A DNA stretch of 64,000 nt from Eledone cirrhosa (lineage: Eukaryota): contig OZ024744.1 in assembly GCA_964016885.1 (NCBI GenBank), forward strand, positions 111,166,001-111,230,000. The letters are read 5' to 3'. Below, piece by piece: positions 1 to 64,000 of the stretch (within the stretch, counting starts at the first letter, position 1; the number at the start of each line of letters is the position of its first letter). The position numbers were made by a program, and so were the translations under genes. The notes below the pieces were generated by a model. That model saw only the letters and a program-made list of their open reading frames with translations. It had not been told where the DNA came from and did not search any database.

Positions 1-3000
1 AGTAAAACTACACAATCCACTATAACTTACTTTGCCATGAACACAGTAAAATTACACAATCCACTACAACTTACCTTGCACTGAACACAGTAAAACTACA
101 CAATCCACTATAAATTACCTTCCTCTGAACACAGTAAAACTACACAATCCACTATAACTTAACTGGCCCTGAACACAGTAACACTACACAATCCACTCTA
201 ACTTACCTTGCCCAGAATAAAGTATAACTACGTAATCCACTATACCTTACCTTGCCCTGAACACAGTCAAACTACACAATCCACTATAGCTTACATTGCT
301 CTGAACACAGTAAAACTAAACAATCCACTATAGCTTACCTTGCCCTGAACACAGTAAAACTACACAATCCACTATAGCTTGCCTTGCCCTGAACACAGAA
401 AAACTAAACAATCCACTATAACTTACATTGCCCTGAACACAGTAAAACTACACAATCCACTATAAATTACCTTGCTCTGAACACAGTAAACCTACACAAT
501 CCACTATAAATTACCTTGCCCTGAACACAGTAAAACTACACCATCCACTATAAGTTACCTTGCTCTGAACACAGTAAAACAACACAATCCGCTATAACTT
601 AACTGGCCCTGAACACAGTAAAACTACACAATCCACTATAACTTACCATGCCCTGAACACAGTAAAACTAAACAATCCACTATAACTTACATTGCCCTGA
701 ACACAGTAAAATTACACAAACCACTATAAATTACCTTGCCCGGAACACAGTAAAACTACACAATCCACTATAGTTTACCTTGCCCTGAACACAGTAAAAC
801 TACACAATCCACTATAAATTACCTTGCCCTGAGCACAGTAAAACTACACAATCCACTATAGCTTACATTGCTCTGAACACAGTAAAACTACACAATCCAT
901 TATAGCTTACCTTGCCCTGAAAACAGTGGAACTACACAATCCACTATAAATTACCTTGCCCTGAACACAGTAAAACTACACAATCCACTATAACTTACCT
1001 TGCTCTGAACACAGTAAAACTACACAATCCACTATAACTTACTTTGCCATGAACACAGGAAAAATACACAATCCACTATAACTTACCTTGCACTGAACAC
1101 AGTAAAACTACACAATCTACTATAGTTTACCTTGCCCTGAACACAGTAAAACTACACAATCCACTATAACGTACCTTGCCCTGAACACAGTAAAACTACT
1201 TAATTCACTATAACTTACCTTGCTCTGAACACAGTAAAACTACACAATCCACTATACCTTACCTTGCCCTGAACACAGTAAAACTACACAATCCACTATA
1301 GCTTACATTGCTCTGAACACAGTAAAACTACACAATGCACTATAACTTACTTTGCCATGAACACAGTAAAACTACACAATCCACTATAACGTACCTTTCC
1401 CTGAACACAGTAAAACTACTTAATTCACTATAACTTACCTTGCTCTGAACACAGTAAAACTACACAGTCCACTATACCTTACCTTGCCCTGAACACAGCA
1501 AAACTACACAATCCACTATAAATTACCTTGCCCTGAACACAGTAAAACTACACAATCCACTATTACTTACCTTGCCCTGAACACAGAATAACTACACAAT
1601 CCACTATAACTTAACTGGCCCTGAACACAGTAAAACTACACAATCCACTATTACTTACCTTGCTCTGAACACAGTAAAACTACACAATCCACTATTACTT
1701 ACCTTGCTCTGAACACAGACAAACTACACAATCCAGTATAACTTACTTTGCCATGAACACAGTAAAACTACACAATCCACTATTACTTACCTTGCTCTGA
1801 ACACAGAAAAACTACACAATCCACTATAACTTACTTTGCCATGAACACAGTAAAACTACACAATCCACTATAAATTAACTGGCCCTGAACACAGTAACAC
1901 TACACAATCAACTATAACTTTCCTTGCTCTGAACACAGTAAAACTACACAATGCACTATAACTTAATTTGCCATGAACACAGTAAAACTACACAATCAAC
2001 TATAACTTACCTTGCACTGAACACAGTAAAACTACACAATCCACTATAAATTACCTTGTTCTGAACACAGTAAAACTACACAATCCACTCTAACTTACCT
2101 TGCCCAGAACAAAGTAAAACTACGTAATCCACTATACCTTACCTTGCCCTGAACACAGTGAAACTACACAATCCACTATAACTTACCTTGCTCTGAACAC
2201 AATAAAACTACACAATCCACTATAAATTACCTTGCTCTGAACACAATAAAACTACACAATCCACTATAACTTAACTGGCCCTGAACACAGTAAAACTACA
2301 CAATCCACTATAACTTACCTTGCCCTGAACACAGTAAAACTACACAATCCACTATAACAAACATTACCCTTAACACGGTAAATCTACACAAACCACTATA
2401 AATTACCTTGCCCTGAACACAGTAAAACTACATAATCCACTATAGTTTACCTTGCCCTGAACACAATAAAACTACACAATCCACTATAAATTACCTTGCC
2501 CTGAACACAGTAAAACTACACAATCCACTATAACGTACCTTGCCCTGAACACAGTAAAACTACTTAATTCACTATAACTTAACTTGCTCTGAACACAGTA
2601 AAACTACACAATCCACAATACCTTACCTTGCCCTGAACACAGTAAAACTACACAATCCACTATAACTTACCTTGCCCTGAACACAGTAAAACTACACAAT
2701 CCTCTATAACTTACCTTGCTGTGAACACAGTAAAACTACACAATCCACTATGCCTTACCTTGCCCTGAACACAGTAAAACTACACAATCCACTATAACTT
2801 ACTTTGCCATGAACACAGTAAAATTACACAATCCACTACAACTTACCTTGCACTGAACACAGTAAAACTACACAATCCACTATAAATTACCTTCCTCTGA
2901 ACACAGTAAAACTACACAATCCACTATAACTTAACTGGCCCTGAACACAGTAACACTACACAATCCACTCTAACTTACCTTGCCCAGAATAAAGTATAAC

Positions 3001-4092
3001 TACGTAATCCACTATACCTTACCTTGCCCTGAACACAGTCAAACTACACAATCCACTATAGCTTACATTGCTCTGAACACAGTAAAACTAAACAATCCAC
3101 TATAGCTTACCTTGCCCTGAACACAGTAAAACTACACAATCCACTATAGCTTGCCTTGCCCTGAACACAGAAAAACTAAACAATCCACTATAACTTACAT
3201 TGCCCTGAACACAGTAAAACTACACAATCCACTATAAATTACCTTGCTCTGAACACAGTAAACCTACACAATCCACTATAAATTACCTTGCCCTGAACAC
3301 AGTAAAACTACACCATCCACTATAAGTTACCTTGCTCTGAACACAGTAAAACAACACAATCCGCTATAACTTAACTGGCCCTGAACACAGTAAAACTACA
3401 CAATCCACTATAACTTACCATGCCCTGAACACAGTAAAACTAAACAATCCACTATAACTTACATTGCCCTGAACACAGTAAAATTACACAAACCACTATA
3501 AATTACCTTGCCCGGAACACAGTAAAACTACACAATCCACTATAGTTTACCTTGCCCTGAACACAGTAAAACTACACAATCCACTATAAATTACCTTGCC
3601 CTGAGCACAGTAAAACTACACAATCCACTATAGCTTACATTGCTCTGAACACAGTAAAACTACACAATCCATTATAGCTTACCTTGCCCTGAAAACAGTG
3701 GAACTACACAATCCACTATAAATTACCTTGCCCTGAACACAGTAAAACTACACAATCCACTATAACTTACCTTGCTCTGAACACAGTAAAACTACACAAT
3801 CCACTATAACTTACTTTGCCATGAACACAGGAAAAATACACAATCCACTATAACTTACCTTGCACTGAACACAGTAAAACTACACAATCTACTATAGTTT
3901 ACCTTGCCCTGAACACAGTAAAACTACACAATCCACTATAACGTACCTTGCCCTGAACACAGTAAAACTACTTAATTCACTATAACTTACCTTGCTCTGA
4001 ACACAGTAAAACTACACAATCCACTATACCTTACCTTGCCCTGAACACAGTAAAACTACACAATCCACTATAGCTTACATTGCTCTGAACAC
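1..4092. repeat. Higher-order duplication, offset 2772 bp (63 monomers)
   Basis: Rare variants recur at exactly +2772: CCCAGAATAAAGTATAAC at 211 and 2983, CTGAGCACAG at 829 and 3601. About 1-1320 matches 2773-4092. Confidence 0.9.
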
Positions 4093-7000
4093 AGTAAAAC
4101 TACACAATCCACTATAAATTACCTTGCCCTGAACACAGTAAAACTACACAATCCACTATTACTTACCTTGCCCTGAACACAGAATAACTACACAATCCAC
4201 TATAACTTAACTGGTCCTGAACACAGTAAAACTACACAATCCACTATTATTTACCTTGCTCTGAACACAGAAATACTACACAATCCACTATAACTTACTT
4301 TGCCATGAACACAGTAAAACTACACAATCCACTATTACTTACCTTGCTCTGAACACAGAAAAACTACACAATCCACTATAACTTACTTTGCCATGAACAC
4401 AGTAAAACTACACAATCCACTATAACTTAACTGGCCCTGAACACAGTAACACTACACAATCAACTATAACTTACCTTGCTCTGAACACATTAAAACTACA
4501 CAATGCACTATAACTTACTTTGCCATGAACACAGTAAAACTACACAATCCACTATTACTTACCTTGCTCTGAACACAGTAAAACTACACAATCCACTATT
4601 ACTTACCTTGCTCTGAACACAGACAAACTACACAATCCACTATAGCTTACATTGCTCTGAACACAGTAAAACTACACAATCCACTATAGCTTACCTTGCC
4701 CTGAACACAGTAAAACTACACAATCCACTATAAATTACCTTGCTCTGAACACAGTAAAATTACACAATCCACTATAACTTACCTTGCTCTGAACACAGTA
4801 AACCTACACAATCCACTATAAATTACCTTGCCCTGAACACAGTAAAACTACACAATCCACTATAAGTTACCTTGCTCTGAACACAGTAAAACAACACAAT
4901 CCACTATAACTTAACTGGCCCTGAACACAGTAAAGCTACACAATCCACTATAACTTACCATGCCCTGAACACAGTAAAACTAAACAATCCACTATAACTT
5001 ACATTGCCCTGAACCCAGTAAAATTACACAAACCACTATAAATTACCTTGCCCGGAGCACAGTAAAACTACACAATCCACTATAGTTTACCTTGCCCTGA
5101 AAACAGCAAAACTACACAATCCACTATAAATTACCTTGCCCTGAACACAGTAAAACTACACAATCCACTATTACTTACCTTGCTCTGAACACAGTAAAAC
5201 TACACAATCCACTATTACTTACCTTGCTCTGAACACAGAAAAACTACACAATCCACTATAACTTACTTTGCCATGAACACAGTAAAACTACACAATCCAC
5301 TATTACTTACCTTGCTCTGAACACAGAAAAACTACACAATCCACTATAACTTACTTTGCCATGAACACAGTAAAACTACACAATCCACTATAACTTAACT
5401 GGCTCTGAACACAGTAACACTACACAATCAACTATAACTTACCTTGCTCTGAACACAGTAAAACTACACAATGCACTATAACTTACTTTGCCATGAACAC
5501 AGTAAAACTACACAATCCACTATAACTTACCTTGCACTGAACACAGTAAAACTACACAATCCACTATAAATTACCTTGTTCTGAACACAGTAAAACTACA
5601 CAATCCACTCTAACTTACCTTGCCCAGAACAAAGTAAAACTACGTAATCCACTATACCTTACCTTGCCCTGAACACAGTGAAACTACACAATCCACTATA
5701 ACTTACCTTGCTCTGAACACAGTAAAACTACACAATCCACTATACCTTACCTTGCCCTGAACACAGTAAAACTACATAATCCACTATAGTTTACCTTGCC
5801 CTGAACACAATAAAACTACACAATCCACTATAAATTACCTTGCTCTGAACACAATAAAACTACACAATCCACTATAACTTAACTGGCCCTGAACACAGTA
5901 AAACTACACAATCCACTATAACTTACCTTACCCTGAACACAGTAAAACTACACAATCCACTATAACAAACATTGCCCTGAACACGGTAAAACTACACAAA
6001 CCACTATAAATTACCTTGCCCTGAACACAGTAAAACTACATAATCCACTATAGTTTACCTTGCCCTGAACACAATAAAACTACACAATCCACTATAAATT
6101 ACCTTGCCCTGAACACAGTAAAACTACACAATCCACTATAACGTACCTTGCCCTGTACACAGTAAAACTACTTAATTCACTATACCTTACCTTGCCCTGA
6201 ACACAGTAAAACTACACAATCCACTATAACTTACCTTGCCCTAAACACAGTAAAACTACACAATCCTCTATAACTTACCTTGCTGTGAACACAGTAAAAC
6301 TACACAATCCACTATGCCTTACCTTGCCCTGAACACAGTAAAACTACACAATCCACTATAACTTACTTTGACATGAACACAGTAAAACTACACAATCCAC
6401 TACAACTTACCTTGCACTGAACACAGTAAAACTACACAATCCACTATAAATTACCTTCCTCTGAACACAGTAAAACTACACAATCCACTATAACTTAACT
6501 GGCCCTGAACACGGTAACACTACACAATCCACTCTAACTTACCTTGCCCAGAACAAATTATAACTACGTAATCCACTATACCTTACCTTGCCCTGAACAC
6601 AGTCAAACTACACAATCCACTATAGCTTACATTGCTCTGAACACAGTAAAACTACACAATCCACTATAGCTTACCTTGCCCTGAACACAGTAAAACTACA
6701 CAATCCACTATAAATTACCTTGCTCTGAACACAGTAAAATTACACAATCCACTATAACTTACCTTGCTCTGAACACAGTAAACCTACACAATCCACTATA
6801 AATTACCTTGCCCTGAACACAGTAAAACTACACTATCCACTATAAGTTACCTTGCTCTGAACACAGTAAAACAACACAATCCACTATAACTTAACTGGCC
6901 CTGAACACAGTAAAACTACACAATCCACTATAACTTACCATGCCCTGAACACAGTAAAACTAAACAATCCACTATAACTTACATTGCCCTGAACACAGTA

Positions 7001-10000
7001 AAATTACACAAACCACTATAAATTACCTTGCCCGGAACACAGTAAAACTACACAATCCACTATAGTTTACCTTGCCCTGAACACAGTAAAACTACACAAT
7101 CCACTATTACTTACCTTGCTCTGAACACAGTAAAACTACACAATCCACTATTACTTACCTTGCTCTGAACACAGAAAAACTACACAATCAACTATAACTT
7201 ACTTTGCCATGAACACAGTAAAACTACACAATCCACTATTACTTACCTTGCTCTGAACACAGAAAAACTACACAATCCACTATAACTTACTTTGCCATGA
7301 ACACAGTAAAACTACACAATCCACTATAACTTAACTGGCCCTGAACACAGTAACACTACACAATCAACTATAACTTACCTTGCTCTGAACACAGTAAAAC
7401 TACACAATGCACTATAACTTACCTTGCACTGAACACAGTAAAACTACACAATCCACTATAAATTACCTTGTTCTGAACACAGTAAAACTACACAATCCAC
7501 TCTAAATTACCTTGCCCAGAACAAAGTAAAACTATGTAATCCACTATACCTTACCTTGCCCTGAACACAGTGAAACTACACAATCCACTATAACTTACCT
7601 TGCTCTGAACACAGTAAAACTACACAATCCACTATACCTTACCTTGCCCTGAACACAGTAAAACTACATAATCCACTATAGTTTACCTTACCCTGAACAC
7701 AATAAAACTACACAATCCACTATAAATTACCTTGCTCTGAACACAATAAAACTACACAATCCACTATAACTTAACTGGCCCTGAACACAGTAAAACTACA
7801 CAATTCACTATAACTTACCTTACCCTGAACACAGTAAAACTACACAATCCACTATAACAAACATTGCCCTGAACACGGTAAAACTACACAAACCACTATA
7901 AATTACCTTGCCCTGAACACAGTAAAACTACATAATCCACTATAGTTTACCTTGCCCTGAACACAATAAAACTACACAATCCACTATAAATTACCTTGCC
8001 CTGAACACAGTAAAACTACACAATCCACTATAACGTACCTTGCCCTGAACACAGTAAAACTACTTAATTCACTATAACTTACCTTGCTCTGAACACAGTA
8101 AAACTACACAATCCACTATACCTTACCTTGCCCTGAACACAGTAAAACTACACAATCCACTATAACTTACCTTGCCCTGAACACAGTAAAACTACACAAT
8201 CCTCTATAACTTACCTTGCTGTGAACACAGTAAAACTACACAATCCACTATGCCTTACCTTGCCCTGAACACAGTAAAACTACACAATCCACTATTACTT
8301 ACATTGCTCTGAACACAGAAAAACTACACAATCCACTATTACTTACATTGCTCTGAACACAGAAAAACTACACAATCCACTACAACTTACCTTGCACTGA
8401 ACAGAGTAAAACTACACAATCCACTATAAATTACCTTCCTCTGAACACAGTAAAACTACACAATCCACTATAACTTAACTGGCCCTGAACACGGTAACAC
8501 TACACAATCCACTCTAACTTACCTTGCCCAGAACAAAGTATAACTACGTAATCCACTATACCTTACCTTGCCCTGAACACAGTCAAACTACACAATCCAC
8601 TATAGCTTACATTGCTCTGAACACAGTAAAACTACACAATCCACTATAGCTTACCTTGCCCTGAACACAGTAAAACTACACAATCCACTATAAATTACCT
8701 TGCTCTGAACACAGTAAAATTACACAATCCACTATAACTTACCTTGCTCTGAACACAGTAAACCTACACAATCCACTATAAATTACCTTGCCCTGAACAC
8801 AGTAAAACTACACAATCCACTATAAGTTACCTTGCTCTGAACACAGTAAAACAACACAATCCACTATAACTTAACTGGCCCTGAACACAGTAAAACTACA
8901 CAATCCACTATAACTTACCATGCCCTGAACACAGTAAAACTAAACAATCCACTATAACTTACATTGCCCTGAACACAGTAAAATTACACAAACCACTATA
9001 AATTACCTTGCCCGGAACACAGTAAAACTACACAATCCACTATAGTTTACCTTGCCCTGAACACAGTAAAACTACACAATCCACTATTACTTACCTTGCT
9101 CTGAACACAGTAAAACTACACAATCCACTATTACTTACCTTGCTCTGAACACAGAAAAACTACACAATCCACTATAACTTACTTTGCCATGAACACAGTA
9201 AAACTACACAATCCACTATTACTTACCTTGCTCTGAACACAGAAAAACTACACAATCCACTATAACTTACTTTGCCATGAACACAGTAAAACTACACAAT
9301 CCACTATAACTTAACTGGCCCTGAACACAGTAACACTACACAATCCACTATAAATTACCTTGCTCTGAACACAGTAAAACTACACAATCCACTATAACTT
9401 ACCTTGCTCTGAACACAGTAAAACTACACAATCCACTATAACTTACCTTGCTCTGAACACAGTAAAACTACACAATCCACTATAACTTACTTTGCCATGA
9501 ACACAGTAAAACTATACAATCTACTATAACTTACCCTGCACTGAACACAGTAAAACTACACAATCCACTATAGTTTACCTTGCCCTGAACACAGTAAAAC
9601 TACACAATCCACTATAACGTACCTTTCCCTGAACACAGTAAAACTACTTAATTCACTATAACTTACCTTGCTCTGAACACAGTAAAACTACACAATCCAC
9701 TATACCTTACCTTGCCCTGAACACAGTAAAACTACACAATCCACTCTAGCTTACATTGCTCTGAACACAGTAAAACTACACAATCCACTATAAATTACCT
9801 TGCCCTGAACACAGTAAAACTACACAATCCACTATTACTTACCTTGCCCTGAACACAGAATAACTACACAATCCACTATAACTTAACTGGCCCTGAACAC
9901 AGTAAAACTACACAATCCAGTATAACTTACTTTGCCATGAACACAGTAAAACTACACAATCCACTATTACTTACCTTGCTCTGAACACAGAAAAACTACA

Positions 10001-13000
10001 CAATCCACTATAACTTACTTTGCCATGAACACAGTAAAACTACACAATCCACTATAACTTAACTGGCCCTGAACACAGTAACACTACACAATCAACTATA
10101 ACTTACCTTGCTCTGAACACAGTAAAACTACACAATGCACTATAACTTAATTTGCCATGAACACAGTAAAACTACACAATCCACTATAACTTACCTTGCA
10201 CTGAACACAGTAATACTACACAATCCACTATAAATTACCTTGTTCTGAACACAGTAAAACTACTCAATCCACTCTAACTTACCTTGCCCAGAACAAAGTA
10301 AAACTACGTAATCCACTATACCTTACCTTGCCCTGAACACAGTGAAACTACACAATCCACTATAACTTACCTTGCTCTGAACACAATAAAACTACACAAT
10401 CCACTATAAATTAACTTGCTCTGAACACAATAAAACTACACAATCCACTATAACTTAACTGGCCCTGAACACAGTAAAACTACACAATCCACTATAACTT
10501 ACCTTGCCCTGAACACAGTAAAACTACACAATCCACTATAACAAACATTGCCCTTAACACGGTAAATCTACACAAACCACTATAAATTACCTTGCCCTGA
10601 ACACAGTAATACTACATAATCCACTATAGTTTACCTTGCCCTGAACACAATAAAACTACACAATCCACTATAAATTACCTTGCCCTGAACACAGTAAAAC
10701 TACACAATCCACTATAACATACCTTGCCCTGAACACAGTAAAACTACTTAATTCACTATAACTTAACTTGCTCTGAACACAGTAAAACTACACAATCCAC
10801 AATACCTTAGCTTGCCCTGAACACAGTAAAACTACACAATCCACTATAACTTACCTTGCCCTGAACACAGTAAAACTACACAATCCTCTATAACTTACCT
10901 TGCTGTGAACACAGTAAAACTACACAATCCACTATGCCTTACCTTGCCCTGAACACAGTAAAACTACACAATCCACTATAACTTACTTTGCCATGAACAC
11001 AGTAAAATTACACAATCCACTACAACTTACCTTGCACTGAACACAGTAAAACTACACAATCCACTATAAATTACCTTCCTCTGAACACAGTAAAACTACA
11101 CAATCCACTATAACTTAACTGGCCCTGAACACAGTAACACTACACAATCCACTCTAACTTACCTTGCCCAGAACAAAGTATAACTACGTAATCCACTATA
11201 CCTTACCTTGCCCTGAACACAGTCAAACTACACAATCCACTATAGCTTACATTGCTCTGAACACAGTAAAACTAAACAATCCACTATAGCTTACCTTGCC
11301 CTGAACACAGTAAAACTACACAATCCACTATAGCTTACCTTGCCCTGAACACAGAAAAACTAAACAATCCACTATAACTTACATTGCCCTGAACACAGTA
11401 AAACTACACAATCCACTATAAATTACCTTGCTCTGAACACAGTAAACCTACACAATCCACTATAAATTACCTTGCCCTGAACACAGTAAAACTACACCAT
11501 CCACTATAAGTTACCTTGCTCTGAACACAGTAAAACAACACAATCCACTATAACTTAACTGGCCCTGAACACAGTAAAACTACACAATCCACTATAACTT
11601 ACCATGCCCTGAACACAGTAAAACTAAACAATCCACTATAACTTACATTTCCCTGAACACAGTAAAATTACACAAACCACTATAAATTACCTTGCCCGGA
11701 ACACAGTAAAACTACACAATCCACTATAGTTTACCTTGCCCTGAACACAGTAAAACTACACAATCCACTATAACTTAACTGGCCCTGAACACAGTAAAAC
11801 TACACAATCCACTATAACTTACCTTGCCCTGGACACAGTAAAACTACACAATCCACTACAACTTACCTTGCTCTGAACACAGTAAAACTACACAATCCAC
11901 TATAACGTACCTTGGCCTGAACACAGTAAAACTACACAATCCACTATAGCTTACATTGCTCTGAACACAGTAAAACTACACAATCCATTATAGCTTACCT
12001 TGCCCTGAAAACAGTGGAACTACACAATCCACTATAAATTACCTTGCTCTGAACACAGTAAAACTACACAATCCACTATAACTTACCTTGCTCTGAACAC
12101 AGTAAAACTACACAATCCACTATAACTTACTTTGCCATGAACACAGTAAAACTACACAATCCACTATAACTTACCTTGCACTGAACACAGTAAAACTACA
12201 CAATCCACTATAGTTTACCTTGCCCTGAACACAGTAAAACTACACAATCCACTATAACGTACCTTGCCCTGAACACAGTAAAACTACTTAATTCACTATA
12301 ACTTACCTTGCTCTGAACACAGTAAAACTACACAATCCACTATACCTTACCTTGCCCTGAACACAGTAAAACTACACAATCCACTATAGCTTACATTGCT
12401 CTGAACACAGTAAAACTACACAATCCACTATAAATTACCTTGCCCTGAACACAGTAAAACTACACAATCCACTATTACTTACCTTGCCCTGAACACAGAA
12501 TAACTACACAATCCACTATAACTTAACTGGCCCTGAACACAGTAAAACTACACAATCCACTATTACTTACCTTGCTCTGAACACAGAAAAACTACACAAT
12601 CCACTATAACTTACTTTGCCATGAACACAGTAAAACTACACAATCCACTATAACTTAACTGGCCCTGAACACAGTAACACTACACAATCAACTATAACTT
12701 ACCTTGCTCTGAACACAGTAAAACTACACAATGCACTATAACTTACTTTGCCATGAACACAGTAAAACTACACAATCCACTATTACTTACCTTGCTCTGA
12801 ACACAGTAAAACTACACAATCCACTATTACTTACCTTGCTCTGAACACAGACAAACTACACAATCCACTATAACTTACTTTGCCATGAACACAGTAAAAC
12901 TACACAATCCACTATTACTTACCTTGCTCTGAACACAGAAAAACTACACAATCCACTATAACTTACTTTGCCATGAACACAGTAAAACTACACAATCCAC

Positions 13001-16000
13001 TATAACTTAACTGGCCTTGAACACAGTAACACTACACAATCAACTATAACTTACCTTGCTCTGAACACAGTAAAACTACACAATGCACTATAACTTACTT
13101 TGCCATGAACACAGTAAAACTACACAATCCACTATAACTTACCTTGCACTGAACACAGTAAAACTACACAATCCACTATAAATTACCTTGTTCTGAACAC
13201 AGTAAAACTACACAATCCACTCTAACTTACCTTGCCCAGAACAAAGTAAAACTACGTAATCCACTATACCTTACCTTGCCCTGAACACAGTGAAACTACA
13301 CAATCCACTATAACTTACCTTGCTCTGAACACAGTAAAACTACACAATCCACTATACCTTACCTTGCCCTGAACACAGTAAAACTACATAATCCACTATA
13401 GTTTACCTTGCCCTGAACACAATAAAACTACACAATCCACTATAAATTACCTTGCTCTGAACACAATAAAACTACACAATCCACTATAACTTAACTGGCC
13501 CTGAACACAGTAAAACTACACAATCCACTATAACTTACCTTGCCCTGAACACAGTAAAACTACACAATCCACTATAACAAACATTGCCCTTAACACGGTA
13601 AATCTACACAAACCACTATAAATTACCTTGCCCTGAACACAGTAAAACTACATAATCCACTATAGTTTACCTTGCCCTGAACACAATAAAACTACACAAT
13701 CCACAATACCTTACCTTGCCCTGAACACAGTAAAACTACACAATCCACTATAACTTACCTTGCCCTGAACACAGTAAAACTACACAATCCTCTATAACTT
13801 ACCTTGCTGTGAACACAGTAAAACTACACAATCCACTATGCCTTACCTTGCCCTGAACACAGTAAAACTACTCAATCCACTATAACTTACTTTGCCATGA
13901 ACACAGTAAAACTACACGATCCACTACAACTTACCTTGCACTGAACACAGTAAAACTACACAATCCACTATAAATTACCTTCCTCTGAACACAGTAACAC
14001 TACACAATCCACTCTAACTTACCTTGCCCAGAACAAAGTATAACTACGTAATCCACTATACCTTACCTTGCCCTGAACACAGTCAAACTACACAATCCAC
14101 TATAGCTTACATTGCTCTGAACACAGTAAAACTAAACAATCCACTATAGCTTACCTTGCCCTGAACACAGTAAAACTACACAATCCACTATAGCTTACCT
14201 TGCCCTGAATACAGAAAAACTAAACAATCCACTATAACTTACATTGCCCTGAACACAGTAAAACTACACAATCCACTATAAATTACCTTGCTCTGAACAC
14301 AGTAAAATTACACAATCCACTATAACTTACCTTGCTCTGAACACAGTAAACCTACACAATCCACTATAAATTACCTTGCCCTGAACACAGTAAAACTACA
14401 CAATCCACTATAAGTTACCTTGCTCTGAACACAGTAAAACAACACAATCCACTATAACTTAACTGGCCCTGAACACAGTAAAACTACACAATCCACTATA
14501 ACTTACCATGCCCTGAACACAGTAAAACTAAACAATCCACTATAACTTACATTGCCCTGAACACAGTAAAATTACACAAACCACTATAAATTACCTTGCC
14601 CGGAACACAGTAAAACTACACAATCCACTATAGTTTACCTTGCCCTGAACACAGTAAAACTACACAATCCACTATAAATTACCTTGCCCTGAACACAGTA
14701 AAACTACACAATCCACTATAACTTACCTTGCCCTGGACACAGTAAAACTACACAATCCACTATAACTTACCTTGCTCTGAACACAGTAAAACTACACAAT
14801 CCACTATACCTTACCTTGGCCTGAACACAGTAAAACTACACAATCCACTATAGCTTACATTGCTCTGAACACAGTAAAACTACACAATCCATTATAGCTT
14901 ACCTTGCCCTGAAAACAGTGGAACTACACAATCCACTATAAATTACCTTGCTCTGAACACAGTAAAACTACACAATCCACTATAACTTACCTTGCTCTGA
15001 ACACAGTAAAACTACACGATCCACTATAACTTACCTTGCTCTGAACACAGTAAAACTACACAATCCACTATACCTTACCTTGCCCTGAACACAGTGAAAC
15101 TACACAATCCACTATAACTTACCTTGCTCTGAACACAGTAAAACTACACAATCCACTATACCTTACCTTGCCCTGAACACAGTAAAACTACATAATCCAC
15201 TATAGTTTACCTTGCCCTGAACACAATAAAACTACACAATCCACTATAAATTACCTTGCTCTGAACACAATAAAACTACACAATCCACTATAACTTAACT
15301 GGCCCTGAACACAGTAAAACTACACAATCCACTATAACTTACCTTGCCCTGAACACAGTAAAACTACACAATCCACTATAACAAACATTGCCCTTAACAC
15401 GGTAAATCTACACAAACCACTATAAATTACCTTGCCCTGAACACAGTAAAACTACATAATCCACTATAGTTTACCTTGCCCTGAACACAATAAAACTACA
15501 CAATCCACTATAAATTACCTTGCCCTGAACACAGTAAAACTACACAATCCACTATAACGTACCTGGCCCTGAACACAGTAAAACTACTTAATTCACTATA
15601 ACTTACCTTGCTCTGAACACAGTAAAACTACACAATCCACAATACCTTACCTTGCCCTGAACACAGTAATACTACACAATCCACTATAACTTACCTTGCC
15701 CTGAACACAGTAATACTACACAATCCACTATAACTTACCTTGGCCTGAACACAGTAAAACTACACAATCCACTATGCCTTACCTTGCCCTGAACACAGTA
15801 AAACTACTCAATCCACTATAACTTACTTTGCCATGAACACAGTAAAACTACACAATCCACTATAAATTACCTTCCTCTGAACACAGTAACACTACACAAT
15901 CCACTCTAACTTACCTTGCCCAGAACAAAGTATAACTACGTAATCCACTATACCTTACCTTGCCCTGAACACAGTCAAACTACACAATCCACTATAGCTT

Positions 16001-19000
16001 ACATTGCTCTGAACACAGTAAAACTAAACAATCCACTATAGCTTACCTTGCCCTGAACACAGTAAAACTACACAATCCACTATAGCTTACCTTGCCCTGA
16101 ACACAGAAAAACTAAACAATCCACTATAACTTACATTGCCCTGAACACAGTAAAACTACACAATCCACTATAAATTACCTTGCTCTGAACACAGTAAAAT
16201 TACACAATCCACTATAACTTACCTTGCTCTGAACACAGTAAACCTACACAATCCACTATAAATTACCTTGCCCTGAACACAGTAAAACTACACAATCCAC
16301 TATAAGTTACCTTGCTCTGAACACAGTAAAACAACACAATCCACTATAACTTAACTGGCCCTGAACACAGTAAAACTACACAATCCACTATAACTTACCA
16401 TGCCCTGAACACAGTAAAACTAAACAATCCACTATAACTTACATTGCCCTGAACACAGTAAAATTACACAAACCACTATAAATTACCTTGCCCGGAACAC
16501 AGTAAAACTACACAATCCACTATAGTTTACCTTGCCCTGAACACAGTAAAACTACACAATCCACTATAAATTACCTTGCCCTGAACACAGTAAAACTACA
16601 CAATCCACTATAACTTACCTTGCCCTGGACACAGTAAAACTACACAATCCACTATAACTTACCTTGCTCTGAACACAGTAAAACTACACAATCCACTATA
16701 CCTTACATTGGCCTGAACACAGTAAAACTACACAATCCACTATAGCTTACATTGCTCTGAACACAGTAAAACTACACAATCCATTATAGCTTACCTTGCC
16801 CTGAAAACAGTGGAACTACACAATCCACTATAAATTACCTTGCTCTGAACACAGTAAAACTACACTATCCACTATAACTTACCTTGCTCTGAACACAGTA
16901 AAACTACACAATCCACTATAACTTACCTTGCTCTGAACACAGTAAAACTACACAATCCACTATAACTTACTTTGCCATGAACACAGTAAAACTACACAAT
17001 CCACTATAACTTACCTTGCACTGAACACAGTAAAACTATACAATCCACTATAGTTTACCTTGCCCTGAACACAGTAAAAGAGCACAATCTTCTATAACTT
17101 ACCTTGCCCTGAACACAGTAAAACTACTTAATTCACTATAACTTACCTTGCCCTGAACACAGTAAAACTACACAATCCACTATTACTTACCTTGCCCTGA
17201 ACACAGAATAACTACACAATCCACTATAACTTAACTGGCCCTGAACACAGTAAAACTACACAATCCACTATTACTTACCTTGCTCTGAACACAGTAAAAC
17301 TACACAATCCACTATTACTTACCTTGCTCTGAACACAGAAAAACTACACAATCCACTATAACTTACTTTGCCATGAACACAGTAAAACTACACAATCCAC
17401 TATAACTTAACTGGCCCTGAACACAGTAACACTACACAATTAACAATAACTTACCTTGCTCTGAACACAGTAAAACTACACAATGCACTATAACTTACTT
17501 TGCCATGAACACAGTAAAACTACACAATCCACTATAACTTACCTTGCACTGAACACAGTAAAACTACACAATCCACTATAAATTACCTTGTTCTGAACAC
17601 ACTAAAACTACACAATCCACTCTAACTTACCTTGCCCAGAACAAAGTAAAACTACGTAATCCACTATACCTTACCTTGCCCTGAACACAGTGAAACTACA
17701 CAATCCACTATAACTTACCTTGCTCTGAACACAGTAAAACTACACAATCCACTATACCTTACCTTGCCCTGAACACAGTAAAACTACATAATCCAATATA
17801 GTTTACCTTGCCCTGAACACAATAAAACTACACAATCCACTATAAATTACCTTGCTCTGAACACAATAAAACTACACAATCCACTATAACTTAACTGGCC
17901 TTGAACACAGTAAAACTAAAAAATCCACTATAACAAACATTGCCCTTAACACGGTAAAACTATACAAACCACTATAAATTACCTTGCCCTGAACACAGTA
18001 AAACTACATAATCCACTATAGTTTACCTTGCCCTGAACACAATAAAACTACACAATCCACTATAAATTACCTTGCCCTGAACACAGTAAAACTACACAAT
18101 CCACTATAACGTACCTTGCCCTGAACACAGTAAAACTACTTAATTCACTATAACTTACCTTGCTCTGAACATAGTAAAACTACACAATCCACTATACCTT
18201 ACCTTGCCCTGAACACAGTAAAACTACACAATCCTCTATAACTTACCTTGCTGTGAACACAGTAAAACTACACAATCCACTATGCCTTATCTTGCCCTGA
18301 ACACAGTAAAACTACACAATCCACTATTACTTACATTGCTCTGAACACAGAAAAACTACACAATCCACTATAACTTACTTTGCCATGAACACAGTAAAAC
18401 TACACAATCCACTACAACTTACCTTGCACTGAACACAGTAAAACTACACAATCCACTATAACTTAACTGGCCCTGAACACAGTAAATCTACACAATCCAC
18501 TATAACTTACCATGCCCTGAACACAGTAAAACTAAACAATCCACTATAACTTACATTGCCCTGAACACAGTAAAATTACACAAACCACTATAAATTACCT
18601 TGCCCGGAACACAGTAAGACTACACAATCCACTATAGTTTACCTTGCCCTGAACACAGTAAAACTACACAATCCACTATAAATTACCTTGCCCTGAACAC
18701 AGTAAAACTACACAAACCACTATAAATTACCTTGCTCAGAACACAGTAAAACTACACAATCCACTATAACTTACCTTGCTCTGAACACAGTAAAACTACA
18801 CAATCCACTATAACTTACTTTGCCATGAACACAGTAAAACTACACAATCCACTATAGCTTACATTGCTCTGAACACAGTAAAACTACACAATCCACTATA
18901 AATTACCTTGCCCTGAACACAGTAAAACTACACAATCCACTATTACTTACCTTGCCCTGAACACAGTAAAACTACAAAATCCACTATTACATACCTTGCT

Positions 19001-22000
19001 CTGAACACAGTAAAACTACACAATCCACTATTACTTACCTTGCTCTGAACACAGAAAAACTACACAATCCACTATAACTTACTTTGCCATGAACACAGTA
19101 AAACTACACAATCCACTATAACTTACCTTGCACTGAACAGAGTAAAACTACACAATGCACTATAACTTACTTTGCCATGTACACAGTAAAACTACACAAT
19201 CCACTATAACTTACCTTGCACTGAACAGAGTAAAACTACACAATCCACTATAAATTACCTTGTTCTGAACAGAGTAAAACTACACAATCCACTCTAACTT
19301 ACCTTGCCCAGAACAAAGTAAAAGTACGTAATCCACTATACCTTACCTTGCCCTGAACACAGTGAAACTACACAATCCACTATAACTTACCTTGCTCTGA
19401 ACACAGTAAAACTACACAATCCACTATACCTTACCTTGCCCTGAACACAGTAAAACTACATAATCCACTATAGTTTACCTTGCCCTGAACACAATAAAAC
19501 TACACAATCCACTATAAATTACCTTGCTCTGAACACAATAAAACTACACAATCCACTATAACTTAACTGGCCCTGAACACAGTAAAACTACACAATCCAC
19601 TATAACTTACCTTGCCCTGAACACAGTAAAACTACACAATCCACTATAACTTACCTTGCTCTGAACACGGTAAAACTACACAATCCACTATAACTTACCT
19701 TGCCCTGAACACAGTAAAACTACACAATCCACTATAACTTACCTTGCTCTGAACACGGTAAAACTACACAATCCACTATAACTTACCTTGCCCTGAACAC
19801 AGTAAAACTACACAATCCACTATAACTTACCTTGCCCTGAACACAGTAAAACTACACAATCCACTATAACAAACATTGCCCTGAACACGGTAAAACTACA
19901 CAAACCACTATAAATTACCTTGCCCTGAACACAGTAAAACTACATAATCCACTATAGTTTACCTTGCCCTGAACACAATAAAACTACACAATCCACTATA
20001 AATTACCTTGCCCTGAACACAGTAAAACTACACAATCCACTATAACGTACCTTGCCCTGAACACAGTAAAACTACTTAATTCACTATAACTTACCTTGCT
20101 CTGAACACAGTAAAACTACACAATCCACTATAACTTACCTTGCCCTGAACACAGTAAATCTACACAATCCTCTATAACTTACCTTGCTGTGAACACAGTA
20201 AAACTACACAATCCACTATGCCTTACCTTGCCCTGAACACAGTCACACTACACAATCCACTATAGCTTACATTGCTCTGAACACAGTAAAACTACACAAT
20301 CCACTATAGCTTACCTTGCCCTGAACGGAGTAAAACTACACAATACACTATAACTTACCTTGCCCTGAACACAGTAAAATTACACAATCCACTATAACTT
20401 ATCTTGCCCTGAACACAGTAAAACTACACAATCCACTATAACTTACCTTGCCCTGAACACAGTAAAACTACACGATCCACTATAACTTACCTTGCCCTGA
20501 ACACAGTAAAACTCCACAATCCACTATAACTTACCTTGCCCTGAACACAGTAAAACTACATAATCCACTATAACTTACCTTGCCCTGAACACAGTAAAAC
20601 TATACAATCCACTATAACTTACCTTGCCTGAACACAGTAACACTACACAATCCACTATTACTTAACTGGCCCTGAACACAGTAAAACTACAGAATCCACT
20701 ATAACTTACCTTGCCCAGAACAAATTAAAACTACGTAATCCACTATAACTTACCTTGCCCTGAACACGGTAAAACTACACAATCCACTATAGCTTACATT
20801 GCTCTGAACACAGTAAAACTACACAATCCACTATAGCTTACCTTGCCCTGAAAACACTAGAACTACACAATCCACTATAACTTACCTTGCTCTGAACAAA
20901 GTAAAACTACACAATCCGCTATAACTTGCCTTGCTCTGAACACAGTAAAACTACACGATCCACTATAACTTACTTTGCCATGAACACAGTAAAACTACAC
21001 AATCCACTATAAATTACCTTGCTCTGAACACAGTAAAACTACACAATCCACTATAACTTAACTGGCTCTGAACACAGTAAACTAAAGAATCCACTATAAC
21101 TTACCTTGCCCAGAACACAGTAAAACTACACAATCCACTATACCTTACCTTGCCCTGAACACAGTAAAACTACACAATCCACTATAGCTTACATTGCTCT
21201 GAACACAGTAAAACTACACAATCCACTATACCTTACCTTGCCCTGAACACAGTAAAACTACACAATCCACTATAGCTTACATTGCTCTGAACACAGTAAA
21301 ACTACACAATCCACTATACCTTACCTTGCCCTGAACACAGTAAAACTACACAATCCACTATAGCTTACATTGCTCTGAACACAGTAAAACTACACAATCC
21401 ATTATAGCTTACCTTGCCCTGAAAACAGTGGAACTACACAATCCACTATATATTACCTTGCTCTGAACACAGTAAAACTACACAATCCACTATAACTTAC
21501 CTTGCTCTGAACACAGTAAAACTACACAATCCACTATAACTTACTTTGCCATGAACACAGTAAAACTACACAATCCACTATAAATTACCTTGCACTGAAC
21601 ACAGTAAAACTACACAATCCATTATAGTTTACCTTGCCCTGAACACAGTAAAACTACACAATCCACTATAACGTACCTTGCCCTGAACACAGTAAAACTA
21701 CTTAATTCACTATAGCTTACATTGCTCTGAACACAGTAAAACTACACAATCCACTATAACTTACCTTGCTCTGAACACAGAATAACTACACAATCCACTA
21801 TAACTTAACTGGCCCTGAACACAGTAAAACTACACAATCCACTATTACTTATCTTTCTCTGAACACAGAAAAACTACACAATCCACTATTACTTACTTTG
21901 CCATGAACACAGTAAAACTACACAATCCACTATAACTTACTTTGCACTGTACACAGTAAAACTACACAATCCACTATAACTTAACTGGCCCTGAACACAG

Positions 22001-25000
22001 TAACACTACACAATCAACTATAACTTACCTTGCTCTGAACACAGTAAAACTACACAATGCACTATAACTTACTTTGCCATGAACACAGTAAAACTACACA
22101 ATCCACTATAACTTAACTTGCACTGAACACAATAAAACTACACAATCCACTATAAATTACCTTGTTCTGAATACAGTAAAACTACACAATCCACTCTAAC
22201 TTACCTTGCCCAGAACAAAGTAAAACTACGTAATCCGCTATACCTTACCTTGCCCTGAACACAGTGAAACTACACAATCCACTATAACTTACCTTGCTCT
22301 GAACACAGTAAAACTACACAATCCACTATACCTTACCTTGCCCTGAACACAGTAAAACTACATAATCCACTATAGTTTACCTTGCCCTGAACACAATAAA
22401 ACTACACAATCCACTATAAATTACCTTGCCCTGAAAACAATAGAACTACACAATCCACTATAAATTACCTTGCTCTGAACACAATAAAACTACACACTCC
22501 ACTATAACTTAACTGGCCCTGAACACAGTAAAACTACACAATCCACTATAACTTACCTTGCCCTGAACACAGTAAAACTACACAATCCACTATAACTTAC
22601 CTTGCTCTGAACACAATAAAACTACACAATCCACTATAACTTAACTGGCCCTGAACACAGTAAAACTACACAATCCACTATAACTTACCTTGCCCTGAAC
22701 ACAGTAAAACTACGCAATCCACTATAACAAACATTGCCCTGAACACGGTAAAACTACACAAACCACTATAAATTACCTTGCCCTGAACACAGTAAAACTA
22801 CATAATCCACTATAGTTTACCTTGCCCTGAACACAATAAAACTACACAATCCACTATCAATTACCTTGCCCTGAACACAGTAAAACTACACAATCCACTA
22901 TAACGTACCTTGCCATGAACACAGTAAAACTACTTAATTCACTATAACATACCTTGCTCTGAACACAGTAAAACTACACAATCCACTATACCTTACCTTG
23001 CCCTGAACACAGTAAAACTACACAATCCACTATAACTTACCTTGCCCTGAACACAGTAAAACTACACAATCCTCTATAACTTACCTTGCTGTGAACACAG
23101 TAAAACTACACAATCCACTATGCCTTACCTTGCCCTGAACACAGTAAAACTACACAATCCACTACAACTTACCTTGCACTGAACACAGTAAAACTACACA
23201 ATCCACTATAAATTACCTTCCTCTGAACACAGTAAAACTACACAATCCACTATAACTTAACTGGCCCTGAACACAGTAACACTACACAATCAACTATAAC
23301 TTACATTGCACTGAACACAGTAAAACTACACAATCCACTATAAATTACGTTGTTCTGAACACACTAAAACTACACAATCCACTCTAACCTACCTTGCCCA
23401 GAACAAAGTATAACTACGTAATCCACTATACCTTACCTTGCCCTGAACACAGTAAAACTACACAATCCACTATAGCTTACATTGCTCTGAACACAGTAAA
23501 ACTACACAATCCACTATAGCTTACCTTGCCCTGAACACAGTAAAACTACACAATCCACTATAAATTACCTTGCTCTGAACACAGTAAAACTATACAATCC
23601 ACTATAACTTACGTTGCCCTGAACACAGTAAAACTACACAATCCACTATAACTTACATTGCCCTGAACACAGTAAAACTACACAATCCAATATAACTTAA
23701 CTTGCCCTGAACGGAGTAAAACTACACAATACACTATAACTTACTTTGCCCTGAACGCAGTAAAATTACATAATCCACTATAACTTAACTTACCCTAAAC
23801 ACAGTAAAACTACACAATCCACTATAACTTACCTTGCCCTGAACACAGTAAAACTACACAATCCACTATAACTTATCTTGCCCTGAACACAGTAAAACTA
23901 CAAGATCCACTATAACTTACCTTGCCCTGAACACAGTAAAACTCCACAATCCACTATAACTTACCTTGCCCTGAACACAGTAAAACTACATAATCCACTA
24001 TGACTTACCTTGCCCTGAACACAGTAAAACTATACAATCCACTATAACTTACCTTGCCTGAACACAGTAACACTACACAATCCACAATTACTTAACTGGC
24101 CCTGAACACAGTAAAACTACAGAATCCACTATAACTTACCTTGCTCTGAACACAGTAAAACTACGTAATCCACTATAACTTACCTTGCCCTGAACACGGT
24201 AAAACTACACAATCCACTATAGCTTACATTGCTCTGAACACAGTAAAACTACACAATCCGCTATAGATTACCTTGCACTGAACACTGTAAAACTACACAA
24301 TCCACTATAAATTACCTTGCTCTGAACACAGTAAAACTACACAATCCACTATAACTTACCTTGCTCTGAACACAGTAAAACTACACAATCCACTATAACT
24401 TACTTTGCCATGAACACAGTAAAACTACACAATCCACTATAACTTACCTTGCACTGAACACAGTAAAACTATACAATCCACTATAGTTTACCTTGCCCTG
24501 AACAAAGTAAAAGAGCACAATCTTCTATAACTTACCTTGCCCTGAACACAGTAAAACTACTTAATTCACTATAACTTACCTTGCCCTGAACACAGTAAAA
24601 CTACACAATCCACTATTACTTACCTTGCCCTGAACACAGAATAACTACACAATCCACTATAACTTAACTGGCCCTGAACACAGTAAAACTACACAATCCA
24701 CTATTACTTACCTTGCTCTGAACACAGTAAAACTACACAATCCACTATTACTTACCTTGCTCTGAACACAGAAAAACTACACAATCCACTATAACTTACT
24801 TTGCCATGAACACAGTAAAACTACACAATCCACTATAACTTAACTGGCCCTGAACACAGTAACACTACACAATTAACTATAACTTACCTTGCTCTGAACA
24901 CAGTAAAACTACACAATGCACTATAACTTACTTTGCCATGAACACAGTAAAACTACACAATCCACTATAACTTACCTTGCACTGAACACAGTAAAACTAC

Positions 25001-28000
25001 ACAATCCACTATAAATTACCTTGTTCTGAACACAGTAAAACTACACAATCCACTCTAACTTACCTTGCCCAGAACAAAGTAAAACTACGTAATCCACTAT
25101 ACCTTACCTTGCCCTGAACACAGTGAAACTACACAATCCACTATAACTTACCTTGCTCTGAACACAGTAAAACTACACAATCCACTATAACTTACCTTGC
25201 CCTGAACACAGTAAAACTACATAATCCAATATAGTTTACCTTGCCCTGAACACAATAAAACTACACAATCCACTATAAATTACCTTGCTCTGAACACAAT
25301 AAAACTACACAATCCACTATAACTTAACTGGCCCTGAACACAGTAAAACTAAAAAATCCACTATAACAAACATTGCCCTTAACACGGTAAAACTACACAC
25401 ACCACTATAAATTACCTTGCCCTGAACACAGTAAAACTACATAATCCACTATAGTTTACCTTGCCCTGAACACAATAAAACTACACAATCCACTATAAAT
25501 TACCTTGTCCTGAACACAGTAAAACTACACAATCCACTATAACGTACCTTGCCCTGAACACAGTAAAACTACTTAATTCACTATAACTTACCTTGCTCTG
25601 AACATAGTAAAACTACACAATCCACTATACCTTACCTTGCCCTGAACACAGTAAAACTACACAATCCTCTATAACTTACCTTGCTGTGAACACAGTAAAA
25701 CTACACAATCCACTATGCCTTACCTTGCCCTGAACACAGTAAAACTACACAATCCACTATAACTTACTTTGCCATGAACACAGTAAAACTACACAATCCA
25801 CTACAACTTACCTTGCACTGAACACAGTAAAACTACACAATCCACTATAACTTAACTGGCCCTGAACACAGTAACACTACACAATCCACTCTAACATACC
25901 TTGCCCAGAACAAAGTATAACTACGTAATCCACTATACCTTACCTTGCCCTGAACACAGTCAAACTACACAATCCACTATAGCTTACATTGCTCTGAACA
26001 CAGTAAAACTACACAATCCACTATAGCTTACCTTGCACTGAACACATTAAAACTACACAATCCACTATAAATTACCTTCCTCTGAACACAGTAAAACTAC
26101 ACAATCCACTATAACTTAACTGGCCCTGAACACAGTAACACTACACAATCCACTATAACTTAACTGGCCCTGAACACAGTAAATCTACACAATCCACTAT
26201 AACTTACCATGCCCTGAACACAGTAAAACTAAACAATCCACTATAACTTACATTGCCCTGAACACAGTAAAATTACACAAACCACTATAAATTAACTTGC
26301 CCGGAACACAGTAAGACTACACAATCCACTATAGTTTACCTTGCCCTGAACACAGTAAAACTACACAATCCACTATAAATTACCTTGCCCTGAACACAGT
26401 AAAACTACACAATCCACTATAACTTACCTTGCCCTGGACACAGTAAAACTACACAAACCACTATAACTTACCTTGCTCTGAACACAGTAAAACTACACAA
26501 TCCACTATACCTTACCTTGGCCTGAACACAGTAAAACTACACAATCCACTATAGCTTACATTGCTCTGAACACAGTAAAACTACACAATCCATTATAGCT
26601 TACCTTGCCCTGAAAACAGTGGAACTACACAATCCACTATAAATTACCTTGCTCTGAACACAGTAAAACTACACAATCCACTATAACTTACCTTGCTCTG
26701 AACACAGTAAAACTACACAATCCACTATAACTTACCTTGCTCTGAACACAGTAAAACTACACAATCCACTATAACTTACTTTGCCATGAACACAGTAAAA
26801 CTACACAATCCACTATAACTTACCTTGCACTGAACACAGTAAAACTACACAATCCACTATAGTTTACCTTGCCCTGAGCACAGTAAAACTACACATTCCA
26901 CTATAACGTACCTTGCCCTGAACAGAGTAAAACTACTTAATTCACTATAACTTACCTTGCTCTGAACACAGTAAAACTACACAATCCACTATACCTTACC
27001 TTGCCCTGAACACAGTAAAACTACACAATCCACTATAGCTTACATTGCTCTGAACACAGTAAAACTACACTATCCACTATAAATTACCTTGCCCTGAACA
27101 CAGTAAAACTACACAATCCACTATTACTTACCTTGCCCTGAACACAGAATAACTACACAATCCACTATAACTTAACTGGCCCTGAACACAGTAAAACTAC
27201 ACAATCCACTATTACATACCTTGCTCTGAACACAGTAAAACTACACAATCCACTATTACTTACCTTGCTCTGAACACAGAAAAACTACACAATCCACTAT
27301 AACTTACTTTGCCATGAACACAGTAAAACTACACAATCCACTATAACTTACCTTGCACTGAACAGAGTAAAACTACACAATGCACTATAACTTACTTTGC
27401 CATGTACACAGTAAAACTACACAATCCACTATAACTTACCTTGCACTGAACAGAGTAAAACTACACAATCCACTATAAATTACCTTGTTCTGAACAGAGT
27501 AAAACTACACAATCCACTCTAACTTACCTTGCCCAGAACAAAGTAAAACTACGTAATCCACTATACCTTACCTTGCCCTGAACACAGTGAAACTACACAA
27601 TCCACTATAACTTACCTTGCTCTGAACACAGTAAAACTACACAATCCACTATACCTTACCTTGCCCTGAACACAGTAAAACTACATAATCCACTATAGTT
27701 TACCTTGCCCTGAACACAATAAAACTACACAATCCACTATAAATTACCTTGCTCTGAACACAATAAAACTACACAATCCACTATAACTTAACTGGCCCTG
27801 AACACAGTAAAACTACACAATCCACTATAACTTACCTTGCACTGAACACAGTAAAACTACACAATCCACTATAACAAACATTGCCCTGAACACGGTAAAA
27901 CTACACAAACCACTATAAATTACCTTGCCCTGAACACAGTAAAACTACATAATCCACTATAGTTTACCTTGCCCTGAACACAATAAAACTACACAATCCA

Positions 28001-28624
28001 CTATAAATTACCTTGCCCTGAACACAGTAAAACTACACAATCCACTATAACGTACCTTGCCCTGAACACAGTAAAACTACTTAGTTCACTATAACTTACC
28101 TTGCTCTGAACACAGTAAAACTACACAATCCACTATAACTTACCTTGCCCTGAACACAGTAAATCTACACAATCCTCTATAACTTACCTTGCTGTGAACA
28201 CAGTAAAACTACACAATCCACTATGCCTTACCTTGCCCTGAACACAGTCAAACTACACAATCCACTATAGCTTACATTGCTCTGAACACAGTAAAACTAC
28301 ACAATCCACTATAGCTTACCTTGCCCTGAACGGAGTAAAACTACACAATACACTATAACTTACCTTGCCCTGAACACAGTAAAACTACACAATCCACTAT
28401 AACTTATCTTGCCCTGAACACAGTAAAACTACACAATCCACTATAACTTACCTTGCCCTGAACACAGTAAAACTACACGATCCACTATAACTTACCTTGC
28501 CCTGAACACAGTAAAACTCCACAATCCACTATAACTTACCTTGCCCTGAACACAGTAAAACTACATAATCCACTATAACTTACCTTGCCCTGAACACAGT
28601 AAAACTATACAATCCACTATAACT

Positions 28625-31600
28625 TACCTTGCCTGAACACAGTAACACTACACAATCCACTATTACTTAACTGGCCCTGAACACAGTAAAACTACAGAAT
28701 CCACTATAACTTACCTTACTCTGAACACAGTAAAAGTACACAATCCACTATAGCTTACATTGCTCTGAACACAGTAAAACTACACAATCCACTATAGCTT
28801 ACCTTGCCCTGAAAACACTAGAACTACACAATCCACTATAGCTTACCTTGCCCTGAAAACACTAGAACTACACAATCCACTATAAATTACCTTGCTCTGA
28901 ACAAAGTAAATCTACACAATCCGCTATAACTTACCTTGCCCTGAACACAGTAAAACTACACAATCCCCTATAACTTACCTTGCCCTGAACACAGTAAAAC
29001 TACACGATCCACTATAACTTACTTTGCCATGAACACAGTAAAACTACACAATCCACTATAACTTACCTTGCACTGAACACTGTAAAACTACACAATCCAC
29101 TATAAATTACCTTGCTCTGAACACAGTAAAACTACACAATCCACTATAACTTAACTGGCTCTGAACACAGTAAACTAAAGAATCCACTATAACTTACCTT
29201 GCCCAGAACACAGTAAAACTACACAATCCACTATACCTTACCTTGCCCTGAACACAGTAAAACTACACAATCCACTATACCTTACCTTGCCCTGAACACA
29301 GTAAAACTACACAATCCACTATAGCTTACATTGCTCTGAACACACTAAAACTATACAATCCACTATAGCTTACCTTGCCCTGAACACAGTAAAACTACGC
29401 AATCCACTATAACTTACCTTGCACTGAACACAGTAAACTACAGAATCCACTATAACTTACCTTGCTCAGAACACAGTAAAACTACACAATCCACTATAAC
29501 TTAACTGGCTCTGAACACACTAAACTACAGAATCCACTATAACTTACCTTGCCCTGAACACAGTAAAACTACACAATCCACTATAACTTACCTTGCACTG
29601 AACTCAGTAAACTACACAATCCACTATAACTTTCCTTGCCCAAAACAAAGTAAAACTACGTAATCCACTATAACTTACCTTGCCCTGAACACAGTAAAAC
29701 TACACAATCCACTATAGCTTACCTTGATCTGAACACAGTAAAACTACACAATCCACTATAACTTAACTGGCCCTGAACACAGTAAAACTACACGATCCAC
29801 TATAACTTACCTTGCCCTGAACACAGTAAAACTACAGAATGCACTATAACTTACCTTGCCCAGAACAAAGTAAAACTACGTAATCCACTATAACTTACCT
29901 TGATCTGAACACAGTAAAACTACACAATCCACTATAACTTACCTTGCCCAGAACAAAGTAAAACTACGTAATCCACAATAACTCACCTTGCCCTGAACAC
30001 AGTAAAACTACAGAATCCACTATAACTTACCTTGCCCTGAACACAGTAAAACTACACAATCCACTATAACTTACCTTACCCTGAACACAGTAAAACTACA
30101 CAATCCACTATAACTTACCTTGCCTGAACACAGTAAAACTACACTATCCACTATAACTTACCTTGCCTGAACGCAGTAAAACTACAGAATCCACTATAAC
30201 TTAACTGGCCCTGAACACAGTAAAACTACACAATCCACTATAACTTACCTTACCCTGAACACAGTAAAACTACAGAATCCACTATAACTTACCTTGCCCT
30301 GAACACAGTAAAACTACACAATCAACTATAACTTACCTTACCCTGAACACAGTAAAACTACAGAATCCACTATAACTTACCTTGCCTGAACACAGTAAAA
30401 CTACACTATCCACTATAACTTACCTTGCCTCAACACAGTAAAACTACAGAATCCACTATAACTTAACTGGCCCTGAACACAGTAAAACTACAGAATCCAC
30501 TATAACTTACCTTGCCCTGAACACAGTAAAACTACACAATCCACTATAACTTAACTGGCCCTGAACACAGTAAAACTACACAATCCACTATAACTTAACT
30601 GGCCCTGAACACAGTAAAACTACACAATCCACTATAACTTAACTGGCCCTGAACACACTAAACTACAGAATCCACTATAACTTACCTTGCTCTGAACACA
30701 GTAAAAATACACAATCCACTATAACTTAACTGGCCCTGAACACAGTAAAACTACACAATCCACTATAAGTTACCTTGCTCTGAACACAGTAAAACTACAC
30801 AATCCACTATAATTTACCTTGCCCTGAACACAGTAAACTACACAATCCACTATAACTTACACTGCCCTGAACACAGTAAAACTACACAAAACACTATAAA
30901 TTACCTTGTTATGAACACAGTAAAACTACACAATCCACTAAACCTTACCTTGCCCTGAACACAGTAAACTACACGATCCACTATAACTTACATTGCCCTG
31001 AACACAGTAAAACTACACAAACCACTATAAATTACCTTGCCCTGAACACAGTAAAACTACACAATCCACTATAAATTACCTTGCTCTGAACACAGTAAAA
31101 TTACACAATCCACTATAACTTAACTGACCCTGAACACAGTAAACTACAGAATCCAATATAACTTACCTTGTCCTGAACACAGTAAAACTACACAATCCAC
31201 TATAACTTACCTTGCCCTGATCACAGTAAAACTACACAATCCACTATAACTTACCTTGCCCTGAACACAGTAAAACTACACAATCCACTATAACTTACCT
31301 TGCCCTGAACACAGTAAAACTACACAATCCACTATAACTTACCTTGCCCTGAAAACAGTAAAACTACACAATCCACTATAACTTACCTTGCCCTGATCAC
31401 AGTAAAACTACACAATCCACTATAACTTACCTTGCCCTGAACACAGTAAAATAACACAATCCACCAAAACTTACCTTGCTCTGAACACAGTAAAACTACA
31501 CAATCCACTATAACTTACCTTCCTGTGAACACAATAAAACTACACAATCCACTATAACTTACCTTGCCCTGAACACAGTAGAACTAGACAATCCACTATA

Positions 31601-34600
31601 ACTTACCTTGCCCTGAACACAGTAACACTAGCCAATCCACTATAACTTACCTTGCCCTGAACACAGTAAAACTACACAATCTACTATAAATTACCTTGCC
31701 CTGAATACACTAAAATTACACAATCCACTATAACTTACCTTACCCTGAACACAGTAAAACTACATAATCCACTATAACTTACCTTGCTCTGAACACAGTA
31801 AAACTGCACAATCCATTATAACTTAACTTGCTTTGAACACAGTAAAACTACACAATCTACTATAATTTAGCTTGCCCTGAATACACTTAAATTACACAAT
31901 CCACTATAACTTACCTTGCCCTGAACACAGTAAAACTACACAATCCACTATAACTTACCTTGCCCTGAACACAGTAAAACTACACAATCCACCAAAACTT
32001 ACCTTGCTCTGAACACAGTAAAACTACACAATCCACTATAACTTACCTTGCCCTGAACACAGTAAAACTACACAATCCACTATAACTTAACTGGCCCTGA
32101 ACACAGTAAAACTACACAATCCACTATAACTTAACTGGCCCTGAACACAGTAAAACTACACAATCCACTATAACTTAACTGGCCCTGAACACACTAAACT
32201 ACAGAATCCACTATAACTTACCTTGCTCTGAACACAGTAAAAATACAGAATCCACTATAACTTACCTTGCCCTGAACACAGTAAAACTACACAATCCACT
32301 ATAACTTACCTTACCCTGAACACAGTAAAACTACACAATCCACTATAACTTACCTTGCCTGAACACAGTAAAACTACACTATCCACTATAACTTACCTTG
32401 CCTGAACGCAGTAAAACTACAGAATCCACTATAACTTAACTGGCCCTGAACACAGTAAAACTACACAATCCACTATAACTTACCTTACCCTGAACACAGT
32501 AAAACTACACAATCCTCTATAACTTACCTTGCTGTGAACACAGTAAAACTACACAATCCACTATGCCTTACCTTGCCCTGAACACAGTAAAACTACACAA
32601 TCCACTATAACTTACCTTGCCTGAACACAGTAAAACTACACTATCCACTATAACTTACCTTGCCTCAACACAGTAAAACTACAGAATCCACTATAACTTA
32701 ACTGGCCCTGAACACAGTAAAACTACAGAATCCACTATAACTTACCTTGCCCTGAACACAGTAAAACGACACAATCCACTATAACTTAACTGGCCCTGAA
32801 CACAGTAAAACTACACAATCCACTATAACTTAACTGGCCCTGAACACAGTAAAACTACACAATCCACTATAACTTAACTGGCCCTGAACACACTAAACTA
32901 CAGAATCCACTATAACTTACCTTGCTCTGAACACAGTAAAAATACACAATCCACTATAACTTAACTGGCCCTGAACACAGTAAAACTACACAATCCACTA
33001 TAAGTTACCTTGCTCTCAACACAGTAAAACTACACAATCCACTATAATTTACCTTGCCCTGAACACAGTAAACTACACAATCCACTATAACTTACATTGC
33101 CCTGAACACAGTAAAACTACACAAAACACTATAAATTACCTTGTTATGAACACAGTAAAACTACACAATCCACTAAACCTTACCTTGCCCTGAACACAGT
33201 AAACTACACGATCCACTATAACTTACATTGCCCTGAACACAGTAAAACTACACAAACCACTATAAATTACCTTGCCCTGAACACAGTAAAACTACACAAT
33301 CCACTATAAATTACCTTGCTCTGAACACAGTAAAATTACACAATCCACTATAACTTAACTGACCCTGAACACAGTAAACTACAGAATCCAATATAACTTA
33401 CCTTGTCCTGAACACAGTAAAACTACACAATCCACTATAACTTACCTTGCCCTGATCACAGTAAAACTACACAATCCACTATAACTTACCTTGCCCTGAA
33501 CACAGTAAAACTACACAATCCACTATAACTTACCTTGCCCTGAACACAGTAAAACTACACAATCCACTATAACTTACCTTGCCCTGAAAACAGTAAAACT
33601 ACACAATCCACTATAACTTACCTTGCCCTGATCACAGTAAAACTACACAATCCACTATAACTTACCTTGCCCTGAACTCAGTAAAATAACACAATCCACC
33701 AAAACTTACCTTGCTCTGAACACAGTAAAACTACACAATCCACTATAACTTACCTTCCTGTGAACACAATAAAACTACACAATCCACTATAACTTACCTT
33801 GCCCTGAACACAGTAGAACTAGACAATCCACTATAACTTACCTTGCCCTGAACACAGTAACACTAGCCAATCCACTATAACTTACCTTGCCCTGAACACA
33901 GTAAAACTACACAATCTACTATAAATTACCTTGCCCTGAATACACTAAAATTACACAATCCACTATAACTTACCTTACCCTGAACACAGTAAAACTACAT
34001 AATCCACTATAACTTACCTTGCTCTGAACACAGTAAAACTGCACAATCCATTATAACTTAACTTGCTTTGAACACAGTAAAACTACACAATCTACTATAA
34101 TTTAGCTTGCCCTGAATACACTTAAATTACACAATCCACTATAACTTACCTTGCCCTGAACACAGTAAAACTACACAATCCACTATAACTTACCTTGCCC
34201 TGAACACAGTAAAACTACACAATCCACCAAAACTTACCTTGCTCTGAACACAGTAAAACTACACAATCCACTATAACTTACCTTGCCCTGAACACAGTAA
34301 AACTACACAATCCACTATAACTTAACTGGCCCTGAACACAGTAAAACTACACAATCCACTATAACTTAACTGGCCCTGAACACAGTAAAACTACACAATC
34401 CACTATAACTTAACTGGCCCTGAACACACTAAACTACAGAATCCACTATAACTTACCTTGCTCTGAACACAGTAAAAATACACAATCCACTATAACTTAA
34501 CTGGCCCTGAACACAGTAAAACTACACAATCCACTATAAGTTACCTTGCTCTGAACACAGTAAAACTACACAATCCACTATAATTTACCTTGCCCTGAAC

Positions 34601-37600
34601 ACAGTAAACTACACAATCCACTATAACTTACATTGCCCTGAACACAGTAAAACTACACAAAACACTATAAATTACCTTGTTATGAACACAGTAAAACTAC
34701 ACAATCCACTAAACCTTACCTTGCCCTGAACACGGTAAACTACACGATCCACTATAACTTACATTGCCCTGAACACAGTAAAACTACACAAACCACTATA
34801 AATTACCTTGCCCTGAACACAGTAAAACTACACAATCCACTATAAATTACCTTGCTCTGAACACAGTAAAATTACACAATCCACTATAACTTAACTGACC
34901 CTGAACACAGTAAACTACAGAATCCAATATAACTTACCTTGTCCTGAACACAGTAAAACTACACAATCCACTATAACTTACCTTGCCCTGATCACAGTAA
35001 AACTACACAATCCACTATAACTTACCTTGCCCTGAACACAGTAAAACTACACAATCCACTATAACTTACCTTGCCCTGAACACAGTAAAACTACACAATC
35101 CACTATAACTTACCTTGCCCTGAAAACAGTAAAACTACACAATCCACTATAACTTACCTTGCCCTGATCACAGTAAAACTACACAATCCACTATAACTTA
35201 CCTTGCCCTGAACACAGTAAAATAACACAATCCACCAAAACTTACCTTGCTCTGAACACAGTAAAACTACACAATCCACTATAACTTACCTTCCTGTGAA
35301 CACAATAAAACTACACAATCCACTATAACTTACCTTGCACTGAACACAGTAGAACTAGACAATCCACTATAACTTACCTTGCCCTGAACACAGTAACACT
35401 AGCCAATCCACTATAACTTACCTTGCCCTGAACACAGTAAAACTACACAATCTACTATAAATTACCTTGCCCTGAATACACTAAAATTACACAATCCACT
35501 ATAACTTACCTTACCCTGAACACAGTAAAACTACATAATCCACTATAACTTACCTTGCTCTGAACACAGTAAAACTGCACAATCCATTATAACTTAACTT
35601 GCTTTGAACACAGTAAAACTACACAATCTACTATAATTTAGCTTGCCCTGAATACACTTAAATTACACAATCCACTATAACTTACCTTGCCCTGAACACA
35701 GTAAAACTACACAATCCACTATAACTTACCTTGCCCTGAACACAGTAAAACTACACAATCCACCAAAACTTACCTTGCTCTGAACACAGTAAAACTACAC
35801 AATCCACTATAACTTACCTTGCCCTGAACACAGTAAAACTACACAATCCACTATAACTTACCTTGTCCTGAACACAGTAAAACTACACAATCCACTCTAA
35901 CTTACCTTGTCCTGAACACAGTAAAACTACACAATCCACTCCACCTTGCCTTGTCCTGAACACAGTAAAACTACACAATCCACTATAATTTACCTTGCCC
36001 TGAACACAGTAAAACTACACGATCCACTATAACTTACCTTGTCCTGAATACAGTAAAATTACACAATCCACTATAACTTACCTTACTCTGAACACAGTAA
36101 AACTACATAATCCACTATAACTTACCTTGCCCTGAACACAGTAAAACTACACAATCCACTCTAACTTACCTTGTCCTGAACACAGTAAAATTACACAATC
36201 CACTATAACTTACCTTGCCCTGAACACAGTAGAACTAGACAATCCACTATAACTCACCTTGCCCTGAACACAGTAAAACTACACAATCCACTATAACTTA
36301 CCATGCCCTGAACACAGTAAAACTACACAATCCACTATAACTTACCTTGCCCTGAACACAGTAAAACTACACAATCCACCAAAACTTACCTTGCTCTGAA
36401 CACAGTAAAACTACACAATCCACTATAACTTACCTTGCCCTGAACACAGTAAAACTACACAATCCACTATAACTTACCTTTTCCTGAACACAGTAAAACT
36501 ACACGATCCACTCTAACTTACCTTGTCCTGAACACAGTAAAACTACACAATCCACTCTACCTTGCCTTGTCCTGAACACAGTAAAACTACACAATCCACT
36601 ATAATTTACCTTGCCCTGAACACAGTAAAACTACACAATCCACTATAACTTACCTTGCCCTGATCACAGTAAAACTACACAATCCACTATAACTTACCTT
36701 GCCCTGAACACAGTAAAACTACACAATCCACTATAACTTACCTTGCCCTGAACACAGTAAAACTACACAATCCACTATAACTTACCTTGCCCTGAAAACA
36801 GTAAAACTACACAATCCACTATAACTTACCTTGCCCTGAACACAGTAAAACTACACAATCCACTATAAATTACCTTGCTCTGAACACAGTAAAATTACAC
36901 AATCCACTATAACTTAACTGACCCTGAACACAGTAAACTACAGAATCCAATATAACTTACCTTGTCCTGAACACAGTAAAACTACACAATCCACTATAAC
37001 TTACCTTGCCCTGATCACAGTAAAACTACACAATCCACTATAACTTACCTTGCCCTGAACACAGTAAAACTACACAATCCACTATAACTTACCTTGCCCT
37101 GAACACAGTAAAACTACACAATCCACTATAACTTACCTTGCCCTGAAAACAGTAAAACTACACAATCCACTATAACTTACCTTGCCCTGATCACAGTAAA
37201 ACTACACAATCCACTATAACTTACCTTGCCCTGAACACAGTAAAATAACACAATCCACCAAAACTTACCTTGCTCTGAACACAGTAAAACTACACAATCC
37301 ACTATAACTTACCTTCCTGTGAACACAATAAAACTACACAATCCACTATAACTTACCTTGCACTGAACACAGTAGAACTAGACAATCCACTATAACTTAC
37401 CTTGCCCTGAACACAGTAACACTAGCCAATCCACTATAACTTACCTTGCCCTGAACACAGTAAAACTACACAATCTACTATAAATTACCTTGCCCTGAAT
37501 ACACTAAAATTACACAATCCACTATAACTTACCTTACCCTGAACACAGTAAAACTACATAATCCACTATAACTTACCTTGCTCTGAACACAGTAAAACTG

Positions 37601-40600
37601 CACAATCCATTATAACTTAACTTGCTTTGAACACAGTAAAACTACACAATCTACTATAATTTAGCTTGCCCTGAATACACTTAAATTACACAATCCACTA
37701 TAACTTACCTTGCCCTGAACACAGTAAAACTACACAATCCACTATAACTTACCTTGCCCTGAACACAGTAAAACTACACAATCCACCAAAACTTACCTTG
37801 CTCTGAACACAGTAAAACTACACAATCCACTATAACTTACCTTGCCCTGAACACAGTAAAACTACACAATCCACTATAACTTACCTTGTCCTGAACACAG
37901 TAAAACTACACAATCCACTCTAACTTACCTTGTCCTGAACACAGTAAAACTACACAATCCACTCCACCTTGCCTTGTCCTGAACACAGTAAAACTACACA
38001 ATCCACTATAATTTACCTTGCCCTGAACACAGTAAAACTACACAATCCACTATAACTTACCTTGTCCTGAATACAGTAAAATTACACAATCCACTATAAC
38101 TTACCTTACTCTGAACACAGTAAAACTACATAATCCACTATAACTTACCTTGCCCTGAACACAGTAAAACTACACAATCCACTCTAACTTACCTTGTCCT
38201 GAACACAGTAAAATTACACAATCCACTATAACTTACCTTGCCCTGAACACAGTAGAACTAGACAATCCACTATAACTCACCTTGCCCTGAACACAGTAAA
38301 ACTACACAATCCACTATAACTTACCATGCCCTGAACACAGTAAAACTACACAATCCACTATAACTTACCTTGCCCTGAACACAGTAAAACTACACAATCC
38401 ACCAAAACTTACCTTGCTCTGAACACAGTAAAACTACACAATCCACTATAACTTACCTTGCCCTGAACACAGTAAAACTACACAATCCACTATAACTTAC
38501 CTTTTCCTGAACACAGTAAAACTACACGATCCACTCTAACTTACCTTGTCCTGAACACAGTAAAACTACACAATCCACTCTACCTTGCCTTGTCCTGAAC
38601 ACAGTAAAACTACACAATCCACTATAATTTACCTTGCCCTGAACACAGTAAAACTACACAATCCACTATAACTTACCTTTCTGTGAACACAATAAAACTA
38701 CACAATCCACTCTAACTTACCTTTTCCTGAATACAGTAAAATTACACAATCCACTATAACTTACTTTACTCTGAACACAGTAAAACTACATAATCCACTA
38801 TAACTTACCTTGCCCTGAACACAGTAAAACTACACAATCCACTCTAACTTACCTTGTCCTGAACACATTAAAATTACACAATCCACTATAACTTACCTTG
38901 CCCTGAACACAGTAGAACTACACAATCCACTATAACTCACCTTGCCCTGAACACAGTAAAACTACACAATCCACTATAACTTACCATGCCCTGAACACAG
39001 TAAAACTACACAATCCACCAAAACTTACCTTGCTCTGAACACAGTAAACTACACAATCCACTATAACTTACCTTACCCTGAACACAGTAAAACTACACAA
39101 TCCACTATAACTTACCTTCCTGTGAACACAGTAAAACTACACAATCCACTATAACTTACCTTGTCCTGAACACAGTAAAACTACACAATCCACTCTAACT
39201 TACCTTGTCCTGAATACACTAAAACTACACAATCCACTCTAACTTACCTTGTCCTGAACACAGTAAAACTACACAATCCACTATAATTTACCTTGCCCTG
39301 AACACAGTAAAACTACACAATCCACTATAACTTACGTTGCCCTGAACACAGTAAAACTACACAATCCACTATAACTTACCTTGCCCTGAACACAGTAAAA
39401 CTAGACAATCCACTATAACTTACCTTGCCTGAACACAGTAACACTACACAATCCACTATTACTTAACTGGCCCTGAACACAGTAAAACTACAGAATCCAC
39501 TATAACTTACCTTACTCTGAACACAGTAAAAGTACACAATCCACTATAGCTTACATTGCTCTGAACACAGTAAAACTACACAATCCACTATAGCTTACCT
39601 TGCCCTGAAAACACTAGAACTACACAATCCACTATAGCTTACCTTGCCCTGAAAACACTAGAACTACACAATCCACTATAAATTACCTTGCTCTGAACAA
39701 AGTAAATCTACACAATCCGCTATAACTTACCTTTTCCTGAACACAGTAAAACTACACAATCCGCTATAACTTACCTTGCCCTGAACACAGTAAAACTACA
39801 CGATCCACTATAACTTACTTTGCCATGAACACAGTAAAACTACACAATCCACTATAACTTACCTTGCACTGAACACTGTAAAACTACACAATCCACTATA
39901 AATTACCTTGCTCTGAACACAGTAAAACTACACAATCCACTATAACTTAACTGGCTCTGAACACAGTAAACTAAAGAATCCACTATAACTTACCTTGCCC
40001 AGAACACAGTAAAACTACACAATCCACTATACCTTACCTTGCCCTGAACACAGTAAAACTACACAATCCACTATACCTTACCTTGCCCTGAACACAGTAA
40101 AACTACACAATCCACTATAGCTTACATTGCTCTGAACACACTAAAACTATACAATCCACTATAGCTTACCTTGCCCTGAACACAGTAAAACTACGCAATC
40201 CACTATAACTTACCTTGCACTGAACACAGTAAACTACAGAATCCACTATAACTTACCTTGCTCAGAACACAGTAAAACTACACAATCCACTATAACTTAA
40301 CTGGCTCTGAACACACTAAACTACAGAATCCACTATAACTTACCTTGCCCTGAACACAGTAAAACTACACAATCCACTATAACTTACCTTGCACTGAACT
40401 CAGTAAACTACACAATCCACTATAACTTTCCTTGCCCAGAACAAAGTAAAACTACGTAATCCACTATAACTTACCTTGCCCTGAACACAGTAAAACTACA
40501 CAATCCACTATAGCTTACCTTGATCTGAACACAGTAAAACTACACAATCCACTATAACTTAACTGGCCCTGAACACAGTAAAACTACACGATCCACTATA

Positions 40601-43600
40601 ACTTACCTTGCCCTGAACACAGTAAAACTACACAATCCACTATAGCTTACCTTGATCTGAACACAGTAAAACTACACAATCCACTATAACTTAACTGGCC
40701 CTGAACACAGTAAAACTACACGATCCACTATAACTTACCTTGCCCTGAACACAGTAAAACTACAGAATGCACTATAACTTACCTTGCCCAGAACAAAGTA
40801 AAACTACGTAATCCACTATAACTTACCTTGATCTGAACACAGTAAAACTACACAATCCACTATAACTTACCTTGCCCAGAACAAAGTAAAACTACGTAAT
40901 CCACAATAACTCACCTTGCCCTGAACACAGTAAAACTACAGAATCCACTATAACTTACCTTGCCCTGAACACAGTAAAACTACACAATCCACTATAACTT
41001 ACCTTACCCTGAACACAGTAAAACTACACAATCCACTATAACTTACCTTGCCTGAACACAGTAAAACTACACTATCCACTATAACTTACCTTGCCTGAAC
41101 GCAGTAAAACTACAGAATCCACTATAACTTAACTGGCCCTGAACACAGTAAAACTACACAATCCACTATAACTTACCTTACCCTGAACACAGTAAAACTA
41201 CAGAATCCACTATAACTTACCTTGCCCTGAACACAGTAAAACTACACAATCAACTATAACTTACCTTACCCTGAACACAGTAAAACTACAGAATCCACTA
41301 TAACTTACCTTGCCTGAACACAGTAAAACTACACTATCCGCTATAACTTACCTTGCCTCAACACAGTAAAACTACAGAATCCACTATAACTTAACTGGCC
41401 CTGAACACAGTAAAACTACAGAATCCACTATAACTTACCTTGCCCTGAACACAGTAAAACTACACAATCCACTATAACTTAACTGGCCCTGAACACAGTA
41501 AAACTACACAATCCACTATAACTTAACTGGCCCTGAACACAGTAAAACTACACAATCCACTATAACTTAACTGGCCCTGAACACACTAAACTACAGAATC
41601 CACTATAACTTACCTTGCTCTGAACACAGTAAAAATACACAATCCACTATAACTTAACTGGCCCTGAACACAGTAAAACTCCACAATCCACTATAAGTTA
41701 CCTTGCTCTGAACACAGTAAAACTACACAATCCACTATAATTTACCTTGCCCTGAACACAGTAAACTACACAATCCACTATAACTTACATTGCCCTGAAC
41801 ACAGTAAAACTACACAAAACACTATAAATTACCTTGTTATGAACACAGTAAAACTACACAATCCACTAAACCTTACCTTGCCCTGAACACAGTAAACTAC
41901 ACGATCCACTATAACTTACATTGCCCTGAACACAGTAAAACTACACAAACCACTATAAATTACCTTGCCCTGAACACAGTAAAACTACACAATCCACTAT
42001 AAATTACCTTGCTCTGAACACAGTAAAATTACACAATCCACTATAACTTAACTGACCCTGAACACAGTAAACTACAGAATCCAATATAACTTACCTTGTC
42101 CTGAACACAGTAAAACTACACAATCCACTATAACTTACCTTGCCCTGATCACAGTAAAACTACACAATCCACTATAACTTACCTTGCCCTGAACACAGTA
42201 AAACTACACAATCCACTATAACTTACCTTGCCCTGAACACAGTAAAACTACACAATCCACTATAACTTACCTTGCCCTGAAAACAGTAAAACTACACAAT
42301 CCACTATAACTTACCTTGCCCTGATCACAGTAAAACTACACAATCCACTATAACTTACCTTGCCCTGAACACAGTAAAATAACACAATCCACCAAAACTT
42401 ACCTTGCTCTGAACACAGTAAAACTACACAATCCACTATAACTTACCTTCCTGTGAACACAATAAAACTACACAATCCACTATAACTTACCTTGCCCTGA
42501 ACACAGTAGAACTAGACAATCCACTATAACTTACCTTGCCCTGAACACAGTAACACTAGCCAATCCACTATAACTTACCTTGCCCTGAACACAGTAAAAC
42601 TACACAATCTACTATAAATTACCTTGCCCTGAATACACTAAAATTACACAATCCACTATAACTTACCTTACCCTGAACACAGTAAAACTACATAATCCAC
42701 TATAACTTACCTTGCTCTGAACACAGTAAAACTGCACAATCCATTATAACTTAACTTGCTTTGAACACAGTAAAACTACACAATCTACTATAATTTAGCT
42801 TGCCCTGAATACACTTAAATTACACAATCCACTATAACTTACCTTGCCCTGAACACAGTAAAACTACACAATCCACTATAACTTACCTTGCCCTGAACAC
42901 AGTAAAACTACACAATCCACCAAAACTTACCTTGCTCTGAACACAGTAAAACTACACAATCCACTATAACTTACCTTGCCCTGAACACAGTAAAACTACA
43001 CAATCCACTATAACTTAACTGGCCCTGAACACAGTAAAACTACACAATCCACTATAACTTAACTGGCCCTGAACACAGTAAAACTACACAATCCACTATA
43101 ACTTAACTGGCCCTGAACACACTAAACTACAGAATCCACTATAACTTACCTTGCTCTGAACACAGTAAAAATACAGAATCCACTATAACTTACCTTGCCC
43201 TGAACACAGTAAAACTACACAATCCACTATAACTTACCTTACCCTGAACACAGTAAAACTACACAATCCACTATAACTTACCTTGCCTGAACACAGTAAC
43301 ACTACACTATCCACTATAACTTACCTTGCCTGAACGCAGTAAAACTACAGAATCCACTATAACTTAACTGGCCCTGAACACAGTAAAACTACACAATCCA
43401 CTATAACTTACCTTACCCTGAACACAGTAAAACTACAGAATCCACTATAAATTACCTTGCCCTGAACACAGTAAAACTACACAATCCACTATAACTTACC
43501 TTACCCTGAACACAGTAAAACTACAGAATCCACTATAACTTACCTTGCCTGAACACAGTAAAACTACACTATCCACTATAACTTACCTTGCCTCAACACA

Positions 43601-46600
43601 GTAAAACTACAGAATCCACTATAACTTAACTGGCCCTGAACACAGTAAAACTACAGAATCCACTATAACTTACCTTGCCCTGAACACAGTAAAACTACAC
43701 AATCCACTATAACTTAACTGGCCCTGAACACAGTAAAACTACACAATCCACTATAACTTAACTGGCCCTGAACACAGTAAAACTACACAATCCACTATAA
43801 CTTAACTGGCCCTGAACACACTAAACTACAGAATCCACTATAACTTACCTTGCTCTGAACACAGTAAAAATACACAATCCACTATAACTTAACTGGCCCT
43901 GAACACAGTAAAACTACACAATCCACTATAAGTTACCTTGCTCTGAACACAGTAAAACTACACAATCCACTATAATTTACCTTGCCTGAACACAGTAAAC
44001 TACACAATCCACTATAACTTACATTGCCCTGAACACAGTAAAACTACACAAAACACTATAAATTACCTTGTTATGAACACAGTAAAACTACACAATCCAC
44101 TAAACCTTACCTTGCCCTGAACACAGTAAACTACACGATCCACTATAACTTACATTGCCCTGAACACAGTAAAACTACACAAACCACTATAAATTACCTT
44201 GCCCTGAACACAGTAAAACTACACAATCCACTATAAATTACCTTGCTCTGAACACAGTAAAATTACACAATCCACTATAACTTAACTGACCCTGAACACA
44301 GTAAACTACAGAATCCAATATAACTTACCCTGTCCTGAACACAGTAAAACTACACAATCCACTATAACTTACCTTGCCCTGATCACAGTAAAACTACACA
44401 ATCCACTATAACTTACCTTGCCCTGAACACAGTAAAACTACACAATCCACTATAACTTACCTTGCCCTGAACACAGTAAAACTACACAATCCACTATAAC
44501 TTACCTTGCCCTGAAAACAGTAAAACTACACAATCCACTATAACTTACCTTGCCCTGATCACAGTAAAACTACACAATCCACTATAACTTACCTTGCCCT
44601 GAACACAGTAAAATAACACAATCCACCAAAACTTACCTTGCTCTGAACACAGTAAAACTACACAATCCACTATAACTTACCTTCCTGTGAACACAATAAA
44701 ACTACACAATCCACTATAACTTACCTTGCCCTGAACACAGTAGAACTAGACAATCCACTATAACTTACCTTGCCCTGAACACAGTAACACTAGCCAATCC
44801 ACTATAACTTACCTTGCCCTGAACACAGTAAAACTACACAATCTACTATAAATTACCTTGCCCTGAATACACTAAAATTACACAATCCACTATAACTTAC
44901 CTTACCCTGAACACAGTAAAACTACATAATCCACTATAACTTACCTTGCTCTGAACACAGTAAAACTGCACAATCCATTATAACTTAACTTGCTTTGAAC
45001 ACAGTAAAACTACACAATCTACTATAATTTAGCTTGCCCTGAATACACTTAAATTACACAATCCACTATAACTTACCTTGCCCTGAACACAATAAAACTA
45101 CACAATCCACTATAACTTACCTTGCCCTGAACACAGTAAAACTACACAATCCACCAAAACTTACCTTGCTCTGAACACAGTAAAACTACACAATCCACTA
45201 TAACTTACCTTGCCCTGAACACAGTAAAACTACACGATCCACTATAACTTAACTGGCCCTGAACACAGTAAAACTACACAATCCACTATAACTTAACTGG
45301 CCCTGAACACAGTAAAACTACACAATCCACTATAACTTAACTGGCCCTGAACACACTAAACTACAGAATCCACTATAACTTACCTTGCTCTGAACACAGT
45401 AAAAATACACAATCCACTATAACTTAACTGGCCCTGAACACAGTAAAACTACACAATCCACTATAAGTTACCTTCCTCTGAACACAGTAAAACTACACAA
45501 TCCACTATAATTTACCTTGCCCTGAACACAGTAAACTACACAATCCACTATAACTTACATTGCCCTGAACACAGTAAAACTACACAAAACACTATAAATT
45601 ACCTTGTTATGAACACAGTAAAACTACACAATCCACTAAACCTTACCTTGCCCTGAACACGGTAAACTACACGATCCACTATAACTTACATTGCCCTGAA
45701 CACAGTAAAACTACACAAACCACTATAAATTACCTTGCCCTGAACACAGTAAAACTACACAATCCACTATAAATTACCTTGCTCTGAACACAGTAAAATT
45801 ACACAATCCACTATAACTTAACTGACCCTGAACACAGTAAACTACAGAATCCAATATAACTTACCTTGTCCTGAACACAGTAAAACTACACAATCCACTA
45901 TAACTTACCTTGCCCTGATCACAGTAAAACTACACAATCCACTATAACTTACCTTGCCCTGAACACAGTAAAACTACACAATCCACTATAACTTACCTTG
46001 CCCTGAACACAGTAAAACTACACAATCCACTATAACTTACCTTGCCCTGAAAACAGTAAAACTACACAATCCACTATAACTTACCTTGCCCTGATCACAG
46101 TAAAACTACACAATCCACTATAACTTACCTTGCCCTGAACACAGTAAAATAACACAATCCACCAAAACTTACCTTGCTCTGAACACAGTAAAACTACACA
46201 ATCCACTATAACTTACCTTCCTGTGAACACAATAAAACTACACAATCCACTATAACTTACCTTGCCCTGAACACAGTAGAACTAGACAATCCACTATAAC
46301 TTACCTTGCCCTGAACACAGTAACACTAGCCAATCCACTATAACTTACCTTGCCCTGAACACAGTAAAACTACACAATCTACTATAAATTACCTTGCCCT
46401 GAATACACTAAAATTACACAATCCACTATAACTTACCTTACCCTGAACACAGTAAAACTACATAATCCACTATAACTTACCTTGCTCTGAACACAGTAAA
46501 ACTGCACAATCCATTATAACTTAACTTGCTTTGAACACAGTAAAACTACACAATCTACTATAATTTAGCTTGCCCTGAATACACTTAAATTACACAATCC

Positions 46601-48200
46601 ACTATAACTTACCTTGCCCTGAACACAGTAAAACTACACAATCCACTATAACTTACCTTGCCCTGAACACAGTAAAACTACACAATCCACCAAAACTTAC
46701 CTTGCTCTGAACACAGTAAAACTACACAATCCACTATAACTTACCTTGCCCTGAACACAGTAAAACTACACAATCCACTATAACTTACCTTGTCCTGAAC
46801 ACAGTAAAACTACACAATCCACTCTAACTTACCTTGTCCTGAACACAGTAAAACTACACAATCCACTCCACCTTGCCTTGTCCTGAACACAGTAAAACTA
46901 CACAATCCACTATAATTTACCTTGCCCTGAACACAGTAAAACTACACAATCCACTATAACTTACCTTGTCCTGAATACAGTAAAATTACACAATCCACTA
47001 TAACTTACCTTACTCTGAACACAGTAAAACTACATAATCCACTATAACTTACCTTGCCCTGAACACAGTAAAACTACACAATCCACTCTAACTTACCTTG
47101 TCCTGAACACAGTAAAATTACACAATCCACTATAACTTACCTTGCCCTGAACACAGTAGAACTAGACAATCCACTATAACTCACCTTGCCCTGAACACAG
47201 TAAAACTACACAATCCACTATAACTTACCATGCCCTGAACACAGTAAAACTACACAATCCACTATAACTTACCTTGCCCTGAACACAGTAAAACTACACA
47301 ATCCACCAAAACTTACCTTGCTCTGAACACAGTAAAACTACACAATCCACTATAACTTACCTTGCCCTGAACACAGTAAAACTACACAATCCACTATAAC
47401 TTACCTTTTCCTGAACACAGTAAAACTACACGATCCACTCTAACTTACCTTGTCCTGAACACAGTAAAACTACACAATCCACTCTACCTTGCCTTGTCCT
47501 GAACACAGTAAAACTACACAATCCACTATAATTTACCTTGCCCTGAACACAGTAAAACTAAACAATCCACTATAACTTACCTTTCTGTGAACACAATAAA
47601 ACTACACAATCCACTCTAACTTACCTTTTCCTGAATACAGTAAAATTACACAATCCACTATAACTTACTTTACTCTGAACACAGTAAAACTACATAATCC
47701 ACTATAACTTACCTTGCCCTGAACACAGTAAAACTACACAATCCACTCTAACATACCTTGTCCTGAACACATTAAAATTACACAATCCACTATAACTTAC
47801 CTTGCCCTGAACACAGTAGAACTACACAATCCACTATAACTCACCTTGCCCTGAACACAGTAAAACTACACAATCCACTATAACTTACCATGCCCTGAAC
47901 ACAGTAAAACTACACAATCCACCAAAACTTACCTTGCTCTGAACACAGTAAACTACACAATCCACTATAACTTACCTTACCCTGAACACAGTAAAACTAC
48001 ACAATCCACTATAACTTACCTTCCTGTGAACACAGTAAAACTACACAATCCACTATAACTTACCTTGTCCTGAACACAGTAAAACAACACAATCCACTCT
48101 AACTTACCTTGTCCTGAATACACTAAAACTACACAATCCACTCTAACTTACCTTGTCCTGAACACAGTAAAACTACACAATCCACTATAACTTACCTTGC
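28625..48200. repeat. ~10.8-10.9 kb tandem segmental duplication within the satellite
   Basis: The variant string at 28625 recurs at 39421 (offset 10796). After a 3-monomer gain near 40600 the offset is about 10927 (GACC of ACTGACCCTG at 34897 and 45824). The first copy carries an extra 2023-bp duplication (34897/36920), so CTTTCTGTG at 38677 maps to 47581. Confidence 0.8.
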
Positions 48201-51200
48201 CCTGAACACAGTAAAACTACACAATCCACTATACCTTACCTTGCCCTGAACACAGTAAAACTACACAATCCACTATAGCTTACATTGCTCTGAACACACT
48301 AAAACTATACAATCCACTATATCTTACCTTGCCCTGAACACTGTAAAACTACACAATCCACTATAACTTACCTTGCCCAGAACACAGTAAAACTACACAA
48401 TCCACTATAACTTAACTGGCCCTGAACACACTAAACTACAGAATCCACTATAACTTACCTTGCCCTGAACACAGTAAAACTACACAATCCACTATAACTT
48501 ACCTTGCACTGAACTCAGTAAACTACACAATCCACTATAACTTTCCTTGCCCAGAACAAAGTAAAACTACGTAATCCACTCTACCTTACCTTGCCCTGAA
48601 CACAGTAAAACTACACAATCCACTATAGCTTACCTTGATCTGAACACAGTAAAACTACACAATCCACTATAACTTAACTGGCCCTGAACACAGTAAAACT
48701 ACACGATCCACTATAACTTACCTTGCCCTGAACACAGTAAAACTACAGAATCCACTATAACTTACCTTGCCCAGAACAAAGTAAAACTACGTAATCCACT
48801 ATAACTTACCTTGATCTGAACACAGTAAAACTACACTATCCACTATAACTTACCTTGCCCAGAACAAAGAAAAACTACGTAATCCACTATAACTTACCTT
48901 GCCCTGAACACAGTAAAACTACAGAATCCACTATAACTTACCTTGCCCTGAACACAGTAAAACTACACAATCCACTATAACTTACCTTACCCTGAACACA
49001 GTAAAACTACACAATCCACTATAACTTACCTTGCCTGAACACAGTAAAACTACACTATCCACTATAACTTACCTTGCCTGAACACAGTAAAACTACAGAA
49101 TCCACTATAACTTAACTGGCCCTGAACACAGTAAAACTACACAATCCACTATAACTTACCTTACCCTGAACACAGTAAAACTACAGAATCCACTATAACT
49201 TACCTTGCCCTGAACACAGTAAATCTACACAATCCACTATAACTTACCTTACCCTGAACACAGTAAAACTACAGAATCCACTATAACTTACCTTGCCTGA
49301 ACACAGTAAAACTACACTATCCACTATAACTTACCTTGCCTGAACACAGTAAAACTACAGAATCCACTATAACTTAACTGGCCCTGAACACAGTAAAACT
49401 ACAGAATCCACTATAACTTACCTTGCCCTGAACACAGTAAAACTACACAATCCACTATAACTTAACTGGCCCTGAACACAGTAAAACTACACAATCCACT
49501 ATAACTTAACTGGCCCTGAACACAGTAAAACTACACAATCCACTATAACTTAACTGGCCCTGAACACACTAAACTACAGAATCCACTATAACTTACCTTG
49601 CTCTGAACACAGTAAAAATACACAATCCACTATAACTTAACTGGCCCTGAACACAGTAAAACTACACAATCCACTATAAGTTACCTTGCTCTGAACACAG
49701 TAAAACTACACAATCCACTATAATTTACCTTGCCCTGAACACAGTAAACTACACAATCCACTATAACTTAACTGGCCCTGAACACAGTAAAACTACACAA
49801 AACACTATAAATTACCTTGTTATGAACACAGTAAAACTACACAATCCACTATACCTTACCTTGCCCTGAACACAGTAAACTACACAATCCACTATAACTT
49901 ACATTGCCCTGAACACAGTAAAACTACACAATCCACTATAACTTACCTTGCTCTGAACACAGTAAAACTTCACAAACCACTATAAATTACCTTACTCTGA
50001 ACACAGTAAAACTACACAATCCACTATAACTTACCTTACCCTGAACACAGTAAAACTACAGAATCCAATATAACTTACCTTGTCCTGAACACAGTAAAAC
50101 TACACAATCCACTATACCTAACCTTGCCCTGAACACAGTAAAACTACACAATCCACTATAACTTACCTTGCCCTGATCACAGTAAAACTACACAATCCAC
50201 TATAACTTACCTTGCCCTGAACACAGTAAAACTACACAATCCACCAAAACTTACCTTGCTCTGAACACAGTAAAACTACACAATCCACTATAACTTACCT
50301 TCCTGTGAACACAATAAAACTACACAATCCACTATAACTTACCTTGCCCTGAACACAGTAGAACTAGACAATCCACTATAACTTACCTTGCCCTGAACAC
50401 AGTAACACTAGCCAATCCACTATAACTTACCTTGCCCTGAACACAGTAAAACTACACAATCTACTATAAATTACCTTGCCCTCAATACACTAAAATTACA
50501 CAATCCACTATAACTTACCTTACCCTGAACACAGTAAAACTACATAATCCACTATAACTTACCTTGCTCTGAACACAGTAAAACTGCACAATCCATTATA
50601 ACTTAACTTGCTTTGAACACAGTAAAACTACACAATCTACTATAATTTACCTTGCCCTGAATACACTTAAATTACACAATCCACTATAACTTACCTTGCC
50701 CTGAACACAGTAAAACTACACAATCCACTATAACTTACCTTGCCCTGAACACAGTAAAACTACACAATCCACCAAAACTTACCTTGCTCTGAACACAGTA
50801 AAACTACACAATCCACTATACCTAACCTTGCCCTGAACACAGTAAAACTACACAATCCACTATAACTTACCTTGTCCTGAACACAGTAAAACTACACAAT
50901 CCACTCTAACTTACCTTGTCCTGAACACAGTAAAACTACACAATCCACTCTACCTTGCCTTGTCCTGAACACAGTAAAACTACACAATCCACTATAACTT
51001 ACCTTTCTGTGAACACAATAAAACTACACAATCCACTCTAACTTACCTTGTCCTGAATACAGTAAAATTACACAATCCACTATAACTTACCTTACTCTGA
51101 ACACAGTAAAACTACATAATCCTCTATAACTTACCTTGCCCTGAACACAGTAAAACTACACAATCCACTCTAACTTACTTTGTCCTGAACACAGTAAAAT

Positions 51201-53160
51201 TACACAATCCACTATAACTTACCTTGCCCTGAACACAGTAGAACTAGACAATCCACTATAACTCACCTTGCCCTGAACACAGTAAAACTACACAATCCAC
51301 TATAACTTACCATGCCCTGAACACAGTAAAACTACACAATCCACCATAACTTACCTTGCTCTGAACACAGTAAAACTACACAATCCACTATAACTTACCT
51401 TCCTGTGAACACAATAAAACTACACAATCCACTATAACTTACCTTGCCCAGAACACAGTAGAACTAGACAATCCACTATAACTTACCTTGCCCTGAACAC
51501 AGTAACACTAGCCAATCCACTATAATTTACCTTGCCCTGAACACAGTAAAACTACACAATCTACTATAATTTACCTTGCCCTGAATACACTTAAATTACA
51601 CAATCCACTATAACTTACCTTGCCCTGAACACATTAAAACTACACAATCCACTATAACTTACCTTGCCCTGAACACAGTAAAACTACACAATCCACCAAA
51701 ACTTACCTTGCTCTGAACAGAGTAAAACTACACAATCCACTATAACTTACCTTGCCCTGAACACAGTAAAACTACACAATCCACTATAACTTACCTTGTC
51801 CTGAACACAGTAAAACTACACAATCCACTCTAACTTACCTTGTCCTGAACACAGTAGAACTAGACAATCCACTATAACTCACCTTGCCCTGAACACAGTA
51901 AAACTACACAATCCACTATAACATACCATGCCCTGAACACAGTAAAACTACACAATCCACCAAAACTTACCTTGCTCTGAACACAGTAAACTACACAATC
52001 CACTATAACTTACCTTACCCTGAACACAGTAAAACTACACAATCCACTATAACTTACCTTCCTGTGAACAAAGTAAAACTACACAATCCACTATAACTTA
52101 CCTTCCTGTGAACACAGTAAAACTACACAATCCACTCTAACTTACCTTGTCCTGAATACACTAAAACTACACAATCCACTCTAACTTACCTTGTCCTGTA
52201 CACAGTAAAACTACACAATCCACTATAATTTACCTTGCCCTGAACACAGTAAAACTACACAATCCACTATAACTTACGTTGCCCTGAACACAGTAAAACT
52301 ACACAATCCACTATAACTTACCTTGCCCTGAACACAGTAAAACTAGACAATCCACTATAACTTACCTTGCCCTGATCACAGTAAAACTACACAATCCACT
52401 ATAACTTACCTTGCCCTGAACACAGTAAAACTACACAATCCACTATAACTTACCTTGCCCTGAACACAGTAAAACTACACAATCCACTATAACTTACCTT
52501 GCCCTGAACACAGTAAAACTAGACAATCCACTGTAACTTACCTTGCCCTGAACACAGTAAAACTACACAATCCACTATAATTTACCTTGCCCTGAACACA
52601 GTAAAACTACACAATCCACTATAACTTACCTTGCCCTGAACACAGTAAAACTACACAATCCACTATAACTTACCTTGCCCTGAACACAGTAAAACTAGAC
52701 AATCCACTATAACTTACCTTGCCCTGAACACAGTAAAACTACACAATCCACTATAACTTACCTTGCCCTGAACACAGTAAAACTAGACAATCCACTATAA
52801 CTTACCTTGCCCTGAACACAGTAAAACTACACAATCCACTATAATTTACCTTGCCCTGAACACAGTAAAACTACACAATCCACTATAACTTACCTTGCCC
52901 TGAACACAGTAAAACTACACAATCCACTATAACTTACCTTGCCCTGAACACAATAAAAATACACAATCCACTATAACTTACCTTGCCCTGAACACAGTAA
53001 AACTAGACAATCCACTATAACTTACCTTGCCCTGAACACAATAAAAATACACAATCCACTATAACTTACCTTGCCCTGAACACAGTAAAACTAGACAATC
53101 CACTATAACTTACCTTGCCCTGAACACAATAAAAATACATAATCTCCTATAACCTACCTT

Positions 53161-53193
53161 GGCCTTGTGCCAAAAGTAGAAACAATTATTATT
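53161..53193 (+). mobile_element. SINE 3' tail fragment abutting the satellite end
   Basis: GGCCTTGTGCCAAAAGTAGAAACAATTATT is identical to the tail of the full SINE copy at 63166-63360. Confidence 0.85.
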
Positions 53194-53451
53194 ACTTCTT
53201 TTACTATTATTAATATGTTTAATCATGTTACTACTATTAATATAATTTTCCATATATGGTAGCTGGAAAATATTCGACTACTCTAAGAGTGTCACCATAT
53301 CTCAAGCGAACGTCTTTATGTACTATCGTCGTGTCGTTCTAATTTCTAAAGACTGTATTTGATAGTACTGCTGCGTCAACAGATGAATTTTTTACGTCTT
53401 CCGATGATAATGAAAGCAAACATTGTTTCCTTAAACTTTACTCTAAACTAA

Positions 53452-53642
53452 TAATTATTTCTACTTTTTGGCACAAGGCCAGCAATTACCCCAGTGCATT
53501 ACTGGTACTTTATTTTATCGACCCCGTAAAGATGAAAGGCAAAGTCAACCTCGGCGGGATTTGAACTCAGATCGTAAAGGGATGTAACTATGCGTCAAAG
53601 CATCGTGTCCGACCCTCTACCGATACTGGCAATCCACCGCCC
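53452..53642 (-). mobile_element. Full-length tRNA-derived SINE with Meta-like central domain
   Basis: The minus strand has a GGCGG head, box A TGCCAGTATCGG, box B GAGTTCAAATCC, body GCCTTTCATC..GGGGTCGATAAAATAAAGTACC and an ATT tail. 16-bp TSD ACTCTAAACTAATAAT at 53440-53455 and 53649-53664. Confidence 0.9.
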
Positions 53643-53841
53643 TAATCCACTCTAAACTAATAATGATACATTACAATAGATAGAGGCAGTGGTTGTTTTA
53701 CACAAAAATCGAGTAAACAATAAAAAAAAAAACCAATAACAATAAACAAGAATACTACAATAAAAAAATTCCCAATACGGGGACTAACCACCCAAGGGCA
53801 ATTCAGGTATCTCACGAATCATCACCACATTTATCCACCTT

Positions 53842-54693
53842 TTAGCAAATGCAGTGGGGGCAGGGCAGCACTTCTCTCCCCACACTCCTTTCCAAGTGAA
53901 ACTTGAAGAAGTTGATGAGGGATTGGCCGAAGAGAAAAGTGTCTGTCTTCAGTCCTTTCAATCCGGTCCACCATATAATCTCTTTCACAACGGCCACCAG
54001 ACAGAGGAAAATTGCCTGCTCTTCCTGGCCAAAGGAAAGCGGCGGGTCGATCTTCACTATGGACTCGGCCGATAGCCGTATTCGTTCCACACGCGACAGT
54101 AGCTGTTCGACATAACTCCACAAGTCAGTAATGCACGGACACTGGACAAGTGCGAGCAGAACGGTTTCGTCGCTCTGCGCGCATCTCGGGCAGGTCCGTC
54201 TGACAGCACTTCCGTGCCTGTAGAGTTTATCCCGAACCGGCAGTGCCCCCCGGTAGCACTGCCAAGCGAGGGATTTATGGAAGTTATCCATCGTCCCCGA
54301 CTCGAAAGTCCTCCGGAACAGACTGATCAGTTCGAGTTCGTCAAAGTCCAGGGCCTCTCCGAGTGCGACGTCACACTTGCCTACCATTGATCCCCTATAG
54401 AACTCGAGAGTGGAAGTTCCACTGACCGTATTGCCCGCTCGGTAGAGGGCAGTGGGAACCTGGCAACATTCCAGATGCCAGTCACTCAGTCTTGGTCTCT
54501 TGACACAGGACTGCAGCTCTGTCAAAGCGACGAGCTGTGGAAAGATTTCTCTCACAAACGCTGACCACACCATTTCATCGTTTAGGCAGAGTATCTGGAA
54601 AAGCCGCAGCCTCAGCGCATGTCTGCGCATCATTTGCCACAGCATGCCCAGTCCTTTGCGTAGAGGGTGTTGGCAGCAGATGGACCACCTCAC
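53842..54693 (-). pseudogene. LINE ORF2 C-terminal region (zf-RVT-like)
   Basis: 283-aa ORF with CCQHPLRKGLGM, KSLAWQCYRGALPVRDKL and CPRCAQSDETVLLALVQC (CX2C...C, expected His replaced). Typical of the Tx1/L1 ORF2 tail. Confidence 0.85.
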
Positions 54694-54713
54694 CCTCGTA
54701 GGTGTTTTGTTTA

Positions 54714-55186
54714 TCTAATCTAATCTAATCTGGCCGAGTTTACACTCGCAAATAAGAAGAACCAGGGCCGCTCCTAGGAGCATTGGATTTGGTGTACTTC
54801 ATATTTGTTTCGGTTGCTGAATACAATCAGGGGCCGCTACTTCTCCTGAAGATCAATAGTTCTCTTCTAACTCGAGCGGGAGCGCCTTTCCATTGTCAAT
54901 TTTCATTGATCATCTACAAAGCTACATTGTTCTCAGAACCACTACACCAGTCTTTCTATGCGTGCAGCTGGACCTATCGATTTTTTTTTTTAGATGGCTG
55001 TTGACTCTTATCAGTTCTTCCGCCTTTTGTCAGGTTTTATTTTTTGTTCTGCAGGGTGTCCAAAATCACCCTCCTCACCAAGTAAACTTGGTGAGGTTGC
55101 CAGTTTAGTCGCTGACGACCCGACCATGCGACAGGTTGTACTGGATTACATGCTACCAGTAACACTCAAGAGTGACCTGACATGGT
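54714..55186 (-). mobile_element. ~470-bp non-autonomous retroposon nested in the LINE
   Basis: Flanked by direct repeat GTTTTGTTTA (54704-54713 and 55185-55194). On the minus strand it ends in a CGAGT-GTAA-ACTCG hairpin, GCC and AGATTAGATTAGATTAGAT. LINE coding similarity stops and resumes at these boundaries. Confidence 0.8.
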
Positions 55187-55187
55187 T
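55100..55187 (-). ncRNA. Candidate HDV-like self-cleaving ribozyme, possibly degenerate
   Basis: Minus strand: P1 ACCATG/CATGGT(C), P2 CCAGT/ACTGG, P1.1 CC/GG, P4 TCG-TCAG-CGA and J4/2 CTAA, all in HDV order. P3 pairing is imperfect and G1 reads A. Confidence 0.6.
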
Positions 55188-56530
55188 TTGTTTAACTCCT
55201 GTCAATCTTTCATATTCCTCCCAAAGAATGCCGACCACCTCGATTTCCGATGTGTTCGACACCATCACGGTGATGTCCGCATAAGCCGACACAGCCTTTC
55301 CGCCTCCCGTTTCGAGCGGAATGCCCTGCAACAGCTCCAGCTTCCGCAGTAATGGCTCAAGAGTCAGCGAAGTGGTTAAGTAAGGCCTCACACATCTCTC
55401 TGGAATCGTTCAGCTCGCATTCGTCTTGGTCCGCCAAAGACCGTGCTTTGTTACCACGTTGCGTCTCTGCCACGCGAGCCCATCGAACAGCTTTGGTTCC
55501 CTCGTTTCTCAGCGCACGCGCTTTAGCTCTAACAATGCAACCTTCGTGTTTCACATTAAAGAAATGATGTAATGCCATTCTCGCGGCTAGCACGTCAGTT
55601 GCAATGCCACTACAAGTAGCCTCGTCTAACTTAGCTACCAGCTCCCCCTCCTTTCCATTCTTCTCTAACGCTACTTCTTTGCTAAACCCTATCGATATTA
55701 CTGTAATCCCTCTTTTGAGACTCGACCACCACCACCACCTGTTGTTGACGACTCACCTCCCTGTCAACTTTTGCTTAACTAAATTGGTGACCCGGTCGCT
55801 GTAAACCTTACGTGCAGGAAACAACATGTTCAGCTTCCACTAACTAGGTCCTAACGTACATGTCTTATCTAGGCCGACCATACAGATCACAAACTCGTGA
55901 TCTGAATAGGCGACCGTTTTAAATTGTGGATAGCCTACAATATTTCAATCTATTTTCCTAATGAGAATCTTGTCTATATACGACCTAGATGACCCTATGT
56001 GGTTGGTCCACATCTACACTGGCGCATTAGGGAAATCTGGTCGGTACCTGTCAGACAGTTGGAACTGGCTTATCAGATACTTGAGGCATTTACACCGCCG
56101 TTCCAGTCCCCTGCTAACAATAAAGGGTGAGACGTACCCAGAAAGGCTTCCAGGCATCTAAGAGGTCCAGTTGTCCGGCACGGAATGGAGCGTAGACAGC
56201 CACCAGTCTAAAGGCACCACCTTCGCTATTACTCACGTTCAGGATCACCAACTTACCGTCCGGGTCCCGGAATATCGACCTTACCTCGAAATCCAGACCT
56301 TTCCTAAACAGCACTGTCACCCCACCTCCCATTCCCGGTCGGCTAACAGATGCGAAGATCTGATAGTCGCCAAAAATGTGGGCTAGTGCGCGCGTGTCAG
56401 AAATCCTGGTCTCGCTGACGGTAATTACATCTATTTCTAGAGACCTGAGGTCGTTCAGCAGTTGACCCTGCTTCCAGGGCGACCCCAGACCACGAACATT
56501 TTAAACATCCTACACTTTATATGGCTATGT
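55187..56530 (-). pseudogene. LINE ORF2 APE endonuclease and partial reverse transcriptase, frameshifted
   Basis: Translated by eye: NVRGLGSPWKQGQLLNDLRSLEIDVITVSETRI (about 56400-56500), GGGVTVLF..RLVAVYAP, YSDHEFV (about 55890-55910), WKLN, then LTLEPLLRKL..SAYADITV. Multiple stops and frameshifts. Confidence 0.88.
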
Positions 56531-56557
56531 TGACAGGCTAAAAGAGAGAGGAAAGGT

Positions 56558-57570
56558 TTACTTACCTCCCTGGGGCTTATGGAGGACAGGTGGTTCGACC
56601 TCCATATTTTGAGTTTTTATTTTTTTTAAACCCTTAAGCAATCTGCTTGTTGCTTGTATATTCGGGATTCCCACGACACGAGGAAAGCTCTCCCTAATCG
56701 CTGTGTATGTGTTGAGCGACATTCGTATTAGAAACAAATCTTCTGGCACGCGATTTCTTGTCTTCATACTATGAAGGCCATCATTTACTCGTTGAGCCTT
56801 CTTCCAAGCACGAAGTTTTGTGTGCTTTGTTTTTGTTGTGGTTTGATTGTGGTGATGATAGTGGTGATGATGGTGTTGTTGGTGTTGTTTTGGGTGTGTT
56901 TTGTGGGTGTGGTGTCTGCGATTTCATTTGTTTGTGTGTTCTTTTGTTTTTGTTTTTGTTATGGTTGTTTGCGTTTGTAGGGATTGGGGTGTTGGTGGTG
57001 GTTGGTGTGGAAGTGAATTTGTTGTGTGGTGCCAGCATTTTCTGTAATGGGTGTTTTTGTGATGTGTGGACCTTTTTTTCTTTTGTTTTTTTTATTTAGG
57101 TTTTGCCTCGTCTTCGCTACTGAAAGACGATGTTGTGTGTGGGGGGGGGGTGTTTGTTAGTGTGTGTATTTTGAGTGGGAAGACAAATGGGAGAGTTCTC
57201 CTTGTTTTCCCCTGAGTGATCAAAATTGGTGCTGACATTTTCGCTGGTGCTTCCTGTGCTAGTGTCGGTGGTGGTCCCTTGCATTTTTGAGCTGAGGGCA
57301 GAAGGCTCGCAAGTGAGTTGTTTCTCCGCAGACGAAACAGTGCAGCCTTTTGCCCTCGGTCATTACTTGCAGAGCCATCCCGTTTAGGAGATGGATGTGG
57401 TCCGAGATTTTTCTCAGGTCCTCAAGCCTGATCTGGGGAAGAATAACCAGGTCAACCCCCGACCAGTCCTTCCTGGCAGTTCTGGTTGCTTCGATCGGGA
57501 CAGCATCTGTCCCCTCCACAATCATGAATCCCAGGAACCACCACATATCTAGTCCTGGGGTGTCCAGCAA
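56558..57570 (-). pseudogene. LINE ORF1 remnant with zinc knuckle and low-complexity linker
   Basis: CFVCGETTHLRAFC (CX2CX4HX4C) in ORF 57259-57570, followed by a T/P/N/K-rich stretch, directly upstream of the APE domain. Confidence 0.75.
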
Positions 57571-58845
57571 GGAGGCCTACTCGGGTCGCTCCTCTTTGCG
57601 CTGTCAGTGGACGGCTTGATCCGATTGGTCTGGTCGCCCCACAACGTTTCGTACCTGGACGACTCGACACTGGCTCGCTTGGCTGAGGCGATAGTTGAGG
57701 ACCTCCGGCAAATCATCATAGCTCTAAAGCTCCTTGGACTTGAGATCATCCCATCCAAATCTGAGGTGACAAACGAGCTACGGAGAGAGCAAATTCCATG
57801 AAGCCGTACTCAGCATCTGTCCCGTCCTGTCCGGAGCTCGGCTTACGCCAAAAGACGCCACCTGCATTCTCGACTCTCCGATTCTCTCGAAAGCCATAAG
57901 AGACTGCCTGGAGACCAAGCATTAAAGCTTGTACCGAACAGCAGAGAAGCTGCGTCTCCTTGATGCTCCTCCGGCGCTCTTCCTCTTGAGGAACTGCTTC
58001 ACCCTCCCCAAATTTCTGTTCACGCTACGTGGTGTCACCCCCACGCAAGTCTTCTCAGGGAACTCGACGTCACCATCCAATGCTGTGCAGAATTCATCTT
58101 CAATGTCAGTTTCGACAGCGCCGGCTGGCAACAGGTGAATCTCCCAGTGAAGTTCCGTGACCTCAGCCTCCAATCTGCTTCAGATCTAACTCTACTGGCC
58201 TACCTTTCCTCTATCTCCTTCAGTCATGCGCTCCCACTGTCTTGCCGCCAGAGGGCAGGCTGGTTCCCCCGACATGCCGCTCTCAACGACATATTGAGAA
58301 GGAGCCTGAGCGCAGCTGGCTTCCCATCACAACTGGAGCCAGTAGGTTTAGACTGCGGGGATGGAAAGTGCCCCGATGGAATTATCCCCTTCCCATTCGA
58401 AGGAGGTAGATCCCTAGGATGTCACATGTTGGTACGTGTTCTCCGAGTCAACTTCGTAACTTCGGCCACAAACCCCGGTACCGCGGCCCACTTTGCGGTG
58501 GAAAGGTAGACAAACAAATACTGAGGATTGTCCAGCCACTTACTCTTCGCACCGGTTACCGTCGAGACCTCAGGCGTACTTTGGACCCCGTACTGCCGAG
58601 CTCCTCAGCAAGACCGGAACGTCGGCGGCCCGTCTGAGGAAGGAGCTTCGTGAGGTGGGGTGGCTGTTGTAGCGGGTCTCGCTGGCCATTGTCCAGGGAA
58701 ATGCTTTTGCAGAGCGCAACCACAACACCGCCACGCCCTAGACCTAGAATCTATCACCTCCCCATTCCCCATCCCATTCTTCTGTAACCCTAGAGCCCTT
58801 GCCTTTTCCCCCCTTTTCCGTTATTTTACACACACAAAATAAACT
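57558..58845 (+). mobile_element. 5'-truncated, internally deleted CRE-like non-LTR retrotransposon (RT + restriction-like endonuclease)
   Basis: GVQQGGLLGSLLFALSV..NVSYLDD..LGLEIIPSKSE (RT), LFLLRNCFTLPK, RHAALNDILRRSL..EPVGL..DGKCPDG (RLE PD motif) and LAIVQGNAF near the end. AATAAA at 58838. The clade call rests on remembered motif patterns. Confidence 0.8.
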
Positions 58846-58982
58846 TCATCGTACATATACAGTACACATTCAAAATTACATTCACTCACACATAAACGTG
58901 CACTACCACACGTTTAAACTTACACATACAAATGATATGGACACAAATACACACACATTTCATTTTGTGTTCCAGAATCATT

Positions 58983-59126
58983 TCGGCGGGATTTGAACAA
59001 AATAATTGTTTCTACTTTTGGCACAAGGCCAGCAATTACCCAGTACATAAAATACCAGTAATGTACTGGGTGTTTGCTGGCCTTGTGCTAAAAGTAGAAA
59101 CAATTATTTTGTTCAAATCCCGCCGA
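58983..59126. repeat. 66-bp-arm inverted repeat built from SINE pieces
   Basis: 58983-59048 is the near-perfect reverse complement of 59061-59126, with a 12-nt spacer. Confidence 0.9.
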
Positions 59127-59228
59127 GGTTAACTTTGCCTTTCGTCCTTACGGGATCGATAAAATAAAGTACCAGTAATGTACTGGAATAATTGCTGGCC
59201 TTGTGCCTAAAGTAGAAACAATTATTTT
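59111..59228 (+). mobile_element. 5'-truncated SINE (box B to tail)
   Basis: GTTCAAATCCCGCCGAGGTTAACTTTGCCTTTC...AAGTAGAAACAATTATTTT matches the other copies. Confidence 0.88.
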
Positions 59229-59294
59229 GCTTGTTTTTTACTTGGACTACCTTTAGTTTCTGTATTGTATCCCCTTTGTGATCCTGTCCCTATT

Positions 59295-59402
59295 TTCATA
59301 CACCTGAAGAAGGGCTAAAACCTGACACGTCGAACTTTCCTCTTATCCATATAAAGTGTGAATCTAATAAGACTTTTTATACCTCTGTTTGTTGACTCCT
59401 TG

Positions 59403-59438
<36 letters not shown>

Positions 59439-59630
59439 CAGGAAGAGGGTCTTAAAGTTTCGGACGCTAGTCCTTCAGAAGAAGAAAGAAAGAGAAATAA
59501 GATAGATTGAGGGGACGGGCGGGTTGGAATTGGAAAAAATGTCTTTATATATATATATATTAAAATAACAGATTAAAGTTTAAGCAAAGAATCACTGCTT
59601 TCACCCTTAACGGGATCTTCTGAAACTAAA
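59295..59630. mobile_element. Penelope-like terminal remnants with degenerate minimal hammerhead motifs next to (TA)n
   Basis: CTGAAGA-AGG..CCT-GACA-CGTC (+, 59304-59331), CTGAA-GGAC-TAGC-GTCC-GAAAC (-, 59457-59478) and CAGAAGA-TCCC..GGGT-GAAAGC (-, 59597-59622). (TA)n runs at 59406-59437 and about 59546-59560. Confidence 0.5.
59406..59437. repeat. (TA)16 microsatellite
   Basis: Direct reading. Confidence 0.97.
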
Positions 59631-59907
59631 AAAAAAATCAATCTGTGAACACACAAGTAAATATTTCGAGAAAACGTTACGACCGAAAGAAACCAGGAAG
59701 ACAATACTTTGGTTCGTGAAGACGTTCCCTGGCAATGAACGGAACAAAAGCGAAGATAATATGTCGTTATGTAGAGCAGTGAGAACAATTTCATGCAAAG
59801 ACAAAACCACGTTTATGGTATAAGTGGAGTCATTAGGCTAATATTCTATTTAGGAAACCAAAGGATTCTCAGCTCCGGAGTTGAGAATAATGTTAATAAA
59901 GTTGTTA

Positions 59908-60856
59908 AACGAAAATGAGGTTTATATATATCATTACATAAGTTGAACATGAGCTTATTATAGGCAGAATATTAAGTTAAGGGCAGATAAATCCAGGAGT
60001 AAGGTAAGTTGGTGGATTATAACTTGTGAGAATAAATAGCAGGTGAGGTAGCAAGATGGCAGAGGGAGAGAAAAGAGACAAGATTAATGAATGTGTGAAC
60101 GAAAATGAGGTTTATATATATCATTACATAAGTTGAACATGAGCTTATTATAGGCAGAATATTAAGTTAAGGGCAGATAAATCCAGGAGTAAGGTAAGTT
60201 GGTGGATTATAACTTGTGAGAATAAATAGCAGGTGAGGTAGCAAGATGGCAGAGGGAGAGAAAAGAGACAAGATTAATGAATGTGTGAACGAAAATGAGG
60301 TTTATATATATCATTACATAAGTTGAACATGAGCTTATTATAGGCAGAATATTAAGTTAAGGGCAGATAAATCCAGGAGTAAGGTAAGTTGGTGGATTAT
60401 AACTTGTGAGAATAAATAGCAGGTGAGGTAGCAAGATGGCAGAGGGAGAGAAAAGAGACAAGATTAATGAATGTGTGAACGAAAATGAGGTTTATATATA
60501 TCATTACATAAGTTGAACATGAGCTTATTATAGGCAGAATATTAAGTTAAGGGCAGATAAATCCAGGAGTAAGGTAAGTTGGTGGATTATAACTTGTGAG
60601 AATAAATAGCAGGTGAGGTAGCAAGATGGCAGAGGGAGAGAAAAGAGACAAGATTAATGAATGTGTGAACGAAAATGAGGTTTATATATATCATTACATA
60701 AGTTGAACATGAGCTTATTATAGGCAGAATATTAAGTTAAGGGCAGATAAATCCAGGAGTAAGGTAAGTTGGTGGATTATAACTTGTGAGAATAAATAGC
60801 AGGTGAGGTAGCAAGATGGCAGAGGGAGAGAAAAGAGACAAGATTAATGAATGTGT
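59908..60856. repeat. 190-bp tandem repeat, 5 copies, identical by eye
   Basis: GAAAATGAGG starts at 59911, 60101, 60291, 60481 and 60671. Confidence 0.97.
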
Positions 60857-61074
60857 AAGTAGACAACTCACAGCGATGTGTGATAATTAATGTGTGATGA
60901 ACATCTGCTTCAGTGTATATATATATATAATTGGTCCGGGTAGTGGTATTTGATAAACCTATATAATAGTACGTACACATACACTTATCTGCGGATGCAT
61001 GTATGCGGGCGTACGCACACATATATATTTTTGGATTGTGTGAGGGGGGGGTACGTACTGAGAGGTGTGTGTGA

Positions 61075-61872
61075 GAAGGGGTAGTGGGGGTAGTGGGTGG
61101 TGGGGGGAGGGGTAGTGGTGGTGGTGGTGGTGATAGTGGTGGAGGTAGCAGTGGTAGTCGTGGTGGTGGTGGTGGTGGTGGTGGTGGTGGTGGTGGTGGT
61201 GGTGGTGGTGGTAGTAGTGGTGGGAGTGGTAGTGGTGGTAGTGGTGGTGGTGGTGGTGGTGGTGGTGTTGGAGGTGGTGGTAGTATTAGTGGGGGGGTTA
61301 GATATGGTAGTAGTGGCGGTAGTAGTGGTGGAAGCGGTGGTAGAATTGACGGTGGTAGTGTTTAGTGGTAGTGTTGGTGTTGGTAGTAGTGTAGTTGTGT
61401 TGGTAGTAGTGAAGTAGTGTTGGTGTTGGTGTTGGTGGTAGTGTAGGTGGTAGTGTTGGTAATAGTGTAGTAGTGTAGTTGTGTTGGTGGTAGTGTTGGT
61501 AGTAGTGTAGTAGTGTAGTTGTGTTGGTGGTAGTGGTGGTGGTGGTGGTGGTGGTGGTGGTGGCGGCGGTGGTGGTGGTGGTGGTAGTATTAGTGGGGAG
61601 TAGAGATGGTAGTAGTGGTGGTAGTAGTGGTGGAAGTGGTGGTAGAATTGCCGGTGGTAGTGTTTAGTGGTAGTGGTAGTAGTGTTGGTGTTGGTAGTAG
61701 TGTAGTTGTGTTGGTAGTGGTAGTAATGTTGGTGTTGGTGTTGGTGGTAGTGTTGGTAGTAGTGTAGTAGTGTTGGTAGTAGTGTAGTAGTGTTGATAGT
61801 AGTGTAGATGTGTTGGTGGTAGTGTTGGTAGTAGTGTAGTAGTGTAGTAGTGTTGGTCGTAGTGTTGGTGTT
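61075..61872. repeat. Compound (GGT)n/(GTA)n/(GTAGT)n low-complexity repeat
   Basis: Long GGT runs at about 61160-61210 and 61530-61585, with an imperfect internal duplication (AGTATTAGTGGGG at about 61282 and 61586). Confidence 0.95.
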
Positions 61873-61964
61873 CCCAGACATCAGAAGTCAGGTAACAGAA
61901 ACATACAAGTCAGTAAACCATAGCAGTAAAATGTGTGCCATGGATATGAGAAACTGTGAATGAA

Positions 61965-62872
61965 ATAATTGTTTCTACTTTTGGCACAAGGCCAGCAAAA
62001 TACTCAGTACATTACTGGTATGAAATAACATACCAGAAGTGTTAATATAAGAATCTGATTTACTTTATTCTACTAAAGATAATTGTTTCTACTTTTGGCA
62101 CAAGGCCAGCAAATACCCAGTACATTACTGGTATGAAATAACATACCAGAAGTGTTAATATAAGAATCTGATTTACTTTATTCTACTAAAGATAATTGTT
62201 TCTACTTTTGGCACAAGGCCAGCAAAATACTCAGTACATTACTGGTATGAAATAACATACCAGAAGTGTTAATATAAGAATCTGATTTACTTTATTCTAC
62301 TAAAGATAATTGTTTCTACTTTTGGCACAAGGCCAGCAAATACCCAGTACATTACTGGTATGAAATAACATACCAGAAGTGTTAATATAAGAATCTGATT
62401 TACTTTATTCTACTAAAGATAATTGTTTCTACTTTTGGCACAAGGCCAGCAAATACCCAGTACATTACTGGTATGAAATAACATACCAGAAGTGTTAATA
62501 TAAGAATCTGATTTACTTTATTCTACTAAAGATAATTGTTTCTACTTTTGGCACAAGGCCAGCAAATACCCAGTACATTACTGGTATGAAATAACATACC
62601 AGAAGTGTTAATATAAGAATCTGATTTACTTTATTCTACTAAAGATAATTGTTTCTACTTTTGGCACAAGGCCAGCAAAATACTCAGTACATTACTGGTA
62701 TGAAATAACATACCAGAAGTGTTAATATAAGAATCTGATTTACTTTATTCTACTAAAGATAATTGTTTCTACTTTTGGCACAAGGCCAGCAAAATACCCA
62801 GTACATTACTGGTATGAAATAACATACCAGAAGTGTCAATATAAGAATCTGATTTACTTTATTCTACTAAAG
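61965..62872. repeat. 113/114-bp minisatellite, 8 units, each a SINE tail plus ~60 bp of flank
   Basis: Unit starts (ATAATTG) at 61965, 62079, 62192, 62306, 62419, 62532, 62645 and 62759. Confidence 0.96.
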
Positions 62873-63065
62873 ATAACTGTTTCTACTTTTGGCACAAGGC
62901 CAGCAAATACCCAGTACATTACTGGTACTTTATTTTATCGACCCCGGAAGGATGAAAAGCAAAGTTAACCTCGGCGGGATTTGAACTCAGATCATACAGG
63001 GACGTAACTCTATACTTCAAAGCATGGCATCCGGCCCTCTACCGATACTGCCAATCCACCGCCTT
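62873..63065 (-). mobile_element. Full-length tRNA-derived SINE
   Basis: Same head, boxes, body and tail as the other copies. 20-bp TSD TTTATTCTACTAAAGATAAC at 62858-62877 and 63066-63085. Confidence 0.92.
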
Positions 63066-63165
63066 TTTATTCTACTAAAGATAACGTTAGTATGAAGGAA
63101 ATAAGACAATGATTCCAATCACATAATATATTGTGCTGTGTGTGTTTGGTTTGGTAACATTATTT

Positions 63166-63360
63166 AAGGCGGTGGACTGGCAGTATCGGTAGAGGGTCGG
63201 ACGTTATGCTTTGACGCATAGAGTTACGGCCCTTGCCATTCTGAGTTCAAATCCCGCCAAGGTTAACTTTGCCTTTCATCCTTACGGGGTCGATAAAATA
63301 AAGTACCAGTAATGCACTGGGTAATTACTGGCCTTGTGCCAAAAGTAGAAACAATTATTT
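63166..63360 (+). mobile_element. Full-length tRNA-derived SINE
   Basis: AAGGCGGTGGACTGGCAGTATCGGTAG head (box A), GAGTTCAAATCCCGCC (box B), Meta-like body and tail AAACAATTATTT. Confidence 0.92.
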
Positions 63361-63556
63361 AAGGCGGTAGATTAGCAGTATCGGTAGAGGGTCGGACGCC
63401 ATGCTTTCCAGCATAGTTACGTCCCTTTACGATCTGAGTTCAAATCCCGCCGAGGTTGACTTTGCCTTTCATCCTTACGGGGTCGATAAAATAAAGTACC
63501 AGTAATGCACTGGGGGTTATTTGCTGGCCTTGTGCCTAAAGTAGAAACAATTATTT
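63361..63556 (+). mobile_element. Second full-length SINE, head-to-tail with the previous copy
   Basis: Starts AAGGCGGTAG immediately after the previous tail and differs from it at many positions. Confidence 0.92.
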
Positions 63557-63740
63557 ATAAATGCTAAGTTAAGTGATACCTTTGTAAAAGCAATATTACA
63601 GGTGGGAATGGTCTTTAAAGATATGTATCTGGCGTAGAATCAAGAAAAATGACTATTTTCCTGTTGATCTAAATTTTAAGTCCTTTTTTATAACTTATAT
63701 GGCCAGAATTTTTAGAAAGTTCTTAATGTGTGCAAAACTA

Positions 63741-63836
63741 TCAAGGATCGGTCTCCACAGCCACCTTCGTGCCCACGGCAGACGGGAACTAAAATAAAGA
63801 AGATGTCATCATCGTTTACTATGGACAACCAAGATG
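63741..63836 (+). mobile_element. 3' terminal fragment of an RTE-clade LINE
   Basis: Encodes SRIGLHSHLRAHGRRELK-stop, resembling the RTE C-terminal zinc-finger half, followed by a short UTR GTCATCATCG..ATGGACAACCAAG. Confidence 0.65.
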
Positions 63837-64000
63837 TGGATGTAAACTCAGATCTATATATAGTTAAAATATAGAGAAGAAAGATTTATTGATAAAGGAA
63901 ACAAATCCATTTCCTTTGCATATCCAAAGGTAGGGTGACTATTCTACTACTTGATAGACTGCCAGTGACTAGTATGTGCCCTATTTTGCTGAATATTTTT

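What the first reader, a model, noticed from the sequence alone, without database searches (positions are those of the whole stretch)
54704..55194. Ribozyme-headed non-coding retroposon (SIDE-like) nested inside the Tx1 LINE
Seen: a ~470-bp insert bounded by a 10-bp direct repeat, with no recognisable coding motif and no tRNA head. Its 5' end (minus strand) is ACCATG-[J1/2 with CACTC-TT-GAGTG hairpin]-CCAGT-ACAACCTGTCG-CATGGTC-GG-G-TCG-TCAG-CGA-CTAA-ACTGG. That gives P1, P2, P1.1, P4 and a C-U-A-A J4/2 (putative catalytic C at 55108) in HDV nested-pseudoknot order, and P1 starts right at the insertion boundary. Established: HDV-like ribozymes process the 5' ends of R2 and RTE retrotransposons, and R2-derived short internally deleted elements keep only the ribozyme and 3' UTR. 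Inference: this is a Pol III-independent, self-cleaving non-autonomous family, possibly undescribed in this lineage. Caveat: P3 is mismatched and G1 is absent in this copy.
Basis: partly seen in the sequence, partly recalled or inferred. Interest (0 to 1): 0.78.

Follow-up and report, generated by a model that had tools for sequence, protein, structure and literature searches.

The report
Virus-like nuclease roadblock heads a retroposon
This jumping-gene copy does not begin with the proposed self-cutting ribozyme but with a sequence that matches the exonuclease-blocking RNA knot of Zika-type viruses, which likely lets the cell's own RNA-degrading enzyme trim the element's start, a device that the papers searched describe only in viruses.

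Summary
The insert is real: a 470-nt non-coding retroposon (55183-54714, minus strand) with a 10-bp target duplication, a (GATTA)n tail and hundreds of relatives. Instead, bases 1-59 carry the anatomy of a flavivirus class-1a exoribonuclease-resistant RNA (xrRNA): three-way junction, G3-C46, the U-A-U triple bases, junction C22 and a 4-bp loop pseudoknot. Across 27 homologues 95% of cells pair and 11 of 20 pairs change on both sides; the pseudoknot covaries (0 of 20,000 permutations). The same ~190-nt head starts at least three other short families and autonomous single-ORF RTE-type LINEs here and in metagenome records; 11,923 heads match in this genome. Element 5' ends sit where Xrn1 is reported to stop. 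Likely mechanism: host 5'-3' exonucleases trim read-through RNA to the fold, doing the job that ribozymes do in R2/RTE. Resistance is untested, this copy has C22U, and the LINE that reads the tail was not found.

The parts
54714..55183 (-). Non-autonomous retroposon copy (called family A here), 470 nt
   Evidence: 39 other full-length matches at 82-92% among 40 scored of 5,776 candidates; ends defined by column counts
55185..55194 (.). Target-site duplication, 5' copy (10 bp); one extra base at 55184
   Evidence: sequence
54704..54713 (.). Target-site duplication, 3' copy
   Evidence: sequence
55125..55183 (-). Class-1a xrRNA-like fold, element positions 1-59 (position p = 55184 - p): G3-C46 (PK1), U4/A24/U44 triple bases, P1 5-9/48-52, P2 10-13/18-21, junction base 22, P3 23-28/40-45, PK2 32-35/56-59 after a 3-nt linker
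   Evidence: only hit of a structure descriptor in both strands of the 64-kb window, 10 of 60,000 shuffles; covariation; Rfam Flavivirus_SLIV 21.6-25.2 bits, below its cut-off of 54.5
55162..55162 (-). Junction base 22: U in this copy, C in 18 of 22 family copies and in flavivirus class 1a; predicted to weaken or abolish resistance of this copy
   Evidence: role of the junction C from PMC8374639 and PMC8571300; the C-to-U change itself is not tested in the passages read
55099..55124 (-).
   Evidence: helix lists and folds; register not unique
54993..55098 (-). Rest of the ~190-nt head: further hairpins (CACCAAG/CTTGGTG stem kept while its loop varies); the whole head is the 5' UTR of autonomous RTE-type LINEs and is shared with short families B, C, D
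54731..54981 (-). Body shared with a tRNA-CORE SINE; ends in a small stem-loop (54748-54735)
   Evidence: 11 of the 30 loci from a 3'-end search carry a tRNA-CORE head instead; 8 of 27 in a tail-pattern sample
54714..54730 (-). (GATTA)n tail; partner LINE not found
   Evidence: 848 tail matches with up to 2 mismatches, 0 in the reversed control; none of 27 sampled places is a LINE 3' end
53822..54703 (-). Host L1/Tx1-type LINE, 3' part of ORF2 (zf-RVT)
55195..57600 (-). Host L1/Tx1-type LINE, 5' part (zinc knuckle, endonuclease, remnant of RT), broken and internally deleted

Best explanation
The insert is a non-autonomous retroposon whose head is the 5' UTR of an RTE-type LINE and begins with a class-1a xrRNA-like double pseudoknot, which likely halts host 5'-3' exonucleases so that read-through transcripts would be trimmed to a defined, protected 5' end without a promoter or ribozyme. 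Shown: multi-copy element with target duplication; head shared with autonomous EN+RT LINEs; covarying three-way junction and loop pseudoknot; 5' ends of four short families, of the LINE and of an unrelated repeat in other records falling within about 2 nt of the fold's first base. From established knowledge: class-1a folds of this anatomy stop Xrn1 two positions upstream of PK1 (PMC13161572) or 5-6 nt before P1 (PMC5760640). Inferred: a copy lying in a host transcript (intron, 3' read-through) is released when Xrn1/Xrn2 degrades the decapped or cleaved upstream RNA and stalls at the ring; a LINE protein that recognises the 3' stem-loop and (GATTA)n tail, shared with a tRNA-CORE SINE, reverse-transcribes it; the family arose by template switching between the RTE head and that SINE's body. 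This window copy has lost the junction C and is likely a weakened relic.
For: Structure descriptor finds 3 of 3 flavivirus 3'-UTR controls, one site in the window, 10 of 60,000 shuffles. 27-sequence alignment: 95.0% of 537 cells paired, 11 of 20 pairs with two-sided change, 0 of 500 shuffles, slid controls 29-46%; RNAalifold predicts P1-P3 unprompted. PK2, which was not part of the search pattern: 65 Watson-Crick pairs over 20 sequences against 40.5 +/- 4.0 when loops and partners are permuted, 0 of 20,000, peaking at a 3-nt linker as in the viral controls. Full structure in 24 of 30 own-genome pattern hits, 42 of 121 metagenome hits, 3 of 8 viral hits, 1 of 82 prokaryote hits. 11,923 pattern matches here, 0 reversed. 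Head directly upstream of an RTE-type ORF in 9 of 30 loci, 7 of them starting at positions 1-5 (RVT_1 E 1e-34), and in metagenome loci L298 and L234. In a sample chosen by the tail alone, 7 of 12 copies that reach the head start at positions 1-4. A different repeat in metagenome records (58 copies) starts at G3. Another RTE-type family of this genome has a twister-like motif at the same place (L380, E 6e-4, below cut-off), and an Ingi-like LINE an HDV-like fold, so this slot is a 5'-end-processing slot.
Against: No resistance assay and no RNA 5'-end data. Two junction pairs are U-A (9-48, 23-45) whereas mosquito-borne flavivirus junctions are reported as all C-G, and a designed xrRNA with the expected fold but weak PK2 was degraded (PMC13161572). 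Rfam scores are below cut-off (though a true viral xrRNA, L227, scores only 29.7 and L229 has no xrRNA hit). Without pseudoknot energies, the junction is the best fold of the first 64 nt in 5 of 7 copies, but longer RNAs prefer rival pairings by 0-8 kcal/mol and P1 probability is near 0 at 130 nt in all 7. PK2 reaches 4 bp in only 12-13 of 20 homologues. Rows of the alignment were picked for intact P3 after a pattern that fixes P1 and the base of P3, so those pairs are selected; relatedness inflates the shuffle controls. A fixed 5' end is equally expected from an internal promoter. 3 of 12 sampled copies start at 73-75 instead. Clade RTE is by ORF layout and motif likeness, not by a tree.
Confidence: 0.6

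Rival explanations
1. The fold is a working xrRNA but only stabilises the RNA: the head is also an internal Pol II promoter that starts at position 1, and the ring protects the transcript after decapping.
For: Fixed 5' ends fit either origin; LINE-derived heads of mollusc LP-SINEs were proposed as promoters (PMC4758252); the autonomous LINE must be translated, which a cap would ease.
Against: The 5' boundary tracks the fold to within 2 nt in families whose flanking and downstream sequences differ, and 12 of 27 copies with a candidate duplication show 1-8 extra bases between it and position 1 (some of these short duplications may be chance), which suits a read-through origin; no promoter test was possible.
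Confidence: 0.22
2. The fold is a vestige or serves another role (protein binding, cap-independent translation, second-strand priming) and no longer blocks exonucleases.
For: U-A junction pairs, 4-bp PK2, strong rival pairings in longer RNAs; the same RTE ORF also occurs with a wholly different 5' UTR (L356, L358, L376, L377, L382).
Against: G3, U4, A24, U44, C46 are invariant in 27 of 27 aligned sequences while stems and PK2 covary, which is the pattern of a maintained ring; the youngest family (96-100% identical copies) keeps every element.
Confidence: 0.12
3. The head is a self-cleaving ribozyme (HDV-like as proposed, or an unknown class) that cuts at or near the 5' end.
For: The slot is filled by ribozymes in other LINEs; C76-U-A-A is invariant in 30 of 30 family copies; two of eight head copies give an HDV-order fold using C76 at scores reached by 4 and 6 of 150 shuffles.
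Confidence: 0.05

Closest known systems
Subclass 1a xrRNAs of mosquito-borne flaviviruses (ZIKV xrRNA1, MVE xrRNA2; Rfam RF01415, RF03547)
   Same: Three-way junction P1-P3, PK1 G-C, U-A-U triple bases, single C between P2 and P3, PK2 of 3-6 bp after a 3-nt linker, following hairpin; the same short invariant letters as the viral controls L227, L229, L230.
   Different: Sits at the 5' end of chromosomal retroelements, not in a viral 3' UTR; U-A at two junction pairs; no dumbbell or CRE element follows (no such Rfam hit on heads); resistance untested.
R2 SIDEs and R2/R1 hybrid SIDEs (PMC3414825, abstract read)
   Same: Non-coding element made of a 5'-end-processing module of one LINE and a 3' end read by another LINE; depends on host co-transcription.
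   Different: Module is xrRNA-like, not an HDV ribozyme; not site-specific; 3' part is shared with a tRNA-CORE SINE.
Bipartite non-autonomous RTE/Ingi/Vingi elements (Bov-A, RIME, NARTc; PMC5786205)
   Same: Keeps the extreme 5' end of an autonomous LINE; module exchange with SINEs.
   Different: 3' end is not that of the head-bearing LINE found here (whose ORF is followed by a short CTGAGT-type repeat); 5' module is not a ribozyme.
Mollusc LP-SINEs (PMC4758252)
   Same: LINE-derived head replacing a tRNA head on a shared body; a GTCG..CGACTAA hairpin motif occurs in both (by eye).
   Different: The scallop LP head read in the supplement shows no three-way junction by eye; homology was not tested.
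Twister-headed Perere-3 retrotransposons (PMC8501958, abstract read)
   Same: Structured RNA module fixing the 5' end of a non-site-specific LINE.
   Different: Catalytic cleavage there; a predicted mechanical roadblock here.

Membership tests
HDV-like ribozyme | P1 of 6-7 bp opening with G1 at the cleavage site | tested here: not met
HDV-like ribozyme | P2 closed by the strand after the catalytic C | tested here: not met
   whole in 6 of 22 family copies; 5' strand pairs locally as xrRNA P3. The short families B-D do keep ACTGG
HDV-like ribozyme | 3-bp P3, L3 with C, P1.1 | tested here: not met
   descriptor best score 30, reached by 28 of 150 shuffles; control 51, 0 of 150
HDV-like ribozyme | Self-cleavage | not testable with these tools
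   needs an assay
Subclass 1a xrRNA | Three-way junction P1, P2, P3 | tested here: met
   (whole in 17, 19, 19 of 22)
Subclass 1a xrRNA | PK1: 5' G paired with the C after P3 | tested here: met
   G3 and C46 in 27 of 27 (fixed by the search pattern) and 21 of 22 family copies; invariance is consistent, not covariation
Subclass 1a xrRNA | U-A-U base triple | tested here: met
   U4, A24, U44 present in 22, 21, 21 of 22 copies; bases present, triple itself inferred
Subclass 1a xrRNA | Single C between P2 and P3 | tested here: met
   C in 18 of 22 family copies; U in this window copy
Subclass 1a xrRNA | PK2 of 2-8 bp between L3 and the strand after P1 | tested here: met
   4 bp here; all 4 pairs change on both sides across homologues; 0 of 20,000 permutations
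Subclass 1a xrRNA | All-C-G pairs at the junction (mosquito-borne flaviviruses, PMC13161572) | tested here: not met
   U9-A48 and U23-A45; C9-G48 occurs in 7 of 27 homologues
Subclass 1a xrRNA | Rfam gathering score | tested here: not met
   21.6-25.2 bits against 54.5; 2 of 3 viral controls also miss it
Subclass 1a xrRNA | Xrn1 halts about 2 nt upstream of PK1 | not testable with these tools
   element ends coincide with the predicted stop but halting needs an assay
SIDE / bipartite non-autonomous LINE | 5' end of an autonomous LINE | tested here: met
   head 85% identical to the 5' UTR of LINE copies L363, L373-L375, L378, L383
SIDE / bipartite non-autonomous LINE | 3' end of the same LINE | tested here: not met
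   no match of the body or tail in L389, L390 or five other LINE loci; tail shared with a tRNA-CORE SINE
SIDE / bipartite non-autonomous LINE | Non-coding, multi-copy, target duplication, short tandem tail | tested here: met
RTE clade (for the partner LINE) | Single ORF with AP endonuclease and RT, no RNase H, short repeat tail | tested here: met
   BovB-type 5' UTR motif of PMC5786205 supplement seen in L234 and L298 by eye
RTE clade (for the partner LINE) | Placement in an RT phylogeny | not tested
   no named reference proteins were on hand; the atlas search names no clade

The most novel reading that the evidence does not exclude
A branch of animal RTE retrotransposons and their short parasites use a flavivirus-type xrRNA, shared with RNA viruses by descent or exchange, as a third way to make a 5' end (neither promoter nor ribozyme): the host's own Xrn1/Xrn2 carves unit-length element RNA out of read-through transcripts. 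These would be the first working xrRNAs of animal chromosomes, in more than ten thousand copies in this genome, each able to leave a stable decay intermediate of the host transcript it sits in.
Probability: 0.5. Interest if true: 0.94.

Novelty: new variant of a known kind. Interest (0 to 1): 0.86.

Why it matters
A 2021 review by the xrRNA structural group states that xrRNAs had been characterised only in viruses and names their discovery in eukaryotic genomes as an open question (PMC8374639); four library searches found no later report in retroelements. The finding gives a directly testable candidate family with natural compensatory variants, a new answer to how promoter-less LINEs and SINE-like elements obtain a precise 5' end, a possible evolutionary link between flavivirus 3' UTRs and horizontally mobile RTE elements, and thousands of potential decay roadblocks inside host transcripts. 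One gel with Xrn1 decides the core claim.

Tried and rejected
Hatchet and twister-sister likeness noticed from memory: no Rfam support, dropped once the xrRNA register explained the same bases. Ingi-like LINE as parent: no similarity to head or tail. Pfam endonuclease search of the genome gave CR1-, I- and Ingi-like loci without the head as 5' UTR. LP-SINE/Nin motif search gave 10 copies of an unrelated old SINE. Partner LINE for the (GATTA)n tail: not found. Sequencing runs: no RNA holder listed; contigs of runs X1 and X2 (one sample, RNA status guessed) cover only the head region at mostly under 90% identity and cannot show starts or expression. Earlier findings of the scan: nothing. Solved-structure search: no hit. 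The bacterial promoter scan is irrelevant. Errors found and handled: row L240 was mis-parsed in the pseudoknot permutation and the test was redone; row L367 was taken from the wrong place and is unrelated sequence, so that alignment is used only qualitatively. Ruminski et al. 2011 was not held; what is said of it comes from PMC5786205. One supplementary file of PMC4758252 could not be searched; Repbase and Dfam could not be searched, so the families themselves may already be catalogued without the structure.

Full report
1. The observation. The insert runs from 55183 to 54714 on the minus strand, between two copies of a 10-bp repeat (54704-54713, 55185-55194) with one extra base at 55184, and ends in (GATTA)n. 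It has no ORF of 100 aa. The host is a broken L1/Tx1-type LINE that lacks about 330 nt at this site relative to a related copy. The genome is a 3.0-Gb animal assembly; that its SINEs look octopus-like is my recollection, not a test. A DNA search gave 5,776 candidates; the 40 scored were the copy itself and 39 full-length relatives at 82-92%. A 26-base tail pattern matches 848 times against 0 reversed.

2. The HDV model fails. In 22 gap-free head copies P1 is whole in 2 and P2 in 6. An HDV descriptor scores a clean Ingi 5' fold from the same genome at 51 (0 of 150 shuffles) but the window copy at 30 (28 of 150); of seven other head copies three give nothing, two score like shuffles, and two reach 32 and 34 (6 and 4 of 150) only by pairing with their flank. 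Target DNA can contribute to a ribozyme stem (Perere-3, abstract of PMC8501958), but here it does not do so across copies.

3. The element is a chimera. Its first ~190 nt also head three other short families (B, C, D), and its last ~290 nt are shared with a tRNA-CORE SINE. In 30 loci chosen by the tail alone (27 distinct places) 8 are that SINE, 7 are cut within the shared body or linker, and 12 reach the head, of which 7 start at positions 1-4, one at 40, three at 73-75 and one at 185.

4. What the head is. The only recurring Rfam hit on heads was Flavivirus_SLIV at 21.6-25.2 bits, below its cut-off (E 0.063 on 136 nt). Read in that register, positions 1-59 hold each feature that PMC8374639 (parts 1-3 of 5 read) and PMC8571300 (passages) give for subclass 1a xrRNAs: three-way junction, G3-C46, U4/A24/U44, a single C22, and a pseudoknot between L3 and the strand after P1. 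A descriptor built on those features finds 3 of 3 flavivirus 3'-UTR controls, one site in both strands of the window (with U allowed at 22), apart from heads only 7 AT-repeat hits in 1.5 Mb of fetched DNA, and 10 of 60,000 shuffles of a head; it was written after I had seen the head. The parts that the pattern does not fix (P2, upper P3, PK2) complete the fold in 24 of 30, 3 of 8, 42 of 121 and 1 of 82 of these loci; the three viral ones carry flavivirus DB and CRE elements.

5. Covariation. On 27 sequences (12 from this genome, 15 from metagenome records, picked for an intact P3 and distinct sequence; one, L243, is probably an RNA virus; the identity of most other metagenome rows as retroelements is not individually shown) 95.0% of 537 cells pair, 11 of 20 pairs change on both sides, no shuffle of 500 reaches this, and slid structures pair at 29-46%. 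RNAalifold predicts P1-P3 on its own. PK2 is the independent test: 65 pairs in 20 sequences at a 3-nt linker against 40.5 +/- 4.0 permuted (0 of 20,000), with 4 or more pairs in 10 of 20 at that linker and 12-13 of 20 with a linker range. Three older heads in this genome show the U9-A48 to C9-G48 change.

6. The autonomous partner of the head. Metagenome loci L298 and L234 carry the whole head followed by an AP-endonuclease ORF. With L298 as query, 9 of 30 fetched loci of this genome have the head directly before the ORF, 7 of them starting at positions 1-5; two read in full hold a single EN+RT frame with one stop near its start (RVT_1 E 1e-34 and 6e-32) ending in a short repeat. This layout is RTE-like; no tree was made. 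The same ORF also occurs under an unrelated 5' UTR. Another RTE-type locus begins with a twister-like motif. The body and tail of our element match none of seven LINE loci read in full, so its mobiliser is unknown.

7. Mechanism. Xrn1 is reported to stop two positions upstream of PK1 (PMC13161572, one section read) or 5-6 nt before P1 (PMC5760640, passages), that is at position 1 or at -1 to 0 here. Family A has T at position 2 in 18 of 18 and A at position 1 in 13 of 18 copies, and little conservation before; an unrelated 58-copy repeat in metagenome records begins at G3. I infer that read-through RNA is trimmed to the ring, giving what ribozyme cleavage gives R2 and Perere-3: a defined, nuclease-proof 5' end with no promoter. 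A promoter with a merely stabilising fold cannot be excluded. Against function: U-A junction pairs, a 4-bp PK2, rival pairings favoured by 0-8 kcal/mol in longer RNAs when pseudoknots are not scored, and the precedent of a designed xrRNA that folded but was degraded. This copy has C22U.

8. Comparison and novelty. Architecture: like R2/R1 hybrid SIDEs (abstract), bipartite RTE/Ingi/Vingi elements (PMC5786205, part 1 of 5, passages and supplement search) and LP-SINEs (PMC4758252, one section, passages and two supplement parts). The 5' module is new for such elements as far as searched: 'xrRNA + retrotransposon' gave 23 papers (21 listed; by title mostly genome editing; in PMC12222951 the word stands only in a reference), 'exoribonuclease-resistant + transposable element' 0, 'xrRNA + eukaryotic genome' since 2021 13 (12 listed; the review and RNAhub passages read), 'Xrn1-resistant + non-LTR' 1, seen as a listing only. 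Subscription journals, Repbase and Dfam were not searched. Verdict: a real element, a wrong ribozyme call, and a better finding underneath: the fold is very likely class-1a xrRNA-like (about 0.9), likely resistant in intact copies (about 0.7), and likely defines the 5' end (about 0.6). Whether it came from a virus or went to one is open.

Noticed in passing
L153 (G000:C1, minus strand, near locus position 6,800-6,900): An Ingi-like LINE (endonuclease, RT, RNase H-like end, (AAC)n tail in its relatives) begins with a clean HDV-like fold with a 12-bp P2; descriptor score 51, 0 of 150 shuffles; Rfam missed it.
   Followed up: partly
L380:1268-1319; L384:1232-1301: Other RTE-type loci of this genome start with a twister-P1-like motif (E 6e-4, below cut-off) and a weak HDV-like match (E 0.23, not above shuffles).
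   Followed up: partly
L356, L358, L376, L377, L382 versus L363, L373-L375: One RTE-type ORF occurs under two unrelated 5' UTRs, i.e. a head swap.
   Followed up: no
L225; L243, L306, L226: Class-1a-like folds in contigs that look like non-flavivirus RNA viruses: just after a capsid-like ORF (L225), and two in tandem between two ORFs (L243).
   Followed up: partly
L232-L352 (58 copies from two record series): A ~270-nt repeat ending in (AAC)n that starts exactly at an xrRNA-like fold with a branched P2 and a 5-bp PK2.
   Followed up: partly
L397, L403, L416: Three of 12 tail-sampled copies start at positions 73-75, just before the invariant CTAAA; unexplained (second block, RT stall or chance).
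   Followed up: no
L121-L150: Family D is young (96-100% identical heads), about 610 nt, often in head-to-tail arrays within (ATGT)n, and makes up most of the listed pattern matches.
   Followed up: partly
L184-L193: An old SINE with the GTCG..CGACTAA hairpin motif also seen in mollusc LP-SINE heads and, with another loop, in this head.
   Followed up: partly
L048; L393: Fold-back copies in which a head or tail is joined to its own reverse complement.
   Followed up: no
L259, L267, L268, L277: A head variant with weak PK2 repeated in AT-rich contigs beside ORFs without Pfam hits.
   Followed up: no
window 58997-59112: Long inverted repeat made of SINE 3' pieces; gives spurious microRNA hits in Rfam.
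   Followed up: no
window ~52000-53160: Tandem array of a ~43-bp unit.
   Followed up: no
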